A stretch of 64,000 bases of DNA, from positions 2,976,001 through 3,040,000 of the forward strand of contig OZ251997.1 of the NCBI GenBank assembly GCA_965247095.1. Direction: 5' to 3'. Position 1 is the stretch's first letter. The number at the start of each line of letters is the position of its first letter. This DNA comes from Candidatus Multivorans sp. (GTDB lineage Bacteria > Acidobacteriota > Thermoanaerobaculia > Multivoradales > Multivoraceae). Made by a program: the position numbers and the translations under genes. This document shows, in pieces, positions 1 to 64,000 of the stretch. The notes below the pieces were generated by a model. It had not been told where the DNA came from and made no database searches. It worked only from the letters and a program-made list of their open reading frames with translations.

Positions 1-107
1 GCAGCCGCATCCGGCTGACCGGGTCCGGTCCGGACGGCTCAGAGGTACGGCTGGCGGTCCTTCCGGTATGCCGGATCGACGTGGACTGGGCCGAAGGCAG
101 GCTCTAG
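1..107 (+). CDS. 3' end of an unknown gene entering from the left edge (…SRIRLTGSGPDGSEVRLAVLPVCRIDVDWAEGRL*)
   Basis: Open frame from base 3 to TAG 105-107 with G/C-ending codons, convergent with selA. Confidence 0.45.
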   Translation, partial: SRIRLTGSGPDGSEVRLAVLPVCRIDVDWAEGRL

Positions 108-114
108 GTGACTC

Positions 115-1461
115 CTACGGCTGCCGCCCCAGAACCCGTTCGACCGCCCCGGCCAGCGCCTCGTCGTCGGCTGGATCCACGGTCCGCAGATCGAGGATGA
201 GGCGTCCTCGGCGCTGGTATCCGACCACAGGCGGCTCGCCGGTCCGAAGCCGACCGGCGGTCTCCGCGGGGGCGTCCAGCGCCAGCACCCAACCTTCGAT
301 CGCCTCATCCGGCGCGGCGCCGCCGCCCAGGTAGGCGTCACCCCGGACAGCCTGGCCGCCCAGTCTGGCCGCCATCTGTTCGACCCGCCGGCGCGATTCC
401 CCGGTCTCGTCCCAGAGCGCCTCGATCGGCATCCGCTGCGCCGCCAGGCGGCGCCGGAGCACTGCGTCCAGGGCGGTCAGGACCAGCCGTCCCGGTCGGA
501 GCGCGCGGTAGAGCGGCGACTTCCGGAGTTGGTCGACGAACGATCTCCGCCCCACGATCAGTCCGGCCTGCGGTCCCCCGAGGACCTTGTCGCCGCTGCC
601 GCAGACCAGATCGCAGCCGGCTTCGACCAGATCCCGAAAGCTCTCGTGCCGTCGCAGCGCCGGCGCCGTGTGCGACCCGATGACGCCGCTGCCCTCGTCG
701 ACCAGGAGGGGAAGATCGTGACGGCGCGCGAAGGCGGCGAGGTCGGCTGCCGGAACCTCCTCCGCAAAGCCCCGGATACGGAAGTTGCTTGAGAACACCT
801 TGAGGACCAGGGACGTGGCCGGACGCACGGCCCGCTCGTAGTCGGCGAGCCGGGTGCGGTTCGTGGTGCCGACCTCGACGAGCCGGGCGCCGCTCGCCTC
901 GAGGATGTCGGGAATCCGGAACGAACCTCCGATCTCGACGAGTTCGCTCCGGGACAGAAGGACTTCGCGGCCGGAAGCCAGGGTCGTGAGCGCCAACACC
1001 AGCGCCGCCGCGTTGTTGTTGACGACCAGGGCCGCCTCGGCGCCGGTCAGGGTTTGGAGGAGGCTGTCTGTGCGGAGACTGCGGTCCGTGCGATGTCCGG
1101 TCGCGAGGTCCATCTCCAGGTCGCAGTAGGCGTCGAGCCGAGTCTTCAGGCCGTCCACGACAGGTCGGGGAAGGGGCGCCCGGCCCAGATTCGTATGAAG
1201 GAAGATGCCCGTTGCGTTCAGCACCCGGCGAAGCGGAGGCGCTTCCGCTTCAAGGGCGGCGCGGACGAGTTCGGGGATTTTGCGGATCCGGTCCTTCAGG
1301 TCGTCATCGCCGATGCCCATTCGGATTTCGCTGCGAAGCGCGTCGAGAACCCTGGCTGCTTGGACCCTCGTCGCTTGCCTTCCGTATAATCCTGTGAGTT
1401 CGGCAAGCGGGCTTTCCTGCAGTAAATGTCCCACTGCAGGTAGTCGTCGCAGTTGACTCAC
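115..1461 (-). CDS. selA: L-seryl-tRNA(Sec) selenium transferase
   Basis: Motifs VLNATG.FLHTNLGRAPL, VNNNAAA, SRSELVEIGGSFRIPD, EVGTTNRT and PLP-lysine SGDKVLGGPQAG. Confidence 0.97.
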   Translation of the reverse strand: MSQLRRLPAVGHLLQESPLAELTGLYGRQATRVQAARVLDALRSEIRMGIGDDDLKDRIRKIPELVRAALEAEAPPLRRVLNATGIFLHTNLGRAPLPRPVVDGLKTRLDAYCDLEMDLATGHRTDRSLRTDSLLQTLTGAEAALVVNNNAAALVLALTTLASGREVLLSRSELVEIGGSFRIPDILEASGARLVEVGTTNRTRLADYERAVRPATSLVLKVFSSNFRIRGFAEEVPAADLAAFARRHDLPLLVDEGSGVIGSHTAPALRRHESFRDLVEAGCDLVCGSGDKVLGGPQAGLIVGRRSFVDQLRKSPLYRALRPGRLVLTALDAVLRRRLAAQRMPIEALWDETGESRRRVEQMAARLGGQAVRGDAYLGGGAAPDEAIEGWVLALDAPAETAGRLRTGEPPVVGYQRRGRLILDLRTVDPADDEALAGAVERVLGRQP

Positions 1462-1503
1462 GTCCCGCTGATCCTATTCCTCGCAGCCACCGCCCGGAGA
1501 GCC

Positions 1504-2685
1504 ATGAACGCCAAGCAATCACTCTTCAGAACACTCTCGAGAGCGATGGCGCTCGCCCCCTGCCTGCTTCTGCTTGGCGCGGCGGCGCCGTTCGGCGTCG
1601 ATGCCGCAATCGGGGCCCAGGTCGTCGGCGCCGCGGCGCACGCGGATCCGAACCTGAAGCGGGCGATTGCCGAGCAGCGCAGGGTGGTGGAGAGTCAGAA
1701 CCGCCCGGGCGATCGCGCGACGGCCCTGAACGATCTCGCCAATCTGCTAGAGCTCCGGGGCGATGTCGCGGCGGCTTTCGAGCACTACCGGGCCGCGATC
1801 GACGCGGACGGGAACTGGGCGCCCGCGCACTACAACCTGGCCCTGCTGGCCTACACCACCGGCGACACGGAGTTGGCGTCGAGCCATCTTCAAACGGCGA
1901 TTGAGCTGGAGCCGGGAAACGCCTGGGCGCAATACCAGCTCGGCCGGGTCTTGGACGATTCGGGTGAAGCCGAGAAGGCGGTGCGGCACTATGTACGCGC
2001 CGTGAGCCTGGACTCGCACCTGGCCTTCGGCAACGTCAATCCCCACTTCGCGGTGAACCGGTACGCCACCGAGATTCTGCTGCGGGCGGACCGCAAGCGC
2101 GCCAGGGCTCTGCCGCCGAGGACCTACTCGGAGCCGGGCCGGATCAGCGGCCTGCTCGTGCCGGCGCCGACGGTGCCGGATGCGGAGTCGGCGGCAGATG
2201 AGGCAACCGAGGCAACGGAGACGGCTGAGTCGGATCACCGCCGACCCGACCGGGTGAGCGGATCCCGCGTTCCCGCGGGAACGGAGACAACAGGGTTCGA
2301 GGCTGCGGCGCCCGCCCCTGCCCCTCGCCCGCTGTCTTCGCTGGAGAATAAGAGGGCGAGTGGCCCGGCCGACCTGCCCCGCACAGCCGACAACGCCGCC
2401 GAGCAGGAGTCGCGGGTCTTCACCCGGGACGACCTTCGCCGCCGCACGCTTTCCGGCGGCGGTGTGGCCAGAGTGCCGGCGGGCAATCGGCCGCCGTCGT
2501 CGAGCCCTGCATCGGGGAGGCGCGGTGCAATTCAGGTGGGGACACCGGTTGGACCGGGCGGCAGGCAGCCGGAGCCCCAGCCTTCGTCCTTCGGCGGCTC
2601 CAGCGGCGGGCGCTTCGAGCCGAATTCCCGCAGCAGCGCTCAGCTCGAGGTGACGATTCGCCGCATCCCGGTCCCGGCGCCCTAG
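1504..2685 (+). CDS. Exported TPR-repeat protein with long low-complexity C-terminal tail
   Basis: N-terminal hydrophobic signal; TPR motifs ALNDLANLL, AHYNLALL, AQYQLGRVL; ATG 1504 preferred to TTG 1453. Confidence 0.8.
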   Translation: MNAKQSLFRTLSRAMALAPCLLLLGAAAPFGVDAAIGAQVVGAAAHADPNLKRAIAEQRRVVESQNRPGDRATALNDLANLLELRGDVAAAFEHYRAAIDADGNWAPAHYNLALLAYTTGDTELASSHLQTAIELEPGNAWAQYQLGRVLDDSGEAEKAVRHYVRAVSLDSHLAFGNVNPHFAVNRYATEILLRADRKRARALPPRTYSEPGRISGLLVPAPTVPDAESAADEATEATETAESDHRRPDRVSGSRVPAGTETTGFEAAAPAPAPRPLSSLENKRASGPADLPRTADNAAEQESRVFTRDDLRRRTLSGGGVARVPAGNRPPSSSPASGRRGAIQVGTPVGPGGRQPEPQPSSFGGSSGGRFEPNSRSSAQLEVTIRRIPVPAP

Positions 2686-2742
2686 CAGCGTGCGCGGCAG
2701 GAAGAATCGGCGTACCCCATGTTCTGAGGTGCACGCTCCTAG
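2682..2742. repeat. CTAG-bounded intergenic element with inverted-repeat ends, between convergent genes
   Basis: CTAGCAGCGTGC...GCACGCTCCTAG; begins CTAG-N5-TGCGCGGCAG, the reverse complement of the family right end; both CTAGs supply stop codons. Confidence 0.6.
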
Positions 2743-4148
2743 ACGACAGGGTCGAGTTGCAGCCCGGTCAGCAGCAGGGTCGGCGCGCCCACCGCTCCGG
2801 GCACCGGCAGGAACCGGAGATCGTCGCCGACGGCCCGGATTCCCCGGAACAACTGCCGGATCGAGCCTCTGAGCCGCGCCTTCGGGATGGCGCCGAGAAT
2901 GCGGTCGTATTCCACCACGAAGCCGGTCGCATCGATCTCGAAGCTCGCTTCCCGGTGGTTGTCGGAGAGTCCGAAGGTGGCGTGGCGACGGCCGCCCGGA
3001 GCGCAGTCCAGCAAATAGCAGCCGCGTCGGATTCCACTCCGGATCGCATCCGCGGACTCCGGGCCGCGCGCGATGTAGAGATGGGAGTGGCTGATCTCGG
3101 GCGGCGACCGCCAGCCGGACCGGCGTCGACAGCCGGCGGCGGAGAAACCCGACCAACCATCGTCTTCCCAGGTCAGCAGCGGCTCACCGGGTTCCCCGTC
3201 CTTCACCAGCGCCACCGCCCGTGTGGGCACGCCCTCGTCATCGATCGTGGTCCTGATCCAGCCGGTTTCGAGGGCGCCGTCGTCCAGGATCTGCAGGTCC
3301 GGCGGTCCCAGCGAGTGCCCTGAAGTCAGGCGCTGAAGCGTCTCCCAGCCGCCGCGGTCCCTGAACAGAGGGCCGAGGAGAGCCAGCAGGCTGGAGGCGA
3401 GGGCGGGCGACACCGCGATCTCGCCGGAAGGCAGGACCGGTGCGGGTGCGGCGGTCGCGAGTGTCAGCCGGTCGGCGACCTCCGCGGCGATGGTGCGGGT
3501 ATCGAAGCTCGTCAGATCGCCGGCCGCGCGATAGAGACTGCAGGATCCGCGAGTACCGATTCGTTCGACGGCGAACTCCATCTCGAGCGTCGCGAGACGC
3601 AGCGAGGTCCGCCCGGTGACGCCGGCGCTGTTTGCGAGCACGGACGCGCTGGCGCCGTCGTCCAGTCTCGCCCGGATCAGGCGGCTGCCCGGAAGCTCGT
3701 TGCGGGTTCGCTCCAGGATGCCGCGGATGAGGTCTCGGCCGAGAGCTTCCGAGTCGTTGCCCGGCACATCCTTCTTGCCGGGGTTGGGCAGCGACGCCTT
3801 TGGCCTGTTTGGTGGCGGCAGTCTGAGCGAACCCGGCCTCAGGGAATGACTATTCAATCGGCGCCAGCCGCCGGGAGCGGGTAGCGAACCGGACTCGGCA
3901 ATGAAGAGCGCCCCGCTCGCGCCCCCGGCACGCAGGGCCCACCCTCTCTCTTCTACGTTGCCCACGTGAGAGCGCCAGTCCTCGGGAGCAGACGGCGATG
4001 CGATACTGGGCCGCCAGGGGTCGATCTCGATCCGGAGGCTGCCACCGGCCTTGACGTAGAACTCGGCGCTCGATGCGCCGGTGCGATCCGTCACCGCGGT
4101 CAGCGCGGTCCTGAGGGCCTGAATGGTCGGCAGCCGGAGTGGCTTCAA
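2739..4148 (-). CDS. PmbA/TldE family protein (non-catalytic partner)
   Basis: DDEGVPT..LVKDG motif; C-terminal LRGSIRQLF...GAPTLL; TTG start overlaps the tldD stop (TTGA); no HExxxH. Confidence 0.8.
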   Translation of the reverse strand: MKPLRLPTIQALRTALTAVTDRTGASSAEFYVKAGGSLRIEIDPWRPSIASPSAPEDWRSHVGNVEERGWALRAGGASGALFIAESGSLPAPGGWRRLNSHSLRPGSLRLPPPNRPKASLPNPGKKDVPGNDSEALGRDLIRGILERTRNELPGSRLIRARLDDGASASVLANSAGVTGRTSLRLATLEMEFAVERIGTRGSCSLYRAAGDLTSFDTRTIAAEVADRLTLATAAPAPVLPSGEIAVSPALASSLLALLGPLFRDRGGWETLQRLTSGHSLGPPDLQILDDGALETGWIRTTIDDEGVPTRAVALVKDGEPGEPLLTWEDDGWSGFSAAGCRRRSGWRSPPEISHSHLYIARGPESADAIRSGIRRGCYLLDCAPGGRRHATFGLSDNHREASFEIDATGFVVEYDRILGAIPKARLRGSIRQLFRGIRAVGDDLRFLPVPGAVGAPTLLLTGLQLDPVV

Positions 4149-5473
4149 GCCAGCCCCTCCAGGCGCACGGACGGGCTGCGGGCCCATACCGGCAGGAGAG
4201 CTCTGTCCTTCACACACCATCCGGCGCCTGCCGCCAGCGGGCGGTCTCCGACGGCTGTCACAGCGGCGAGGAGGTCGACCGTGTGCGACCGGATCTCCAC
4301 TGGTCCCACGAAGTCGACGGGACCGCTGGCGCCGATCCGCCGGGCGCCGGGCGCCCGCAGTACACAGCCGCCATCGAACGGGTTCAACGTGCCGCTCTCG
4401 AACTCGCCGATGTAGAGGCCGCCGGCGGCTTCGCGGAACAGCTCCGCTTCGGGCAGATCGCTCGGAAGCAACTCCAGGTGCGTCGTGCGCGGGCCCGGCA
4501 ACAGGTGGCGGCTGGCGCGTCGTGCGGCGCCGGGAATCAGTCGCTGGTAGCGGCCGGCCCAGGAGAGGTCGGCCAACGGCTGCCGTACACGGCCACGGCG
4601 GAGCAGCCACCGGGCGATGACGGCCGTGCCTTCGTCGTCGCTGAAACGTCCGCAACCATCCGGCGCCAAGCGGGGATCGTCGACCACGTCGAGATGGACC
4701 TCGCCCAGCTTCAGGCCGACGATGCTTTCCGGGGCGCCGGTCAGGGCCAGGGTGTCCGCTTCCAGCGCGTGGGCGACGACCTCGTGCAGCATCACCGCGG
4801 CGGCGCAGGGTCCGAGGACGATGACGCGCGGCGTACTCGGATGCTCCGGCAGGTTGCGCGACCTGAGGCGATCGACCAGGCACGTGGCGACCGGATCGAG
4901 ATCCTCGTCGGCGAGCGATGGCAGCAGACCGCCCCAGATGCCCCACGGCGTTACCACGCGCAGGCTGAAGTACTCCTCGAATTGGCTGGGAGCTGACATG
5001 TGGCCGTGAATCACCTGAACCTGCCGGCGGTGGCGTCGGACGGTGACCTCCATCGGGAAGCCCACCCGGCGCCGATTGACCGCCCGTTCGAGTTGGCGCT
5101 CAGCCCGCTCGATCTCGGCAAGACGGAGTGGCAGCCAGCGACTGACCTTGATTCTCGGAGGTGGCCCGATCGAACCGGCCGTGCCGGATACGCGGTCGCA
5201 GCAGGAGGCGAAGGCGGGCCCTGAGATCGCGTCGGCAGAGGCCAGACGACTGCTGCCCGCCTCGATTCTGCGCACGGAGAGGCCCTGCTCCCGCCGCAGG
5301 CGGAGGCGGTCGTGTTTGCCTCCGGGAAGCAACTCGACCGTCTCCAGACGTTCGAAGAACGCCTCCGTGCGTTGACCCCGGTGCTCGATCAGCTTGGCCA
5401 GGGCATCGGTCAGTGCGGGGACGTCCGAAGCCAGCAGCTCGTTCGGCCGTTGGGCGGTGGCCGTCGTCTCCAT
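4145..5473 (-). CDS. tldD: TldD family metalloprotease
   Basis: LHEVVAHALEAD zinc motif, DDEGT, C-terminal GWCVK Cys ligand; start at METTAT. Confidence 0.85.
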   Translation of the reverse strand: METTATAQRPNELLASDVPALTDALAKLIEHRGQRTEAFFERLETVELLPGGKHDRLRLRREQGLSVRRIEAGSSRLASADAISGPAFASCCDRVSGTAGSIGPPPRIKVSRWLPLRLAEIERAERQLERAVNRRRVGFPMEVTVRRHRRQVQVIHGHMSAPSQFEEYFSLRVVTPWGIWGGLLPSLADEDLDPVATCLVDRLRSRNLPEHPSTPRVIVLGPCAAAVMLHEVVAHALEADTLALTGAPESIVGLKLGEVHLDVVDDPRLAPDGCGRFSDDEGTAVIARWLLRRGRVRQPLADLSWAGRYQRLIPGAARRASRHLLPGPRTTHLELLPSDLPEAELFREAAGGLYIGEFESGTLNPFDGGCVLRAPGARRIGASGPVDFVGPVEIRSHTVDLLAAVTAVGDRPLAAGAGWCVKDRALLPVWARSPSVRLEGLA

Positions 5474-5499
5474 GGATGTGATTCTAGAGGGGGAAAACA

Positions 5500-5525
5500 C
5501 CGGGTGCGCCGGCGTCCCCGCCCGC
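5500..5525 (-). repeat. Isolated hairpin module of the dispersed repeat family
   Basis: Reverse complement GCGGGCGGGGACGCCGGCGCACCCGG differs by 1 nt from 19719-19744. Confidence 0.7.
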
Positions 5526-5602
5526 TGCCGTCGTAGGCGGCTGGAAGACGCCTGCCGCAGGCCGGCGCGTTCTCCTCGGCCTGTGGTAAGAAAGCTGCTC
5601 GC

Positions 5603-7189
5603 ATGACCAGGGTGCAGGAGCCAGTCGGAGCGGACGGCTCGGTCCGCGGCCAGCAAGCGAGCGAGCTGGAGCAGCGGCTTGAACAGTCGCGGTTGGGCGG
5701 CGGCGCCGAGCGCATCGAACGTCAGCACGCGAGCGGCAAGCTGACCGCGCGGGAGCGGATCGATCTGCTGCTCGATCCGGGGTCGTTTGTCGAGATCGAT
5801 GCGCTGGTGACGCACCGCTGCACCGACTTCGGCATGGCCGAGCAGCGCATCCCGGGTGACGGCGTGGTGTGCGGGCATGGTCGGGTGGACCAGCGTCCGG
5901 TGTACGTCTTTGCCCAGGACTTCACCGTCTTCGGCGGTTCGCTGTCCGAGACTAACGCCCGCAAGATCTGCAAGGTGATGGACTTGGCGGTCGAGAACGG
6001 CGCCCCGGTCGTGGGTTTGAACGACTCGGGCGGCGCCCGCATCCAGGAGGGTGTCGCCTCACTGGGCGGCTACGCCGACATCTTTCTCCGCAACACGCTG
6101 GCATCGGGGGTGGTGCCCCAGATCAGCGCGATCATGGGGCCCTGTGCGGGCGGCGCGGTCTACTCGCCGGCGATCACGGATTTCGTGCTGATGGTCGAGG
6201 GCACGAGCTACATGTTCGTGACCGGGCCGGACGTGATCAGGACGGTGACCCACGAGGATGTCTCGATGGAGGAGTTGGGCGGAGCGAAGACGCACGCGAG
6301 GCGGAGCGGCGTGGCGCACTTCACCGCCCCCGACGACACGGCTTGCCTGCTGGCCGTCCGCGAGCTCCTCGGCTACCTGCCCGGCAACAACCTGGACGAT
6401 TCGCCGCGGCGGCCGACCGACGATCCGGACGACCGCGAGGCGCCTGAACTCGACGAGTTGGTGCCGGTCGACCCGAACAAGCCGTACGACATCGGCGAGC
6501 TGATCCGAGCCGTCGTCGACGACGGTCGCTTCCTCGAAGTCCACCGCAACTTCGCCCAGAACATCGTGGTCGGCTTCGCGCACTTCGGCGGCCGCAGCGT
6601 GGGCATCGTCGCCAACCAGCCGAACTACCTCGCCGGCGTCCTCGACATCGACGCGGCGGTCAAGGGCGCTCGGTTCGTGCGCTTCTGCGACGCCTTCAAC
6701 ATCCCGCTCGTCACCTTCGAGGACGTGCCGGGTTTCCTGCCGGGCGTTCAGCAAGAGCACGGCGGGATCATCCGCAACGGCGCCAAGCTGCTGTACGCGT
6801 TCGCCGAAGCGACGGTGCCGAAGATTACCGTGATCACCCGCAAGGCCTACGGCGGCGCCTATTGCGTGATGGCCAGCAAGCACCTGCGCACGGACGTCAA
6901 TCTGGCCTATCCGACCGCGGAGATCGCGGTCATGGGGCCGAGCGGGGCGGTCAACATCCTGTACCGCCAGCAGATCCGGAACGCCGAGGACCCCGAGGCG
7001 CTGCGCGAGAAGCTGGCCGCCGAGTACCGGGAGAAGTTCTCCAACCCATACGTGGCGGCGGAGCGCGGCTTCGTCGACGCGGTGATCGCGCCGCGCACGA
7101 CACGCCACAAGATCGTGTGCGCACTGCGCCAGCTCAAGGGCAAGCGGAGCGGCGTGCCGGCCAAGAAGCATGGCAGCGTGCCGCTCTAG
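5603..7189 (+). CDS. pccB: Acyl-CoA (propionyl-CoA) carboxylase carboxyltransferase beta subunit
   Basis: [57 protein letters not shown]. Confidence 0.93.
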
Positions 7190-7264
7190 CAGGACAGGCC
7201 GGCGCAACGGTTCACCTGAGACACGAAGACCAAAACGAGCACGGAACGCGGAGCGAACGAACGA

Positions 7265-7777
7265 ATGAGCGACATCAGGGTGGGGATCGTCATGGGCAGC
7301 GACTCGGACTGGCCGACGATGAAGGCCGCGGCGAAGGTCTGCGCCGACTTCGGCGTCGGCTGCGAGTCGCGGGTGCTCTCGGCCCACCGGACGCCGCGGG
7401 AGACCGCCGAGTGGGCCGAAGGCGCGGCTGAACGAGGCATCGGCGTACTGATCGCCGGCGCCGGCGGCGCCGCCGCTCTCCCGGGCGTGGTGGCGGCGGC
7501 GACCACCCTGCCGGTGGTCGGCGTCCCGGTCGCGAATGGTCCGCTCAACGGCGTCGATGCCCTGCTGGCGATCGTGCAGATGCCGCCGGGCATTCCGGTC
7601 GCCACGGTGGGCGTGAACCGGGCCGACAACGCGGCGCTGCTGGCGCTTCAGATCCTGGGGCTCGGCGACGCCGATCTGGCCGCCGCGCTGACCGACTACC
7701 GGCGCCGGATGGGCGAGCGCGTGGCGGCCGCCGACGAGCGCGTCCGGCGGGCCTCCGAAGCCTTGGAGAGTGCATGA
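7265..7777 (+). CDS. purE: N5-carboxyaminoimidazole ribonucleotide mutase
   Basis: IVMGSDSD, SAHRTP, IAGAGGAAALPG, IVQMPPGIPVATV. Confidence 0.96.
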   Translation: MSDIRVGIVMGSDSDWPTMKAAAKVCADFGVGCESRVLSAHRTPRETAEWAEGAAERGIGVLIAGAGGAAALPGVVAAATTLPVVGVPVANGPLNGVDALLAIVQMPPGIPVATVGVNRADNAALLALQILGLGDADLAAALTDYRRRMGERVAAADERVRRASEALESA

Positions 7778-8217
7778 AGTTCGCGCTCGGCGCCGACCAC
7801 GCCGGAGTCGAGTTGAAGGACGAGTTGCGCGAGGTTCTGCGCGCCCGGGGGATCGAAGTCGTCGACTTCGGGGCCGACGGCTCGGCGCCCGTCGACTACC
7901 CCGACAAGGCAGCGGCGGTGGCGCGGGCCGTGGCGTCGGGAGCGGTCGACCGCGGCCTGCTGGTGTGCGGCACTGGAGTCGGCATGGCGATGTCGGCGAA
8001 CCGTTTCGCCGGGGTCCGGGCGGTCAATCCGAGCGACAGCTACACGACGCGGATGTCCCGGGCCCACAACGACGCCAACGTGCTGGCCCTCGGCGCCCGC
8101 GCGCTCGGCGCCGGTCAGGCGTCCGAACTGCTCGAGATGTTCCTCGACACGCCCTTCGACGGCGACCGCCACGTCGGGCGGGTGGCCAAGATCGACAGCG
8201 CCGCGGAGCGCGGCTAG
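7774..8217 (+). CDS. rpiB: Ribose-5-phosphate isomerase B
   Basis: GADHAG, DYPD, CGTGVGM, RAHNDANVL; ATGA overlap with purE. Confidence 0.95.
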   Translation: MKFALGADHAGVELKDELREVLRARGIEVVDFGADGSAPVDYPDKAAAVARAVASGAVDRGLLVCGTGVGMAMSANRFAGVRAVNPSDSYTTRMSRAHNDANVLALGARALGAGQASELLEMFLDTPFDGDRHVGRVAKIDSAAERG

Positions 8218-8267
8218 CGCGCCACACGGGTTCCCAGGTCAGATCGTTCTGCCGCGCAAGCCCCTAG
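8214..8267 (+). repeat. CTAG-bounded repeat, internally deleted copy (54 bp)
   Basis: CTAGCGCG joined to a near-identical copy of 16024-16073; both CTAGs are stop codons (rpiB, folC). Confidence 0.9.
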
Positions 8268-9679
8268 CGGCGCCGGCCCTGGTGGTAGCCGGTTACGAGG
8301 TCGCGGGCGGGGGGCGGAGTGCCGTAACGGGCGCGGAGGGCCGTTCGGACTTCGCCGACCAGGTAGAGCGAGCCGGTGACGACCAGGGCCCGGTGTTGGT
8401 CGGTCGGCGCGGCGAGGGAGCGTTCCAGCGCATGCGCCGAATCGGCGTCGACGACGGCGCTACGGGCCGGCAGAAGCGGCAGTAGCGCCTCGGGCGAGGT
8501 CGCGCGCCGATGGTCCGGAGCCGTGAGCACGATCCGGCCCGCCCGTTCCGCAAGCAAGGGCAGGCACTGCTCCGGTTGCTTGTCGGCCAGGGCGCCGTAC
8601 AGGAGGTCGTACGCGAGGCCGGTCTCGTCCAGGTACGAGCGCAGCGCGGCGGCGCCGGCGGGATTGTGCGCCGCGTCGAAGAGAACGCGGCGCCGGTCGC
8701 TGTGGGCTTCGATCTCGACCCACTCCAGCCGGCCCGGCCAGCACATGCCTTCGATGCCGCGCCGGACGGCTGCGGGAGCAAGCTCCCGATCCGCGAGAGC
8801 GCAGAACTCCTCCGCCGCCCTCACCGCCAGGGCGAGATTGGCGAGCTGGTGGCCGCCGGCGAGGGGCGCGTGGAACCGGTACTCCGCCTGTGGCGTGGAA
8901 AGCGTCGAGAGCCGTTGTGAAGGTGTGTCGCAGGCGGCGGTTGAATCCAGGAACTCGACGTCGTCGGCCGCGTTGACAAGTGGCGCGCCGCAGACCGCGG
9001 CGCAGCGGTTCAACTCGCACTCGACTTCCGGCCGGGAGCGCCAGGTCAGGCAGGTACACCCGGGTCGCATGACGCCGGCCTTCTCGCCGGCGATCGAGGT
9101 CAGGGTCCAGCCGAGTTGCTGCGCGTGGTCGCGCGCGACCTGGGTGATCACGGAGAGCACGGGTTCCGACACGTTGGTTGCGTCGAGACGCCCGCCCAGG
9201 CCGACCTCGAACACGGCGGCGTTGACCCGATGCGCCGCGAAGTGCAGCCAGGCTGCCGCGGTCAGGCTCTCGAAGTAGGTCGGCGGCGCCGACCCGGCGG
9301 CGTCGAGCACGCGCCGGAGGTGGGCGCCGAGTTCGGCCTCGGTGATCGCCTCGCCGTCGATCCGGAGCCGCTCCTCGACGTGTTCGAGGTGGGGCGAGGT
9401 GTAGAGGCCGCACCGGAAGCCGGCGGCTGTCAGGAGCGATGCGAGCGCCGCGCTGGTCGAGCCCTTGCCGTTGGTGCCCGCGACCAGGATCGTGGGCACC
9501 GCCCGCTGGGGATTGCCGAGGGCGCCGAGCAGGTGGCGGATCGCATCGAGGCCGAACTTCTGCCCCCAGACCTCGAGCCGGTCCAGGATCTCTTTGGCCG
9601 ACAAAGCAGTAGACCCGATCCCACGAACACCGCCAGGGACGACTGCGGCAGCAGGAGAGGGTTTGTTCTCAGCGTTCAT
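8264..9679 (-). CDS. folC: Folylpolyglutamate synthase / dihydrofolate synthase
   Basis: AGTNGKGS, YTSPHL, EVGLGGRLDATNV, WPGRLE, DAAHNP, TGSLYLVGE. Confidence 0.95.
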   Translation of the reverse strand: MNAENKPSPAAAVVPGGVRGIGSTALSAKEILDRLEVWGQKFGLDAIRHLLGALGNPQRAVPTILVAGTNGKGSTSAALASLLTAAGFRCGLYTSPHLEHVEERLRIDGEAITEAELGAHLRRVLDAAGSAPPTYFESLTAAAWLHFAAHRVNAAVFEVGLGGRLDATNVSEPVLSVITQVARDHAQQLGWTLTSIAGEKAGVMRPGCTCLTWRSRPEVECELNRCAAVCGAPLVNAADDVEFLDSTAACDTPSQRLSTLSTPQAEYRFHAPLAGGHQLANLALAVRAAEEFCALADRELAPAAVRRGIEGMCWPGRLEWVEIEAHSDRRRVLFDAAHNPAGAAALRSYLDETGLAYDLLYGALADKQPEQCLPLLAERAGRIVLTAPDHRRATSPEALLPLLPARSAVVDADSAHALERSLAAPTDQHRALVVTGSLYLVGEVRTALRARYGTPPPARDLVTGYHQGRRR

Positions 9680-9744
9680 CGGGCCGCGCAGCATAGACTA
9701 GGGAGCAGTACGGCCCGTCTGCGCGAACCACGAAGGGTGAGGGG

Positions 9745-10509
9745 ATGTCCGGTCACAGCAAGTGGAGCACGATCAAGCACAAGAAGGCGGCGCAGGACGC
9801 CCGTCGCAGCAAGGTGTTCACCCGCATCCTGAAGGAGGTTGTGGTCGCGGCCCGGCTCGGTGGCGGCGACCCCGCCGGCAATCCCAGGCTGCGCCAAGCG
9901 CTCTCGGAGGCGAAGGCGCACAACGTGCCTGGAGACACCATCGACCGGGCGATCAAGAAGGGCACGGGGGAACTCGAGGGCGTGTCCTATGAGGAGGTCA
10001 CCTACGAAGGCTACGGTCCCGGCGGTGTCGCGGTCCTGGTCGAGACGCTGACCGACAGCCGGAACCGAACCGTGGCCGACGTGCGGCACCTGTTCACCAA
10101 GCACGGCGGAAACCTCGGCGAGAACGGCTGTGTCGCCTGGATGTTCCACCGGCGAGGTTTCTTCGCGTTCGACCGCGCCGCTATGGAGGAGTCCGGGGTC
10201 GACGAGGAGGCACTGGTCGAGCTGGCGCTGGACCTCGAGGCCGAGGACTTCTCGGTCGAGGAGGACAGCTACCACGTCTACACTTCGGTCGAGGCCTTCC
10301 ATGCCACAAAGGACGAGGTCGAGGAGCGGGGACTGAAGACCGGGATAGCGCAACTGACGATGGAACCGCAAAACCTGGTCCGGGTCGAAGAGGCGGTCGC
10401 GGGTCAGCTCGTGCGGCTGATCGACGCGCTGGAGGACCAGGACGACGTGCAGCACGTCTGGGCCAACTTCGACCTCGACGACGAGTTGCTGGAGCGGCTG
10501 GCGTCCTGA
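9745..10509 (+). CDS. yebC: YebC/PmpR family protein
   Basis: MSGHSKWSTIKHKK, YEGYGPGG, TDSRNRT, LEDQDDVQHVW. Confidence 0.96.
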   Translation: MSGHSKWSTIKHKKAAQDARRSKVFTRILKEVVVAARLGGGDPAGNPRLRQALSEAKAHNVPGDTIDRAIKKGTGELEGVSYEEVTYEGYGPGGVAVLVETLTDSRNRTVADVRHLFTKHGGNLGENGCVAWMFHRRGFFAFDRAAMEESGVDEEALVELALDLEAEDFSVEEDSYHVYTSVEAFHATKDEVEERGLKTGIAQLTMEPQNLVRVEEAVAGQLVRLIDALEDQDDVQHVWANFDLDDELLERLAS

Positions 10510-10534
10510 TCGTCGCAGTGGCGGGACGGCGGCC

Positions 10535-11041
10535 TTGATCATCCTCGGTCTGGATCCGGGCAGCCGGTACACCGGCTACGGCGTGGTGGAGCAGGAAGGG
10601 TCGCGGCTGAGGGAGTTGGACTCGGGTCGGATCGTGCTGGTGTCCGAGCCGAGTCCGGCGGCGCGCATGGCTCTCCTCGCCGAGGGCGTGGAGCAGGCCC
10701 TCGACCGTTGGCAGCCGGCCGCCGCCGCTCTGGAGACCCTGTTTCATGGGCGCAACAGCCGCTCCCTGATCGCGCTCGCCCAGGCCCGGGGCGTCATTCT
10801 CTCGGTGTTGGGCCGGCGCGGCCTGGACGTGGAGGAGGTGTCTCCCGCCGAGGTCAAGAAGGCGGTGTGCGGCAACGGCCGGGCCGACAAGACCCAGGTG
10901 GCGCGCATGGTCGAGGTCCTGCTGGGAGCTTCGGCGGGCCGGCGAAGCGCGGACGCGTCGGATGCGCTGGCCGTGGCCATCTACTACGTGCAGCAGCGTC
11001 CGCTGCGGAGGGTCGTGGAGGCGGCGCGGAGCGCCCGTTGA
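10535..11041 (+). CDS. ruvC: Holliday junction resolvase
   Basis: ILGLDPG, E in LETLF, VKKAVCGNGRADK, DASDALAVA. Confidence 0.94.
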   Translation: MIILGLDPGSRYTGYGVVEQEGSRLRELDSGRIVLVSEPSPAARMALLAEGVEQALDRWQPAAAALETLFHGRNSRSLIALAQARGVILSVLGRRGLDVEEVSPAEVKKAVCGNGRADKTQVARMVEVLLGASAGRRSADASDALAVAIYYVQQRPLRRVVEAARSAR

Positions 11042-11079
11042 TCCGGGTCGGATTGGCGGTTCCAATGCAGGGTCCGTGT

Positions 11080-11225
11080 GCTATATTCCTTCACCGTTCC
11101 AAGGTGAGCCAGTCACCCCTTTCGGTGTAGGGGTCACCGTCCGTTCAGAATCGCGTCCACTGTCGGTGGGCGGTTCAACTCGTCCCGTCGCTGGCGGGTA
11201 CACAGGTTTTGAGGAGGTAGCATAG
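11080..11225 (+). promoter_or_regulatory. Putative extended -10 promoter, structured 5' leader and RBS of the exbB operon
   Basis: TG-C-TATATT near 11079-11087; three short hairpins; GAGGAGG at 11211-11217. Confidence 0.45.
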
Positions 11226-11888
11226 GTGAACATTGGTGGCACGTTCTGGAAGTTGATGAACGAGGGCGGACCCGTCATGTGGCCGCTGCTCGCATTCTCC
11301 GTTGTCGCTCTTACGGTGGTCGCCGAGCGCTTGTACGCGCTGTGGCGCGCCCGGATCAACGTTCACGAGTTCCTCCCCAAGGTGAGGAAGGCGCTGGTGG
11401 TCAACCGGTCGATCCGCGACGCGGTGAAGGTCTGCGAGGAGTACCGGGGGCCGGTCGCCTCGATCCTCAAGGCCGGTCTGATGAAGTACGGCCAGCCCAA
11501 GGAAGAGATCGAGAAGACGATCGAGAACGCGGCGCTGTTCGAGATGGGGCGCCTGGAGCGCGGTCTTGCGGTGCTGGCGACGACCGCCAACGTCGCGCCG
11601 CTGCTCGGCTTCTTCGGCACGGTGACCGGCATGATGGCCGGTTTCGACGCCCTCGCGGCGCAGGGCCTCTCCAACCCGGGCGCGGTCGCCACGGGTATCA
11701 AGGAGGCCCTGACGACGACGGCCGGCGGTCTCGCGGTCGCCATTCCGACGCAGCTCGCCTACAACTACTTCATGAGCCGGATCAACAAGTTCGTGCGCGA
11801 CATCGAGACCGCGGCGAACATGCTGCTCGAGACGTTCAGCGAGATGGAGCGCAGCGGCGTTTCGCCCGAGAGCGGCGAAGGCAGCTAG
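11226..11888 (+). CDS. exbB: MotA/TolQ/ExbB proton channel
   Basis: GGPVMWPL, APLLGFFGTVTGM, GIKEALTTTAGGLAVAIP; strong RBS. Confidence 0.92.
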   Translation: MNIGGTFWKLMNEGGPVMWPLLAFSVVALTVVAERLYALWRARINVHEFLPKVRKALVVNRSIRDAVKVCEEYRGPVASILKAGLMKYGQPKEEIEKTIENAALFEMGRLERGLAVLATTANVAPLLGFFGTVTGMMAGFDALAAQGLSNPGAVATGIKEALTTTAGGLAVAIPTQLAYNYFMSRINKFVRDIETAANMLLETFSEMERSGVSPESGEGS

Positions 11889-11921
11889 AGTTCCTACGGG
11901 TCCCAAGGCGAGGACAGCGAC

Positions 11922-12350
11922 ATGAAACTCAAGGCATCCATCGAGCACAAGCCGAACATCCCCACGGCCTCGATGGCCGACATCGCCTTCCTGCTGATCA
12001 TCTTCTTCATGCTGACGATCACCTTCGAGGTCGACAAGACCCAGGTGCAGTTGCCGAAGACGACCCTCAGGTACGAGATCCCGAAGAAGGCCGCCTACGT
12101 GTCGATCGATCCGAACGGTCGCATCCGGGTGTCCGACGGCCAGTCTCAGAGTTCGCTGGTCAGTGCGGCGGACGAGGTGCTTTCGATGGCCGCAACCGTG
12201 ATCTCGACCGATCGGGACAAGACGTTCGTGGTCAAGGCCGACGGCGACGTGCCGTGGGAGAAGGTCGACGAGGTGCTGGATGCTCTGAAGCGGGCCAAGG
12301 TGCGCGATCTGCGCCTGCTGTCCGACCAGCGAACGGTCGACGACCTGTAG
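11922..12350 (+). CDS. exbD: ExbD/TolR family protein 1
   Basis: TM segment with conserved Asp ([14 protein letters not shown]); VVKAD. Confidence 0.9.
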   Translation: MKLKASIEHKPNIPTASMADIAFLLIIFFMLTITFEVDKTQVQLPKTTLRYEIPKKAAYVSIDPNGRIRVSDGQSQSSLVSAADEVLSMAATVISTDRDKTFVVKADGDVPWEKVDEVLDALKRAKVRDLRLLSDQRTVDDL

Positions 12351-12398
12351 AGGACGCAGCGGCATTCTGGTACTTGACGATACCGATGGAGGCTCAAG

Positions 12399-12836
12399 AT
12401 GAAGATCGAACGTGACCGCCCGGACGACGAGATTCCGACCTCGTCGATGGCGGATATCGCCTTCCTGCTGATCGTCTTCTTCATGGTGACGACCACGTTC
12501 ACGGCCACCCGCGGACTCGACTTCGCGCTTCCGGACGACGACGACAACCCGCCGGTCATCGAGAAGGAAGAGTCGGTGTTGATCGAGATCTTCCCGGGAG
12601 GGGTGCTGATGGTGGACCAGAACCCGATGCAGCTCGGCGAGATCATCGAGTACCTGAGGCCGAAGCTGGAGCGGAATCCGAAGAAGCCGGTGATCATCCG
12701 GCCGGATGTTGCGACGCAGTACAGGTTCATGGTCGAGGTATACGACGAGCTGCGCCAGGGCGAAGATCACGGACTGACGGCGCCGATCAACATCTCGGTG
12801 CCGACTCAGCGGGAAATCCAGAGCTTCTGGTACTAG
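12399..12836 (+). CDS. exbD: ExbD/TolR family protein 2
   Basis: [15 protein letters not shown]; VIIRPD...Y. Confidence 0.9.
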
Positions 12837-12915
12837 CCTTGCCGCTCCCGGAATAGGACCGAGCCCGAACGAAGTTGGAACTACACGTCGACCTGACAGA
12901 CAAGAGGTAACCCCG

Positions 12916-13674
12916 ATGAGTGATGAGAACCTCGAAGCGGCTGCATCTCCGGCCGCTGAATCCCCGGCCGGGGGGCCACAGGCGGAAGAAGCTGGTGCGC
13001 TGACGTCAGCGGAGCAGGGCCTTCTCACCTACGTTGAGGAAACCCGGGAGGACAACAAGACCTTCCGCTACTCGTTCGGGCTCGCGGTGCTGCTTCACGC
13101 GATCCTGCTGATCGTCAAGCTGCCCGATCTGTACGGCGATGTGGTGGCGCCGCCGCCGAAGCCCAAGGTCTTCGTGGTGCAGCAGGTGCGCTTCAAGCCG
13201 CCACCGCCGGAAATGGAGCAGCAGATTCCGAAGCCCAAGTCGAAGAAGGTTCCGATCCCCGATCCGACGCCCGATGAGCCGGAACCGATCCGCATCGACG
13301 AGCCCGATGAGATCGACATTCCGGAGGTCGACGACCTGGATCTGTTCAACCTGCCCGACGCTCCGCCTCCTCCGGAACCGACCGGACCGATCTACGTCAC
13401 CGGCGAGGTGGCGAAGCCGGTGAAGATCAACGAGGTCAGGCCCCAGTACACGGAGATTGCGCGCAAGGCGCGGATCCAGGGTGTCGTCATTCTTCAGGCA
13501 ACGATCGACAAGAACGGCGACATCACGGACGTCAAGGTGCTGAAGGGCCTGCACATGGGTCTGAGCGAGGCCGCTGTGACGGCGGTCAAGCAGTGGAAGT
13601 TCAAGCCGGCGACCCTCAACGGCAAGCCGGTCGCCGTCTACTACAACCTGACTGTCAACTTCCAGCTCCAGTAG
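12916..13674 (+). CDS. tonB: TonB family energy transducer 1
   Basis: TM with LLH, Pro-rich linker, TonB C-terminal domain ([16 protein letters not shown]...WKFKPA). Confidence 0.9.
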
Positions 13675-13687
13675 GGGGTTGGGAACC

Positions 13688-13753
13688 TCAAGCCGGAGAG
13701 GCGCTTGCGCCGGCCCGGCCGTCGTCATCAACGAACCTGACCGTCAACTTCCG
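13688..13753 (+). pseudogene. Decayed duplicate of the tonB 3' end
   Basis: TCAAGCCGG...AACCTGACCGTCAACTTCC aligns with 13601-13663, with substitutions and about two 1-nt indels. Confidence 0.55.
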
Positions 13754-13801
13754 AATGAAGCAACCGGGAGTACCTGGCGCCCCATGAAGGAGGCCCCATA
13801 G

Positions 13802-14983
13802 ATGACCAATCGCCGATCTGTTCTTGCCCTCGCGACGGCCTGTGCGCTGCTCGGAGCTTCCGCCTCTTCCGCCGGATGGGAAGAGGGAGTCGCCGCATTC
13901 ACCGCCGGCAACTACGCCCAGGCGATCGCCGAGTTCCAGCAGTTCGTTGAGGAGCGGACCGACGAAGAGGCCCTGCAGAAGGGGTATCAGATGCTGGCCA
14001 TGTCCCTGCTCAGGGGCGGCAAGGCCAAGGAGTCGGTGGCGGCGTTCCAGAAGCACCTCGAGTTGAAGCCCGGCGATGTCGGAAGCCAGGTTGCGCTGGG
14101 GCAGGCGTACCACAAGAGCGGCATGCCCCGGGAATGCGTGGCGACACTGAACAGGCTGAACATCGGCAGCCTGCCGAAGGGCCACCAGATCCTGGTGTAC
14201 CAGATGCGCAGCGCGAGCCAGGCGCGGCTCGGAAACACCCCCGGCGCGGCCGCCGACCTAGGGAAGGTCGCGGACTTGAAGTCGGACGACGCGAAGACGC
14301 GCTTCGACTACGGCAAGCTGCTGCAGAACGACGCGCAGCTCGACCCCGCGATCACCGCCTACGAACGGGCGGTGTCGATGGACGGCAGCAAGGCGGAGTG
14401 GAAGGAGACGCTGGTCAACGCCCTGAAGATCAAGGGTCGGAGGACACAGGGCTCGGCCAAGACCGGAATCTACGCCAGGGCTGAGGATGTGGCCCGGAGC
14501 CTGGTCGCGAGCAGTCCCTCCTACAACTACCTGCTCCTCCTGGGCGAGGTTCAGTTGGGCGCCAAGAACTACGACTCGGCGGCTTCGACGTTCCAGCAGG
14601 CGGTCTCGAAGACGGGGAACGACTGGCACGCGCACTTCTACCTGGGGCAGGCCTACAGCTCGCTTGGCCGCTACAGCGACGCCGAAGCGCCGTTGAATAC
14701 AGCCCTGCCGCTTGCCTCGGGCGACGACGAGAAGCTGGTATGGAAACAACTCGGCTTCGTCTTCGAGAAGCAGAAGAAGTACGGCCTTTCCATCGATGCC
14801 TACGAGAGGGCGGGCGACCCGGCCGGCGTCTCCCGGGTCCGCGAGAACGAGCGGATCGCCAAGGAGAACATAGAAGCCGAGCAGCACAACAAGACCGTCG
14901 AAGACTTGCGACGTCAGCAGGAGATACTCCGCATTCAAATGGAGGAACTCCCGGGGGCGACGAACGATCCGCCGCGCCGCTAG
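13802..14983 (+). CDS. Exported multi-TPR protein
   Basis: Signal peptide ending ASSA; several TPR motifs (ALGQAY, FYLGQAY, QLGFVF); C-terminal coiled coil. Confidence 0.85.
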   Translation: MTNRRSVLALATACALLGASASSAGWEEGVAAFTAGNYAQAIAEFQQFVEERTDEEALQKGYQMLAMSLLRGGKAKESVAAFQKHLELKPGDVGSQVALGQAYHKSGMPRECVATLNRLNIGSLPKGHQILVYQMRSASQARLGNTPGAAADLGKVADLKSDDAKTRFDYGKLLQNDAQLDPAITAYERAVSMDGSKAEWKETLVNALKIKGRRTQGSAKTGIYARAEDVARSLVASSPSYNYLLLLGEVQLGAKNYDSAASTFQQAVSKTGNDWHAHFYLGQAYSSLGRYSDAEAPLNTALPLASGDDEKLVWKQLGFVFEKQKKYGLSIDAYERAGDPAGVSRVRENERIAKENIEAEQHNKTVEDLRRQQEILRIQMEELPGATNDPPRR

Positions 14984-15032
14984 CGATTCCGCGTAGCGGA
15001 AGCTCCAACGAGCTCGTGCCAGTGCGCCGGCC

Positions 15033-15056
15033 GTAGCGCCGGCCTTCTGGCCGGCG
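15033..15056 (+). repeat. GTAG-led REP-like palindrome
   Basis: GTAG followed by CGCCGGCC-TTCT-GGCCGGCG. Confidence 0.5.
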
Positions 15057-15159
15057 TATGCCGGTGAGGTTCGCGCACCGCACGGAATAGGTGCGGCCGG
15101 CAACAGGTTGGAACGGGGGCATCACCCTTTACACACCACCCGACAGAAGGGGGCCCCGG

Positions 15160-15900
15160 ATGAGCGACACGAGCCTTGAGGCGGCTGGATCCCCGGCCGA
15201 AGAGTCGGCGGCCGACGCTGTGCCCGCCACGTCAGCGGAGCATGGCCTGTTGACCTATGTGCAGGAGACGCGAAAAGACACCAGGACGTTCCGCTACTCA
15301 CTGGCACTGGCTTTGTTCTTCCACGCGATTCTCCTGCTCGTCAAGCTGCCCGATCTGTACGGCAAGGAGCAGGCGGCGCCACCGGCGCCGCCGAAAGTCT
15401 TCGTGGTGCAGCAGGTGCGTTTCAAGCCGCCGCCGCCGACGGAGGAGATTCGGATCCCGAAGCCGAAGTCGAAGAAGGTGCCGATCCCTGATCCGACGCC
15501 GGAGGAACCGGAGCCGATCCGGATTGACGAACCGAAGCTCTACCTTCCCGAGGTCGACGAGCTGAACTGGAAGATCGAGGTGCCCGCGCCTCCGCCTCTG
15601 GAGGAGCCCGGGCCGATCGAAGTGACCCGTGACGTCATCAAGCCGACGAAGACCCTCCACGTCGACCCGCAGTACACCGAGATCGCGCGCAAGGCGCGGA
15701 TTCAGGGCGCAGTCACTCTGCGGGCGACGATCGATCAGCAGGGTGACATCACCGATGTCGAGGTGCTGAGAGGTTTGCAGATGGGCCTCACCGAGGCCGC
15801 GGTGGCCGCGGTCAGGCAGTGGAAGTTCAAGCCGGCGACACTGAACGGAAGGCCGGTCGCTGTCTACTTCAACCTGACCGTCACCTTCCAGCTCCGGTAG
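15160..15900 (+). CDS. tonB: TonB family energy transducer 2 (close paralogue of 12916-13674)
   Basis: Shared blocks [58 protein letters not shown]. Confidence 0.9.
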   Translation: MSDTSLEAAGSPAEESAADAVPATSAEHGLLTYVQETRKDTRTFRYSLALALFFHAILLLVKLPDLYGKEQAAPPAPPKVFVVQQVRFKPPPPTEEIRIPKPKSKKVPIPDPTPEEPEPIRIDEPKLYLPEVDELNWKIEVPAPPPLEEPGPIEVTRDVIKPTKTLHVDPQYTEIARKARIQGAVTLRATIDQQGDITDVEVLRGLQMGLTEAAVAAVRQWKFKPATLNGRPVAVYFNLTVTFQLR

Positions 15901-15907
15901 GGGTCTG

Positions 15908-16073
15908 CTAGCGCGGCAGAACTCCCAGAGGCCGGCGCTTCGCGCCGGATGCGGGCAGGATGCCCGCGTGCCATCCGTGCGCCCGATGACGGGCGCACGG
16001 ACTGGTTCACGTGTGGCGCGGATCGCGCCACCCGGGTTCCCAGGTCAGATCGTTCTGCCGCGCAAGCCCCTAG
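15908..16073 (+). repeat. Full-length CTAG-bounded multi-hairpin element (166 bp)
   Basis: CTAG at both ends; 12-bp IR GCGCGGCAGAAC/GTTCTGCCGCGC; four internal hairpins at 15932-15948, 15951-15967, 15974-16001 and 16013-16031. Confidence 0.92.
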
Positions 16074-17554
16074 CCCTGGCCCAGTTTCCGGCGCAGAATC
16101 TCCTGCGCCGCCCGGGGCTCAGCGCTACCTCGAGATGCCTTCATGACCTGGCCGACCAGGTAGCCCAGGGCCTGCTTGCGGCCGCCGCGGTACTCAAGGG
16201 CGGCCTTGCTGTTGGCCGCGATCGCGGCGTCGGCCCAGGCCTCGAGCCGATCGTCGTCCCGGACCTGGCGTAGCCCGAGACGATCGACGATCTGGTCGGG
16301 CGTCTCCTCCGAGTCCCAGGCTTCGGCGAGCACGTCCTTTGCGGCGGTAGCCGACAGCTCGCCGGTGTCGACCAGGGCGACAATGGCCGCCAGCCGCTCG
16401 GGCGGGATGAGTTGAACGTCCCGCTGCTTCAGCTCGCGCAGGATTTCGGTCATCACCCAATTGGCGATCGACCTGGCGCCGGCCGGATGGGCGGCCACGG
16501 CGCGCTCGTAGTACGTCGCCAGGGCGACGCTGCCGGAGAGCAGCGCGGCTTCCTCGGCGCGCAGCCCGTAGGCGTCGCGGAACCGCGCACTCTTGACCCA
16601 CGGCAACTCCGGGAGCACCACCGCTTGACGCTCGATGCGGCGCTCCGTCACCACCAGAGTGGAGAGGTCGGGCTCGGGAAAGTACCGGTAGTCGTGCGCT
16701 TCCTCCTTGGACCGGAGGGTGCGGGTGGCGCCGCTTGCCGGCTCGAAGCTGCGCGTCTCCTGTTCGACCTGGCCTCCAGCGGCCAGGATGTGCAACTGCC
16801 GCTCCCGTTCGTACTCGAGCGCCCTGGCGACGTGACGGAAGGAGTTCAGGTTCTTGACCTCCGTCTTCGTGCCGAGCTTGCCTGTGCCGGCCGGACGCAG
16901 GGAGAGATTGGCGTCGCAGCGCAGACTGCCCTCCTCCATGTTGCCGTCGCTGGCGCCGGTGTAGAGAAGGACCTGGTGGAGCGTCTGCAGATAGGCCTGC
17001 GCGTCCTCGGGTGAGCGAATCTCGGGCTCGGTCACGATCTCCACCAGGGGTACGCCGCAGCGGTTGAAGTCGACCAGGCTTCGCCCCGGCAGCGGACCGC
17101 CTCCCGGCACCTCGTGCAGGAGCTTGCCGGCGTCCTCCTCCAGGTGGATCCGATGGAGGCGGACCTCGCGGCCGGACGGCAGCGGCACCGACCCGCCCTC
17201 GGCCAGCGGCTCGTCGTACTGACTGATCTGATAGCCCTTCGGCAGGTCGGGGTAGAAGTAGTTCTTGCGCGCGAACACGGACCGCTGCCTGACCTCGCAC
17301 CCCAGCGCCAGCGCCAGCCGGATGGCGAGGTCGACGGCGTACTGGTTGGTCACCGGCAGGGTGCCCGGGTAACCGAGGCAGACCGGGCACACGAGTTCGT
17401 TCGGCTCGGCGCCGAAACGGTTCTCGCAGCGGCAGAACATCTTCGTTCTGGTACGCAACTGGACATGGACTTCCAGCCCGATGACCGTTTCCCACGCGGC
17501 ATCGATTGTTGCCGGAGAGACTCCCGGAGTGGCCGTGCTCTGCGCTACGCTCAT
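16070..17554 (-). CDS. gatB: Asp-tRNA(Asn)/Glu-tRNA(Gln) amidotransferase subunit B
   Basis: VIGLEVHVQL, RKNYFYPDLPKGYQISQ, HLEEDAGK, EGSLRCDAN, DYRYFPEPDL. Confidence 0.97.
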   Translation of the reverse strand: MSVAQSTATPGVSPATIDAAWETVIGLEVHVQLRTRTKMFCRCENRFGAEPNELVCPVCLGYPGTLPVTNQYAVDLAIRLALALGCEVRQRSVFARKNYFYPDLPKGYQISQYDEPLAEGGSVPLPSGREVRLHRIHLEEDAGKLLHEVPGGGPLPGRSLVDFNRCGVPLVEIVTEPEIRSPEDAQAYLQTLHQVLLYTGASDGNMEEGSLRCDANLSLRPAGTGKLGTKTEVKNLNSFRHVARALEYERERQLHILAAGGQVEQETRSFEPASGATRTLRSKEEAHDYRYFPEPDLSTLVVTERRIERQAVVLPELPWVKSARFRDAYGLRAEEAALLSGSVALATYYERAVAAHPAGARSIANWVMTEILRELKQRDVQLIPPERLAAIVALVDTGELSATAAKDVLAEAWDSEETPDQIVDRLGLRQVRDDDRLEAWADAAIAANSKAALEYRGGRKQALGYLVGQVMKASRGSAEPRAAQEILRRKLGQG

Positions 17555-17596
17555 GACCGTCACGATGGCCGCGGCATCCTACAGCAGCTACCTGGG

Positions 17597-18298
17597 GTGA
17601 CGGACCAGCGCCGGGCCGCGGTCACCATGGTCCACCGCCGCGGGCCGGTCCAGGCCGCCTTCCTGGGCGCGGTGCGGGGAGCGCAGGCGCTGGGGCCGGA
17701 GGATGCTTTCCGACTCCTGGCGCGCGATGTCTCTGCTGCGGAAACGGCCTCGCCCGCCTGGTTGAGGCAGCGGCACAGCGCCGAGGCGCTGCGGGTAGAC
17801 GAGCCTGGTTTGAGGGGGGAGGGAGACGCCCTGATCGTCTCTCGCTCCGGCGTCGCGGCGACCGTCTTTGTCGCCGACTGCGTACCGGTGCTGATCGCCG
17901 CGGGTGAGAGCGTGGCAGCCGTTCACGCCGGCTGGCGGGGGCTGGCGGGCGGCGTTCTCCCGTCGGCGATACGGGAGTTGAAACGTGCCGGCGCCACCAA
18001 TCCGGCGACGGCCGAGGCCTGGATCGGTCCGGCGATCGGCCCCTGTTGCTACGAAGTAGGCGAAGACGTGGCCGGCCAGGTGGAATCCGCGAGCGGCGCC
18101 GAAGTCGTCATTCGCCGGCCAGGGCGCAAGCCGCACCTCGACCTGGTCCTGGCGGCTTCGAAGCAGCTTACGGGGTTGGGTGTGGGCCGCATCTCAAGTA
18201 GCGGTTGCTGCGTTCGTTGCGATTCGGACTGGTGGAGCTACCGCCGCGACGGCGCGGGCGCCGGCCGGAACTACGCCTTCATCTGGCGCGCCCTATAG
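17597..18298 (+). CDS. pgeF: PgeF/YfiH family (laccase-domain) protein
   Basis: LRQRHS, ADCVPVL, HAGWRG, IGPAIGPCCYEVG, WSYRRDG; start uncertain (17597 or 17627). Confidence 0.88.
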   Translation: MTDQRRAAVTMVHRRGPVQAAFLGAVRGAQALGPEDAFRLLARDVSAAETASPAWLRQRHSAEALRVDEPGLRGEGDALIVSRSGVAATVFVADCVPVLIAAGESVAAVHAGWRGLAGGVLPSAIRELKRAGATNPATAEAWIGPAIGPCCYEVGEDVAGQVESASGAEVVIRRPGRKPHLDLVLAASKQLTGLGVGRISSSGCCVRCDSDWWSYRRDGAGAGRNYAFIWRAL

Positions 18299-18304
18299 CG
18301 GGTG

Positions 18305-18622
18305 TCAGTCGCCGTCGGATGCCGCCCCGCGCGAACTGCGGCGCCGGGTCCTGCGGGTGGGATCGATTCCTACGGAGCGCAGGAAAGCGAGGTCGCGTCC
18401 ATTGATGCGGAACGTCGGCGGCGGAAGCGGCCGCCTGGTCGAAGAGCTCTCGTCGGCGTCGCTATCGTCATCGCTGCTTCTCTTGCAGTCGAGGAAGAGG
18501 TTGAGCGTGTAGCCTTCGCGCCGGATCGACTCGAGCCGATCGTGGACCTCGGGCGACTCGGCCATCGCCTCGCAGAGAGACCGGGTGAGTTCTTCGAGTA
18601 GTTGCTTGAGCCGGGGTTCCAT
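18305..18622 (-). CDS. Small hypothetical protein
   Basis: 105-aa ORF with protein-like composition (MEPRLKQLLEEL...DLAFLRSVGIDPTR) filling the gap between two genes. Confidence 0.75.
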   Translation of the reverse strand: MEPRLKQLLEELTRSLCEAMAESPEVHDRLESIRREGYTLNLFLDCKRSSDDDSDADESSSTRRPLPPPTFRINGRDLAFLRSVGIDPTRRTRRRSSRGAASDGD

Positions 18623-18704
18623 GGGCCGACGACCATTATCCCAGACCGCAGCCGGTAGCGACACTCCGGGTTCGCTACAGGGCGCTAAGGACACTTGGCG
18701 GCCG

Positions 18705-19679
18705 GTGCTCGACGCGCTGACCGGGGCGGGTTGGGCGCCGGTCTCGTTCCAGCCTGTGGCCGGCGACGTCTCCGCCCGGCGATACGGCCGGCTGCGTCTT
18801 GCGTCGGGCGAGCAGCGGGTCGTCTGCAGCTATCCCGACGACATGAAGGATGTGGCAGCGCGCTTTGTGGACGCTACCGAGCTGCTGGCTTCGGTCGCTG
18901 TGCCGACACCTAGGGTGGACCTGTACTCACTCGAGCATCCGGTCTGGGTTCTCCTGGAGGATCTCGGCCAGCGAACTCTGTTTGAGCACTGGAAGGGAGC
19001 GGGCAGCGACGCCGGGGTGAACCTGGACCGGCGACTGGCGGAAGCCAGGGAACTCATCGGGCGGATACAGCTCCTGCCGGCGGACAAGGTTCGGGCCCTG
19101 GGCTCTCCGCCGCTCGACCGGGCCCTCTTGATGGCTGAACTCGACCAGACCTGGGAACGTTTCCTCGAACCGCGAGGTCTGGTTGCGGACCTGGAGCTGG
19201 CCGAGCAGGTCCGTGCCGTATGCGCTGCCATCTGCGAACGGCTCGACTCGGCAACGAGCGTGCCGTGTCACCGCGACTTCATGGCCCGGAACCTGATGCT
19301 GCGCGCGCCGGCCGCGGTTTCGCCGGGAGGCGCCGATGAATTAGTCGTGATCGACCACCAGGATCTGCGCATGGGGCCGCCGTGCTATGACCTGGCCTCG
19401 CTCCTGAATGACACGTTGACGCTCTCGATCCGCAAGCGGCAGGAGCACCTGTCGGCCGTCCGGGAAGACGCTGACCGGATCGCTCAGTACCACGCGGCGA
19501 CGGCCCAGCGCACGCTCAAGATCGCGGGCACCTTCGCGTACTTCGCGACCGTCGGCAGCGGCCGCTATCTGCAGTTGATTCCACCGGCCCTGCGGAGGTT
19601 CCTGGATGCCCTGGATGCTCTTCCCGAAGGCCGCGAGCTGGCGCCCTGGTTGCGCAGGGCCTGGGCGTCGGTCACCTAG
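18705..19679 (+). CDS. Aminoglycoside phosphotransferase family kinase (AmgK-like)
   Basis: AGDVSARRY, LLEDLG, CHRDFMARNLM, IDHQDLRMGP, YDLASLL; start uncertain. Confidence 0.85.
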   Translation: MLDALTGAGWAPVSFQPVAGDVSARRYGRLRLASGEQRVVCSYPDDMKDVAARFVDATELLASVAVPTPRVDLYSLEHPVWVLLEDLGQRTLFEHWKGAGSDAGVNLDRRLAEARELIGRIQLLPADKVRALGSPPLDRALLMAELDQTWERFLEPRGLVADLELAEQVRAVCAAICERLDSATSVPCHRDFMARNLMLRAPAAVSPGGADELVVIDHQDLRMGPPCYDLASLLNDTLTLSIRKRQEHLSAVREDADRIAQYHAATAQRTLKIAGTFAYFATVGSGRYLQLIPPALRRFLDALDALPEGRELAPWLRRAWASVT

Positions 19680-19766
19680 CGCGGCAGAACTCCCCGAGGC
19701 CGGCGCTTCGCGCCGGATGCCGGCGGGGACGCCGGCGCACCCGGTTTCTGCCGCGCAATCGCCTAG
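19676..19766 (+). repeat. CTAG-bounded element, two-hairpin copy (91 bp)
   Basis: Same ends as the 15908 copy (11-bp IR; right end GCCGCGCA-N5-CTAG). Confidence 0.9.
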
Positions 19767-19804
19767 CTGATAGTGTCGGTGGCCGACTTCGACAGGAGAA
19801 CGCT

Positions 19805-19975
19805 ATGCCGTCCCTTGGCATCCAAGAGCTACTCATCATCTTCGCCATCCTGATGGTCATCTTCGGTGGCAGCAAGCTGCCTCTCCTTGGCCGCGGCATG
19901 GGTCAGGGCATCCGGAACTTCAAGAAGGGCCTGCGCAGCGACGACTCCTCCGAACTGGAGGAAAAGCAGCCCTAG
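19805..19975 (+). CDS. tatA: Twin-arginine translocase TatA/E subunit (56 aa, missing from the ORF track)
   Basis: MPSLGIQELLIIFAILMVIFGGSKLPLLGRGMGQGIRNFKKG; RBS AGGAG. Confidence 0.93.
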   Translation: MPSLGIQELLIIFAILMVIFGGSKLPLLGRGMGQGIRNFKKGLRSDDSSELEEKQP

Positions 19976-20727
19976 CCGCCGGCGAGGACGGCGAAGTCGA
20001 GGCCGTGCGGATTGACGGCTACCCACGCCGCCCGGTGGTGCTCGACGTAGAGGCGGAGCACGCTGTCCGTGAAGTTGCGGGTTTCGCGAAACGGCGGCAT
20101 GCCGTTGAAGCGATCGACCTTGCCGGGTCCAGCGTTGTACGCCGCGAGCGCCAGCACCAGATCGCCGTCGAAACGGCGCAACAGGGAGGCCAGATAGCTC
20201 GCCCCGGCATCCAGGTTCTGGCTGGGGTCGTAGACGTTGGCGACGCCGAACTGCTCGGCGGTTGCCGGCATCATCTGCATCAGGCCGAGAGCACCTTCGG
20301 GTGAAACGGCCAGCGTGTCGAAGGCGGACTCGGTCTGCGCCACGGCCGCCACCAGCAGCGGGTCGATCTCACGCCGCTCGGCGACGGCGGCAATCTGGGC
20401 GCCAAAGGGCACGCGCTGCAAGAGGTCCCGAACCGCGTTCCCGTCGGCGGCGCCGATGAAGAGCGCGAAGCTCTCCCCTTGCGACCGAATCGTCTCGTAC
20501 AGCGGGCGGCTATCCAGGGATGTACGGGCGGTGGTCGCACCCGATGCCGGGTCGAGCCAGGCCTGAATCTCCTCGAACAGAGCGACATCCGCGACATGCG
20601 GTGGCGCCGGTAGCGAGTCCGGCTGCCGCCCGGGCGCCGTGTCCCGCACCGAGACGGCCAAAATGGCGGCGGCGGCCACAACGACGGCCAGAGCCTTCTT
20701 GCGAGTGCTGGTGTTCGAGATGTACAT
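19972..20727 (-). CDS. Lytic transglycosylase (SLT domain)
   Basis: QTESAF, GALGLMQMMP, ALAAYNAG, PPFRETR; N-terminal TM segment. Confidence 0.9.
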   Translation of the reverse strand: MYISNTSTRKKALAVVVAAAAILAVSVRDTAPGRQPDSLPAPPHVADVALFEEIQAWLDPASGATTARTSLDSRPLYETIRSQGESFALFIGAADGNAVRDLLQRVPFGAQIAAVAERREIDPLLVAAVAQTESAFDTLAVSPEGALGLMQMMPATAEQFGVANVYDPSQNLDAGASYLASLLRRFDGDLVLALAAYNAGPGKVDRFNGMPPFRETRNFTDSVLRLYVEHHRAAWVAVNPHGLDFAVLAGG

Positions 20728-20943
20728 GAGAAGAGTGGAGTCGAGGGTCCTGGCCGCTGAGGCCCAGGTGGCCGCTGTAAGGACGGTCGCTTTCGGCGTT
20801 GCACGATCCGGCCGGTATCGACGGCGCGGCTTCGTGCCTGGAGGCGTTCGCCGACCGTGGGAGGGAACGCCTGACTGCGCTTGGCAGCAAGCTCTATGCC
20901 AACCTGGTTCCTCGTTTCCCAGCCGACCATCTGGGGCGGAGTT

Positions 20944-21237
20944 CTATTTCGATTGGATCCTCTTGCTGGATGTACGGTATTCGGCCGACTGGATGCCAAG
21001 TGCGTCGACCTTGGTGCGCAGTGTGTTGCGGTGGATGCCGAGGTTCTTTGCGGAGCGGTTGAGGTTGCCTTGGTTGAGTCGTAGCGAAGCGAGGATGAAC
21101 TGCCGTTCGAAGATCCGGCGGGCTTGAGCCAGGGTGACGCCCCGGTTGACCAGATGCCTGACGAGGTGGTCAAGCCGCTCGTTGAGATCCTTCGTCGCGT
21201 CCTCGGGAACGCGGTCGTCTGCACTGATCTGCTTCAA
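20944..21237 (-). CDS. Stand-alone Fis-type HTH protein
   Basis: FERQFI...GNLNRSAKNLGIHRNTLRTK. Confidence 0.85.
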   Translation of the reverse strand: MKQISADDRVPEDATKDLNERLDHLVRHLVNRGVTLAQARRIFERQFILASLRLNQGNLNRSAKNLGIHRNTLRTKVDALGIQSAEYRTSSKRIQSK

Positions 21238-21261
21238 GGCGAGTCGCGTGCCGAAACAGCG

Positions 21262-21286
21262 ATTCTAGCACAAATGGGGGGGGGGG
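21262..21286 (-). promoter_or_regulatory. Extended -10 (TG-C-TAGAAT) with adjacent C11 tract upstream of the fis-like gene
   Basis: Plus strand ATTCTAGCA at 21262-21270 and G11 at 21276-21286. Confidence 0.55.
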
Positions 21287-21333
21287 ATCTGGGCGGTTCA
21301 GGAGGCCGCGTTGCTGAACGCCGTGCGGCTCAG

Positions 21334-22236
21334 TCAGCCTTCTTCTTGTTGCAGCCGCGACAGCGACTCTGTGGCCAGACGGGCGGCTTCGGAGTTCGGG
21401 AAGCGTCTCGAGACTTCCCTGAAGCGGCGCTTGGCGCCCTCCGTGTCGCCGAGCCGCTCCAACGTTCGGCCTACCTTGACCAGGGCGTCGGGAACCTTGT
21501 TTCCGAGCGGGTACTCGTGGAGCATGGTCTGGAATGCGGCCATGGCGCCGCGGTCGTCGCCCCGGGCGAACCGGCATTCGCCGATCCAGTAGAGGGCGTT
21601 GTCCGACAGATCGGTGTCCGGAAAGTCGTCGAGGAAGCGCTGGAACCCCAGTTCAGCTTCCACGTAGTCGCGGTTCAGGTACTTGTCGCGAGAGCGGTCG
21701 TAGAGTTCCTGGCCCGTCTCCGCGACGGTCGCCGAGGCGCTGGCTTCGTCTCCGGCGGCGCTTGCGCCCGGTTCGGCCCTGGGTTCAGCCGCGGCGTCCG
21801 ACTCGACCGGCGGCGCATCCCTGGGCGCATCGTCGAGTTCCGTCACCTCGAGTACCTGCACCCGCGCCGGCGTCGGCGGTTCGAAGGGGACGGGTGGGGG
21901 AGGCGCGGTTGCCGCAGCCCTGACCTCCTCCAGCGCGCTCTCGAGTTCCGCGATGCGCTCACGCAGCAGGGAGCTCTCCGATCCGCTCTCCGTGATCTGC
22001 TGTTCGAGTTGACGCATCCTCTCTTCGAGTTGCTCGAGTTCCGCCCGCACGCCCTCATTCGGCGTCGTCAGCCGGTTCATGAACTCGCGCGGACTGTCGG
22101 TCGAGGCGCAGCCGATACCGAAGCCGGCGATGACCAGGAGCACGGGCGCGCCTGTTCGTATCGCTTGGCGCCCGGAAAGCCGGAGGCGCCGCGCCGAACC
22201 GTCAGCCTTCTTTGCTCTCTTCGACTGGTCGACCAT
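21334..22236 (-). CDS. cpoB: Tol-Pal associated CpoB/YbgF-like protein
   Basis: Lipobox-like GIGC, coiled coil, TPRs with DNALYWIGEC and NKVPDAL; start uncertain. Confidence 0.8.
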   Translation of the reverse strand: MVDQSKRAKKADGSARRLRLSGRQAIRTGAPVLLVIAGFGIGCASTDSPREFMNRLTTPNEGVRAELEQLEERMRQLEQQITESGSESSLLRERIAELESALEEVRAAATAPPPPVPFEPPTPARVQVLEVTELDDAPRDAPPVESDAAAEPRAEPGASAAGDEASASATVAETGQELYDRSRDKYLNRDYVEAELGFQRFLDDFPDTDLSDNALYWIGECRFARGDDRGAMAAFQTMLHEYPLGNKVPDALVKVGRTLERLGDTEGAKRRFREVSRRFPNSEAARLATESLSRLQQEEG

Positions 22237-23080
22237 CGTCACTCCGGCGGGGCGGGAACTTCGGGGCCTCCGGAACCTTGCTTCGAAGCGTGCGGAGCTT
22301 CTCCTCCGAAGGCACCTTCTTGAGCCACTTGCTTCCCGGGTGCTCGGTGTGCAGCCGGTCGCAGGCATCACGCAGGTAGTCGTAGGTGTCGAGCCCCCGT
22401 TGGCTCGGGATCTGCTTGAGCACCCGGACGTAGGTCAGGCACATGTAGGCCAAGACCTTGTCCGGTTCCGGGTACTCCGGATAGGCCTCGAGCATGTCCT
22501 TGAAGCGGTTGCCGGCGGCGCTGGGAGTGCGGTAGCGGAAGTAGAAGGAGCCGACGACGAACTCGTGCTCCGCCAGTTGGTTCCGCACCTCGACGATCTT
22601 CTGGGCGGCCTGGCCGGCGTGTTGGCTGGTCGGGTAGAGCCGGCGGACGTTCTCGAACTCGGTCAGCGCCTGACGGGCGGTCTGCTGGTCGCGGTCCGGT
22701 TTCTCGATCCGCTCGGCGAGCGCGTCGGCCAGACGGAACTGGGCGTAGGCGGCGCGCTCGGAGGTGGGAAACCGGTTCAGGAAGTCGCGATAGCGCTGCT
22801 CCGCTTCCACGTAGGACTGGTAGCCGCCGCGCAGGAACAGTGCGTCCGCGGCCAGCAGCAGACCCTCCCGACCGGTCTCCGAGTTCGGTTCGACCTCGAA
22901 GGCGTGGACGAGGTGCTGGAGCGCCTGGGTGAACTTCTCGTCCTCCAGGAGCTGCTTTCCGATTTCGAGCGCCTCGGAGGACGACAGCCGGAGGATCGGA
23001 TCGTCCTTGACGCCTCCGCACGCGACCACCAGAGTGAGCGCCGTCACAGCCAGCGCCGCTTTTGTGGCCGGCCGCTTCAT
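22202..23080 (-). CDS. bamD: Outer membrane protein assembly lipoprotein BamD
   Basis: Lipobox VVAC; FLNRFPTS, DRDQ, LAEHEFVVGSFY. Confidence 0.88.
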   Translation of the reverse strand: MKRPATKAALAVTALTLVVACGGVKDDPILRLSSSEALEIGKQLLEDEKFTQALQHLVHAFEVEPNSETGREGLLLAADALFLRGGYQSYVEAEQRYRDFLNRFPTSERAAYAQFRLADALAERIEKPDRDQQTARQALTEFENVRRLYPTSQHAGQAAQKIVEVRNQLAEHEFVVGSFYFRYRTPSAAGNRFKDMLEAYPEYPEPDKVLAYMCLTYVRVLKQIPSQRGLDTYDYLRDACDRLHTEHPGSKWLKKVPSEEKLRTLRSKVPEAPKFPPRRSDDGRPVEESKEG

Positions 23081-23730
23081 TCGTTCGCCTGCCGGCGCAG
23101 AGCCAAAAGCGCCTCGACCGGGCGCTCCGCGGCGAAGACGCCGGAGCCCACGACCGCCACGTCGACGCCGGCCGCCGCGACCTCGTCGAGGTTGCCCGGC
23201 TTGATTCCGCCGTCCATCTCGATACTGGTCGCGAGCCCACGGGCTTCGATCGTGGCGCCGAGCTGGCGCGCCTTGTCCAGTACGTCCGGCTGGAACGCCT
23301 GACCGGCGAATCCTGGCTGGACGGACATCAGAACCACGTAGTCCAGGTGCTCCACGTACGGCAGGAGCTCGTCCGGCGCCGTCCCCGGGTTGATTGCCAC
23401 GCCGGCGCCGACGCCCCGGCCGCGAATGTGCGCCGCCAGGCGGGCCGGCTCCGACGTCGCCTCATGGTGGAACGACACCCAGACCGGCTCACTGTCGAGG
23501 TAGCGGTCCATGAGTGCCTCCGGATTCGAGACCATCAGATGGATGTCGAAGCCCACCCGGCTGCGTTTCGCGAGGTCGGCGATCACCGGCGGACCGAAGG
23601 TGAGGTTGGGCACGAAGTGACCGTCCATCACGTCGACATGGATCAACTGCGCGCCGCCGTCCTCGCAGTACTTCACGGCGGAGGCGAGGTCGGCGAGGTC
23701 CGCCGCCAGGATCGAAGGCGCGATCTTCAT
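23077..23730 (-). CDS. rpe: Ribulose-phosphate 3-epimerase
   Basis: IAPSILAAD, HVDVMDGHFVPN, MSVQPGFAGQ, DGGI. Confidence 0.96.
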   Translation of the reverse strand: MKIAPSILAADLADLASAVKYCEDGGAQLIHVDVMDGHFVPNLTFGPPVIADLAKRSRVGFDIHLMVSNPEALMDRYLDSEPVWVSFHHEATSEPARLAAHIRGRGVGAGVAINPGTAPDELLPYVEHLDYVVLMSVQPGFAGQAFQPDVLDKARQLGATIEARGLATSIEMDGGIKPGNLDEVAAAGVDVAVVGSGVFAAERPVEALLALRRQANE

Positions 23731-23761
23731 CGTTCGGGTTCTCTGGGCGAACTGGGCGGTA

Positions 23762-24571
23762 TCAACGACTTTCCTGCGCGGCGACGACCAGGGCGATCGA
23801 ATCGCTTTGTCGCAGGGGATGGCCCGGAAGTGGAAACTGTCGCAGGATGATCCCGGCTTCGACGCCTTCGTAAGGCTCGTACTTTACCCTTCCGAGCCGG
23901 AATCCGCGCGTCTCGAAGTAAGTGCGGACGGGCGCTTCGGGCAGATCGATCAGATCCGGCATGACGAACGCCGCGCCCGGGTTGGCCAGGCTGACCATGA
24001 CGTCCACTTGGGAAGACGGCGCCACCCGGGCGCCGGGCGGTGGACTCTGACGGATGACCGTTCCTGGTGCGCCGAACTCGGCGTACACGCTCCGGCTCCT
24101 GCCGAACTGCAGGCCGGAGGCCGCGAGACTGACCTGAACCGTCTGCAGGACCTGACCGGTCAGATCCGGAGTCTCGACGAGTTGACGTCCCCGTGACAGG
24201 TGGATGACCACGTCGCTGTCCTGCTTGACGGCGCTGCCGGCCGGCGGCTCGTGCCGGAGCACATAGCCCGCGGGGACGGCCTCGTCGTAGCGGTCCTCTT
24301 CGACTCGCCGCACTGTCAGACCAGCGACGGCGAGAGTGGTCTCGGCATGATCCACATCCAGGCCGACCAGGTCGGGCACCGCGATCACGCCGCTGCGGAC
24401 GAAGTTGGAGAGGGCCAGATAGGACGAGACGCCGAGCAGCGCGGTGAGCAGGCCGGCGTACAACCCGCCCACGATGAGGCGCTTCAGCCAGCGCTTGCGC
24501 AGCGTGTTCATCGCGAACCGCGCGACCTTCCGTGCTGGCGCGGGGAAGGTCAGTTTCCGTTTGGCGGTCAT
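23762..24571 (-). CDS. Membrane-anchored protein with three PASTA domains
   Basis: TM followed by VPDLVG, TPDLTG and MPDLID repeats; start uncertain. Confidence 0.85.
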   Translation of the reverse strand: MTAKRKLTFPAPARKVARFAMNTLRKRWLKRLIVGGLYAGLLTALLGVSSYLALSNFVRSGVIAVPDLVGLDVDHAETTLAVAGLTVRRVEEDRYDEAVPAGYVLRHEPPAGSAVKQDSDVVIHLSRGRQLVETPDLTGQVLQTVQVSLAASGLQFGRSRSVYAEFGAPGTVIRQSPPPGARVAPSSQVDVMVSLANPGAAFVMPDLIDLPEAPVRTYFETRGFRLGRVKYEPYEGVEAGIILRQFPLPGHPLRQSDSIALVVAAQESR

Positions 24572-24594
24572 CGCGTTCAACGCCCCCAACGCCC

Positions 24595-25905
24595 TCAGCG
24601 CCCCAGGGCGGGCAGATTCTTCACCAGGTCGAAGTAGAGCGCGAACATCATGATTCCGACGATTACGACGAGGCCGAACTGGGTCACCAGATTCTTGAAC
24701 CGGATGGACAGATCGCGCCGCAGAACGCTCTCGAACAGCAGGATGACGAGCTGGCCGCCATCCAGGACCGGGATCGGCAGCAGGTTGAGAATGCAGATGT
24801 TGAGGCTGATCAGGGCGGTCAGGAAGACGAGATCGCTGAAGCTCCGCCGGGCCGCCTGACCGCTGATCCTGGCGATCTCGATGGGTCCGGCGAGGGCGCT
24901 CTGGGGCGAGACGCGACGCTCGGCCAGCCTGCCAAGGAAGCCGAAGATTTCGGCCGCGGTCTCCCAGTTGATCCGTACGCTCTCGATGAGGGCAGAGGCG
25001 GGGCCGGCGCGCCGGTACGAGAAGTGGCTGATCGCGATGCCGGCGCGGCCGACACCGCCTTCATCTGCCGGCACCAATCGGACCACGAGGCGCTCATCGC
25101 CGCGGCCGATCTCGACGCTCACCTCTTCGCCTGCGCGCGGTTCCACCAGCCGGCGGAAGTCGTCGGCGTCGGCGATGGGGTGACCGTCCACTGCGTAGAG
25201 CGTGTCGCCGTACCGGATGCCCGCCTGCTCGGCAGGTGTGCCTTCAAACACCTGGCGAACGCGCGGCAGCAGGCTGGCGTACATGCCAGCGTCTCCCAGT
25301 TCGTGGCGGGGAATCCGGCGTGGTACGAGCACCGTGCTCCGCGTCCTGCCGTCGCGTTCGAAGTCGACCGCGAGACGCCGTTCCGGTGAAGTGAGAACGA
25401 TGCTCGCGACCTCGCGCCAGTCGGACACGTCCTCGTCGTCCAGCCGCAGGATGGTGTCGCCGGCTTGCAGGCCGGCCTCGGAGGCGGCGGAGTCGGGCGC
25501 CACGGCGCCGATCTCGGTGCTCAGGTCGCGCGGCCCCGCCAGCTCGGTGCCGGCCACCAGCACGGCGGCGATCAGGACGATCGAGAGCACGACGTTGGCG
25601 GCGGGGCCAGCCAGGAGGACGACCATTCGCTGCCACCGGGGCTTGGTGATGAAGTCGCCTGCATCGCCCGTCGGATTCGAGGGGTCGATGCCTGAGAAGG
25701 CGACGTAGCCGCCCAACGGCACCATCGCCAGCCGGTACTCCGTGCCGCCGCGCTCGAATCCCCAGAGCCGTCGGCCGAAGCCGATCGAGAACACCCGGAC
25801 TTTGATCCGAAACAGCCGCGCCGCCAGGAAGTGACCCAGTTCGTGAACGAAGATGATCACGCCGATCACGACCAGCAGGGCCAGGATGTTGCTCAGGATG
25901 TTCAT
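24595..25905 (-). CDS. rseP: RIP metalloprotease RseP (two PDZ domains)
   Basis: HELGH, PLGGYV, AGPAAN, NLLPIPVLDGG. Confidence 0.95.
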   Translation of the reverse strand: MNILSNILALLVVIGVIIFVHELGHFLAARLFRIKVRVFSIGFGRRLWGFERGGTEYRLAMVPLGGYVAFSGIDPSNPTGDAGDFITKPRWQRMVVLLAGPAANVVLSIVLIAAVLVAGTELAGPRDLSTEIGAVAPDSAASEAGLQAGDTILRLDDEDVSDWREVASIVLTSPERRLAVDFERDGRTRSTVLVPRRIPRHELGDAGMYASLLPRVRQVFEGTPAEQAGIRYGDTLYAVDGHPIADADDFRRLVEPRAGEEVSVEIGRGDERLVVRLVPADEGGVGRAGIAISHFSYRRAGPASALIESVRINWETAAEIFGFLGRLAERRVSPQSALAGPIEIARISGQAARRSFSDLVFLTALISLNICILNLLPIPVLDGGQLVILLFESVLRRDLSIRFKNLVTQFGLVVIVGIMMFALYFDLVKNLPALGR

Positions 25906-25941
25906 CGCGCGAGGGGGCGCCGGCGCGGGCGCCCGCCGATG

Positions 25942-27138
25942 CTAACCGCCGAAACGCGCCAGGACTTCCCGGGCGTGGCGACGACCCCACGAATCCCAGG
26001 CCAGGGCTTCCTCGATGCTCTCCGGCTCGCCGTCGCCTGCCTGCCTGCCGTGGCGTTCGAGCACTCCGGCCACCACCGGCACGATCGCGGTGAAGGGGGC
26101 TCTGCGGCTGAGAAACGCGTCGACCCCGATCTCGTTCGCCGCGTTCAGCACCGCCGGCGCGCCGCCGCTCTGGGCCAGGGCATCGCGGGCCAGCGACGGC
26201 GCGGGGAAGAGCGCCGGATCGACTCGCCGGAACTCCAGACTCGAGGTCGCCAGCAGCAGGTCACTCAGATTGCCCGACGCCTCACCGCCGGACCGCGGCC
26301 AGCGTTCGGGATACGAGAGCGCGTACTGGATGGGGTACTGCATGTCGTTGGGCGAAATCTGTGCGATCCCGTTGCCACAGCAAAACTCGACGATCGAGTG
26401 AACGAGGGACTGCGGGTGGATCACGATGTCGATCCGTGAGCCGGCCACGTCGAACAGGTAGCTCGCTTCGATCAACTCCAGGCCCTTGTTCATCAGGGTC
26501 GCGGAATCGACGCTGATCTTGGCGCCCATGTCCCAGGTCGGATGTGCGGTCGCCTCGGCGGGCGTCACCGTCTCCAGGGTGGTGGGATCGCGGTCGAGGA
26601 ACGGACCGCCCGAAGCGGTCAGCACAAGGCGGCGAACTTCGTGGGGGTGGCCCGCCCGCAGCGCCTGGTGGATCGCGGCGTGCTCGCTGTCGATCGGCAG
26701 AATGGACGCGCCCGAGGCGGCCGCCAGCCGGCGCAGCACGGGGCCGGCCGCAACCATCGCCTCCTTGTTGGCGAGCGCCAGATCGGCGCCGGCTGCAAGC
26801 GCCGCTGCTGCGGGCCTGAGGCCGGCCGCGCCGACGATCGCCGTCACCACCAAGTCGATCTTGCCGGAACCGACCGTGTCCAGCAGCGCTTCTTCGCCGC
26901 TTGCCAGGCTGGTTCCTGCCGGCAGTTCGCCGCGGAGCGCGGCCGCCGCGTCGGCGCCGGCCACGACGACGCGATCGGGCCCGAACTCACGTGCCAATTC
27001 GACCAGACGCGCCGGTCGAGTTCCCTGCGCCGCGAGCACCGAGACCCGCAACCGGTCCGGGTGGCTGCGGGCCACGGCCAGGGTGGCTTCGCCGATCGAG
27101 CCGGTGGCCCCGAGTACGGCGACGCTGCGTCGGTTCAA
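25942..27138 (-). CDS. dxr: 1-deoxy-D-xylulose-5-phosphate reductoisomerase
   Basis: LGATGSIG, LANKE, PIDSEH, TASGGPF, KISVDSATLMNKGLE. Confidence 0.96.
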   Translation of the reverse strand: MNRRSVAVLGATGSIGEATLAVARSHPDRLRVSVLAAQGTRPARLVELAREFGPDRVVVAGADAAAALRGELPAGTSLASGEEALLDTVGSGKIDLVVTAIVGAAGLRPAAAALAAGADLALANKEAMVAAGPVLRRLAAASGASILPIDSEHAAIHQALRAGHPHEVRRLVLTASGGPFLDRDPTTLETVTPAEATAHPTWDMGAKISVDSATLMNKGLELIEASYLFDVAGSRIDIVIHPQSLVHSIVEFCCGNGIAQISPNDMQYPIQYALSYPERWPRSGGEASGNLSDLLLATSSLEFRRVDPALFPAPSLARDALAQSGGAPAVLNAANEIGVDAFLSRRAPFTAIVPVVAGVLERHGRQAGDGEPESIEEALAWDSWGRRHAREVLARFGG

Positions 27139-28010
27139 GGCAGGGCTCCGGCCGCGCCGGTCACGGAAAGCACCGAGACAGCCGGCCCGAAGGCGCCGAT
27201 GTCGACAGCGAGGTACATCAGCGGCGTCGCCAGCATCACGCTGTCCAGCCGGTCGAGGAGGCCGCCGTGCCCGGGTAGCAGGTGGCTGGTGTCCTTAGCC
27301 TGGGCCGCGCGCTTCAGCAGGGACGCCACCAGGTCTCCGGCCTGACCCGCGCCGCCGCAGACAAGCGTCACAAACGGAACCCCCAGCTCGAAATCGTCCG
27401 GGCCGAGCCAGAGCAGGAACACCGCGACGCCGACGCCTGTGCTCGCGGCCAGGCCGCTCACGGCGCCCGCGATCGTCTTCTTCGGACTGATGGTGGGGGC
27501 CAGGGGCCGGCGACCGAACATCCGCCCACCGTAGTAGGCGCCGATGTCGCCCAGCGCGGCGACGGCCAGAACCCAGAGCAGAAGCACGGGATCGAGGCGG
27601 TGAAGGTGGATCGCGGCGACGAGGAACAACCCCAGCCAGAGCGCCCCGAAGGAGAACAGCGCCGAGGCTGCCAGCCGGTCGCGCACCTCGGCGCGGCCGC
27701 CCAGCCCGACCGCCACCGCCATGGCGAGAACGACCGTTGCCGCCGCGAACCAGAGGTCGAGGCCGGTGAGCCGGGGCAGGGGGACGATCTGGTTGTGGAC
27801 GGCGCCGGTAAACGCCAGGAGGGCCACGGCCAACCACAGCGCCAGGCGAAACTTCGGCGAGACGACGATCCGCTGCACCAGGGCGGCGTACTCCGCGGCC
27901 GCCAGCAGGACCACCGCGGTGGCGACCGCCACGAAGAACAGGGGCTTCAGGTACAGGACGATGGCTGTCGCCAGCGCTGCGGTCACGATCCCCGTGACAA
28001 CGCGTTTCAT
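27135..28010 (-). CDS. cdsA: Phosphatidate cytidylyltransferase
   Basis: DIGAYY.G, ISPKKT, GDLVASLLKR, KD...LPGHGGLLDRLDS; start at MKRVVTG. Confidence 0.93.
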   Translation of the reverse strand: MKRVVTGIVTAALATAIVLYLKPLFFVAVATAVVLLAAAEYAALVQRIVVSPKFRLALWLAVALLAFTGAVHNQIVPLPRLTGLDLWFAAATVVLAMAVAVGLGGRAEVRDRLAASALFSFGALWLGLFLVAAIHLHRLDPVLLLWVLAVAALGDIGAYYGGRMFGRRPLAPTISPKKTIAGAVSGLAASTGVGVAVFLLWLGPDDFELGVPFVTLVCGGAGQAGDLVASLLKRAAQAKDTSHLLPGHGGLLDRLDSVMLATPLMYLAVDIGAFGPAVSVLSVTGAAGALP

Positions 28011-28762
28011 TGCCGCCGACTGTATTCCACCCGCTCCAGGCAAAGTCCGCGCGCGGGGGCGTTCGGTCCGGCGGCGGAGCGGCAGTCGCCTTCGAGCAGT
28101 GAGGCGAGATCGTCGAGCGACCGGCGACCGCGACCGACTTCGAGCGTGGTGCCGACGAGGGCGCGGACCATGCCGCGCAGAAACCCGTCGCCGGCGACGC
28201 AGAAGCTCACTTCGTCCCCGGCTTCGGTCCACGCGGCCTGGTGAATCGTCCGCTCCGGCCGGCTGTGGCTGCCGCCCGACTTGGCGAAGGCCGAAAAGTC
28301 GTGCCGTCCCAGGAGCAGCGAGGCGGCGGTCTTCATCGCCTCGAGGTCGAATCCGGCCGGCGCCGGGACGACGAAGGGCGCCCGGAACGGGTCGATCACC
28401 TGGGCGCGGCTGAGCCGGTAGCGGTAGACCTTGAAGGCAGCGCTCTTGCGGGCGTGGAAGGTGTCGTCCACCGGGTCGGCGTCCAGCACCCGGATCGCCG
28501 CCGGCAGATGACGGTTGGCGCCGTGGACCAGGGCACGGCGCGTCTCCTCGAGCGCCGACTTTGCCGCTACAGTCAGGTGAGCCGTCTGGCCGCGGGCGTG
28601 GACGCCGGCATCCGTGCGGCCGGCGCCGTGCACCCTCACGCTTCGGCCGAGGATCCGGGCCAGGGCTTCCTCGACGACCTGCTGGATGCCGAGCGCATTG
28701 TCCTGGCGCTGCCAGCCGGCGTAGTCCGTGCCGACATAGGCGATCCGCAGGCGGTACTTCAC
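28007..28762 (-). CDS. truA: tRNA pseudouridine(38-40) synthase
   Basis: GWQRQ, AGRTDAGVHA, GRHDFSAF, GFLRGMVR. Confidence 0.95.
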   Translation of the reverse strand: MKYRLRIAYVGTDYAGWQRQDNALGIQQVVEEALARILGRSVRVHGAGRTDAGVHARGQTAHLTVAAKSALEETRRALVHGANRHLPAAIRVLDADPVDDTFHARKSAAFKVYRYRLSRAQVIDPFRAPFVVPAPAGFDLEAMKTAASLLLGRHDFSAFAKSGGSHSRPERTIHQAAWTEAGDEVSFCVAGDGFLRGMVRALVGTTLEVGRGRRSLDDLASLLEGDCRSAAGPNAPARGLCLERVEYSRRQ

Positions 28763-30183
28763 GGGCGTCCCGCCCGCATCCGGCCATCAACCACGAAGAC
28801 CACCAGCGGGGGCAGCCAGACTGCGCCGTAGACCCAGGGGAAATAGTCTATTCCCGCGAGCGCCGGCAGGTAGGCCAGGGGCAGGGTCGCCGACAGCAGC
28901 AGGACGCTGCGCACTCCGAGCAGCGCCGCCCAGGGCAGCACCCAGATCAGGTACCAGGGATAGAGCGTCGGACTTGCAAGCAGGACGATGCCGAAGGCGC
29001 CCAACGCCGCGCCGATCGCACCGGGACGCCGCCGCCAGAGGCGAAGCCACGCGGCGCCGCCCGCGGCCAGGAGCAGGGCGCGGGCGAGAAACTGGGGATA
29101 GGTGTAGGAGTAGAGAGTGTGCCATGGCGTTGCTGTGACCTCGCCGCCGAAGACCACCCGAAGGAGGTGGACGGCGCCCGCGGCCGCCCGGTCGAGTTGC
29201 AGCGCGTCGAGGAGACGCCAGAGCGGTTCGTAGAGCGGGCCGTTGTACTCCCAGCGCAGCGCGTAGACGGCGAGGCCCGGCGGAACGCCGCCCGTCCAGA
29301 CCAGAACGGCCGCCACAGCGGGGACGAGCAGGCAGGCGGCGCCGAGAGCGAACATGTGGCCGTGCTGCCCGTGGCGCTGCATCGTTCGCCACCAGAGGGG
29401 GATTGCGGCGAGGGGAACCAGCTTGGCCAGCACGCCGAGCGCGGCGACGGCCCCGGCAGCGAGCGAACGCGGGAGGGTGGACAGGGAACCGCGCCGGACC
29501 GGGATCAGATAGACGCAGGCGATGACCAGCGAAGCGCCCAGCACGTCGATGTGGCCCATGCCGGCGCCCTCGATCACGACCAGTGGATTCCAGACATAGG
29601 CGAGCGCGGCCACGACGGACCCGCGCCGCCGGGCAAGCGCGAGCAGCAGGGCGCAGCCGATCAGGTCGACCGCGGCCAGCGTCAGCTTGTAGCCGGGGAG
29701 CGGCCGCGGCAGGACGCTGGCGGCGGTGAAGAGGCTCAGGGCCAGGGGCGGGTAGACCGTGGCGACGTCGCGGTGAGCGGTCCGCTGCCACAGGTCGTCG
29801 CGCAACCCGGTCAAGTCGGGATCGTTCGGCGTGAGCCGGTAAGGATTGGCGCCGGCAGCGGCGACGCGGCCGTCCCAGAGGTAGCGATGGACGTCGTCGG
29901 ACAGGCTCGGCGCCAGCGGCAGGGCCAACAGGCGCAGCAGCAGGGCGACGGCGAGGACGCCGGCGACCGGCAGCTCGCCCGCCTCTTTCTGCCGTGCCCG
30001 TCCCAGCCGCCTCAGCGCCCGGAAGAGGGCGCCGAAGGCCAGCAGGACCACTGCCAGGAAGAGCACGCTCGCCCAGGGCGCGTCCGCCGCCGGCCGCAAG
30101 CCGGTCCGGTCCAGGAGCAGGAGCCCGCCGAAGCACGCGAGCAGGGGCCAGGCGGCCGACGCTAGTGGGAGTGCCCTTGCCAT
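28759..30183 (-). CDS. Polytopic membrane glycosyltransferase (GT87/DUF2029-like)
   Basis: SDDVHRYLWDG, NPY, TVYPP, WNPL, GHID, PWY; many TM segments. Confidence 0.8.
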   Translation of the reverse strand: MARALPLASAAWPLLACFGGLLLLDRTGLRPAADAPWASVLFLAVVLLAFGALFRALRRLGRARQKEAGELPVAGVLAVALLLRLLALPLAPSLSDDVHRYLWDGRVAAAGANPYRLTPNDPDLTGLRDDLWQRTAHRDVATVYPPLALSLFTAASVLPRPLPGYKLTLAAVDLIGCALLLALARRRGSVVAALAYVWNPLVVIEGAGMGHIDVLGASLVIACVYLIPVRRGSLSTLPRSLAAGAVAALGVLAKLVPLAAIPLWWRTMQRHGQHGHMFALGAACLLVPAVAAVLVWTGGVPPGLAVYALRWEYNGPLYEPLWRLLDALQLDRAAAGAVHLLRVVFGGEVTATPWHTLYSYTYPQFLARALLLAAGGAAWLRLWRRRPGAIGAALGAFGIVLLASPTLYPWYLIWVLPWAALLGVRSVLLLSATLPLAYLPALAGIDYFPWVYGAVWLPPLVVFVVDGRMRAGRP

Positions 30184-30196
30184 ATCGTCGGCGTCT

Positions 30197-31705
30197 GTGC
30201 TTCTTCCCGTGTACTACGCCGTTCTCGGCACGCTCGCACTCTTCGGACTTCATCGGCTGGTTCTGCTGCTGGTGCTGCGTCTGGTCCGGTCACCCGCCGA
30301 AGTGGGTGGCTCGGTCGCAGCCGGCGCGGAGGATGAAGCCCCCTTGCCCCGGGTGAATGTGCCCCGGGTCACTGTCCAACTGCCAATCTACAACGAGCGC
30401 TACGTGGCCCCGCGCCTGGTCGCGGCCGTGCTCGACTTCGACTACCCCACAGAGCGGCTGGAGATTCAGATCCTCGACGATTCGACCGACGACACAGGCG
30501 AGCGGATCGAGGCCGTGCTTGAGGAAGCGTCGAAGAGAGGGCGCCCACTGCCGGCCGTCCGCCACCTTCGCCGGCGCGGACGCGAGGGCTTCAAGGCAGG
30601 GGCTCTGGCGGCCGGTCTGAGCGAGGCGCGCGGCGAGCTGATCGCTATCTTCGACGCCGACTTCGTCCCCGGCCCGGACTTCCTGCGCCGCACGGTGCCG
30701 GCCTTCGCCGATCCCGGGCTCGGCATGGTCCAGGCGCGCTGGGACCACATGAACCGGAATGACTCCCTGCTCACCCGCGCCCAGGCGGTGCTGCTCGACG
30801 GACACTTCCTGGTCGAGCAGGAGGCGCGCTACCGGTCGGGCTGCTTCTTCAACTTCAACGGCACCGCGGGCGTCTGGCGGCGCCGGGCGATCGAAGAGGC
30901 CGGGGGCTGGAAGTTCGACACCCTGACCGAGGATCTCGACCTCTCCTACCGCGCGCAGCTCGCCGGCTGGCGCTTCGCGTTGATGACCGACCTCGCGGTG
31001 CCGGCGGATCTGCCGGCCCGCGTCAACGACTTCAAGAGCCAGCAGTACCGCTGGGCGCGCGGTACGGCCCAGGCCATGCGCAAGCTGCTGGGACCTATCC
31101 TGCGCAGCGCGGTCCGGCCGCGGGTCAAGCTCGCGGCGACGGCGCACCTGACCTCGGGCTTCTGCTATCCGTTGCTCGTCGCGCTGGGACTGCTGCTCTT
31201 GCCGGCCATCCTGCTGCGCCAGGAATCGCCGTACCTGCTGCTGTGGATCGACGCGCCTCTGTTCCTGCTCGGCACCGTCGGCGTGGCCGGTTGCTACGCC
31301 GCCGGCCAGCGCCGGGCCGGGCGACCGGGTTCCCGGGCGTGGTTGGAGGTGCCGCTTGCGATGTCCGTCGGCATCGGCCTGTCGCTTCACAACTCGGCCG
31401 CGGTGGCTACCGGTCTATTCCGCAGCGGCGGCGTGTTCGCCCGCACCCCCAAGATCCCGGCCAACGCGCGAAACCCTCCCACGCTGTACCGGTCGAACGC
31501 GGTCTGGAGCCTCTGGGGCGAAGCCGCGCTCGCGCTCTACTTCTGGGTCTGCATTGCCGCCGCCGGTCTCAACGGCCGTTGGTGGTCCCTGCCCTTCCTG
31601 TATCTGTTCGCGCACGGATATAGCCTGATGGTGCTCGGCGGCGCCCTGCCGCGGTGGAGACACAGCAGAAGGTTGCCGAGCGACGTGGGAAGGCATACTT
31701 CGTAG
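30197..31705 (+). CDS. Cellulose-synthase-like processive GT2 glycosyltransferase
   Basis: QLPIYNE, DDSTD, FKAGAL, DAD, TED, QQYRW; C-terminal TMs. Confidence 0.9.
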
Positions 31706-31715
31706 CCGGCCGTCG

Positions 31716-32288
31716 ATGATCCACCCCCTCAAGAGACAGTCGCCTCCCGCTGCTTCCCGACCGGCGGACGTGGTCGTGCGGCCTGCGTCGCCGGCCGACG
31801 CTCCCTTCCTCCGGCGCTGGCGCTCCGAGCCGGCCGTGCGCCGCTTTCAGCCGCTGCACAACGTGTCCGTGTCCCGACTGCGAGCGGATCTGGCGTCGCA
31901 GCGTCCCCGGGATATCTACCGCGGCCGGGGCGACCGCTACACCTGGCTGGTCGAGTCCGATGGCGAGCGCACGGGCTGGATCACGTTGGCGATCGTGAAC
32001 TGGGAGCACGGGCTGAGCGAACTGGGGTACGCCCTGGCGACGCGCCACCATAGCCGCGGCACGATGACCGCAGCACTGGGACAGTTGCTGCCCGAGCTTC
32101 TGCTCCGCACGCCGGTGGAACGCATCGAGGCGAGGTGCGCGGTCGACAACGAAGCGTCACGGAAGGTGCTGGAGAAACTGGGGTTCGTTCACGAGGGCCT
32201 GCTCCGCTCGTACTTCGTTCTGGAGGGCCGCCGCACCGACCACCACTTGTACGCCCTTCTGCGCGAGGACTACATCCCAGGCCTCTAG
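31716..32288 (+). CDS. RimJ/RimL-type GNAT acetyltransferase
   Basis: ELGY...HSRG, NEASRKVLEKLGFVHEG. Confidence 0.88.
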   Translation: MIHPLKRQSPPAASRPADVVVRPASPADAPFLRRWRSEPAVRRFQPLHNVSVSRLRADLASQRPRDIYRGRGDRYTWLVESDGERTGWITLAIVNWEHGLSELGYALATRHHSRGTMTAALGQLLPELLLRTPVERIEARCAVDNEASRKVLEKLGFVHEGLLRSYFVLEGRRTDHHLYALLREDYIPGL

Positions 32289-32306
32289 AGCCGCGCAGCT
32301 TCCTAG
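32285..32306 (+). repeat. Minimal CTAG-bounded element (22 bp)
   Basis: CTAG-A-GCCGCGCA-GCTTC-CTAG matches the family right-end geometry; first CTAG is the GNAT stop. Confidence 0.5.
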
Positions 32307-32368
32307 GCACTCGCGGGCTGCACGCGCTACAGTTGCCAACTCTTGGATCGTCAGTTGTGGAGGTGCGA

Positions 32369-32875
32369 ATGGTGAGCACTGGAACGAGGCGGGACGCGCG
32401 GCCAAAGGCTGCCGACTCTTCGTTGGAGAACCTTGAAGCCGGAATCGCGTTGTTCTACGAGGACCGGGTCGCCGAGGCCAGGGCCAGATTCGAAGACGTG
32501 GTCGCAGCCAGCGGCGAGAGCCGGTTCGTCATTCGCGCAAAGGACTATCTTGCGGCTTGCGAGCGCGCCGAAACACCGGCGTCCGGGAGCCCGGACGACG
32601 CCTTCCTCGAGGCCGTGATGGCCAGGAACGACGGCGACCTGGAGCGTACTCTCGAGTTGTGCGAGGGCGGCGGGCGAGACCAGGATGAACGTTTCGTCTA
32701 TCTGGCCGCCTGCGGGCGTGCCCTGATGGGAGAGCAGGAGGCCGCCCTCGACCTGTTGACGAAGGCGGTGGAACTCGATCCGAAGAACCGGGTTCGGGCT
32801 TGCCACGACGTTGACTTCTCTTTGCTGGACCAAGACGAGCGCTTCCTGAAGCTCGTCTATGACCGCAGCGACTGA
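32369..32875 (+). CDS. Small TPR protein
   Basis: GGAGG RBS; YLAAC..AL.G....ALDLLTKAVELDP. Confidence 0.8.
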   Translation: MVSTGTRRDARPKAADSSLENLEAGIALFYEDRVAEARARFEDVVAASGESRFVIRAKDYLAACERAETPASGSPDDAFLEAVMARNDGDLERTLELCEGGGRDQDERFVYLAACGRALMGEQEAALDLLTKAVELDPKNRVRACHDVDFSLLDQDERFLKLVYDRSD

Positions 32876-34244
32876 CGTGGCTGACGAGGCCGGCGCGGCC
32901 GTCATTCTCGCGGCCGGCGGCGGCGAGAGGATGCGCTCGGAGCGGCCGAAGGTTCTGCATCGCGTCGGCGGCCGAGCCCTCGTGGCGTGGGTTGTTGCGG
33001 CGGCGCGCGAGGTCGGCTGCGCGCCCATCCATCTGGTCGTCGGAAGTGGAGCGGAGGAGATCCGTTCGGTCCTCGAGGAAGAGGAACTGGGCGGCCGGGA
33101 CATCGTCTGGGTGGAGCAGCGGCAGCAGAAGGGCACGGGACACGCGCTGCTGATGGCGCGCGAGGCTTTGCGTGCCGACGCCGTGACCCTGGTCCTCTCC
33201 GGCGACGCGCCCCTGGTGCGGCCGGCGACTCTTCGGGAACTTCTCGGCCGCGCCCGCGACGGCTGGGGCAGCGTCGCCGTGGCCGATCTGGACGACCCGG
33301 GCAGTCTCGGCCGGGTGGTCCAGAGGAACGGGCGGTTGGAGCGGATCGTGGAAGCGGCGGACGCGGGCGAGCGGGAGCTCGCGATTCGAACGGTCAACGC
33401 CGGGCACTACGCGCTGCCCACGCCGGCGATCTTCGAGTGGCTGGAGAAGCTCGATACCGACAACGCCCAGGGCGAGTTCTACCTGACCGATGCCGTCTCC
33501 GCTGCCGCGAACGAGAACCCGGTTGCCTGCGTGAGGGTGGAGGACGCCTCGGAAGTGCTCGACGTCAACTCGCGGGCCGACCTTGCCGCCGTCCAGGGCG
33601 TCCTCTACCGGCGCAGCGTCGATGCGCTGCTCGAAGCCGGGGTCACGATCCTCGATCCGGAGAGCGTGTGGGTGGATGCCGGCGTGACCGTCGGTCCGGA
33701 CTCGGTGCTGCACCCCAACGTCACCCTGCTGGGCGCCAGCAGTGTGGGGCGCGGTTGTACCGTTCACACCGGCGCCTGGATGCGTGACAGCGTCCTCGCC
33801 GACGAAGTCGATGTCCTGCCCTACTCGGTTCTGGACGGGGCCCGCGTGGCCTCGCACTGCAGCGTCGGCCCCTTCGCCCGCCTGCGGCCGGAGGCGGTCC
33901 TGGACGAGGGCGCACGGGTCGGCAACTTCGTCGAGGTGAAGAAGTCGAGGCTGGGACCCGGCGTCAAGGCTTCCCATCTCGCCTACCTGGGCGATACGTC
34001 GGTCGGCGCGGGCGCCAACATCGGCGCCGGGGTCATCACCTGCAACTACGACGGCAAGACCAAGAACCGCACGGTGATCGGGGAGGGAGCGTTCGTCGGC
34101 AGCGACACGATCCTGATCGCGCCGGTCGAGGTCGGCGCCAGGGGCTACACGGGCGCCGGTTCGGTGATCACCCGGGATGTGCCGGAGGAGACCCTCGCCG
34201 TCGGCCGCGCGCGCCAGAAGAACATCAAGCGCCGGCCGCGGTGA
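32859..34244 (+). CDS. glmU: Bifunctional UDP-GlcNAc pyrophosphorylase / GlcN-1-P acetyltransferase
   Basis: ILAAG.GERMRS..PKVLH, GTGHA, NAQGEFYLTD, GNFVEVKK, TCNYDG. Confidence 0.96.
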   Translation: MTAATDVADEAGAAVILAAGGGERMRSERPKVLHRVGGRALVAWVVAAAREVGCAPIHLVVGSGAEEIRSVLEEEELGGRDIVWVEQRQQKGTGHALLMAREALRADAVTLVLSGDAPLVRPATLRELLGRARDGWGSVAVADLDDPGSLGRVVQRNGRLERIVEAADAGERELAIRTVNAGHYALPTPAIFEWLEKLDTDNAQGEFYLTDAVSAAANENPVACVRVEDASEVLDVNSRADLAAVQGVLYRRSVDALLEAGVTILDPESVWVDAGVTVGPDSVLHPNVTLLGASSVGRGCTVHTGAWMRDSVLADEVDVLPYSVLDGARVASHCSVGPFARLRPEAVLDEGARVGNFVEVKKSRLGPGVKASHLAYLGDTSVGAGANIGAGVITCNYDGKTKNRTVIGEGAFVGSDTILIAPVEVGARGYTGAGSVITRDVPEETLAVGRARQKNIKRRPR

Positions 34245-34273
34245 CCCACCGCGGCGGCAAGGGCTGAACGGGC

Positions 34274-36712
34274 ATGGCGACCCGTGACGGTGACTGCGTC
34301 GAGCAGGTGGACTTCCGCACCCTGAACCCGGAGCAGTTGGCGGCGGTCACCCACGACGGTGGGCCGCAGCTCGTGATCGCCGGCGCCGGGTCGGGCAAGA
34401 CCCGGGTCATCACCTACCGGATCGCCTGGCTGATCGCCGAGAAGGAGGTCGAGCCGTGGCGGATCGCGGCGGTGACCTTCACCAACAAGGCGGCGGACGA
34501 GATGCGCGGACGCGTCCTCGACCTGGTCGGCGGCAACGCGAACCCGGTTGGCGCGCCCCCGCGCCAACCGCGAACCGGTCCCCGCGCTCGTCAGCGGGCG
34601 CGGGGACGGAACGTCTTCGTCGGCACCTTCCACCGGTTCTGCGTGCGCCTGCTGCGCCGCTACGGGGACCGCGTCGGGCTCCAGTCCGACTTCGCGATCG
34701 TGGACGCGCCGGACCAGTTGCGGCTGATCAAGGCGGCTCTCTTGGCGGAGGACCTGGACGAGCAGACATTTCGGCCTCGCGCGGTCCAGGGCCGGATCAG
34801 CGCGGCCAAGAACCGGCTGCTGACCCCCGCCGCGTTCGAGCGCGAGGCCGAGGACTTCTTCGACCGTCATGTCGCCGCCGTCTACCGCCGCTACCAGGCT
34901 GAGCTGCGCCGGGCGGGCGGCGTCGACTTCGACGATCTGATCGCGCTCGCGGTGCGGCTGCTGCGGGACGAAGCGGAGATCGGCGCGCGCGTTCGGGGAC
35001 GCTTCCGTCACCTGCTAGTCGACGAGTTCCAGGACACCAATGCGGCCCAGCTCGAACTGATCAAGAACCTCGTTCTCGACCCCGACGGCTCGGTCTCCGG
35101 GTTGACCGCGGTCGGCGACGAGGACCAGAGCATCTACGGCTGGCGGGGTGCCGAGATCGACAACCTGCTGCGCTTCGAGCGCCACTTCCCGGGCTCCCAA
35201 GTCCGCAAGCTGGAGCGCAACTACCGCTCGACCCAGAACATCCTCGACGCCTCGGGCGCCGTGATCGCCCGCAACGAAGAGCGGCGCGGCAAGACGCTGT
35301 GGACCGATACGGGCGCGGGCGATCTGCTGCAACTCTTCTTTGCCGCCGATCACGAGGACGAGGCGCGTTGGGTGGTGCGGCAGGTCGCGGCGCTTCGCGC
35401 CGACGGCTTCGAGTTCGGCGATATGGCGGTGCTCGTGCGAACCAACGCCCAGACGCGGGCGATCGAAGACCAGATGCTGCGGAGCGAGGTTCCGTACTGC
35501 CTGGTCGCGGGCGTACGCTTCTACGAGCGTGCCGAGGTCAAGGATCTGGCCGCGTACCTTCGGGTGATCAACAACCCGCGGGACAACCTGTCTCTGCGGC
35601 GGATCCTGAACCAGCCGCGGCGGGGCATCGGCCGTAGGACCCAGGAGTTCCTGCTGGCCCGCGCGGCGAAGATGGGCCATTCCCTGTGGGACGCGATCCG
35701 ACTCGACCCGCTGCAGGAGCTGCCGTCGCGGAGCCGGCGTGCGGTGGATGACTTTCGGGGCCTGATCGAGGCGCTCCGGACGGAAGGCGAGCGCCAACCG
35801 CTGGCTGAACTGGTGCGGGGGACGATCGTCGCGGCCGGGTTCGAGGCCCTGCACGGCAAGGGCGACGAGGAGGGACGGGAGCGGCTCGACAACCTCGGCG
35901 AAATGGTCTCGTCGGCGCAGGACTTTCAGACCCGGTACGGCTGCGAAGACCTGCCCGCCAGGATCCCGACCGCCGCGGTCCCGACCCTCGGCGATCCCCT
36001 GGGTCCGGGCGCGGACCAGGGGGACCAGGGAAACCAGGGGGACGTGGAATCGCCGACCAGTCCGCTGACGAACTTCCTGGACTACGTTGCGCTCGTCAGC
36101 GACACGGACGGCCTGAACGCCGAACTCGGCGTTGGGGTCATGACCCTGCACAGCGCCAAGGGCCTCGAGTACCCGGCCGTTTTCGTCACCGGTCTCGAGG
36201 ACGGTCTGCTGCCCCACTTCCACGCCGGGGGCGGCGCGCGGGACATCGAGGAGGAGAGACGGCTGCTCTACGTCGGCATGACCCGCGCCGAACGGCGACT
36301 GTTCCTGAGCGGCTGCCGCCGCCGGATGGTCGCGGGGGTGTTCCAGGATCGGCAGCCGTCGCCCTTCCTGATCGACGTGCCGGAGGAACTTGTGGAGACC
36401 GCCCAGAGCCCGGACATCTACGCCGGGCCCCGCACCGCGGGCGTCCGCAGCTTCTTCAGCGCCGATCGGTCCGTTGGGGTCCCGTACCGCGCGGGGCCGC
36501 CCTCGGGCGCCAAGCGTCGAGCGGCGGGCGGGCCGTTCAAGCAGGCGGCCGGCGGCTTGCGGCCGGGTGCGCACGTCCGCCACGCCACCCTGGGCAAGGG
36601 CGTCGTCCTGCACCTCGACGGCCAGGGCGAGAACGCCAAGCTGACGGTCTTCTTCGACAAGGCCGGCAAACGGAAGCTGGTCCGCCGCTACGCTCCCCTG
36701 GAGGTTCTCTGA
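34274..36712 (+). CDS. pcrA: UvrD/PcrA superfamily 1 helicase
   Basis: AGAGSGKT, TFTNKAA, VDEFQDTN, VGDEDQSIY, NYRS, TLHSAKGLE, EERRLLYVGMTRA; C-terminal Tudor-like domain. Confidence 0.93.
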   Translation: MATRDGDCVEQVDFRTLNPEQLAAVTHDGGPQLVIAGAGSGKTRVITYRIAWLIAEKEVEPWRIAAVTFTNKAADEMRGRVLDLVGGNANPVGAPPRQPRTGPRARQRARGRNVFVGTFHRFCVRLLRRYGDRVGLQSDFAIVDAPDQLRLIKAALLAEDLDEQTFRPRAVQGRISAAKNRLLTPAAFEREAEDFFDRHVAAVYRRYQAELRRAGGVDFDDLIALAVRLLRDEAEIGARVRGRFRHLLVDEFQDTNAAQLELIKNLVLDPDGSVSGLTAVGDEDQSIYGWRGAEIDNLLRFERHFPGSQVRKLERNYRSTQNILDASGAVIARNEERRGKTLWTDTGAGDLLQLFFAADHEDEARWVVRQVAALRADGFEFGDMAVLVRTNAQTRAIEDQMLRSEVPYCLVAGVRFYERAEVKDLAAYLRVINNPRDNLSLRRILNQPRRGIGRRTQEFLLARAAKMGHSLWDAIRLDPLQELPSRSRRAVDDFRGLIEALRTEGERQPLAELVRGTIVAAGFEALHGKGDEEGRERLDNLGEMVSSAQDFQTRYGCEDLPARIPTAAVPTLGDPLGPGADQGDQGNQGDVESPTSPLTNFLDYVALVSDTDGLNAELGVGVMTLHSAKGLEYPAVFVTGLEDGLLPHFHAGGGARDIEEERRLLYVGMTRAERRLFLSGCRRRMVAGVFQDRQPSPFLIDVPEELVETAQSPDIYAGPRTAGVRSFFSADRSVGVPYRAGPPSGAKRRAAGGPFKQAAGGLRPGAHVRHATLGKGVVLHLDGQGENAKLTVFFDKAGKRKLVRRYAPLEVL

Positions 36713-36748
36713 GGTTCCGCGTGCTGCTACACTCCGGCGCCTGCCTGT

Positions 36749-36822
36749 CGGGGCGTGGCGCAGTCTGGTAGCGCACCTGCCTTGGGCGCAGGGGGTCCTC
36801 AGTTCAAATCTGGGCGCCCCGA
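36749..36822 (+). tRNA. tRNA-Pro (TGG), CCA not encoded
   Basis: Acceptor CGGGGCG/CGCCCCG; anticodon arm CCTGC-CTTGGGC-GCAGG; T loop TTCAAAT. Confidence 0.93.
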
Positions 36823-36865
36823 TATCGCTCGCATGCCCAGGCCTCGGCTACTCTGTCGCTTTCGC

Positions 36866-36942
36866 CTGCCTGTAGCTCAGATGGATAGAGCGGCGGCCTT
36901 CTAAGCCGCGGGTCGGGGGTTCGAGTCCCTCCAGGCAGGCCA
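36866..36942 (+). tRNA. tRNA-Arg (TCT)
   Basis: Acceptor CTGCCTG/CAGGCAG; anticodon arm GCGGC-CTTCTAA-GCCGC; CCA. Confidence 0.95.
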
Positions 36943-36972
36943 GATCGTTGAGAGTTTTCGGTCGGAATGTCT

Positions 36973-37049
36973 GGTGGGTGTAGCTCAACCGGTAGAGCAC
37001 TTGATTGTGGTTCAAGTGGTTGGGGGTTCAAGTCCCCTCACCCACCCCA
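36973..37049 (+). tRNA. tRNA-His (GTG)
   Basis: G-1:C73 pair; anticodon arm CTTGA-TTGTGGT-TCAAG; CCA. Confidence 0.95.
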
Positions 37050-37076
37050 TCCTCCTTTCCGCATCGTCCCGTTCGC

Positions 37077-37154
37077 GCGCCCGTAGCTCAGTCTGGATAG
37101 AGCGACGGCCTCCGGAGCCGTAGGTCAGGGGTTCGAATCCCTTCGGGCGCACCA
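37077..37154 (+). tRNA. tRNA-Arg (CCG)
   Basis: Acceptor GCGCCCG/CGGGCGC; anticodon arm ACGGC-CTCCGGA-GCCGT; CCA. Confidence 0.95.
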
Positions 37155-37185
37155 CATTCCTGCAGTCGGAGGGCCGTGGCGGCGC

Positions 37186-38268
37186 CTACGGCGTGTCGAG
37201 CCTTGCCAGGCACGCATCCACGACCTGGTCGGCGTCCAGCCGCTCCATGCACGCGAAGTCGCCGCGGCTGCAGGTGCGCCGCCAGCATGGTTGGCATTCC
37301 AGCCGCTGGTCGAGTTGCACGGCGGTAGACCGCGGCCCGTAGGGGCCGTTGCGGGCAGGATCGGTCGGCCCGAACATGGACACGCAGGGCACGTCCAGCG
37401 CCGCCGCCAGGTGGGCCGGACCCGAATCGCAGCCCAGGAACAGGGCCGCGTGCCGCAACAGGGTCGCCAGATTCCGCAGATCGGTCGGCGGCGCGGGCAG
37501 GATAGGCCAGCCATCCCCGGCGCCGGCCACGATCTGCTGCGCCGCCCGTCGTTCCTCCTCGCCCGCCCAGACGACGACCACCGGTAAGCCGCGCTCCCGC
37601 GCAAGGCGCCGCACCGCGGCGGCAAAATGGCCCGGCGGCCAGTGCTTCGTGCGCCAGATCGTCCCGGGCGATACCACCGCATAGCCGCCGGCGCCCAGGC
37701 CGTGGCGCTCGAGGAAGGCGAGGGCCTCGGGCTCCGCGTAGTCGGGCAGCCGCCACTTCGCGACAGGGTCTTCCTTGCCGGCCAGTCCTGAGGCGCGGAC
37801 CAGCGCCAAGTTGCGGTCGACGACGTGGGCCACCGTGGGGTCGACGGCGAACCGCCGGTTCAGGAACAGGGCGTTCAGCTCCCGGCTGCCCATCGCCGGT
37901 CCACCGCGGAACCCCACTCGCTGCCGGGCGCCGCTCCACCAGGCCACCAGCCCACTCTTCGTGAGACCCTGGACATCGATCGCCGCGTCGTAGCGGCAGC
38001 TCCTGAGTTCGCGGCGAAAGCGGCCGAACGCCTCGAGCCACGCCGCAATGCCGCGAGCCCGGCGAGGGTAGACATGAAAGCGGTCGATGTCGGGGCAGTC
38101 CCGCAAGAGGGTCGCGGCAGGCTCCTGGATCGCCCAGCCGATGAACGCGTCCGGGTGCGCACGGCGAAGCGCCGCCGCCACCGGGGCCGCGTGCAGGCAG
38201 TCGCCGATTGCCGACAGCCGCACCAGGAGGACGCGAAGCTGTCGGGCAGGTTTCTGGGTGGTTGTCAT
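37186..38268 (-). CDS. GT9 LPS heptosyltransferase (WaaC-like)
   Basis: VRLSAIGD, DVQGLTKS, HVVDR, GCDSGPAHLAAA, FGPT. Confidence 0.9.
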   Translation of the reverse strand: MTTTQKPARQLRVLLVRLSAIGDCLHAAPVAAALRRAHPDAFIGWAIQEPAATLLRDCPDIDRFHVYPRRARGIAAWLEAFGRFRRELRSCRYDAAIDVQGLTKSGLVAWWSGARQRVGFRGGPAMGSRELNALFLNRRFAVDPTVAHVVDRNLALVRASGLAGKEDPVAKWRLPDYAEPEALAFLERHGLGAGGYAVVSPGTIWRTKHWPPGHFAAAVRRLARERGLPVVVVWAGEEERRAAQQIVAGAGDGWPILPAPPTDLRNLATLLRHAALFLGCDSGPAHLAAALDVPCVSMFGPTDPARNGPYGPRSTAVQLDQRLECQPCWRRTCSRGDFACMERLDADQVVDACLARLDTP

Positions 38269-38358
38269 TGCCGCCGCGTCGGTATCTCATCAGAGCATAA
38301 GGCCAGCGCACCGGCAGTTGGACTCCGGCATCCGCCACTGCTTGGCATACTCCGATCG

Positions 38359-38613
38359 ATGCACGACGAACCCGACGCCGATCCGACGGTGATTCGCCCA
38401 CCGGGGTTCGACCGGATCACCCTCCGGCTGCTTGTGGCGGCGCTGGTCGCCGGTGCGCTGACGGTGCCGATCGTCATGTTTTGGCGTGACTTCAGTTGGC
38501 TCATGGCGCTGTCGAGCGCCGCTGGCATCGCTTTCCTGATCTTCTTCAGCGGCCGTGCCGTGCGAGTTCTGAACTTCGAGTGGCGCCGGCCGCCCTTCGA
38601 GCGCGAAGAATGA
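38359..38613 (+). CDS. Small two-TM membrane protein
   Basis: Two hydrophobic segments; ATGA overlap with the Nudix gene. Confidence 0.7.
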   Translation: MHDEPDADPTVIRPPGFDRITLRLLVAALVAGALTVPIVMFWRDFSWLMALSSAAGIAFLIFFSGRAVRVLNFEWRRPPFEREE

Positions 38614-39173
38614 AGAAGGTCCGTCCCTGGCGCGTCGAAGCCGACCGCTCGGTCTTCGATCACCCGCTGCTCAAGGTCGAGACCCAGGAGCTCCGGGCCG
38701 GCGCCGACCGGCGTCAGGCGCTGGTGCTGCGGTCGGCGGACTGGGTCAACGTGATCCCCCTGATCGAACCGGAGTCGGCGGCCGAGGGCCCGACCGTCGT
38801 GTTCATTCGTCAGTGGCGGTTCGGGCGCGCGGCGGTGTCGCTGGAGATTCCGGGCGGCATCGTCGAAGCGGGCGAAGACGCTGGCGACGCCGCGGGACGG
38901 GAGTTGCACGAGGAGACCGGCTACCGGGCCGGCACGATCGAGCGCCTCGGCGTGGTCGAGCCCAACCCCGCCATCCTCGACAACGTGTGCTCGCTGTGGC
39001 TGGCTCGCGACCTGGTCCCTACCGGCGATCCGATCGGCGACGGCAGCGAGGAGCTGGAAGTCGTCCACCTGCCCTTGCGCGAGGTCCCCGAGCGGATCGC
39101 GAGCGGTGAGATCCGACACTCACTCGTCGTCACCGCCTTCTACTTCTTTGCCCGGCGCTACGGTTTCTCTTGA
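38610..39173 (+). CDS. Nudix hydrolase (ADP-ribose pyrophosphatase-like)
   Basis: EIPGG....GE....AAGRELHEETGY. Confidence 0.9.
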   Translation: MKKVRPWRVEADRSVFDHPLLKVETQELRAGADRRQALVLRSADWVNVIPLIEPESAAEGPTVVFIRQWRFGRAAVSLEIPGGIVEAGEDAGDAAGRELHEETGYRAGTIERLGVVEPNPAILDNVCSLWLARDLVPTGDPIGDGSEELEVVHLPLREVPERIASGEIRHSLVVTAFYFFARRYGFS

Positions 39174-39901
39174 GCGAACGTCGGCAACGGCCCGTCCGGG
39201 CCGCGGCGCGCCGCGGCTCCGCGCCACTTCGGGGCGTCTCCTTCGACGCCACGGGCACGCTCTTCGTCTGCCCGCGCCGCGGTGAGATCTACGCCGAAGT
39301 CCTTGCCCGGCACGGTCTGCGTCTTGCCGCGGTCGAAATCGAGGGTGGCTTCCGGACCGCCTGGAGCGAACTCGACTGCCGGCTCGGACGCGGCGAGGAC
39401 CGCTACAGCAGCCATCCGGAGGGTGCCCGTGGCTTTTGGCGCGAGCTGCTGGAGCGGTCGTGCGCGCTGCTTGGGAAGGAAGACCCCGGTCCCTTTGCGG
39501 CCGCCGAGTTGTTTGCCCGGTTCGAACGCGCAGATGCCTGGGAGCTTCGCCCCGGCACCCGCAAGGTGCTGACCGAACTGCGACGCCGGGGTTTGCGGGT
39601 CGCCGTGACCAGCAACTGGGACCGGCGGCTGCCGCGTGTGCTGGCCAACCTCGGCCTGGGCGACGACATCGATGCCGTCGTGTGTTCGGAAGACGTGGGA
39701 TCGGCGAAGCCGGCCGAGGCGATCTTCCTTGCCGCCTGCCGGGAACTCGAGCTGGAACCGGCGTCGGTGCTCCACGTCGGCGACGCCAAGATCGAGGATC
39801 GCGAGGGGGCCGAGGCGGCAGGGCTGCCGGCATTGTGGCTGAATGCCGCCGAAGGCGACATCGGGACGCTTGAAGAGGTGCTGAGCTACGTACCGCGCTA
39901 G
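39170..39901 (+). CDS. HAD-superfamily hydrolase
   Basis: FDATGTL, TSNWD, KP...IF, HVGD....D. Confidence 0.88.
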   Translation: MSERRQRPVRAAARRGSAPLRGVSFDATGTLFVCPRRGEIYAEVLARHGLRLAAVEIEGGFRTAWSELDCRLGRGEDRYSSHPEGARGFWRELLERSCALLGKEDPGPFAAAELFARFERADAWELRPGTRKVLTELRRRGLRVAVTSNWDRRLPRVLANLGLGDDIDAVVCSEDVGSAKPAEAIFLAACRELELEPASVLHVGDAKIEDREGAEAAGLPALWLNAAEGDIGTLEEVLSYVPR

Positions 39902-40007
39902 CGCGCTCCTGGGCACCCGGGTGGCGCGATCCGCGCCAGCCGCGAACCACTCCGGGCGCCCGTCAGCGGGCGCGCGGATAGCACGCGGGCGTCTCGCCCG
40001 CATCCGG
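39898..40007 (-). repeat. Repeat copy: CTAGCGCG end joined to an inverted three-hairpin core
   Basis: Reverse complement of 39908-40007 aligns to 15945-16044 with a compensatory change in hairpin 1. Confidence 0.88.
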
Positions 40008-40043
40008 TAGTTTCTCAGTCTGAACTTGACGGAGGAGACCTCG

Positions 40044-41462
40044 ATGTCTGTGCGCCCGCTCTCGATCTCAGGTGCCGCCATGCTGTTGGTTGTCGCGGTT
40101 GCGGCTGCTACGGGCACCGACTCCACCTTCGCATGCGATGCCAGCGACGACCCGTTCTGTGCCGGTGCGATCGTGCCCGACCTTCCACCCTGGTCCGCGG
40201 TGTCGGCATCAACCGCTGGACCGCCGGAGGCACCGCCGTGGTGCGACGGCACCTGCGTCATCGACATCGCCTTCATCTACGCAGATGACGCCATCGGTCT
40301 GACACTTGCCGACTACGGCGGGGGCGGTAGCCTACGCCGACCCTACGGTCGGCATGACACGCTTGGGGGCCTGCGGGCCACCGTTCACCACGCCGCGGAC
40401 CTGGCGACGATGGCGTTCCGGCGAGCCCATCTTGACGCCCGATTGCGGGTAGTCGGTTTCCAGCGCGACCCGGCGCTGAACGGCATGGAGATCCGCGACG
40501 CGCTCTCGTTCACTCGGACACGAGCTGTGAGCCTTCGCCGCGAGTACGGCGCCGACCTCGTCTACGCCATCGTGAGGGATCGCGCCATGGCTTGCGGAAT
40601 CGCCCACTTGCGCCGTCCTGGCGTCTCGGCGGCGTCGGCGGCGCCGTTCGCGGTCGGCGCGTTGTCGTCGCCCTGCCTTGACGAGAGACCTGTGCTCCTG
40701 GCTCACGAGGTCGGACACAACCTGGGCCTGGTCCATGACCGGGCGAGCGAGCTGCTTGGTGCCGGAGTGAATACACCGTATGTGCCGTTCGGTCATGGGT
40801 TCCAGCACTCTGCCGTCGCTGAGGCCCGCTTCGAGTCGTCGATCATGGCTGCCGAGGGGCCGAACGTCGGCGCGTGGTTCTCGACCACGGAGTTGGTTCG
40901 AGGTCTCGTACTTGGCAACGCGGAGGAGAGCAACGCGGCCCGCGCACTGCGCTACACGCTTCCCGATACCGCCGACTACGTAGCGGCGCGCTCCGAAACG
41001 GATGAGGACGGGCCGCCATACGCATGCAGGAACGGCCCAACGGCTACCTGCTTGCAGGACTGGCGCTTCCGCGTCCAGGCGAAGGCCCTCGAGAGACCGG
41101 ACTTCGCGGGGCCGCTCGATGTCCTCGGTCTCGGTGACGCCGCGGCCCTCTTCTACTTCTACTCCGCGGACAACCCGGAGCTGCTGGTCAAGGTGCTCGA
41201 CGCCTGCTCGTACAACGGCCACTGGTGGGTGTACGGCTCGGCGGGGACCGATCAGCCGTACTTCATCAGGATTCAGGACTCGGCGCCTGGTGGCGAGTCC
41301 ATCATCTACAAGCACTCGGGAGGTACGGTCACCGGGTACTTCGAGCGATACGAAGAGCCGAGCGACGAGTTTCCGGGCGGACGGATCTATGACGTGCCGA
41401 CTGGATACACGACGGCCAAGGGCGTGATTACCGACATCCAGGCGTTCCGCTGCGAGCCGTGA
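40044..41462 (+). CDS. Secreted metzincin (M12/reprolysin-like) zinc peptidase with Cys-containing C-terminal domain
   Basis: GGAGGAG RBS, signal peptide, HEVGHNLGLVH, Met-turn SIMA. Confidence 0.85.
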   Translation: MSVRPLSISGAAMLLVVAVAAATGTDSTFACDASDDPFCAGAIVPDLPPWSAVSASTAGPPEAPPWCDGTCVIDIAFIYADDAIGLTLADYGGGGSLRRPYGRHDTLGGLRATVHHAADLATMAFRRAHLDARLRVVGFQRDPALNGMEIRDALSFTRTRAVSLRREYGADLVYAIVRDRAMACGIAHLRRPGVSAASAAPFAVGALSSPCLDERPVLLAHEVGHNLGLVHDRASELLGAGVNTPYVPFGHGFQHSAVAEARFESSIMAAEGPNVGAWFSTTELVRGLVLGNAEESNAARALRYTLPDTADYVAARSETDEDGPPYACRNGPTATCLQDWRFRVQAKALERPDFAGPLDVLGLGDAAALFYFYSADNPELLVKVLDACSYNGHWWVYGSAGTDQPYFIRIQDSAPGGESIIYKHSGGTVTGYFERYEEPSDEFPGGRIYDVPTGYTTAKGVITDIQAFRCEP

Positions 41463-41531
41463 CTCGGCAGTCGGTCGATCGGGTTCGAGCCGCGGTCGAC
41501 TGCTACACTGCCCCATGGCGGAGAGTGCGCA

Positions 41532-42038
41532 ATGAAGATATCGACCAAGGGCGAGTACGGTATCCGCGCCATGCTGTACGTGGCGATGCACTCGGACGCC
41601 GGTTCGGTGCCGAGCCACGAGATCGCCGTCAACCAGGGCATCCCGGAGCCGTACCTCCGCCAGATCCTGGCGGCCCTTGCCCGTTTGCAATTGGTCCGCT
41701 CGAACCGCGGTCCCCAGGGCGGCCACCTGTTGGGCCGGCCGGCCGAGCAAATCTCCATGCACGACATCCTGGTCGCGCTGGAGGGACACACGACATCGAT
41801 CGACCACATCCTGGCTCAGCCCTGCACGATCGGCGTAGGACCCAAGCACTGCGCGATCCGCGAGGTCTTCTTGAGTGTGAAGGAGGCGGTCGAGAACATC
41901 CTCTGCAACTTGAGCCTCGCCGATCTAGCCGAACGCCAGCAGGAAGTCTGCGAGTACAAGATCGAGATCCCGCACGACCTGTCGCCTGAGCGCCTCCACG
42001 GTCCGTCGGGGCGGCCGCTGCACGTGCTGGCCGACTGA
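41532..42038 (+). CDS. Rrf2 family transcriptional regulator
   Basis: STKGEYGIRAM, YLRQIL, SNRGPQGGH, ILVALEG; upstream TG-C-TACACT. Confidence 0.92.
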   Translation: MKISTKGEYGIRAMLYVAMHSDAGSVPSHEIAVNQGIPEPYLRQILAALARLQLVRSNRGPQGGHLLGRPAEQISMHDILVALEGHTTSIDHILAQPCTIGVGPKHCAIREVFLSVKEAVENILCNLSLADLAERQQEVCEYKIEIPHDLSPERLHGPSGRPLHVLAD

Positions 42039-42097
42039 CGGTCGGGGTCGGGGCACCCCTGCGCCTCATCCGTCGCCGCGGCGAGCGTGCTCTCGCG

Positions 42098-42586
42098 TTG
42101 TTGCTGGTGCCGGCGGCGGCGCTCGCCTGGTCGTGCATGGTTCCCGCGGATCCGCCGCCGCTGGACGATGGCGACCTGGAAAGCGTGGCGGTGGCGCCGC
42201 CGCGAGACTCCGTGTTCCGGCCGGACGAAGATCAGCAGGAGCGTCGGGTGCCGGAGGCCGCGCTCGGCGGGCGCCTCCCGGGCGCCTTCCCGGACGGCTT
42301 TCCGCTTCCTCACGGGTCCACGGTGTTCGATTTCGGCGACGCCCAGCAAGGAGGCGAAGGCGAAGCCGAAGAACCGCCTACAGTGGAGTTCGTGAGCCTG
42401 CGGCTGCCGCTGGGCGCGCCGGCGGCCCGGGAGTGGCTGTTGCGCGAGGCGCAGGCCGCGGGTTGGCGTGCGGCGCTGGGAGACACCATGACCTTCCAGC
42501 GCGGCAACGAGTGGGTCCGGGTTGCGATCGAGCCGGGCAGGACCGCCGGCAACTCGGCTGCCCGCTTCGAGTACCTCAAGTTCTGA
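42098..42586 (+). CDS. Hypothetical lipoprotein
   Basis: Lipobox-like LAWSC; FPDGFPLP motif; start uncertain. Confidence 0.6.
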   Translation: MLLVPAAALAWSCMVPADPPPLDDGDLESVAVAPPRDSVFRPDEDQQERRVPEAALGGRLPGAFPDGFPLPHGSTVFDFGDAQQGGEGEAEEPPTVEFVSLRLPLGAPAAREWLLREAQAAGWRAALGDTMTFQRGNEWVRVAIEPGRTAGNSAARFEYLKF

Positions 42587-42657
42587 GGCGGGACCGCTGC
42601 TAGCATCGGACGACCGGGCGGCCCGGCGGTAGGGGGATACAAATTAGGTGACCGAAA

Positions 42658-43565
42658 TGGTGGGTCCGCTGACGCTCAAGCGCGCGGAGAAGTACGGCTT
42701 CTGCGCCGGCGTGCGCATTGCCGACAGGACGGTGCGAAAACTGGCCGCGGAAGGCCGGAGCGGGAAGATCCTGGGCCAGTTGGTGCACAACGAACACGTC
42801 GTCTCGGATCTCGTCCAACTGGGCTTTGCCACCGCGCCGTCGCTCGAGGAGGTTCGGGCCGGCACCATCGTCTTCTCGGCGCATGGCGTGCCGCCGTCCT
42901 TTCATCGCCGGGCGCTGGAGCGCGGCCTGCTGGTGGTCGACACGACGTGTCCCTTCGTCTACGACGTCCACGAGGAGGCCCGGCAGGCGCTCGAGGCGGG
43001 CTACCACGCGGTGTTCATCGGCGACACCGCCCACCGCGAGGTGATCGGCTACACGCGGGATCTCGATTCCGGCGACTACGACATCGTGCTCACCATCGGG
43101 GACGTCGAGCGGATCGACTTCGACCGCCATCCCAGGGTGAAGATCTTCTACCAGACCACCCTGAACAGCGAGGAGTACGAGGACGTGGCGCGGGCGATCG
43201 AGCGCGCGGCCGACCACGCCGAGCGGGCGGACACGATCTGCTACGCGACCAAGGAGAACCAGGATGCGGCGCGCGCCCTCGCGGCCGACCCCGAGATCGA
43301 CTGCGTCGTCGTCATCGGCGGGCGGCACAGCGCCAACACCCGGCATCTGTGGGAGATCTGCCGGGCTACCCAACCGCGCAGCTATCTCGTTCACGGTTCG
43401 GACGACCTGAGCTCAGACTGGTTCGCGGATTGCCGGGCGGTGGGAGTCACCGCGGGCGCTTCGACGCCGGACACGATGATCGAGGAAGTCGAGGGCGCGA
43501 TTCAGTTGCTGGCCGCGTCTCCGGCGCCGGCCGGGCCGCTCCCCGCCGCGGAGGCCGCGCTTTGA
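42658..43565 (+). CDS. ispH: 4-hydroxy-3-methylbut-2-enyl diphosphate reductase
   Basis: GFCAGV, LVHN, SAHG, DTTCP, DTICYAT, SANT, GVTAGASTP. Confidence 0.95.
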
Positions 43566-44848
43566 GGGTCCTGGTCATCGGCAACGGTGGCCGGGAGCAC
43601 GCGCTCTGCTGGCTCATCCGGGAGCGGGCGCCGGCGACTGAGCTCTACTGCGCACCGGGCAGTCCGGGTACCGAGGAGTGCGGCGAGAGCGTTGCGATCG
43701 ACGTTTCGGACATCGAGGGGCTTGGCCGATTTGCGGCCGAGCGCGGGATCGAACTCACCGTGGTCGGCCCCGAGCTGCCGCTGTCTCTCGGCGTGGTGGA
43801 CGCGTTTCGCGAGCGCGGTCTGCGCATCTTCGGCCCCTCCCGCGCCGCCGCGCGCCTGGAGAGTTCGAAGGTGTTCGCCAAGGAGTTCATGCACCGGCAC
43901 GGTGTGCCGACATCCGACTTCGTGGTCACCGACGACCGGGACACCGCGCGCCGGGCGGCGGAACGCTTCGGATTGCCGGCGGTGCTCAAGGCCGACGGGC
44001 TCGCCGCCGGCAAGGGCGTGCTGATCGTGTCCTCGCCGGCGGAGTTGGAGTCCGCCCTGGACGTCTTCTTCGTCGACCGTCGGTTCGGTTCGGCCGGCGC
44101 CCGCGTTCTGATCGAGCCCTTCGTGCACGGCGAGGAGGTCTCCTTCATCGGCTTCTGCGACGGCCGGCGGGTGCTGCCGCTCGCGACCTCCAAGGACTAC
44201 AAGCGGATCGGCGACGACGACGCCGGCCCGAACACCGGCGGCATGGGCGCTCACAGCCCGGCGGGAATCGTCTCAACGGAGCACGCCTTTGAGATCATGA
44301 GCGAGGTCATGGAGCGGACGGTGGCCGGCATGGCCGCCGACGGTACGCCCTTCTCCGGCGTGCTCTACGCGGGTCTGATGATGAGCCCGGACGGTCCCCA
44401 GGTGCTCGAGTTCAACGCCCGGCTCGGAGATCCCGAGGCGCAGGCGCTGCTGCTGCGCCTGGAGGAGGACCCGGTCGACCTGTTCGCGGCCGGCGCCGAC
44501 GGCGACTTCGGACGGTCCGAACTCGCCTTCAGCTCCGGCGCTTCGGCCTGCGTGGTGCTGGCCAACGCGGGCTACCCGGGGAAGGCGGCGTCGGGAGACG
44601 CGATCGAAGGCATCGAAGCCGCTCGAGCGCGCGAGGGCGTGGTCGTGTTCCACGCCGGCACCGACCGCCGGAACGGCCAGGTCATCGCCACCGGCGGACG
44701 GGTGCTGAACGTCTGCGCGGTCGGCGACGATCTGGCTCAGGCGCTTGCGCGGGCCTACGAGGGGGCGGCCCGAATCCACTGGCCGGCCAAGGCGATGCGC
44801 TCGGATATCGGCCGGCGGGTGCTCGGGATGGGAGCGGGCTTGTCGTGA
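43562..44848 (+). CDS. purD: Phosphoribosylamine-glycine ligase
   Basis: VIGNGGREHAL, KADGLAAGKGV, GPNTGGMGA, EFNARLGDPE; TTGA coupling to ispH. Confidence 0.96.
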   Translation: MRVLVIGNGGREHALCWLIRERAPATELYCAPGSPGTEECGESVAIDVSDIEGLGRFAAERGIELTVVGPELPLSLGVVDAFRERGLRIFGPSRAAARLESSKVFAKEFMHRHGVPTSDFVVTDDRDTARRAAERFGLPAVLKADGLAAGKGVLIVSSPAELESALDVFFVDRRFGSAGARVLIEPFVHGEEVSFIGFCDGRRVLPLATSKDYKRIGDDDAGPNTGGMGAHSPAGIVSTEHAFEIMSEVMERTVAGMAADGTPFSGVLYAGLMMSPDGPQVLEFNARLGDPEAQALLLRLEEDPVDLFAAGADGDFGRSELAFSSGASACVVLANAGYPGKAASGDAIEGIEAARAREGVVVFHAGTDRRNGQVIATGGRVLNVCAVGDDLAQALARAYEGAARIHWPAKAMRSDIGRRVLGMGAGLS

Positions 44849-45597
44849 GTTGCGGCGGCTGCAGCTTTGCCGGTCAATCGACCGCGGTGGAGGACACGTT
44901 CGTCGGCGTGCGCTTCGGTGAGGAGACGAACCTGACCCTGTGCCGGACGGGCGGCGAACTGCTGGCCCGCGGTGATGAGGTGATCGTGTCGATGAAGCCG
45001 GGTCCGGCCTACGGCCGGGTGGAGAAGTCGCCCATGCCGGTGTTCAAGCCGTGCCAGAAGTCGAGCGCCCGGTCGCTGATCCGCCGGGCGGACGACGCCG
45101 ACCGCGCGGCAAGAGAGCGGCAACTGACGAACGAGGTGCGCGGCAAGACGTTCTGCCGTGAGCGGGCGCGGGCGCTCGGCCTGGAGATGAAGGTGTCCCG
45201 GGTCGACTTCAGCTTGGACGGGCGCAACGCGACGTTCTACTTCACCGCCGATCGGCGGGTCGATTTCCGGCAGTTGCTGCGCGACCTGAAGTCCCGCTTC
45301 AAGTCCCGGGTGCGACTGGTTCATGTCGGGCCGCGGGACGAGGCGCGGCTGCTGGGCGGCGTCGGCATCTGCGGTCGGACGTTGTGCTGTTCGACCTGGA
45401 TCGACGACTTCCGGCCCATCTCGATCCAGATGGCCAAGCGCCAGGGTCTGAGTCTCAACCCGTCCAAGATCTCCGGCTCGTGCGGCAGGCTCCTGTGCTG
45501 CCTCGCGTACGAGGATGACGAGTATCGCCGCCGTCGTCCGAAAGAGAGGTCCTGGTCGGGCGGCCGCGAAGGTGGCGCGCTGCCGGTCCTGAGCTGA
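44845..45597 (+). CDS. PSP1-domain / RicT (YaaT) family protein
   Basis: FYFTADRRVDFRQL, GICGRTLCC, MAKRQ, KISGSCGRLLCCLAYE. Confidence 0.9.
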   Translation: MSCGGCSFAGQSTAVEDTFVGVRFGEETNLTLCRTGGELLARGDEVIVSMKPGPAYGRVEKSPMPVFKPCQKSSARSLIRRADDADRAARERQLTNEVRGKTFCRERARALGLEMKVSRVDFSLDGRNATFYFTADRRVDFRQLLRDLKSRFKSRVRLVHVGPRDEARLLGGVGICGRTLCCSTWIDDFRPISIQMAKRQGLSLNPSKISGSCGRLLCCLAYEDDEYRRRRPKERSWSGGREGGALPVLS

Positions 45598-45602
45598 GCC
45601 GG

Positions 45603-45742
45603 CCTGGGAACCCGGCTGGCGCGGAATCGCGCCAGCCGTGAACCACTCCATGCGCCCGTCATCGGGCGCATGGATGGCACGCGGGCATCCTGCCCGCATC
45701 CGGCGCGCAGCGCCGGCTCCGTCTCCGCGCTCCCCTCGCTAG
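45603..45742 (-). repeat. Four-hairpin repeat copy between convergent genes
   Basis: Reverse complement aligns to 15931-16044 with compensatory pairs; begins CTAGCG, which is the sugar-transferase stop. Confidence 0.9.
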
Positions 45743-47178
45743 GAGGCGCCGCGGCGGGTAAGCACCGCCGGGATCGTCTTGAGGAGGATCTTGAAGTCGA
45801 GGGTCGGCGACCAGGAGTCGATGTACTCCAGGTCGAGTTCCATCCAGCGGTCGAAGTCCAGATCGCTGCGGCCGCTGACCTGCCACAGACACGTGATGCC
45901 CGGCTTCATCGACAGGCGCCGCCGCTGCCGCCTTGTGTACGGCTCCTTCTCCTCGAGAGGCCTTGGGCCGACCAGGCTCATGTCGCCGCACACGACGTTC
46001 CAGAATTGCGGGAGTTCGTCGAGGCTGAACTTGCGCAGGTAGTGCCCGAGCGGCGTGATCCGCGGATCGCGGTGCATCTTGAACGCGGGACCGCCCATCG
46101 TGTTCAGGTGCTTCAGCTCGCCCCGTTTCGCGTCGGCGTCCGCGACCATGGTGCGGAGCTTGTACATGGTGAAGCGGCGGCCGTTCAGACCGCAGCGCGT
46201 CTGCCGATAGAGCACGGAGCCGGACGAAGTGATCTTGATCAGGAGCGCCAGCACCAGCATCACGGGCAGGCTGATCGCGAGCAGGACGACGCCGATGCAG
46301 ATGTCGTAAAAGCGTTTGAACAGCAGCAGGGGAAGGCTGGACGGCGCCGGCGACAAGGTGACGACGGGCCGGCCGGCAAGAGAATCGAGTTGGACCTGAC
46401 TGTGGGCCGGCGGGAGCAGGTCGAGCGCGATGCGGGTCTGGATGCCCTGTTCCTGCAGCGCATCGAAGATCTTCTGCAGGGCGGGCAACTCATTGGGCGT
46501 GACGGCAAAGAACACGTCGTCGATTACGTGCTCGGAGACGATGCGCAGGATGTCGTCGACGCCGCCCCAGACCGGTTGCGCCGCCTCAGCGGGCTTGCTC
46601 CCGTCCGTGTGGATCAGGCCGACGATCCTGAGGCCCCAGTAGGAGTGGTCCTCGATCGACTCGGCGAGTTGCCGGGCCGCTTCCGGGGTGCCGGCGATGA
46701 GCACGGCTCGCTGGTTGATACCGTGCCGCCGCAGGTCGCGCGAGAGGATGCGCAGCGCGATCTTCTCGGTCAGCAGCAGCAGGCAGGAAAGGCCGGAGAA
46801 GAGAAGCAGCCAGGGTCGGCTGAGGCGGTCCTGGAGCAGGAGCTGGTCCAGTTGGAGGACGAAGACGGCGAACAGGAGCAGGAACGTGGCGACTGCCGAC
46901 ACCTTGAGGATCGCGGCTGCCTCGGTCCTCAGGTCGGCGGTGCGGTGCGAGCGGTAGCGCCGGGTGGCGATGAGCGGCGCCATCCAGGTCAGGAGCGCCA
47001 GCGGCAGCAGCGGTAGATGGTCGCCCAGGGGATAGAGCGGACGGGGGAAGAGGCCCGGCAATACCTGGGGGAACAGTCCGCTGCGGATCGCGTAGGCGAG
47101 GAAGAACGCCGCCGCGACCAGCGAGAGGTCGAGGGAGAAAATCAGGGCGGCTTGCAGTCGAATGCGCTGTTTCAACAT
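45739..47178 (-). CDS. Polyprenyl-phosphate hexose-1-phosphate transferase (WcaJ/WbaP family)
   Basis: N-terminal TMs, KRFYDI, YKLRTM, DPRIT, SLDELPQFWNV.GDMSLVGPRP, KPGIT. Confidence 0.92.
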   Translation of the reverse strand: MLKQRIRLQAALIFSLDLSLVAAAFFLAYAIRSGLFPQVLPGLFPRPLYPLGDHLPLLPLALLTWMAPLIATRRYRSHRTADLRTEAAAILKVSAVATFLLLFAVFVLQLDQLLLQDRLSRPWLLLFSGLSCLLLLTEKIALRILSRDLRRHGINQRAVLIAGTPEAARQLAESIEDHSYWGLRIVGLIHTDGSKPAEAAQPVWGGVDDILRIVSEHVIDDVFFAVTPNELPALQKIFDALQEQGIQTRIALDLLPPAHSQVQLDSLAGRPVVTLSPAPSSLPLLLFKRFYDICIGVVLLAISLPVMLVLALLIKITSSGSVLYRQTRCGLNGRRFTMYKLRTMVADADAKRGELKHLNTMGGPAFKMHRDPRITPLGHYLRKFSLDELPQFWNVVCGDMSLVGPRPLEEKEPYTRRQRRRLSMKPGITCLWQVSGRSDLDFDRWMELDLEYIDSWSPTLDFKILLKTIPAVLTRRGAS

Positions 47179-47285
47179 GGGTTATGGCCCAGAGCACTCC
47201 GGGCCAAGCAGTCTATCCGCCCCCTGACCGCGGCCGGGAAACGCGGGTATTGTGCTCGCATCGGGCCCGCGAGCCCCGGCCGCCC

Positions 47286-49514
47286 TCAGCGCCGTTCGCA
47301 GAGCCGCCTGAACAACTCTTCGTACTGGTCCGTGACCCGGTCCCAGTTGAACTCGGACGCCGCCCGGCGAGCCGCTCGTTCGCCCAGGAGACGCGCCCGG
47401 ACCGGGTCGCCGGCGGCCCGCTCGAAGGCCGCGGTGAGCGAGGCCTGATCCTGAACGTCGAAGTAGATGGCGGCCTCGGCGGCCGTTTCGCGGTTGGCCG
47501 GTTCGTCGTTGACCAGCACGCAGTTGCCGTAGCCCATCGCCTCGACCAGCGCCGGATGGGTGCCGCCGACCTCGGTGGCGTGTACGGTCGCGCGCGCGGA
47601 CGAGAGCAGGCCCCGGTACCGGTCGCCGTACACGGCGCCCGGGAAGCGCACTCGCGGATCGGCGGTCCTCTTCATCTCGGCGATGAAGTCCGAGGCGTAG
47701 GGGGCGTCGCCGACCATGACCAGGGGCAGGTTGCCGTCTGCCTGGGCGTAGGCGGCGACCACGCGGTGCGGGTTGTTCTCCGGCTCGAAGCGGCTGACGT
47801 AGAGAAAGTAGCGCCGGGGTTCGAGTCCCAGCTCCTTCAGGACAGGGTGAGAGACGATGGGTTGGGGCTCGACGCCATAGCGGATCATCGTCGTGCTGCG
47901 GCCGTACCGGCCGCGGTAGTGGTCGGCGATGACTTCGGCGTCGCTGATCGTTGTGCCCGGCAACAGGCAGGCCAAGCGTTCGGAGAGGGCGTACACGAGG
48001 CGGCCGGGCCAGCCCCATTTCGCTCTTCGCTTCTCGATTCCGTCCACGTGCAGGGCGGTACGGATGCGCCGCGGCCAGAGCAGCGGCAGGAAGACCGCAT
48101 TCGCGCCGTTGACGACCAGCGCGGCGCGGGCGCCGCGGGCGAAGAGCGTCGCGTGGAGGCAGGAGAGCAGCGTGTGGACGGGGGTGTCGCCGTACTTCGT
48201 GCGCAGCGTCGGCAGCACCACCAGTTCGACGCCGCGGTGCGAGCGGTGCCGCCGGTCGACGTAGTGGGACCGGCAGTAGACGGTGACCGGCCAACTGCGT
48301 TCCGCCAGGCGGGGCGCCAGCGCCTCGATCATCGTCTCGTAGCCGCTGTATGCCGCGGGTATGCCGCGGCTGCCGATGATCAGAATCCTTGGCCGCTCAG
48401 GGTCGAGCGGCAGGGAGGCCCGCCCGAACCACCGTGCCGTCGAGTGCTTCGGCACGCGGCGGCGGGCGCGGACCAGGCGACGCCGCTCGAGGATGCGACG
48501 GCGGTTGCGCCACAGCCAGGCGTAGGCGGCCAGCGACGAGGGCTCGCGCAGCAGCACGTAGCCGAGGATGCCGAACTCCCGGATCGAGGTCATAAGAAGG
48601 GTGCGTGGGGCGTCGGCCAGGCTGCGATGGTAGAGCTGCAGCAGGTAGCGGTTCTTGAGCGAGTGGAAGTTGACTTCACGCGACATCTGCCGCCGCCGCC
48701 GGGGCAGGTTGACGCGGCCGTGTACCGCGCGGGCCCGGGGTTCATAGAGCACCTCCCAACCCCGTTCCCGCAGCCGGAAGCAGAGTTCCGCGTCCTCGCG
48801 ATAGGAGTGGAAGTCGCTGTCGAGGACCTGGCCCGCGACCGCCGCGTCGCGCAGCGCGGCGCTCAGGAACAGAATGGCGGCGCCGCTGCCCCCGAACACC
48901 CGCTCTGTTACCGGATACTGGCCGCAGTCGACCTCGTCGGCGCCGCGGTCCTCGTGGCGCCAACTCCGGGTCAGGCGCATGCCGCACGCGTCAATCCGTG
49001 GCGGGGTGTCCCCGTTCGGGGCTTGGTCACGAAGCAGTCGGCCGGTGACGGCCCCGACCGGCTGCTCCGGCGTGGTGAACCGTTCGAGGCACGCGATCAG
49101 GCGGGCCGCGTAGTCCGCCGAGACCCAGGCGTCGGCGTTCAGGCTCAGCACGTAGGTCGGTGGCCCGTCAGTCTCCGCGCCGTTGCCGAAGGCGGTCTCA
49201 AGCGCCCGGTTCAGGCCGCCGGCGAAGCCGGTGTTCTCGTCCAGCGCGATCAGCTCAACCGGGAAGGCTACTGAGTCCGCGCCCTCTCGAAGGCGTTCGA
49301 GGGTGGCGTCCGTACTGGCGTTGTCGACCACGATGAGCCGGAATGGCGGGCCCTCGAGCGACGCCAGCGCTTCGAAGAAGCGGGGCAGGTTGGCCGCGTC
49401 GTTCCAGGTGACGGTGCAGATCGCGAGGTCCGGCGTGGCGGCCGCGGAGTCGCCCGCCCCTGGGACGCGGGCGTCTCGCCCGCACTCGGGGCCGGCGTTC
49501 ACGGGCGCCTCCAA
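47286..49514 (-). CDS. Fused GT2 + GT4 (DUF1972-like) glycosyltransferase
   Basis: GT2 motifs VVDNASTD, NTGFAGG, YREDAEL; GT4 motifs GSRGIPAAYSGYET, SRFEPENN, GGTHPALVEAM. Confidence 0.88.
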   Translation of the reverse strand: MEAPVNAGPECGRDARVPGAGDSAAATPDLAICTVTWNDAANLPRFFEALASLEGPPFRLIVVDNASTDATLERLREGADSVAFPVELIALDENTGFAGGLNRALETAFGNGAETDGPPTYVLSLNADAWVSADYAARLIACLERFTTPEQPVGAVTGRLLRDQAPNGDTPPRIDACGMRLTRSWRHEDRGADEVDCGQYPVTERVFGGSGAAILFLSAALRDAAVAGQVLDSDFHSYREDAELCFRLRERGWEVLYEPRARAVHGRVNLPRRRRQMSREVNFHSLKNRYLLQLYHRSLADAPRTLLMTSIREFGILGYVLLREPSSLAAYAWLWRNRRRILERRRLVRARRRVPKHSTARWFGRASLPLDPERPRILIIGSRGIPAAYSGYETMIEALAPRLAERSWPVTVYCRSHYVDRRHRSHRGVELVVLPTLRTKYGDTPVHTLLSCLHATLFARGARAALVVNGANAVFLPLLWPRRIRTALHVDGIEKRRAKWGWPGRLVYALSERLACLLPGTTISDAEVIADHYRGRYGRSTTMIRYGVEPQPIVSHPVLKELGLEPRRYFLYVSRFEPENNPHRVVAAYAQADGNLPLVMVGDAPYASDFIAEMKRTADPRVRFPGAVYGDRYRGLLSSARATVHATEVGGTHPALVEAMGYGNCVLVNDEPANRETAAEAAIYFDVQDQASLTAAFERAAGDPVRARLLGERAARRAASEFNWDRVTDQYEELFRRLCERR

Positions 49515-50404
49515 CCGGAAGCGGCCGCCGCGGCGAGGCGACTCAGACCGACCAGCGCCTCGCGGCGGCTCCGTGCGCGGCGCGGCCGGCGAAGCGGCAG
49601 CAGGGCGATGCGGAGCAGAGCGGCGATGACCAGCATGAGATCCAGCACGAGGGCGGCGCCGCGGCTGTGGTGCTTGCGAGCGTATCGGTCCAGGTTGCGG
49701 TAGTATGCAAGCAGGAAGGGGCCGTACCCGAGGCGCGGTACGGAGGCGCTGAGGCCATGCCGGAAGGTGGCGTCCGGCCAGTAGCGGATCGTCTCGTTGC
49801 GATCGCGGAGCCGGCGGGCGAGGTCGACGTCCTCAAACCAGGCGGGCCAGAACTCTTCGTCCATGCCCCCGGCGGCATCGAAGGCGTCGCGTCGAAGCAG
49901 GAGGGCGCAGGCCGCCGGCTGCTCGACGGGCGACCCGGCCGGCGGCTCGGGCATCGGCCCGGGCTCCGCGAAGCAGCAATAGCCGAGCAGCGTTCGCAGG
50001 CCGGGCAGCCGGCGCAATTGCCAACCGGCCTGGGAAGCGCCCCTATCGTCCACCAACCGGGGCGCCAGGCCGGCTGCTTCCGGGTGCTGTTCCATGCCCC
50101 GAACCAGGGATTCGAGCGCCCCGGATTTGGGTCTGGCGTCGGTGTTCAGGATCAGCAGCAGGGATCCCCCGGCATCGGCCGCACCGCGGTTGATCGCCGC
50201 TGCGAAGCCGAGGTTGCGGCCCGGTTCGAGGACGAGGATGTTCGGCCGGCCGGCGCCCAGGTCGCTCAGGTTCCCACCCGAGCCGTTGTCGACCACGATC
50301 AGTTCGAACCGTTCTTCGCGGGGCCAGCTCTCGATGAGGAGCGCGAGGTTGTCCTCGTCGTGCCAGTGCGGCGCCACCGCGGTCAGAATCGGAGTGCCGG
50401 TCAT
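49499..50404 (-). CDS. GT2 glycosyltransferase
   Basis: VVDNGS, NLGFAAAIN, LNTD, WFEDVDL; start at MTGTP. Confidence 0.88.
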   Translation of the reverse strand: MTGTPILTAVAPHWHDEDNLALLIESWPREERFELIVVDNGSGGNLSDLGAGRPNILVLEPGRNLGFAAAINRGAADAGGSLLLILNTDARPKSGALESLVRGMEQHPEAAGLAPRLVDDRGASQAGWQLRRLPGLRTLLGYCCFAEPGPMPEPPAGSPVEQPAACALLLRRDAFDAAGGMDEEFWPAWFEDVDLARRLRDRNETIRYWPDATFRHGLSASVPRLGYGPFLLAYYRNLDRYARKHHSRGAALVLDLMLVIAALLRIALLPLRRPRRARSRREALVGLSRLAAAAASGWRRP

Positions 50405-51516
50405 TGCGCGCTCTCGTCGCCGCGCCCGGGCGCCGGCCGCGAGAGTGCGCGGCCGAAACCGGCGAAGCGCGGCAGGAACCGGACCGCGCGGCACCAGGCG
50501 AACAGGAGATCGAGGAGACCCGGGCGTCGTGGATCGCCCGGTAGCGCCTCGCCCTTTCCGCCCCGGAACACATCGACCACGTCGCGGAACAGGAGTCCGG
50601 GCAGCCGGCGCCAGAAGCTCCGGCCGAGCCGCGTCGCCAGAACCAGCAGACGATTGCAGTAAATCCGGCGGATGCGCAGCCGGGCAGCGCGGCGGTCGCG
50701 GCTCGACAACGCGCCGGCATGTTCGATGCGCGCCGCCGGTGCCAGCACCGCCTCGTACGATGCCCGGCGCAGCCGGTCGGCGAGTTCGACATCCTCGTAG
50801 TAGCTGTCGAGCCGTTCGTTGAAGGGCCGCAGCGGCCGGCCCGCCGGGCTCACCGCGACAAGCGCGTCGCGAAGGTAGATCGCGGCGGTCGCAGACACCC
50901 CGTACACGGGTCGCGGCGCGCCGCCGGGCGGCGGTGCGGCTTCGCCGCGGCCGACCTGGACCGCCTGCCAGCGGCGGGTCCAGGCCAGACCGGCGCCGTC
51001 GATTAGTACCTCATCGTCGTCGCCGGCTGGAAGCAGGTTGATCCCCTGCGCCGCCGCGACCTGGAAGTCGGCGGAGGGCTTCGGGTCGGCTTCGGCGCAT
51101 GCGCCAAGTATCTCCAGCAACGCCCGGGTCCAGCCGGTCGCAAGCACGGCGTCGTCGTTCACCAGGGCGATCCACCGGCCGACGCTGGCGGCGATGCCGG
51201 CGTTGGCGGCGCGGGCGAACCCCGCGGGCCGAGGCAGTTGCACGATCCGTGGTGCCCGCTGGAAGGCGGCGGGATGATCGGCCGCGAGTTCCCGCGCGAG
51301 CGCCCTGAGCGCTGCCGGACCGCCGGCCAGGGTCTCGGTCCCCCGCGCTACGTCGCGGGCGGTCGCGGCCGGGTGCTGCCAGACGACGATCAGTTCGGCC
51401 GGCGCGGCCGTCTCCGACGCGTCCCGGTAGATGGATTCGAGGCATCCCGCGAGGTGCGGCGGCACGCCGACCGTTGGAACGACGTAGGAGAGTGCCGGTG
51501 CCTGCACGACGATCAA
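50401..51516 (-). CDS. GT2 glycosyltransferase
   Basis: GFARAANAG, LVNDDA, YYEDVEL; TTG start overlaps the upstream stop. Confidence 0.85.
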   Translation of the reverse strand: MIVVQAPALSYVVPTVGVPPHLAGCLESIYRDASETAAPAELIVVWQHPAATARDVARGTETLAGGPAALRALARELAADHPAAFQRAPRIVQLPRPAGFARAANAGIAASVGRWIALVNDDAVLATGWTRALLEILGACAEADPKPSADFQVAAAQGINLLPAGDDDEVLIDGAGLAWTRRWQAVQVGRGEAAPPPGGAPRPVYGVSATAAIYLRDALVAVSPAGRPLRPFNERLDSYYEDVELADRLRRASYEAVLAPAARIEHAGALSSRDRRAARLRIRRIYCNRLLVLATRLGRSFWRRLPGLLFRDVVDVFRGGKGEALPGDPRRPGLLDLLFAWCRAVRFLPRFAGFGRALSRPAPGRGDESAQ

Positions 51517-53366
51517 GGTCCGGCAGTCCGGCCGACGTGGAGAGCATGGAAGAGGATCACCTCGACCTCCGCGGGGAGGTCGGGATCGCGGACGATGACC
51601 AGGTTGCCGAGTCCACACAGCGGAGCGAGATCGACCTCGGCACGGTAGCGGGTGCAGAAGAAGGGACCGCCGGCGCCGGTCGCGACCCAGTGGAGCCAGG
51701 GTGCGCGGCCCGCGACGGCGCCGCTGTCGCGGGCGGACCACTCGCCGGTGTGATCGCCGTGTTGTAGTTCGAAGGAGTCCTCGGTCAGTTCGGCGCCGAT
51801 CCGGGCCACCGTTTGACCCGCGGCAACGCCGCCGCCGTGGGCAACCGCCGTATCGAGCACCAGGGTTCCGCAGCCCGCCGCTTCGGCTGCCCATCGCGGC
51901 TGGTCCTGAGTCAGCACCTGCCTTGGCGAGCTGAGCAGCGTCTGCCGCGGCAGGAACGCTCCCCAGGAGCCGAGCGCCGCCGCCGTCAGCACCACGGCGC
52001 CGACTGCCAGCACGATGGCCCGGGGCGCGGGCGCTCTCCGCACGAGCGCGCCGACGCCGCGCCCGATCAGGATCAGGACGATCAGTCCGAGCCAGCGATC
52101 GAATGCGGTATCGAGTCCGAGCGCGCTCAGTCGATCGTCGAGATGCGCGGCGCGGAGCCACGGATAGGTGGCCGAGAGCGTGGCGAACACGAGCAGACTG
52201 CCCTGCCAGCAGAACCCGAATACGGCTGCATCGCCGCGCAGGCCGATACCCTGCCAGGGACCGGTTGGAGGCGGATCGTCGGCGGACCCGGCGCTCGGCC
52301 GCTCGGCGCTCAGCACGGTCCACAGCGCGATGCCCGCCAGCAGGGCCTGCGGGGGAGGGAGGAAGCGCAGTCCGGCGAGCGAAAGGAGAACCGCCGCCGC
52401 CACCGTATGCAGGTTGCCCCGACCGACCAGATTGGGCGCGGCAAGGAGGACCAGGGGCAATCCGGTGAGCGCCAGGGGCCAGGGCGCCGCCGCCGCGGGC
52501 GGTAGCCCGAGGGCCAGGGCACCGGTCAGAACGAGGACGATGGCGAAGGCGAACCGGCGCCAGACGACGGCGGCCGACATGGCGGTGAGAAGAACCCCGA
52601 ACGCGGGCTCGCGGACGAGGACGAGCCCCAGGATCAGGGTCAAGGCGAGCCCCAGCGCTGCCGCCGCCACGGACCAACGCTCCTTGAGGGCCCGAGCGGC
52701 CGCGTCGGCAAGCGCCGCGGCGGCGAGCACCAGGACGACATTCGAGCGGACGCCGCCCGCGGCCAGGATCAGGGCGGCTGTTCCCGCCAGGGCCGGCGCG
52801 CCCATGCGGGCGAACAGGGCGGTCAGAAGGATCGCTGCCGCGGCGGGAATGGCGACGAGTACGACCAGCAGCCGGAGCACCCCGCCGTCGAGCAGGTCGC
52901 CCTGCCGCAGGAGCAGGTTGAGTCCGATCAGCGCCGACAGCAGGGTGCCGCCGAGGCGTATCAGGCGTGCCGGCGCCAGGGAGCCGGGCGGCGCCAGCAG
53001 ATCGGCCCGGCGGGCGAGCAGAGTGTCCACGAGAAGCGCGGCGGGACCCAGACAGAGCAGGGTGCCCACCGCCGTCGCACGGCCCGGACCGTGGGGGGGC
53101 ACGGCCGCGAACGCGACCACGGTTAGTAGCGGCAGCGCCAGTGCTGCCGGGCTCAGCGGGCGACGCGCGGCGCCCGCGGCGGCGATCAGGACCGCCATTG
53201 CGGCGAACGCGAGGTAGCGTCCTTCAGCCGCCGCCTCCGCATCGCGCTCGACCGCCGCCAGGGAGGTCATCGCCAGCCCGGCCAGAAGGGGCGGCAGGGC
53301 GGCGATCCATGGCGGAGAAGGGGACGACCCGGGACAGGCCGGCGCGGAAGCGGATTCAGTCGTCAA
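51513..53366 (-). CDS. Polytopic membrane protein of unknown function with C-terminal soluble domain
   Basis: More than ten hydrophobic segments; first gene of the GT operon; AAGGA-N8-TTG start proposed. Confidence 0.7.
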
Positions 53367-53415
53367 GGGGGCCATCCTTGCCGTAGCGGGCAAACGTTGG
53401 AAGACTGCCACCGCC

Positions 53416-54708
53416 ATGTTGCCCCGAGAACTCCTCAGAAGCGAACCGCAACGGGTTGCGGACGCTCTCGAAGCGCGCGGCGCCGATGCCGCGCTGGTCG
53501 ACCAATGGGTGACGTGCGACCGGCGGCGCCGTGAAGCGCTGACCGAACTCGAGGAACTCCGTCACCGTCGTCGGTTGGCTGGTCGCGAGATTGGCAAGCT
53601 CAAGGCTCAGGGCGAGGCGAAGGAAGAGGACGCCGCCAGACGCATTCTAGAGATGACGGAGCTCAAGGCCCGCATCGAGGGCCTTGAAGAGGTCGTGGCG
53701 CAGGCCGAGGAAGAGCTCGTCGAAACCGAGCTGAATGTTCCGAACATCGCTCACGAGACAGTCCCGGTCGGCGGCGACGAAACGGCGAACCGCGTCGAGC
53801 GGGTGGTCGGCGATCTGCCGGAGTTCGACTTCGAGCCGAAGGCCCACTGGGACATCGGCCCGGAGCTCGGGATCCTCGACTTCGAGCGCGGCGCCAAGCT
53901 TGCCGGTGCCCGGTTCACCACCTACTTCGGTTGGGGGGCACGGCTGGAGCGGGCGCTCGGCGCCTTCATGCTCGACCTGCACACCGAGGAGCATGGCTAC
54001 ACCGAGGTTCTGCCTCCCTACCTGGTCAAGCGCGAGTGCCTGTTCGGCAGCGGCCAACTGCCCAAGTTCGAGGAGGAAGTGTTCCAGGTCGAGCCCGATT
54101 CGCGTTACCTGATCCCGACCGGCGAGGTGCCCCTGGTCAACCTGCACGCCGACGAAGTGCTCGACGAGGAGCAGTTGCCACTGCGCTACGCCGCGCTCAC
54201 GCCCTGCTTCCGCGCCGAGGCCGGGTCGTACGGACGCGACGTGCGGGGGCTCATCCGCCAGCACCAGTTCCACAAAGTCGAGTTGGTGCAACTGACGACG
54301 CCCGAGACCAGCCACGACACGTTGGAGCAACTGACGGCCCACGCCGAACGCGTGCTGCAGCGACTGGAGTTGCCCTACCGGGTGGTGTCTCTCTGCACCG
54401 GCGACCTGGGCTTCGCCATGGCCAAGACATACGACCTCGAGGTGTGGGTTCCCGGCCAGCAGACCTACCGGGAGATCTCCTCCTGCAGCAACGCCGAGGC
54501 GTTCCAGGCGCGGCGCGTCCGTACTCGCTTCCGGCCGCGGGAGGGCGGCTCGCTACGCTATGTCCACACCTTGAACGGTTCGGGACTCGCAGTCGGGCGG
54601 ACCCTGATTGCCGTGCTGGAGAACTGCCAGACGGCGTCGGGTTCGATACGCATTCCGGCGGCGCTCCAGCCGTATGTCGGCGGGGTCGAGGAGATTCCGG
54701 CAGCCTAG
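53416..54708 (+). CDS. serS: Serine-tRNA ligase
   Basis: [48 protein letters not shown]. Confidence 0.97.
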
Positions 54709-54729
54709 TTTGGAGAGTTTTGCCGCCTC

Positions 54730-54819
54730 GGAGGGGTGGCTGAGTGGTCGAAAGCACCGGTCTTGAAAACCGGCGTGGGTCAACGCCCACCGTGGGTTCG
54801 AATCCCACCCCCTCCGCCA
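54730..54819 (+). tRNA. tRNA-Ser (TGA)
   Basis: Acceptor GGAGGGG/CCCCTCC; anticodon arm CCGGT-CTTGAAA-ACCGG; long variable arm; G73-CCA. Confidence 0.95.
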
Positions 54820-54828
54820 CACCTTGGC

Positions 54829-54849
54829 CCGGTGACCGGCGGTCACCGG
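54829..54849 (+). terminator. Hairpin immediately after tRNA-Ser (possible terminator or processing stem)
   Basis: CCGGTGACC-GGC-GGTCACCGG; no good U-tract. Confidence 0.35.
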
Positions 54850-54868
54850 TCTCGCCGGCCTCGCCTGC

Positions 54869-56302
54869 ATGCTGGCGCCCGCCGCGCCGGCCCTCGCCCA
54901 GACTTCGGTGAGCTCCGATTGGGTGCTCATTCCCGAAGGCGTTGAGCCCGGCGACCCGTTCCGGCTGCTGTTCCTCTCCTCCACCACGCGCGACGGCTCG
55001 TCCACCAACATCGCGGACTACAACACCTTCATCCAGGGCCTCGCCGCGGCCGGCCACGCCGACATCCAGTCCTACAGCACGGGCTTCAGGGCGGTTGGCT
55101 GCACTGAAGACGTCGACGCACACGTCAACACCTCCAGCACCTCCAGCACCGGCAACACGGGCGTCCCCATCTACTGGCTGGGCGGCGCCAAGGCCGCCGA
55201 CGACTACGAGGATTTCTACGACGGGTCCTGGGACGATCAGGCCAACGACAAGAACGAGTCCGGCGCCGACGCGCACGATACCTCCCAGAGCGGCAATTAC
55301 CCCCTCACCGGCTGCGCCAACGACGGCACCGAGGCGTTCGGGACCGGTGGAACTGCTTCGCGCGCGCTCGGCGCGACACAAGGGGTGCGCGTCGGCCGTC
55401 CCAACTCCTCCGGGAACGGCCACGGCCCCCTCAGCAGCTTCACCAACGCGTCAACAAGCTCCGACACCCGCCCCATGTACGGACTCTCGGAGGTCTTCCA
55501 GGTGGACGCCGCCGTGGTCATCAACAACCCGCCGGCGTTCTCCGCCGCAACCGCGGCCCGCAGCGTGGCCGAGAACACGGCCGCGGGCCAGGACGTCGGC
55601 GCCGTCCTCACCGCCACGGACGCCGACGGCGACACGCCGACCTACACCCTCGATGGCAGTGACGCGGCCTCCTTCGACATCGTCACGACCTCCGCCGCCG
55701 CCCAGATCCGCACCAGGACGGGCGTGACCTACAACCACGAAGCCAGGTCCACCTATACCGTCATGGTCAAGGCCGACGACGGCAAGGGCGGTGCCGACAC
55801 CGTCACGGTGACGATCACGGTCACGGACGTGGACGAGCCCCCGGGCCGCCCGGCGGCGCCCTCGGTGTCGGGGACGGCCGGATCGACCACCAGCCTGGAC
55901 GTGACCTGGACCGCGCCGACGAACACCGGCCCCGCCATCGCCTCCTACGACCTGCAATACCGCGAGGGCACCAGCGGGAACTTCACCGACGGCCCGCAGG
56001 CCGTGATCGGCGCCAGCGCCGCCATCGGGAGCCTGATGCCGAGCACGTCGCATCAGGTACAGGTGCGCGCCACCAACGCCGAGGGCGAACCCGAACCCGA
56101 ACCCGAACCCGAACCGGAGCCGTCAGGACCGCCGGAGGCCGCCGTCACGGTCGACGCGGAGTGCCAGGACGGCCTGTGCCGGGCCATGACCGGCGTCGCC
56201 GTGTCGTTCACGGATGCGAGCACCGGCGAGGTCCGGTCCCGGACCTGGGACTTCGGCGACGGCACGGTGTGGGAAGTTGTCGTGAAGGCGGGGGATCACT
56301 GA
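54869..56302 (+). pseudogene. Truncated surface protein: lectin-like N domain, cadherin-like, Fn3, (EP)n linker, partial PKD
   Basis: VAEN...ATDADGD cadherin; Fn3 VTWTAP...YDLQY; stop soon after the PKD motif WDFGDG; signal-peptide h-region extends upstream to an in-frame TGA at 54833. Confidence 0.65.
56087..56122 (+). repeat. (GAACCC)4 plus two variants, encoding (EP)6
   Basis: Read directly from the sequence. Confidence 0.85.
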
Positions 56303-56386
56303 CACCGCGAGGAACTCCGCCGATCAGGACAGCCCCTCCACCGTTTCTCTCTCGGGTAGCGCTACGCTTGCGGAGAAAGGGTAGTC

Positions 56387-57298
56387 GTGAACAGAAGACC
56401 GTCCGATGCATGGCCGGCCGAGATCCGCGCGGAACTGGCCAACCTGGAGGAGATCGCCCTGGCGACCAAGCCGTCGTCCGGGGATCTTCCGAACCTGCGC
56501 GGTGTGGACATCAGCGGCGTGTCCATGCCGCTGCGGCAGGCGATCGGCGGCGACCACCTGATCTACCTCGACTTCAAGCAGCGGTACGACCTGGACCGTC
56601 GCATCCGTGAGGCGGAGGCGGCCGGCAACGCGCGGGTCGTGGCGGGCCTGCGCCAGTCGCAGCAGCGCGCCGGGGTCCTGGTGGCCGATGTGTCGGGCCA
56701 CAAGGCGACGGACGCCCTGGTGGCGGCGATGCTGCACCAAGCGTTCCTGCTCGGGGCGTACTACGAGCTCGACCTGTTCGGCGAGATCACGACACGGCTC
56801 TTCGAGCACATCAACCAGCGCTTCTACAAGTCGACCACGTTGAACAAGTACCTCACCATGCTCTACGGCGAGGTTTCCGAGCAGGGCAAGTTCCGTTTCT
56901 TCTCGGCCGGCCACCCTGCGCCCCTGCTCTTCGTCGGCCGCCCGGGCCGCATCGAGCACCTCCCCGAAGACCAACTTGTACGGTTCCCGCCGGTCGGGAT
57001 GTTCGCGTCGAACGCCTACATGGACGAGTTCGTCGACCCGGGACCCCTTGGCTACAAGCGCCCCTATGAAGTCAGCGAACTCGACCTGCTCGAGGCCGGC
57101 GATCTCCTCCTGCTCTACACGGACGGCTTTACCGAGCATGGCGGCGATCGCTACCTCGCTGAGCGGGCGGAGGGGGTTCTGGAGACGGTCCGCAGCCGGA
57201 GCGCGAGCGAGATCTGCGAGCGCCTCAAGGAGGACCTGCTCGCCTTCGCGCCGGCCGAGGACGACATCAGCTTGGTGGTGATCAAGAAGACGGAGTAG
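56387..57298 (+). CDS. SpoIIE/PP2C-family Ser/Thr phosphatase without sensor domain
   Basis: IGGD, ADVSGH, SAGHP, LYTDG, EDDISL. Confidence 0.9.
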
Positions 57299-57302
57299 CG
57301 AG

Positions 57303-57341
57303 CCGAGCCACCAGACCGAGCCACCAGACCGAGCCACCAGA
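57303..57341 (+). repeat. Perfect 13-bp tandem repeat x3 (CCGAGCCACCAGA)
   Basis: Read directly from the sequence. Confidence 0.9.
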
Positions 57342-57373
57342 CTGGGTGCGCCGGCGTGCCATCCGGCATCCGG
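57342..57373 (-). repeat. Degenerate hairpin module of the dispersed repeat family
   Basis: Matches the reverse complement of 19713-19744 with four mismatches. Confidence 0.65.
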
Positions 57374-57477
57374 TAAGCTGCCGCCGCTTCGCCGGGTGGG
57401 CGCAGCGGTTCGGCGGGGAGACGGCAACAGACGACAAATCGAGACGCCGGCCGCGGCCGGCTGCGGGAGACGGCACC

Positions 57478-59049
57478 ATGAGTGGGATCGAGATCACGGG
57501 AGCGCGCGACTTCGAAGCGGCGGAGCACATCCTGACCCCGGAGGCGCTCGAGTTCGCGGGCGATCTTTGCCGGCAATTCGAGCAGCGCCGGCTGCAGTTG
57601 CTCCAGGATCGGGTCGACCGCCACGCGCGGAGCCAGGCTGGTTACGACCCCACGTTCCCGGCCGAGACCCAGGAGATCCGTGACGCGGACTGGAAGGTGG
57701 CGCCCACGCCGGCGGATCTGAACTGCCGCTGGGCCGAGATCACCGGTCCGGTCGACCGCAAGATGATGATCAACGCGCTGAACTCGGACGCCAAGGTCTT
57801 CATGGCGGATCTTGAGGACGCCCTGAGTCCGAGTTGGCGCAATGTGATCGAGGGTCAGCAGAACCTGTACGACGCGGTGCGCAGGCAGTTGGAGTTCACG
57901 AACCCGGGGAACGGCAAGGAGTACCGGTTGGGGGACGAGATCGCCACCCTCCTGGTGCGTCCTCGCGGCTGGCACCTGATCGAGAAGAACGCCCTGATCT
58001 CAGGCAATCCCGTCTCGGCCGGCATCTTCGACTTCGGCCTCTACTTTTTTCACAACGCCAGGGCAGCGCTCAGCCGCGGCAGCGGTCCGTACTTCTACCT
58101 GCCGAAGCTGGAGAGCAGGCACGAGGCGCGGCTCTGGAACGACATCTTCGTCGCCGCCCAGGACGCGCTCGGGGTGCCCCAGGGCAGCGTCCGCGCCACG
58201 GTGTTGATCGAGACCATCCTCGCCGCCTTCGAGATGGAGGAGATCCTCTACGAGCTGCGCGACCACTCGGCGGGGCTCAACGCGGGGCGCTGGGACTACA
58301 TCTTCAGCGCGATCAAGAAGTTCGCGTTCAGGGAAGACATGGTGCTGCCCGATCGCGGCCAGATCACGATGACGGTGCCTTTCATGCGCTCCTACACGGA
58401 GCTCCTGGTGCGCACCTGCCACAGCCGCGGCGCGCACGCGATCGGCGGCATGGCGGCCTTCATTCCCAGCCGGCGGGACGCTGAGGTCAACGCGACGGCG
58501 CTGGCGGCGGTCCGCGCCGACAAGGAGCGCGAGGCCGGCGACGGCTTCGACGGAAGCTGGGTCGCCCACCCGGACCTGGTGCCGATCGCCCTGGAGGTGT
58601 TCGGCACGAAGATGGAAGGCCGTCCGAACCAGAAGGAACGGCTGCGCGAGGACGTGTCGGTGGAACCCGGCAGCCTGATCGATCTGAACGTGCCCGGAGG
58701 CACGCTGACCGAGCAGGGATTGCGCAACAACGTCTCGGTTGGGCTCCAGTACATGAACTCCTGGCTCAACGGCAACGGCGCGGCGGCGATCAACAACCTG
58801 ATGGAAGACGCGGCGACCGCGGAGATCGCCCGCGCCCAGCTCTGGCAGTGGGTCCACCGCAACGCCCAGATGGACAACGGTGCGAAGGTCACGGCGGAGC
58901 TCTACGAACAGGTGCGCGACGAAGAGCTGAGCCAGCTCGGGGGCCGCTCCGCGAGTCGCTACGGTCTCGCGGCTGACCTGCTGGACGACCTGGTGCTCGG
59001 CTCCGAGTTCCAGGAGTTCCTGACGCTCCAGGCCTACCAGCACATCTGA
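57478..59049 (+). CDS. aceB: Malate synthase A
   Basis: [54 protein letters not shown]. Confidence 0.96.
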
Positions 59050-59096
59050 TTCGGGCCCGCATCCGGTTTCAACCCGCTGCGCTACGCTCGCGGCCG

Positions 59097-60383
59097 ATGC
59101 AGCATGCGATCGAGCTGGACGCGCTGCGGAGCGAGGTCGGCGACTCGGCCACCGCGATGGCGAACGCGGTTTCGGCCTGCGTCCACTGCGGCTTCTGCCT
59201 GCCGACGTGCCCGACCTACGTCGAGCTGGGCGAGGAGATGGACTCGCCGCGCGGCCGCATCGTGCTGATGAAGGAGGTGCTCGAGGGCGGCCTTGACCTG
59301 GAGGAGGCGCTGACCCACATCGACCCCTGCCTGGGTTGCATGGCGTGCGTGACGGCCTGCCCGTCCGGCGTCGAGTACGGCGAACTGCTGATGCCGTTCC
59401 GGGAACTGGCGGAGGCCGGCCGGCGGCGCTCCCGGTTCGACCGCTGGTGGCGCGGCCTGATGCTGGACACGCTGACTCGCCCCGCACGCCTGCGGTGGAT
59501 GCTGCGGCTGGGGCGCCTGGCGGCGCCGTTCCGCGCGCTGCTGCCGGCGCGGCTCGCCGCACCGCTCGATCTGCTGCCCAGGACCGCGGACCGCGCGGAA
59601 GTCGGCTTCGGCGTGTTCCCCGCCGCCTCCGAGCGGCGGGCCCGGGTGGCGCTCCTCGCCGGTTGCGCGCAGCAGGTGCTGGCGCCACGCATTCACCGCG
59701 CGACGATCGAAGTGCTGACCCGCCGGGGAGTCGAAGTTGTCGTCCCGAAGGAAGAGGCGTGCTGCGGTTCGCTGGCTTTTCACGCCGGTGACGCCCCGCG
59801 CGCCCGCGCCGCCGCCGGTTCCCTGTTGGGCGTACTCGGGCCTGATGGTCTGCTGTCGGAAGTCGACGCGGTGCTCACCAACGCCGCCGGCTGCGGTTCG
59901 GGCCTCAAGGAGTACGGCCTGCTGTTCGCGGGGCGGCCCGAGGAGGCTGCGGCCCGCGCTCTGGCCGCCAAGGTGCGGGACGTTTCGACGTTCCTGGCGG
60001 CGCTCGAGACCGATGCGCCGCCGCCGCTGCCGCAGCCGTTGCGCGTCGCCTACCACGACGCCTGCCACCTGGCCCACGCCCAGTCGGAGCGGACGGGGCC
60101 CCGGCAGTTGCTGGCCCGGGTGCCGGGCGTGACCCTGGTGGAACCGCGCGACTGGCAGATCTGCTGCGGTTCGGCCGGCATCTACAACCTGGAAGAGCCC
60201 GAGCTCGCGGCCCGTCTGGGGCGCAAGAAGGCGGAGGCTCTACTGGAGGGCGAACCGGACGTGATCGCCACCGGCAACATCGGCTGCCTGACCCAGATCG
60301 AGAGCCACGTGCACCGTTTGGGCGCCCGGATTCCCGTGCGGCACACGATGGAGATCCTGGCCTCTGCGTACGGCGCCGACTGA
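59097..60383 (+). CDS. glcF: Glycolate oxidase iron-sulfur subunit (GlcF-like)
   Basis: CVHCGFCLPTCP, DSPRGRI, CLGCMACVTACPSGV, two CCG domains. Confidence 0.85.
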   Translation: MQHAIELDALRSEVGDSATAMANAVSACVHCGFCLPTCPTYVELGEEMDSPRGRIVLMKEVLEGGLDLEEALTHIDPCLGCMACVTACPSGVEYGELLMPFRELAEAGRRRSRFDRWWRGLMLDTLTRPARLRWMLRLGRLAAPFRALLPARLAAPLDLLPRTADRAEVGFGVFPAASERRARVALLAGCAQQVLAPRIHRATIEVLTRRGVEVVVPKEEACCGSLAFHAGDAPRARAAAGSLLGVLGPDGLLSEVDAVLTNAAGCGSGLKEYGLLFAGRPEEAAARALAAKVRDVSTFLAALETDAPPPLPQPLRVAYHDACHLAHAQSERTGPRQLLARVPGVTLVEPRDWQICCGSAGIYNLEEPELAARLGRKKAEALLEGEPDVIATGNIGCLTQIESHVHRLGARIPVRHTMEILASAYGAD

Positions 60384-60490
60384 GGATTTCCGCAGGTCGG
60401 ATTCGGATACAGACAGGGTTGTCAGGGTCGGTTATCCTGCCCGCGCCCGTTGACCGCTTCTTCTTCCACACTCACTACTTTCGGACTTGG

Positions 60491-61528
60491 ATGACGACAC
60501 CCACTCGCATTGGAATCATGGGCTTCGGCCTTCTCGGTCGAAGCCTGTTCCGCCTCTCTCTTGACCGGCCCGAAATCGAGGTCGCCGCGGTGGCCGATAC
60601 CGCGGATCCCGAGATGCTGCGCTACCTACTGCGCTTCTCGACCCTGCCGTGGCCGCTCGACGCTGATGTCGCGCTCGAGAACGGCAGCCTGTGCGTCGAC
60701 GGCTCCTGCGCCAGCGTGGTGCGCGCCGGCAGCGCCGGCGAGGCGCCCTGGGGCGACCTCGGGGTCACGACCGTGGTCGACTTCCGGGACACGCAGCCGA
60801 CGCGGCCAGAACTCGAGGGGCACCTTACGGCCGGCGCCGAGCGCGTGGTGCTCTGCGCGCCCCCGGGCGGGGAGCTGGACCGGACGGTCGTGGTCGGGCT
60901 GAACGAGGACCGGATCGAGCCTTCCGATCGGATCGTGTCCGCCGGCTCGTTCACCGCGCACTGCGCCGGGCCGCTGCTGCGTATCCTCGACGGGGCCTTC
61001 GGCGTCGAGCAGGCGTTCATCAGTTCCGTGCGTGCCTACGGCGCCGGTTCGCGGCTCGCAGACGTGCCGGCGCCCGAGTTCCGGTCCGGCCGGGCGGCGG
61101 GCGAGAACATCATCCCCTCGGTGACGGAAGCCGCGTCGGAACTCGAGACCGTGCTGCCCGAGCTCGGCGGCAAGCTCTCGGCTTCGGCGATGAACGTGCC
61201 GGTCGCGAACGGCTCCGTGGTCGACCTGGTGTGCTGGCACCGCGACGCGGTGAGCGTTGCCGCGGTCAACGAGGCGGTGGCCGCCGCTGCCGACGGCGAA
61301 TGGAGCGGCAGGCTGCGCTTCGAGCGCGAGGCGATCGTCTCGGCCGACACCGCAGGCAGCCGGGCAACCTGCATCTTCGATTCGCAGGGAACGATGACCC
61401 TGGGCGATCACGTGTCGAAGACGATCGCCTGGTTCGACAACGGCTGGGGCTACCTGCACCGGCTCTTGGAACTCGTCGCCGCGCTCGACGCTGCGCCGGC
61501 TGCGGGCGCTGAAGGGGGCGCCTCATGA
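60491..61528 (+). CDS. GAPDH-like protein lacking catalytic residues
   Basis: Full GAPDH fold (GFGLLG, PWGDLGV, WFDNGWGY) but SAGSFTAHC replaces SNASCTTNC and VRAY replaces IHAY. Confidence 0.85.
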   Translation: MTTPTRIGIMGFGLLGRSLFRLSLDRPEIEVAAVADTADPEMLRYLLRFSTLPWPLDADVALENGSLCVDGSCASVVRAGSAGEAPWGDLGVTTVVDFRDTQPTRPELEGHLTAGAERVVLCAPPGGELDRTVVVGLNEDRIEPSDRIVSAGSFTAHCAGPLLRILDGAFGVEQAFISSVRAYGAGSRLADVPAPEFRSGRAAGENIIPSVTEAASELETVLPELGGKLSASAMNVPVANGSVVDLVCWHRDAVSVAAVNEAVAAAADGEWSGRLRFEREAIVSADTAGSRATCIFDSQGTMTLGDHVSKTIAWFDNGWGYLHRLLELVAALDAAPAAGAEGGAS

Positions 61529-62541
61529 TCCGCGTCGGGATAAACGGCTTCGGTCGCATCGGGCGCAGCGTCTTCCGCATCCTCGCCAGCCGTCCCGACG
61601 TGCAGGTCGTCGGCATCAACGACCTGTTCGACGCGGAGCGCCTCGCCTACCTGCTGCGTTACGACACGGTGCAGGGAGTCTTCGACCAGGAGGTCGAGGT
61701 GACCGGGAACGGCCTGCGGGTCGGAGGCCGCCAGATCCGGCTCAGCGCGGAGCGGAATCCATCCCAGCTCCCCTGGAGTGAACTCGGGGTCGACATCGCC
61801 GTCGAGTCGACCGGTGTGTTCCGGACCCGCGCCCAGGTGGCGTTGCACCTCGATGCCGGCGCCTCGCGGGTTGTGCTCACGGTGCCGGCCAAGGACGAGA
61901 TCGACGCCATGATCGTGCTCGGGGTCAACGACGGCGATCTCGGTCCGGAGCATCGCGTGGTCTCCAACGCTTCCTGCACCACGAACTGCCTCGCGCCGCT
62001 GGCCAAGACCCTCGACGACGCCTTCGGTTTCGAGGAAGGGTTCATCACCACCATCCACGCGTACACCAACGGCCAGCGCCTGGTCGACTCACCGCACAGC
62101 GACCCGCGGCGCAGCCGCTCGGCGACCGCCAACATCATCCCGACCACGACGGGCGCCGCGCGCGCCGTGGGCAAGGTGCTGCCGCACCTGAACGGCCGCC
62201 TCGACGGGATGGCGATGCGGGTGCCCGTGGCGGACGGCTCGATCGTCGATCTGACCTGCAGGCTGCGCGGCGACGCCGCGGCGGAGGACGTGAACGCGGC
62301 GGCTTCGGCGGCGGCGGAGTCGAACCTGGCGGGCATCCTCCAGTACTCCGAAGACCCTCTAGTTTCGAGCGACATCCTCGGCAATCCCCATTCGTCGATC
62401 TTCGACGCGCCGCTGACCCGGGTCATTCCGGTTGAGGGCGGTGGCGTGTACGCCCGCGTCGTGTCGTGGTATGACAACGAGTGGGGCTACTCGAACCGGG
62501 TCGCGGATCTGATCGAGCGGCTGGCGCAGCTCGGGCCCTGA
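61525..62541 (+). CDS. gap: Type I glyceraldehyde-3-phosphate dehydrogenase
   Basis: INGFGRIGR, SNASCTTNCLAP, TIHAYT, TTTGAA, MRVP, WYDNEWGY. Confidence 0.96.
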   Translation: MIRVGINGFGRIGRSVFRILASRPDVQVVGINDLFDAERLAYLLRYDTVQGVFDQEVEVTGNGLRVGGRQIRLSAERNPSQLPWSELGVDIAVESTGVFRTRAQVALHLDAGASRVVLTVPAKDEIDAMIVLGVNDGDLGPEHRVVSNASCTTNCLAPLAKTLDDAFGFEEGFITTIHAYTNGQRLVDSPHSDPRRSRSATANIIPTTTGAARAVGKVLPHLNGRLDGMAMRVPVADGSIVDLTCRLRGDAAAEDVNAAASAAAESNLAGILQYSEDPLVSSDILGNPHSSIFDAPLTRVIPVEGGGVYARVVSWYDNEWGYSNRVADLIERLAQLGP

Positions 62542-62596
62542 CCCAAGTCGGCGCCGCCCCGTCCGGGGCCGCCCGCCCCGTCTTCAGTTCCGTTCG

Positions 62597-63259
62597 ATGG
62601 ACATTCGTTCCCTACTTGATTCGGCGCCCATCCTGCCCCTGCTCAGGATCGAGCGGGAGGAGGATGCCGTGCCCTTGGCCGGCGCCCTGCTCGAAGGCGG
62701 CATCGTGGTGCAGGAGGTGGCGCTTCGCACTCCGGCCGCCCTGCCGGCGATCGCCCGCATCGCGAAGGAACTCCCGGAGGTCATCGTCGGCGCCGGGACG
62801 GTGCGTAGGGCGGAGGACGTCTACGCGGCGCGCGACGCCGGCGCCCGTTTCGGGGTCAGTCCGGGGATCACCTCCGAGATCGCGATGGCCGTGCACGACG
62901 CCCTGATGCCCTTCCTGCCCGGCGTGGCGACGCCGTCCGAGATCCAGGGCGCGGTGGACCTGGGTTTCTTCACCTGCAAGTTCTTCCCGGCGCCTGCCTG
63001 CGGCGGCCTGACCTTCCTGCGCGCCGTCCGCAGCCCGTTCCCCGAGGTCGCTTTCTGTCCGACGGGCAACCTGGACCGCACCAGCTACCGGGAGTACCTC
63101 GCCGAGCCGAATGTCGTCTTGGTCGGGGTTTCCTGGATCACGCCGCCCGAGGCCGTCGCGGCCCGGGCCTGGGGCCGTGTCGCGGAACTGGCCCGGGCGA
63201 CGGTCGAGGAAGTCCACGACGTGGCCGGCGCCGTGCCGGCCGCCGCGGGCGAATCGTAG
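62597..63259 (+). CDS. eda: KDPG/KHG aldolase
   Basis: EVALRT, VGAGTV, VSPG, PGVATPSE, KFFPA, FCPTG. Confidence 0.92.
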   Translation: MDIRSLLDSAPILPLLRIEREEDAVPLAGALLEGGIVVQEVALRTPAALPAIARIAKELPEVIVGAGTVRRAEDVYAARDAGARFGVSPGITSEIAMAVHDALMPFLPGVATPSEIQGAVDLGFFTCKFFPAPACGGLTFLRAVRSPFPEVAFCPTGNLDRTSYREYLAEPNVVLVGVSWITPPEAVAARAWGRVAELARATVEEVHDVAGAVPAAAGES

Positions 63260-63278
63260 CCGGGAGACGGAGGCAACC

Positions 63279-64000
63279 GTGCAGCGCCGAGCCAAGATCG
63301 TCGCCACGGTTGGCCCGGCGAGCTCGAACCCCAAGACTCTCGCGCGGCTGATCCGCGCCGGCGTCAACGTCGTCCGGCTGAACCAGTCCCACGGCACCCG
63401 GGAGGAGCATCGCCGGCTCATCCGGCTGGTGCGGCAGGTCAGCGAGGAGGCCGACCGGTCGGTCGGCGTGATGGTCGACCTGATGGGGCCCCGGCACCGG
63501 CTCGACCACTTCGAGGGCGTGCGGGTGCTCAAGCGGGGCGACGTCGTTGCCCTGGGCGCGGGCGCCGGTGCGGACCTGGCGCTCGACCGCGACATGGTCG
63601 AGCACGTCCAGCCGGACGAACAGATCCTGATCGACGACGGCCGGGTGCAGTTGGAGGTCCGGTCGAAGGACGAGGAGAAGATCGAGGCGGAGGTCATCAT
63701 CGGCGGCGCCGTGTCGAGCCGCAAGGGCGTGAACCTGCCCGACAGCCATCTGCCGTTCCACATCTCGGACAAGGACCTGGGCGATATCCGGATGGCGGTC
63801 GAGGAGGACGCCGACTTTCTCGCGGCCAGCTACATCGGCACCCCGGCGGACGTGGTTCAGGTGCGGGAAGCGTCGCGCGCGGCGGGCCGCAGCCTGCAAG
63901 TCATCGCCAAGCTGGAGCGTCGGCGGGCGCTGGAGCACCTCGACGAGATCGTGCTCGAGTCCGACGGCGTGATGGTGGCGCGGGGTGACTTGGGGGTCGA
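63279..64000 (+). CDS. pyk: Pyruvate kinase (runs off the window end)
   Basis: GGAGG RBS; RAKIVATVGPAS, RLNQSHG, DLMGP, IDDG, KGVNLP, IAKLE, DGVMVARGDLG. Confidence 0.95.
   Translation, partial: MQRRAKIVATVGPASSNPKTLARLIRAGVNVVRLNQSHGTREEHRRLIRLVRQVSEEADRSVGVMVDLMGPRHRLDHFEGVRVLKRGDVVALGAGAGADLALDRDMVEHVQPDEQILIDDGRVQLEVRSKDEEKIEAEVIIGGAVSSRKGVNLPDSHLPFHISDKDLGDIRMAVEEDADFLAASYIGTPADVVQVREASRAAGRSLQVIAKLERRRALEHLDEIVLESDGVMVARGDLGV

Follow-up and report, generated by a model that had tools for sequence, protein, structure and literature searches.

A mobile family of gene-less elements inserting at CTAG in an uncultured acidobacterial genus

Overview

Comparisons between related genomes show that a family of short intergenic elements in the acidobacterial genome studied here (G000) is real and mobile, and that it inserts at CTAG. 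The elements are apparently an undescribed family of MITEs of an ordinary kind, with three modest peculiarities: lopsided ends, a REP cargo and IS110-family elements that target them. We consider it probable that the MITE inserts at CTAG with duplication of either TA or CTAG, and that it is moved in trans by a DDE transposase, for which IS630/Tc1 is the likeliest type. No description of the family was found in the literature (papers taken without their supplements), and no paper was found under the name ‘Candidatus Multivorans’.

Genome and family distribution

G000 is a closed genome of 4.62 Mb with 67.7% G+C. The window, i.e., the whole stretch of 64,000 nt that was analyzed, is C1:2976001-3040000 of G000; positions given below are those of the window unless marked as genome positions. 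GatB of G000 is 82% identical to that of a MAG named Candidatus Multivorans sp., with the next matches in Thermoanaerobaculia (Acidobacteriota), and 80-96% identical to GatB of the 41 other genomes of the genus. G016 is syntenic with G000 at ~90% nucleotide identity, and G051 is 96-98% identical to it. CTAG is rare in G000, with 2091 sites (observed/expected 0.34).

The initial annotation had proposed two recurrent end motifs. The right end, GCCGCGCA-N5-CTAG, does recur, with five occurrences in the window vs. 0.04 expected (0 of 100 shuffles reach five). The left-end 8-mer, CTAGCGCG, is at chance (five matches vs. 3.8 expected; 35 of 100 shuffles reach five) and was rejected as a family marker because its frequency is no higher than that; one of its matches, at 39898, is pre-existing sequence common to G016. 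A genome-wide scan for the end motifs identified 31 right-end motifs, 21 copies of CTAGCGCGGCAGAA and 62 exact 11-nt arm cores in G000, and the end motif is clearly enriched, the 20-nt long end (≤3 mismatches) having 84 matches in G000 vs. four for a reversed control. This long end is found in 41 of the 42 genus genomes (0-108 matches each vs. 0-9 for controls), and the 166-bp copy used as a query matched 17 of the 18 congeners drawn. Among 12 genomes from other genera of the order, a single weak match to this query was found in one (E 7e-4). Rfam gave no match for the element: only tRNAs were recovered at the gathering threshold, and one chance match fell on the element (E 0.54).

Anatomy of the elements

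There are ~40 two-armed copies of 60-166 bp in G000 (arms paired with ≤1 mismatch), which fall into core-to-core size classes of 40-41 bp (5 copies), 53-58 bp (3), 78-86 bp (15) and 152-154 bp (15). The full terminal repeat is GGAGCTTGCGCGGCAGAAC, and pairing of the two arms encloses two to four hairpins in a multi-branch loop. The ends are of two kinds, a ‘long’ end of CTAG, 6 nt (consensus GAGCTT) and arm, and a ‘short’ end in which CTA is followed directly by the arm. The CTCCC-side end is short in ~19 copies and long in ~5, while the opposite end is long in ~24 and short in 2; in most copies the CTCCC-side arm lacks the outer 7 nt, and the polarity is the same in G016. Two copies, at genome positions 215013-215185 and 3631780-3631953, are long at both ends, with a perfect 19-nt terminal repeat. 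The 12-nt arms are present in all copies. Minimal copies have only ~24 nt between the arms, and in larger copies extra hairpins are inserted between GCCGGCGC and ACCC. The copies have no coding capacity: there is no gene inside them, and their folds show hairpins only.

The seven stretches of the window that had been grouped as one family are all present, at 2682-2742, 8214-8267, 15908-16073, 19676-19766, 32285-32306, 39898-40007 and 45603-45742. The list, however, combines two populations of repeats. The arm GCGCGGCAGAA and CTAG ends are found at five of these loci, but the other two, at 39898-40007 and 45603-45742, are armless. The geometry that had been described, with an inverted repeat (IR) starting inside the left CTAG and stopping 6 nt short of the right CTAG, holds for 15908-16073 and 19676-19766 but not for 2682-2742, where both ends sit 6 nt in.

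The full copy, of 166 bp (15908..16073, + strand), consists of a short end, two arms, four hairpin modules and a long end. CTAG at 15908-15911 and the left arm at 15911-15922 form the short end, followed by modules A (15932-15948), B (15950-15968), C (15974-16001) and D (16013-16031), and then by the right arm (16052-16063), the 6-nt extension AAGCCC (16064-16069) and CTAG (16070-16073). Folded as DNA, it forms an outer stem with four hairpins (-66.3 kcal/mol, z -8.5). The - strand gene gatB has its stop codon at 16070-16072 (CTA). An identical copy occupies the same site in G051, and the site is empty in G048 and G049, in which gatB terminates with TAA. The tonB-gatB site of G016 was discarded as uninformative for an empty-site comparison, as the TonB_C gene is also missing there.

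A shorter copy of 91 bp (19676..19766, + strand; DNA fold z -4.7) has a short end, an arm at 19679-19689, module A and one other hairpin, then an arm at 19746-19756, the extension AATCGC and CTAG at 19763-19766; the TAG at 19677-19679 is the stop codon of an APH-family kinase ORF (18585-19679). The 61-bp copy at 2682..2742 (no strand assigned) lies between two convergent genes and belongs to a small symmetric subfamily with ~10 relatives within G000. Both of its ends are ‘long’ (CTAG-CAGCGT-arm ... arm-ACGCTC-CTAG), the right arm is degenerate, hairpin modules are absent and the fold is weak (z -1.4). The orthologous site reads CTAG-AC-CTAG in G016 and CTAG-CCAGCTCC-CTGG in G044. In G016, both CTAGs at this site are the stop codons of the convergent genes and may be ancestral.

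Alignment with full copies identifies 8214..8267 (+ strand) as an internally deleted copy, in which the first 8 nt of the short end are fused to the tail of module D at CGCG microhomology, followed by the right arm, extension and CTAG, with 112 nt lost relative to the full copy. The element is absent from this site in G051, which has a single CTAG common to two convergent stop codons, and the site is occupied by an unrelated palindromic element in G016 and G010. At 32285..32306 (+ strand) there is a 22-bp remnant made up of CTAG, A, the last 7 arm nucleotides, the extension AGCTTC and CTAG; G016 has a 68-bp family element at this site.

The two armless loci are clusters of reversed modules on the - strand, D, C, B at 39898..40007 and D, C, B, A at 45603..45742. 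We excluded both from the armed family, since they lack arms and the CTAG adjoining them is either older sequence or the stop codon of a neighbor. No arm was found within 2 mismatches at 39898-40007; this cluster opens a 1.59-kb stretch (39905-41496) that is missing from G016 and G010, and the CTAGCGC at 39898 is present in G016 too, without the cluster. The cluster at 45603 is replaced by 11 nt in G016 and by 22 nt in G010, and the CTAG to its right, the stop codon of the - strand neighbor, is already there in G016.

Empty sites and the CTAG target

Empty orthologous sites with a single CTAG exist in relatives, and the corresponding occupied sites have CTAG on both sides. The cleanest case is genome position 867455-867621, where G000 has CTAG, 159 nt and CTAG and G016 has the uninterrupted sequence ...GCGG CTAG CCGCG... 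Single CTAGs are likewise found in G016 opposite genome positions 2911265 and 4347371, in G051 opposite the window element at 8214 and in G014 opposite that at 19676. In the reverse direction, a G016 locus (L108) corresponds to an empty site with one CTAG in G000. When 20 G016 loci were mapped on G000, the element was absent from 7, occupied sites were shared at 2, unrelated or remnant filler was present at 4, and 7 gave no clear assignment. The seven sites that are empty in G000 read CTAG (2), GTAG (1), TTAG (1) or another word (3). The last three, not being NTAG, count against a strict CTAG target. Flanks are rearranged or inverted relative to G016 at genome positions 861111, 2892130 and 4354730.

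The site at the kinase stop codon (window 19676) is in a different state in almost every species compared. G000 has the 91-bp copy, G051 another family member, G048 a reversed copy with two short ends and G010 a minimal, arm-only copy; G016 has nothing (GGG) and G014 has one CTAG, while 17-nt remnants are found in G044, bounded by two CTAGs, and in G052, bounded by CTGG and CTAG. Together with window 32285 and the 2682 site in G016 and G044, these make five remnants located between two CTAG-type words, one of which is CTGG in two of the five cases.

Short ends abut CTAG at ~28 different places, and outward flanks beyond CTAG carry ≤0.48 bit of information (71 flanks, from 28 short and 43 long ends). 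In three copies only one end reads CTAG, the other being CTAC or CTAA, a difference that fits either TA duplication or point mutation. Duplications of TA and of CTAG look the same in these elements, because the target is palindromic and the ends have G first and C last. In the assembled contigs of four public runs, no joint among the 15 listed skips an element; these contigs end at repeats and are therefore silent on excision, circles and polymorphism within the population.

Stop codons

Of 73 element ends, 30 have a terminal CTAG whose TAG doubles as the stop codon of an abutting gene-like ORF. The background rate, taken from all 2091 CTAG sites, is 11% per orientation, and TAG terminates 39% of gene-like ORFs in G000 as judged by a crude gene test. 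Either end may face the gene, with 13 short and 17 long ends on stop codons, and in the window this applies to the elements at gatB, at the kinase gene and at the neighbors of 8214. Insertion into a CTAG that holds a TAG stop rebuilds the stop codon and is harmless.

Hairpin cargo and the RAYT-like gene

The interior of the element is a REP-type cargo, a population separate from the arms and far larger. BLAST of the 166-bp copy against G000 gave 288 matches, only 16 of which span both ends, and clusters of interior modules without arms occur at ~200 places (C+D, 77; B-to-D, 57; A+B, 65). The single Y1 transposase gene of G000 is flanked by inverted arrays of modules B, C and D, and no arm was found near it within 2 mismatches other than one isolated match. 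The gene is RAYT-like, based on Pfam (Y1_Tnp, E 4.5e-8) and on NCBIfam REP_Tyr_transpos (REP-associated tyrosine transposase; 79.8 bits vs. a cut-off of 80), and the single PDB relative of its product is 4ER8 (TnpArep). It is because the modules occur without arms and flank the RAYT-like gene, while the arms do not, that we assign the interior to REP-type cargo. A REP/RAYT origin, as raised in the initial annotation, is thereby borne out for the interior modules but not for the arms. Counts of free modules by replication strand (36/41, 20/37 and 27/38) are uninformative.

IS110-family elements at MITE copies

The IS1111 group (IS110 family) had been put forward on the basis of the unequally offset IR. 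Part of this lead is well founded: the length of the IR and of its extensions equals the IS1111 geometry, and a search for copies next to IS110-family transposases found abutting copies in G000 and enclosing copies in G052 (no copy encloses a transposase in G000). The IS110-family elements nevertheless target the MITE rather than being its parent, as indicated by their divergence relative to that of the MITE and by the lack of conserved flanks. The insertions in G000, sometimes in tandem, are of an IS110-family element and of a 59-nt derivative with 32 copies; they lie at AAG-CT-CCTAG, which is the MITE long end, with CT at both junctions. About half of the insertion loci of the element and its mini-derivative are in such ends. 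G052 has four pairs of arms, each with a spacing of exactly 1776 bp, between which lies a 460-aa IS110-family transposase; this protein has no tblastn match in G000. All four units have their insertion at the same internal position, GGCGCA-CC-CAGT, and their 1692-nt interiors differ by 1-3 bases (99.8-99.9% alike), whereas the MITE parts are 92-96% alike. This contrast, along with the single fixed internal site, led us to reject the G052 unit as an autonomous parent. Considering also the missing match in G000 and the lack of a target beyond CTAG, the IS110-family elements are best read as secondary insertions that would home to the MITE.

Candidate mobilizer

The initial annotation described a non-autonomous element mobilized in trans, which agrees with the empty single-CTAG sites, with the gene-less copies and with the lack of any enclosed transposase in G000; no multi-copy insertion sequence of at least 700 bp is present inside the window. 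The element integrates into CTAG, a rare palindrome, which then flanks it on either side through duplication of TA or CTAG; in the mechanism that we propose, a cut-and-paste DDE transposase, most likely of the IS630/Tc1 type, would move it in trans. Stepwise filling of the interior with REP-type hairpin modules accounts for the size series from 60 to 166 bp, and copies decay by internal deletion to two CTAGs a few bases apart. A DDE transposase is indicated by the duplication of a short palindrome and by deletion remnants that keep both CTAG-type words, and IS630/Tc1 appears the most likely type because two IS630 families in G000 use the same CTAG site. The IS630 family duplicates TA (PMC2170065), and a preference for TA in CTAG is named in the title of a reference cited in that paper.

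The two IS630 families, F5 and F6, have five CTAG-bounded copies each in G000; both match NCBIfam IS630, and Pfam identifies DDE_3 in both and HTH domains in F6. In G043, one IS630 copy is inserted inside the terminal CTAG of a MITE. CTAG bounds at least three kinds of mobile DNA in G000, or has to be present next to where they insert: IS630, the MITE and the IS110 mini-elements. The IS1634 elements of G000 have CTAG at their ends as well.

No insertion sequence with element-like ends was found in G000 (best z 2.3 over 60 comparisons). F5 and F6 were rejected as parents on end similarity (z ≤1.35), as were the IS1634 families ISa and F8 and 11 other insertion-sequence families of G000. There is no cognate autonomous insertion sequence among the arm pairs of G000 or the exact arms of G016, and the kb-scale arm pairs of G052, the only ones found there among the exact arms listed, all enclose the IS110-family element. 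Arms are in an IS-bounding position at 0 of 30 DDE_3 loci from 12 genomes, with weak or adjacent arm-like matches at four loci. DDE_3 is present in 8 of 8 genomes with ≥54 arm matches vs. 4 of 34 others; the eight genomes with both many arms and IS630 are G000 plus the seven nearest to it in GatB identity (93-96%), so this co-occurrence represents one clade and is not independent support. In 30 of the 42 genus genomes, arms occur without DDE_3. Tc1/IS630 enzymes would not be expected to act on a terminal repeat that lacks 7 nt on one side, and such an end that still spreads is a small puzzle for end recognition by the mobilizing transposase.

Alternative explanations

The elements could instead be REPIN-like doublets moved as single-stranded DNA by the RAYT (Y1/HUH), with one CTAG being the target and the other element-borne, an explanation that we find improbable. 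G000 does have one RAYT-like gene flanked by the same repeats that make up the interior modules, the element folds into a long hairpin, and HUH elements, which have asymmetric ends and make no duplication, would also be expected to leave one CTAG at empty sites. Apart from one isolated match, though, the arms are absent from the RAYT locus, and the distributions of the two differ: with one protein query, a RAYT homolog was found in 25 of 42 genomes vs. arms in 41 of 42, and none was found in G052, G043 and G049, which have 108, 76 and 66 arm matches, respectively. Minimal copies without a RAYT-type module are still polymorphic (L107, L108), armed copies show no preference relative to replication (24 co-oriented vs. 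25 anti-oriented in a hand tally), and remnants keep both CTAGs. Still less credence can be given to a host hairpin signal, i.e., a terminator or stabilizer after stop codons that is selected and spread by recombination with no transposon involved. Such a signal would suit copies that lie at gene ends, often between convergent genes, that fold very stably and that occupy the same sites in several species. Against it are presence/absence differences at exact CTAG boundaries between genomes that are 90-98% alike, the occurrence at one site of different family members in both orientations, genes faced by short (13) or long (17) ends alike, the lack of an Rfam match and a copy number ranging from 0 to 108 inside one genus.

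Non-autonomous derivatives of the IS1111 type (IS110 family), moved by a DEDD transposase and a guide RNA, are likewise unlikely. In the IS1111 group, repeats of 11-13 bp lie sub-terminally and are extended by 7 nt at one end and by 3 nt at the other (PMC11187229), figures that the element matches if it is read as GGAGCTT + arm ... arm + TAG, with an 11-12-bp IR. The four G052 arm pairs that enclose an IS110-family transposase point the same way, as do the insertions in or next to the long end in G000, made up of an IS110-family element and 32 mini-derivatives. The divergence pattern in G052, however, fits separate insertions into different MITE copies, and the insertion sequence there is unmatched in G000, yet G000 copies are polymorphic vs. 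G016 and G051. Relative to IS1111 the layout is reversed in two respects, in that the long non-coding region precedes the transposase gene and the 7-nt side follows it. Deletion remnants retain two CTAG-type words. IS110/IS1111 elements have longer specific targets, and nothing beyond CTAG is conserved in the 71 flanks. A related possibility is that the lopsided ends are functional, the element being of the IS1111 type, non-autonomous and with a guide-directed target reduced to CTAG alone; this seems quite unlikely, mainly on account of the divergence between interiors and ends and of the two-CTAG remnants. If true, it would represent an RNA-guided recombinase with a 4-nt target that leaves CTAG at both sides.

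Significance and comparison with known systems

The main value of these results is for annotation and for genome evolution in an uncultured acidobacterial genus. The MITE family, its hairpin cargo and the homing IS110-family elements explain most of the odd intergenic DNA in these genomes and also account for the many genes whose ends coincide exactly with an element. The general picture of how MITEs work is unchanged.

The initial annotation held that the element fits none of the established classes cleanly, which overlooks the fact that CTAG-flanked insertion is the signature of IS630-type and IS5-derived MITEs; the sole misfit to CTAG-inserting MITEs is that one end is 7 nt shorter. Among IS630-type MITEs, RUP of Streptococcus pneumoniae is reportedly derived from the IS630/Tc1-mariner group and attributed to IS630-Spn1. 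It is said to share with the G000 family a small size, the absence of genes, terminal inverted repeats and insertion at TA in CTAG, and IS630 transposases with the same target are present in G000. The G000 family differs in that no IS630 member with matching ends was found here, that one end is 7 nt shorter in most copies and that the interior consists of a variable REP hairpin region.

MITEPsy1 of Pseudomonas syringae, thought to be derived from ISPsy2 (IS5 family) and associated with CTAG duplication, is similar in being about 100 nt long with 18-nt terminal repeats; as described in PMC3189936, it has a recognizable parent insertion sequence and no hairpin cargo. For the G000 family, the analysis turned up no IS5-type parent, and 4-nt and 2-nt duplications are indistinguishable in it. 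The interior modules resemble the REP/BIME/REPIN + RAYT (TnpA-REP) system in comprising hundreds of GC-rich hairpins in mosaic clusters and in forming inverted arrays around a single RAYT gene, whereas the arms and CTAG ends are outside that system. Sub-terminal repeats of 11-13 bp with asymmetric 7- and 3-nt extensions are common to the IS1111 group (PMC11187229) and the G000 copies; unlike that group, the latter have no transposase and a target of only 4 nt, and the IS110-family genes enclosed in G052 are secondary insertions.

QMITE2 of Coxiella burnetii, a hot-spot for insertion of IS1111 (IS110 family), provides a further parallel, being a MITE that holds a REP-type palindrome, is targeted by an IS110-family element and resides mostly at gene 3' ends and in intergenic DNA (PMC5896051). 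The description in that paper gives it variable direct repeats of 7-11 nt and no CTAG target. Compared to QMITE2, the family described here is associated with two different IS110-family elements, one at the long terminus (G000) and the other in the interior beside an arm (G052).

IS110-family transposases and a small derivative

The genome under study, G000, carries an IS110-family element with a 446-aa transposase (C1:1057328-1058970, locus L082), along with 32 small copies, genome-wide, of its 59-nt non-autonomous derivative (TTGCATGGAACAA...GACTCGAC; e.g., C1:296188-296246). The L082 element and the derivative share the insertion point AAG-CT-CCTAG, with CT at each junction; TCCTAG follows 20 of the 32 small copies, and some insertions of the element or its derivative form tandem arrays. 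A second IS110-family element, encoding a 460-aa transposase downstream of a long non-coding region, occurs in G052, another genome of the genus (C1:1412389-1414175 and three other places; L187-L190), and is not found in G000. Four different copies in G052 of the MITE family (the armed, CTAG-bounded, gene-less elements) hold an IS110 element of this 460-aa type, each at the identical internal position.

The RAYT segment and replichore structure

The RAYT gene segment (G000 C1:2898172-2898813, L081) has its counterpart at C1:2226064-2227048 in G016, where the RAYT-bearing segment is inverted relative to G000; it is bounded by flanking inverted REP arrays, and the two RAYT proteins are 99% identical. 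The sign of the GC skew across the whole G000 genome switches near 1.1 Mb and 2.5 Mb, so the replichores would be very unequal (~3.2 vs ~1.4 Mb).

Locus differences among related genomes

A 1.59-kb stretch of G000 (window 39905-41496), containing a REP cluster and a 478-aa ORF with Reprolysin-like metallopeptidase domains (40026-41462), is missing from G016 and G010. Also missing at the orthologous locus in these two genomes is the TonB_C gene of window 15091-15900; its neighbours in G010 are convergent and just 2 nt apart. The gene is present in G048, G049, G044 and G052, while the G051 copy has a partial deletion of ~490 nt. At the window 8214-8267 site, the spacer in G016 and G010 holds a different palindromic element, with arms CACCCGCC...GGGGTCA, as a half copy in G016 (L101, 8140-8190) and a full copy in G010 (L102, 8325-8510), both between convergent genes. 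Rfam places a four-tRNA-gene cluster at window 36749-37151 and one further tRNA gene at 54730-54816. Among public sequencing runs, X2 (labelled sponge metagenome) yielded contigs at least 99% alike to parts of the window, and contigs from two others, X17 and X1, have an 18-nt insertion at window 19939.

CTAG in insertion sequences and decayed ends

CTAG is depleted across the whole G000 genome (observed/expected 0.34). It stands at both termini of five insertion-sequence families: the IS630 families F5 (C1:1992018-1993242) and F6 (1837789-1838931), the IS1634 families ISa (68946-70921) and F8 (985666-987612), and an untyped 2054-bp element at 1821088-1823127. Many decayed element ends in G000 read CCAGG or CCTGG, their intact counterparts being CTAGG or CCTAG. 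G000 encodes a homologue of Vsr, the very-short-patch repair protein (Vsr-like gene, C1:2495401-2495610), and the change seen at decayed ends is one that very-short-patch repair would favour.

What the first reader, a model, noticed from the sequence alone, without database searches (positions are those of the whole stretch)
45603..45742. Compensatory base-pair changes in the repeat hairpins imply selection on secondary structure
Seen in sequence, with copies in one orientation. Hairpin 1 is GCGGGCA-gga-TGCCCGC (15951, 45681), GCGGGCG-aga-CGCCCGC (39985, 49467) or GCCGGCG-ggga-CGCCGGC (19719). Hairpin 2 is TCCGTGCGCCCG..CGGGCGCACGGA (15974) or TCCATGCGCCCG..CGGGCGCATGGA (45647). Hairpin 3 is GTGGCGCG..CGCGCCAC (16013) or CTGGCGCG..CGCGCCAG (within 45613-45638). 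That is four double substitutions preserving pairing, while linkers such as TGGTTC and CCGGGTTCCCAGG stay conserved. Inference: the element functions as folded ssDNA or RNA, such as a transposase substrate, a guide/bridge-like ncRNA, or a 3' UTR stability element. Caveat: template switching within hairpins can also make arms symmetric without selection.
Basis: partly seen in the sequence, partly recalled or inferred. Interest (0 to 1): 0.75.

Follow-up and report, generated by a model that had tools for sequence, protein, structure and literature searches.

The report
Mobile hairpin repeats with their transposase
The four-hairpin block is one copy of a family of small mobile palindromic DNA repeats (REP-like) whose core hairpin brackets the genome's only REP-type transposase gene. 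The paired base changes in its stems are real, but they are a known hallmark of such repeats.

Summary
Observation confirmed. Every hairpin and every double substitution sits at the stated coordinates. Genome-wide, the eight strongest covarying column pairs of 2346 are all stem pairs.

The element (window 45600-45737) fills the spacer between two convergent genes. It is a nested composite of a REP unit (tag CCTGGGAAC, hairpin H1, hairpin H0) with a 69-nt two-hairpin module B (H3+H2) inserted between tag and H1.

- About 251 H1 hairpins and about 150 B modules occur in this 4.6-Mb genome.
- H1 arrays flank, in inverted orientation, the genome's single RAYT (HUH/Y1 transposase) gene.
- RAYT homologues in many phyla are flanked by the same hairpin: covarying stem, conserved RGGA loop, conserved GNTCC tag.
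- Relatives have the orthologous spacer empty, or with the REP lacking B.
- An in-gene B copy has a clean empty site, showing insertion 3' of (G/C)AAC.
- Wobble mismatches and orientation relative to replication both single out one strand, and neither follows mRNA sense.

Best reading: ssDNA hairpin substrates of a Y1 transposase, with stems kept by that requirement. An RNA role is neither shown nor excluded.

This is a new member of a known kind (REP/RAYT) with a non-GTAG tag. Earlier notes of this scan describe this repeat family elsewhere in this genome and a look-alike repeat in another genome.

The parts
45600..45737 (+). Whole inserted block (138 nt) between the stop of the PSP1-domain gene (44845-45597, +) and the stop of the sugar-transferase gene (45739-47178, -). 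The + strand here is the candidate 'active' strand, with the tag 5' of the hairpins.
   Evidence: Contigs of a roughly 94%-identical relative join 45599 to 45738 with 10 other letters between. The orthologous spacer is 1-38 nt and repeat-free in 13 of 17 resolved genus genomes.
45603..45611 (+). REP tag CCTGGGAAC, the reverse complement of GTTCCCAGG.
   Evidence: It directly adjoins H1 in 122 of 251 H1 hairpins. The GNTCC part is at least 90% conserved next to the hairpins flanking RAYT homologues of many phyla.
45612..45680 (+). Module B: a 69-nt two-hairpin unit (CCGG-H3-linker-H2-TGGCAC) nested between the tag and H1. Its boundaries are ambiguous by the 2 nt 'AC'.
   Evidence: G056 has the same REP at the same site without these 69 nt. 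Covariance model R1 matches 45607-45681 at 95.4 bits. B also occurs alone 73 times and in tandem arrays.
45613..45638 (+). Hairpin H3: 11-bp stem, 4-nt loop.
   Evidence: Fold. Covarying pairs 112-134, 113-133, 114-132 and 115-131.
45647..45674 (+). Hairpin H2: 12-bp stem, loop TCAT.
   Evidence: Fold. Covarying pairs 77-100, 78-99, 79-98 and 84-93.
45681..45697 (+). Hairpin H1, the REP proper: 7-bp stem, loop TCC (GGA on the other strand).
   Evidence: 251 copies in the genome. It flanks the RAYT gene. The stem covaries across phyla while the loop is conserved.
45700..45716 (+). Hairpin H0: 7-bp stem, 3-nt loop.
   Evidence: Fold. It adjoins H1 through ATCCGG in at least 88 copies. Its covariation is weak.
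45717..45738 (+). Tail CTCCGTCTCCGCGC.., read as a degenerate remnant of the inverted-repeat end of the MITE-like long form.
   Evidence: Comparison by eye with the long-form consensus. The tail is shared with G056 and absent from empty sites. This is an inference.
15908..16073 (+). Full long-form copy: CTAG, inverted-repeat end, H0, H1, B (H2, H3), tag, inverted-repeat end, CTAG.
39908..40007 (-). Copy with H1 + H2 + H3. Its H1 is the G-C/AGA variant.
34539..34613 (-). Module B inserted in frame inside a long ORF (66 extra nt).
   Evidence: G016 and G056 have the uninterrupted site GCCAAC|GTCTTC.
49467..49483 (-). Solitary H1 hairpin, G-C/AGA variant.
19699..19752 (+). H0 followed by the GCCGGC-type hairpin variant.
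   Evidence: I3, I21, D15. The same stem type flanks RAYT homologues elsewhere.

Best explanation
The block is non-autonomous mobile DNA of the REP/RAYT kind, built from two nested units.

Unit 1 is a REP: a 7-bp GC hairpin (H1) with a conserved tag (CCTGGGAAC on the strand where it lies 5' of the hairpin) and a companion hairpin H0. Unit 2 (module B) is a 66-69-nt element with a hairpin near each end (H3, H2). It inserts 3' of (G/C)AAC, here the GAAC that ends the REP tag.

Proposed mechanism (inferred): when DNA is single-stranded, mainly on the lagging-strand template, the hairpins fold. The genome's single HUH/Y1 transposase (RAYT) recognises hairpin shape, loop and tag, and cuts next to GAAC. 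Copies with a broken stem stop being substrates. Surviving and newly copied units therefore carry either the original pair or a compensated one, while loops, linkers and tag stay fixed.

Shown here: the repeat family, the covariation, the RAYT linkage, the presence/absence polymorphism, the insertion junctions and the strand biases. Inferred: that this RAYT binds and cuts these hairpins, and that it also moves module B.
For: 1. One Y1_Tnp gene in the genome.
   - Pfam 33.7 bits against a cut-off of 23.
   - NCBIfam REP_Tyr_transpos E 1.9e-22.
   - HUH and Y..NP motifs are invariant among 15 homologues.
   - The only PDB sequence match is E. coli TnpA_REP 4ER8, E 2.9e-8.
2. The gene is bracketed by inverted H1 arrays with H2+H3 outside them. 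The same holds in G016 (7+7 hairpins) and G050 (4+3).
3. Of 81 RAYT loci from many phyla, 65 carry a perfect 7-bp hairpin with an RGA-type loop, and 47 carry at least 2 identical copies. Where two or more identical copies are listed, copies upstream of the gene mostly read '-' and copies downstream '+' (read from the table, not tallied).
   - 5 of 7 stem pairs show double changes, with 0 of 500 shuffles reaching the observed covariation score.
   - The adjoining GNTCC tag, which was not selected for, is at least 90% conserved.
4. Mobility.
   - The finding's site is empty in 13 of 17 relatives.
   - It holds the REP without B in G056 and an independent H1 insertion in opposite orientation in G024.
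   - An empty-site contig was also seen.
   - The in-gene B has a clean empty site in G016 and G056, with AAC at both junctions.
   - 73 standalone B copies show variable flank + GAAC|CCGG on the left and GG(C/A)AC + variable flank on the right.
5. One strand is singled out.
   - Stem mismatches are A.C 86 against G.T 47 on the model strand (p 9e-4), so wobble is tolerated on the tag-5' strand.
   - There is no bias by mRNA sense, 27 against 32.
   - The tag-5' strand lies on the inferred lagging-strand template in 138 of 220 H1 hairpins, p 2e-4.
6. Literature (passages read).
   - TnpA_REP binds and cleaves single-stranded REP but not its complement. In the S. maltophilia system a mid-stem mismatch affects or almost eliminates cleavage, swapping stem bases to their complements has no drastic effect, and one loop base is essential (PMC8266576).
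   - Compensatory changes are common in REPIN hairpins (PMC3116915).
Against: - No biochemical or transcript data exist for this organism.
- RAYT presence does not track repeat abundance in the genus. Of 11 genomes with at least 94 scored B hits, 5 have no RAYT match at E <= 1e-10. Close orthologues of this RAYT were found only in G016 and G050.
- Both element-free genomes also lack a RAYT, but 2 of 2 against 16 of 22 is not significant, and related genomes are not independent.
- Module B is linked to the RAYT only by adjacency to H1 and by the shared GAAC motif.
- The classical GTAG tag is absent.
- NCBIfam scores 79.8 bits, just under its 80-bit cut-off.
- Origin and terminus were inferred from GC skew only, and the orientation bias is 63:37, not absolute.
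- Pair counts count copies, not independent events.
- The cross-phylum hairpins were picked by requiring perfect pairing, so their 100% pairing is circular.
- Arm symmetrisation by template switching would also give compensated pairs.
Confidence: 0.65

Rival explanations
1. RNA-level cis element. The hairpins act in the 3' untranslated ends of the flanking mRNAs, as exonuclease barriers or terminators as described for E. coli REPs, and stems are kept by selection on RNA folding.
For: - Copies lie near gene ends: the median distance to a facing 3' end is 24 nt against 64 nt to a facing 5' end.
- Convergent spacers are modestly enriched, 71 of 292 against 18% expected, p 0.017.
- In co-directional spacers the tag-5' strand is in mRNA sense in 61 of 96 copies, p 0.01.
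- REP roles in mRNA stability and termination are cited in the reference lists read (PMC6006769).
Against: - No T-tract terminator at the finding.
- Wobble against A.C mismatches show no bias by mRNA sense, 27 against 32.
- 52 of 292 clusters lie in divergent spacers, and 44 of 336 lie in frame inside coding sequence.
- The same hairpins bracket a transposase gene in many phyla.
- No Rfam family matches.
- The gene calls behind the context figures are my own crude GC3-based calls.
Confidence: 0.12
2. No selection on structure. The arms of quasi-palindromes are made symmetric by intra-strand template switching or gene conversion, and a few compensated founders were then amplified into subfamilies.
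For: - Some covarying pairs mark subfamilies. The closing pair of H1 (A-T 92, G-C 61) is linked to loop base 59.
- Cells count copies, not events.
- Gene conversion has been proposed for REPs (title of Higgins 1988, seen only in a reference list).
Against: - Many different compensated states occur at the same pair. Pair 79-98 shows all four Watson-Crick types.
- Unrelated stem sequences accompany the same loop and tag beside RAYT genes of distant phyla.
- The mismatch spectrum is strand-asymmetric, 86 against 47, which symmetric correction does not predict.
- Unpaired loops and linkers are conserved in sequence.
Confidence: 0.15
3. The composite copies travel as MITEs moved by a DDE transposase through terminal inverted repeats, not by the RAYT. 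The hairpins are cargo.
For: - About 30 copies, in 85-nt and 153-nt core size classes, have inverted-repeat ends (GCGCGGCAGAAC...) and are flanked by CTAG or TAG.
- The finding's copy keeps a degenerate remnant of one such end.
- The genome holds about 30 DDE_Tnp_1 genes, and some of those IS ends also abut CTAG.
Against: - No IS with matching ends was found; only GTTCTG is shared.
- Most H1 and B copies lack these inverted repeats.
- The finding's copy has no second inverted-repeat end.
- B moves on its own with different junctions.
Confidence: 0.1
4. A trans-acting structured ncRNA, such as a guide or bridge RNA of a recombinase or a small regulatory RNA, encoded by each copy.
For: Multi-hairpin architecture with conserved unpaired segments.
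Against: - No promoter-like site at the finding.
- No Rfam match.
- No adjacent recombinase gene at this copy.
- Hundreds of copies in both orientations, some inside genes.
Confidence: 0.03

Closest known systems
REP elements with their RAYT / TnpA_REP transposase (REPtrons) of E. coli, Pseudomonas and Stenotrophomonas (PMC3116915 and PMC8266576, passages read; Nunvar 2010, recalled and seen cited)
   Same: - Short GC-rich palindromes in hundreds of mostly extragenic copies.
- One HUH/Y1 gene bracketed by inverted cognate repeats.
- Compensated stems with a conserved loop and flank.
- Excision/insertion polymorphism.
- Occasional in-frame copies inside genes.
   Different: - The tag is CCTGGGAAC (GGANC across phyla), not GTAG.
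- By the three motifs of Table 1 in PMC6006769, the protein (NHVH, W-M, YIE.NP) matches neither subclass 2.2 nor 2.5, which correspond to Bertels Groups 2 and 3, the REP-rich ones.
- Units are single hairpins in head-to-tail order, not inverted doublets (REPINs).
- The host is not a proteobacterium. Earlier notes of this scan call it Acidobacteriota; I did not check this.
BIMEs (bacterial interspersed mosaic elements) of E. coli (recalled; cited in PMC6006769)
   Same: Mosaic combinations of a few palindromic units and conserved linkers, with several architectures and tandem arrays.
   Different: The units here share one orientation instead of alternating. One component (B) behaves as an independently inserting unit with defined junctions.
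IS200/IS605-family elements (IS608, ISDra2) and their ORF-less derivatives (abstract of PMC6006769 and passages of PMC8266576 read; derivatives recalled)
   Same: For module B:
- A hairpin near each end on the same strand.
- Insertion 3' of a short specific sequence without clear target duplication.
- Orientation bias relative to replication.
- A Y1/HUH enzyme in the genome.
   Different: - B is only 66-69 nt and carries no gene.
- Cleavage sites would lie 1-6 nt from the hairpins.
- The orientation bias for B alone is weak, 91 against 66, p 0.055.
- No TnpA_IS200-type gene was found apart from the RAYT.
GTAG- and CGTC-tagged REP superfamilies, and TIRYT/TIRtron elements including an acidobacterial group (PMC3733652, passages read)
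   Same: - Tagged stem-loops.
- Dimers and clusters, and intragenic units.
- Tyrosine-transposase genes flanked by inverted repeats that are themselves members of repeat families.
   Different: The tag matches neither GTAG nor CGTC, nor the GGGGWSAS motif reported for TIRtron repeats. Whether this RAYT belongs to their acidobacterial TIRYT group could not be tested, because their alignment is in a supplement I could not see.

Membership tests
REP/RAYT system (REPtron) | Short palindromic unit in high copy number, mainly extragenic | tested here: met
   251 H1 hairpins in 4.6 Mb. 292 of 336 repeat clusters lie outside apparent coding frames.
REP/RAYT system (REPtron) | Low-copy Y1/HUH transposase gene flanked by its cognate REPs in inverted orientation | tested here: met
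   A single Y1_Tnp match. H1 arrays lie on both sides with opposite orientation in G000, G016 and G050. Most of the 47 other loci with repeated hairpins show the same pattern, as read from the table and not tallied.
REP/RAYT system (REPtron) | Catalytic HUH motif and Y...NP tyrosine motif | tested here: met
   H123-V-H125 and Y183..N187-P188 are invariant in 15 homologues. They align to E. coli TnpA_REP 4ER8.
REP/RAYT system (REPtron) | Conserved GTAG (or GT[AG]G) tetranucleotide 5' of the hairpin | tested here: not met
   The conserved flank is CCTGGGAAC within this genome and GGANC across phyla. No GTAG is present.
REP/RAYT system (REPtron) | Strand-specific binding and cleavage of single-stranded REP by the enzyme | not testable with these tools
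   Only indirect evidence: wobble asymmetry of 86 against 47 and orientation relative to replication of 138 against 82.
NCBIfam NF047646 REP-associated tyrosine transposase | Score at or above the curated cut-off (80 bits) | tested here: inconclusive
   79.8 bits, E 1.9e-22.
REPIN (Bertels and Rainey 2011) | Two inverted REPs forming one long hairpin as the replicative unit | tested here: not met
   The fold gives four separate short hairpins and no long-range pairing. The units lie head to tail.
MITE | Terminal inverted repeats plus target-site duplication, and a related autonomous IS | tested here: inconclusive
   About 30 long or short forms have inverted-repeat ends and CTAG/TAG flanks. 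The finding's copy has at most one degenerate end. No matching IS was found.
IS200/IS605-like ORF-less element (module B) | Subterminal hairpins on one strand, insertion 3' of a specific tetranucleotide, no target duplication | tested here: inconclusive
   Hairpins: yes. Two filled/empty comparisons place B 3' of (G/C)AAC, and 73 standalone copies show variable flank + GAAC|CCGG. A 3-nt AAC duplication cannot be told apart from 'target plus look-alike right end'.
Intrinsic terminator | GC hairpin followed by a T run | tested here: not met
   0 sites in 45300-46000.
Any Rfam RNA family | Covariance-model score at gathering threshold | tested here: not met
   Only tRNAs in the window. The best sub-threshold hit has E 0.42 and lies far below its gathering score.

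The most novel reading that the evidence does not exclude
This RAYT belongs to a very large, multi-phylum clade with 5889 database homologues at E <= 1e-10. Its three signature motifs sit closest to the subclass that the literature reports as having no identifiable REPs (Quentin subclass 2.1 / Bertels Group 1).

On this reading, the clade does have a conserved cognate REP: a 7-bp covarying stem, an RGGA loop and a GGANC tag. That would be a third tagged REP superfamily beside GTAG and CGTC.

The same enzyme would also drive a 66-69-nt two-hairpin mini-element (B) that inserts 3' of GAAC, including into the tag-hairpin junction of REPs themselves. That would explain how mosaic (BIME-like) repeats are assembled.
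Probability: 0.3. Interest if true: 0.6.

Novelty: new member of a known kind. Interest (0 to 1): 0.35.

Why it matters
For annotation, these blocks should be masked as mobile repeats. They inflate ORF calls: database RAYT proteins carry translated REP arrays at their ends. They also fill 3' spacers and sit in frame inside genes.

For biology, this genus offers a natural series for studying how REP mosaics are built and how a Y1 transposase picks its substrate without a GTAG guide. The series comprises 42 species genomes, with 0 to more than 116 scored B copies, with and without a RAYT, and with filled and empty orthologous sites.

The covariation itself is an expected property of REP-type repeats. 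It does not point to a new RNA.

Tried and rejected
- **Rfam.** At gathering threshold and at E <= 10 on one copy, nothing was usable.
- **RNA evidence.** The three RNA runs are kept as contigs and hold only 10-12% of the words. Laying them gives no starts, ends or strand, so there is no verdict on transcription.
- **Terminator and promoter scan.** None found.
- **First gene caller.** It put 99 of 258 hits 'inside genes'. This was an artefact of taking the longest ORF. I replaced it by masking the repeats and testing flanks for coding signal.
- **First origin/terminus guess.** The guess from the raw cumulative skew was wrong. I redid it from the skew profile.
- **Alignment A2.** It put the loop-length gap at the 5' end. 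I replaced it with the 3-nt-loop set A3.
- **Alignment A5.** It was contaminated by 30 weak opposite-strand self-matches. I replaced it with A6.
- **Autonomous partner of the inverted-repeat form.** No consistent long pairs of ends, and the ends of five DDE IS families do not match.
- **Orthologous site of the 15908-16073 copy.** In five relatives no clean empty site was found. The 39908-40007 site is also not clean in G056.
- **RAYT against repeat co-occurrence across the genus.** No significant association.
- **Full-text search for the hairpin words.** Only primers and unrelated hits.
- **Subclass assignment of the RAYT.** It rests on three motifs from a table. The reference alignments are in supplements I could not read.
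- **Loop-to-tag pairing (GGGA with TCCC).** Considered, but not pursued. The AGA-loop variants do not covary with the tag, and a 3-4-nt loop could hardly pair.
Full report
**1. The observation**

The window is 66-72% G+C. It lies at 2976001-3040000 of a 4.617-Mb single-contig genome with 67.7% G+C.

The copy at 45603-45742 is the reverse complement of the copy at 15930-16045. The four double substitutions are as described:
- H1 closing pair A-T against G-C.
- H1 GCGGGC against GCCGGC.
- H2 G-C against A-T.
- H3 G-C against C-G.

The hairpins are not chance:
- The H1 pattern occurs 4 times in the window against 0.26 expected.
- The H2-plus-linker pattern occurs 3 times against 0.04 expected.
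- Either strand of 45598-45740 folds into four separate hairpins, with z about -6 and 0 of 200 shuffles as stable.

**2. The family**

A profile built from 16 long copies finds 266 hits in the genome, 258 after removing opposite-strand self-hits. A simple pattern finds 251 H1 hairpins.

The family is modular. Its parts are H0, H1, H2, H3, a tag GTTCCCAGG and, in about 30 copies, inverted-repeat ends with CTAG/TAG flanks. The forms seen are:
- H1+tag alone: 122 of 251 H1 hairpins adjoin the tag directly.
- H0+H1.
- H1+H2+H3.
- H2+H3 alone: 73 copies, sometimes in tandem with a 68-nt period.
- Full long forms.

**3. Covariation**

On the profile alignment several stem pairs show two to four Watson-Crick states with few mismatches.

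APC-corrected mutual information on 137 distinct H2+H3 rows ranks stem pairs first to eighth among 2346 column pairs. For H0+H1 the top pair is the H1 closing pair.

A covariance model of H2+H3 gave an alignment of 43 copies from this and related genomes:
- 97.9% of cells are paired.
- 8 of 23 pairs and 24 cells carry double changes.
- 0 of 500 shuffles reach this.
- Slid-partner controls give 0-3 pairs.

Two caveats apply. That alignment is fitted to the model and made of the best-scoring copies, and cells count copies rather than events.

**4. What it is tied to**

The genome has one Y1_Tnp match. It is a 214-aa protein with the following support:
- Pfam 33.7 bits against a cut-off of 23.
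- NCBIfam 'REP-associated tyrosine transposase' 79.8 bits against a cut-off of 80, E 1.9e-22.
- HUH and Y..NP motifs are invariant among homologues.
- The only PDB sequence relative is E. coli TnpA_REP (4ER8).

The gene lies 77 kb left of the window and is bracketed by inverted H1 arrays with H2+H3 outside them. The 99%- and 76%-identical orthologues in two genus genomes are bracketed by 7+7 and 4+3 H1 hairpins.

The protein has 5889 database homologues at E <= 1e-10, many named 'REP element-mobilizing transposase RayT' by their source. Across 80 homologous loci from many phyla plus this one:
- 65 of 81 carry a perfect 7-bp hairpin with an RGA-type loop.
- 47 carry at least two identical copies.
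- Where two or more identical copies are listed, upstream copies mostly read '-' and downstream copies '+'. I read this from the table and did not tally it.

The stems differ between loci (GCGGGC, GCCGGC, GCGAGC, GCGGAC, GCAACC and others), while the loop and the adjoining GNTCC stay the same. Five of 7 stem pairs show double changes.

I selected those hairpins for perfect pairing, so their pairing percentage is circular. The variety of stems and the unselected conserved tag are not circular.

**5. Mobility and anatomy of the finding's copy**

The element fills the 141-nt spacer between the stop codons of a PSP1-domain gene and a Bac_transf sugar transferase.

Contigs of a roughly 94%-identical relative join 45599 to 45738 with 10 other letters between.

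Among 17 genus genomes where both flanks could be placed:
- 13 have a 1-38-nt spacer without the repeat.
- G056 has tag+H1+H0+tail but lacks exactly the 69 nt of H3+H2 between CCTGGGA(A/G)C and H1.
- G024 has an independent H1 insertion in the opposite orientation.
- G053 and G045 hold other repeats.

The finding is therefore a REP with a second unit (module B) nested between its tag and its hairpin.

A B copy inside a long ORF (34539-34613) has a clean empty site. G016 and G056 read GCCAAC|GTCTTC. G000 and G024, read, have 66 extra nt with AAC at both junctions. G055 (read one base out of register) and G053 (by the full-length match) carry the insertion too.

In 73 standalone B copies the left junction is variable flank + GAAC|CCGG, the right end is GG(C/A)AC + variable flank, and tandem junctions read CAC|CCGG.

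**6. Which strand, DNA or RNA**

I call the strand with loop GGA and the tag 3' of the hairpin the model strand.
- On the model strand, stem mismatches are A.C 86 against G.T 47 (p 9e-4). Wobble is therefore tolerated on the complementary, tag-5' strand.
- Sorted by mRNA sense, there is no bias: 27 against 32.

GC skew is positive at 0-1.1 Mb and 2.5-4.6 Mb and negative between. With that assignment, the tag-5' strand lies on the lagging-strand template in 138 of 220 H1 hairpins (p 2e-4). For B-containing hits the figure is 91 against 66 (p 0.055).

Both signals point to the same DNA strand. This matches what is known of Y1 transposases: they act on single-stranded DNA at the fork, and they recognise REP but not its complement (PMC6006769 abstract; PMC8266576 passages).

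On genomic context (with my own crude gene calls):
- 292 of 336 clusters are extragenic and 44 lie in frame in coding sequence.
- Convergent spacers are modestly enriched, p 0.017.
- The median distance to a facing 3' end is 24 nt.

There is no T-tract terminator at the finding and no Rfam match. Only RNA contigs were available, so transcription cannot be judged.

**7. Distribution**

- The composite is found in 22 of 24 same-genus genomes. In 16 genomes of other families of the order there is one weak match.
- The B model hits 40 of 42 genus genomes, with 0 to at least 116 scored hits per genome.
- A RAYT at E <= 1e-10 is present in 25 of 42.
- The two repeat-free genomes lack a RAYT, but so do 5 of the 11 most repeat-rich genomes.

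The link between RAYT and abundance is thus not shown. Loss of the gene with persistence of old copies is one possible explanation, and it is untested.

**8. Comparison with what is known**

Compensatory changes in REP/REPIN hairpins, RAYT genes flanked by REPs, tandem clusters, excision polymorphism and intragenic copies are all described (PMC3116915, PMC3733652; passages read).

In vitro results from PMC8266576 predict the observed pattern of covarying stems with fixed loops and tag:
- In the S. maltophilia system a mid-stem mismatch affects or almost eliminates TnpA_REP cleavage, while swapping stem bases to their complements has no drastic effect.
- For the E. coli REP, swapping stem bases to their complements leaves binding and cleavage detectable.
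- In the S. maltophilia system one loop base is essential.

The differences here are:
- No GTAG or CGTC tag.
- Head-to-tail single hairpins rather than inverted doublets.
- A nested, independently inserting two-hairpin unit.
- A RAYT whose three table motifs (NHVH, W-M, YIE.NP) match neither subclass 2.2 nor 2.5. These correspond to Bertels Groups 2 and 3, the only groups reported with abundant flanking 16-mers. The motifs lie nearest subclass 2.1, reported as 'REP: no'. That assignment is weak.

A full-text search for the hairpin words found nothing relevant, and searches for RAYT with Acidobacteria found only the papers above. This is not proof that the family is undescribed.

**9. Earlier notes of this scan**

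Earlier notes of this scan describe REP-like hairpin repeats, nesting and in-frame copies elsewhere in this genome. They also describe a 68-69-bp two-hairpin repeat in another genome, which they label Thermoanaerobaculia. My results agree with them and add the RAYT bracket, the cross-phylum hairpin, the strand signals and the insertion junctions.

**10. Verdict**

The thing itself is a REP/RAYT-type mobile repeat mosaic, a new member of a known kind, with some unrecorded features. Confidence is 0.65 and interest is 0.35.

Noticed in passing
window 15908-16073; genome-wide list: About 30 copies form a MITE-like family in two size classes (85-nt and 153-nt cores). They have inverted-repeat ends (GCGCGGCAGAAC...) flanked by CTAG or TAG, often right at stop codons. 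They carry H0+H1, with or without module B. No autonomous partner was found.
   Followed up: partly
window 34539-34613: Module B sits in frame (66 nt, 22 codons) inside a long ORF. G016 and G056 have the uninterrupted gene. Genome-wide, 44 of 336 repeat clusters lie in open, coding-like frames.
   Followed up: partly
G000:C1:442058-442276 and 4083954-4084175 (outside the window): Head-to-tail triple arrays of module B with a 68-nt period. The first lies inside an ORF call.
   Followed up: no
proteins P0003, P0004, P0009, P0012, P0013: Database RAYT proteins carry N- and C-terminal repeats such as GARASRPH and GTPALPG. These look like translated REP arrays, meaning gene calls that ran into the flanking hairpins.
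   Followed up: no
whole genome: GC skew changes sign at about 1.1 Mb and about 2.5 Mb. This implies very unequal replichores (about 1.4 and 3.2 Mb), or else a rearrangement or assembly issue.
   Followed up: no
G000:C1:292365-292439, 2537278-2537350, 3784432-3784516: Three B copies have H3 replaced by an unrelated hairpin (CTTGC...GCAAG) at the same position, while H2 and the linkers are kept.
   Followed up: no
window 45598-45738 and orthologous spacers: This one convergent spacer has been hit independently several times in the genus: the REP in G000 and G056, H1 in the other orientation in G024, and other repeats in G053 and G045.
   Followed up: partly
window 12981-13658 and 15207-15884: Two stretches 2226 nt apart are 73-82% identical (D1-D3). 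This is a tandem duplicated gene segment just upstream of the 15908 repeat copy. A second pair at 11958/12432 is 84% identical.
   Followed up: no
window 36749-37151 and 54730-54816: A cluster of four tRNA genes and one further tRNA gene.
   Followed up: no
whole genome: About 30 DDE_Tnp_1 transposase genes in several IS families, one with 13 copies. Three of the five families compared have ends that abut CTAG or TAG.
   Followed up: partly
H1 units, e.g. L001:2110-2145: The 4-nt loop variant GGGA is complementary to TCCC in the adjoining tag GTTCCCAGG. No covariation supports a loop-tag pairing.
   Followed up: no
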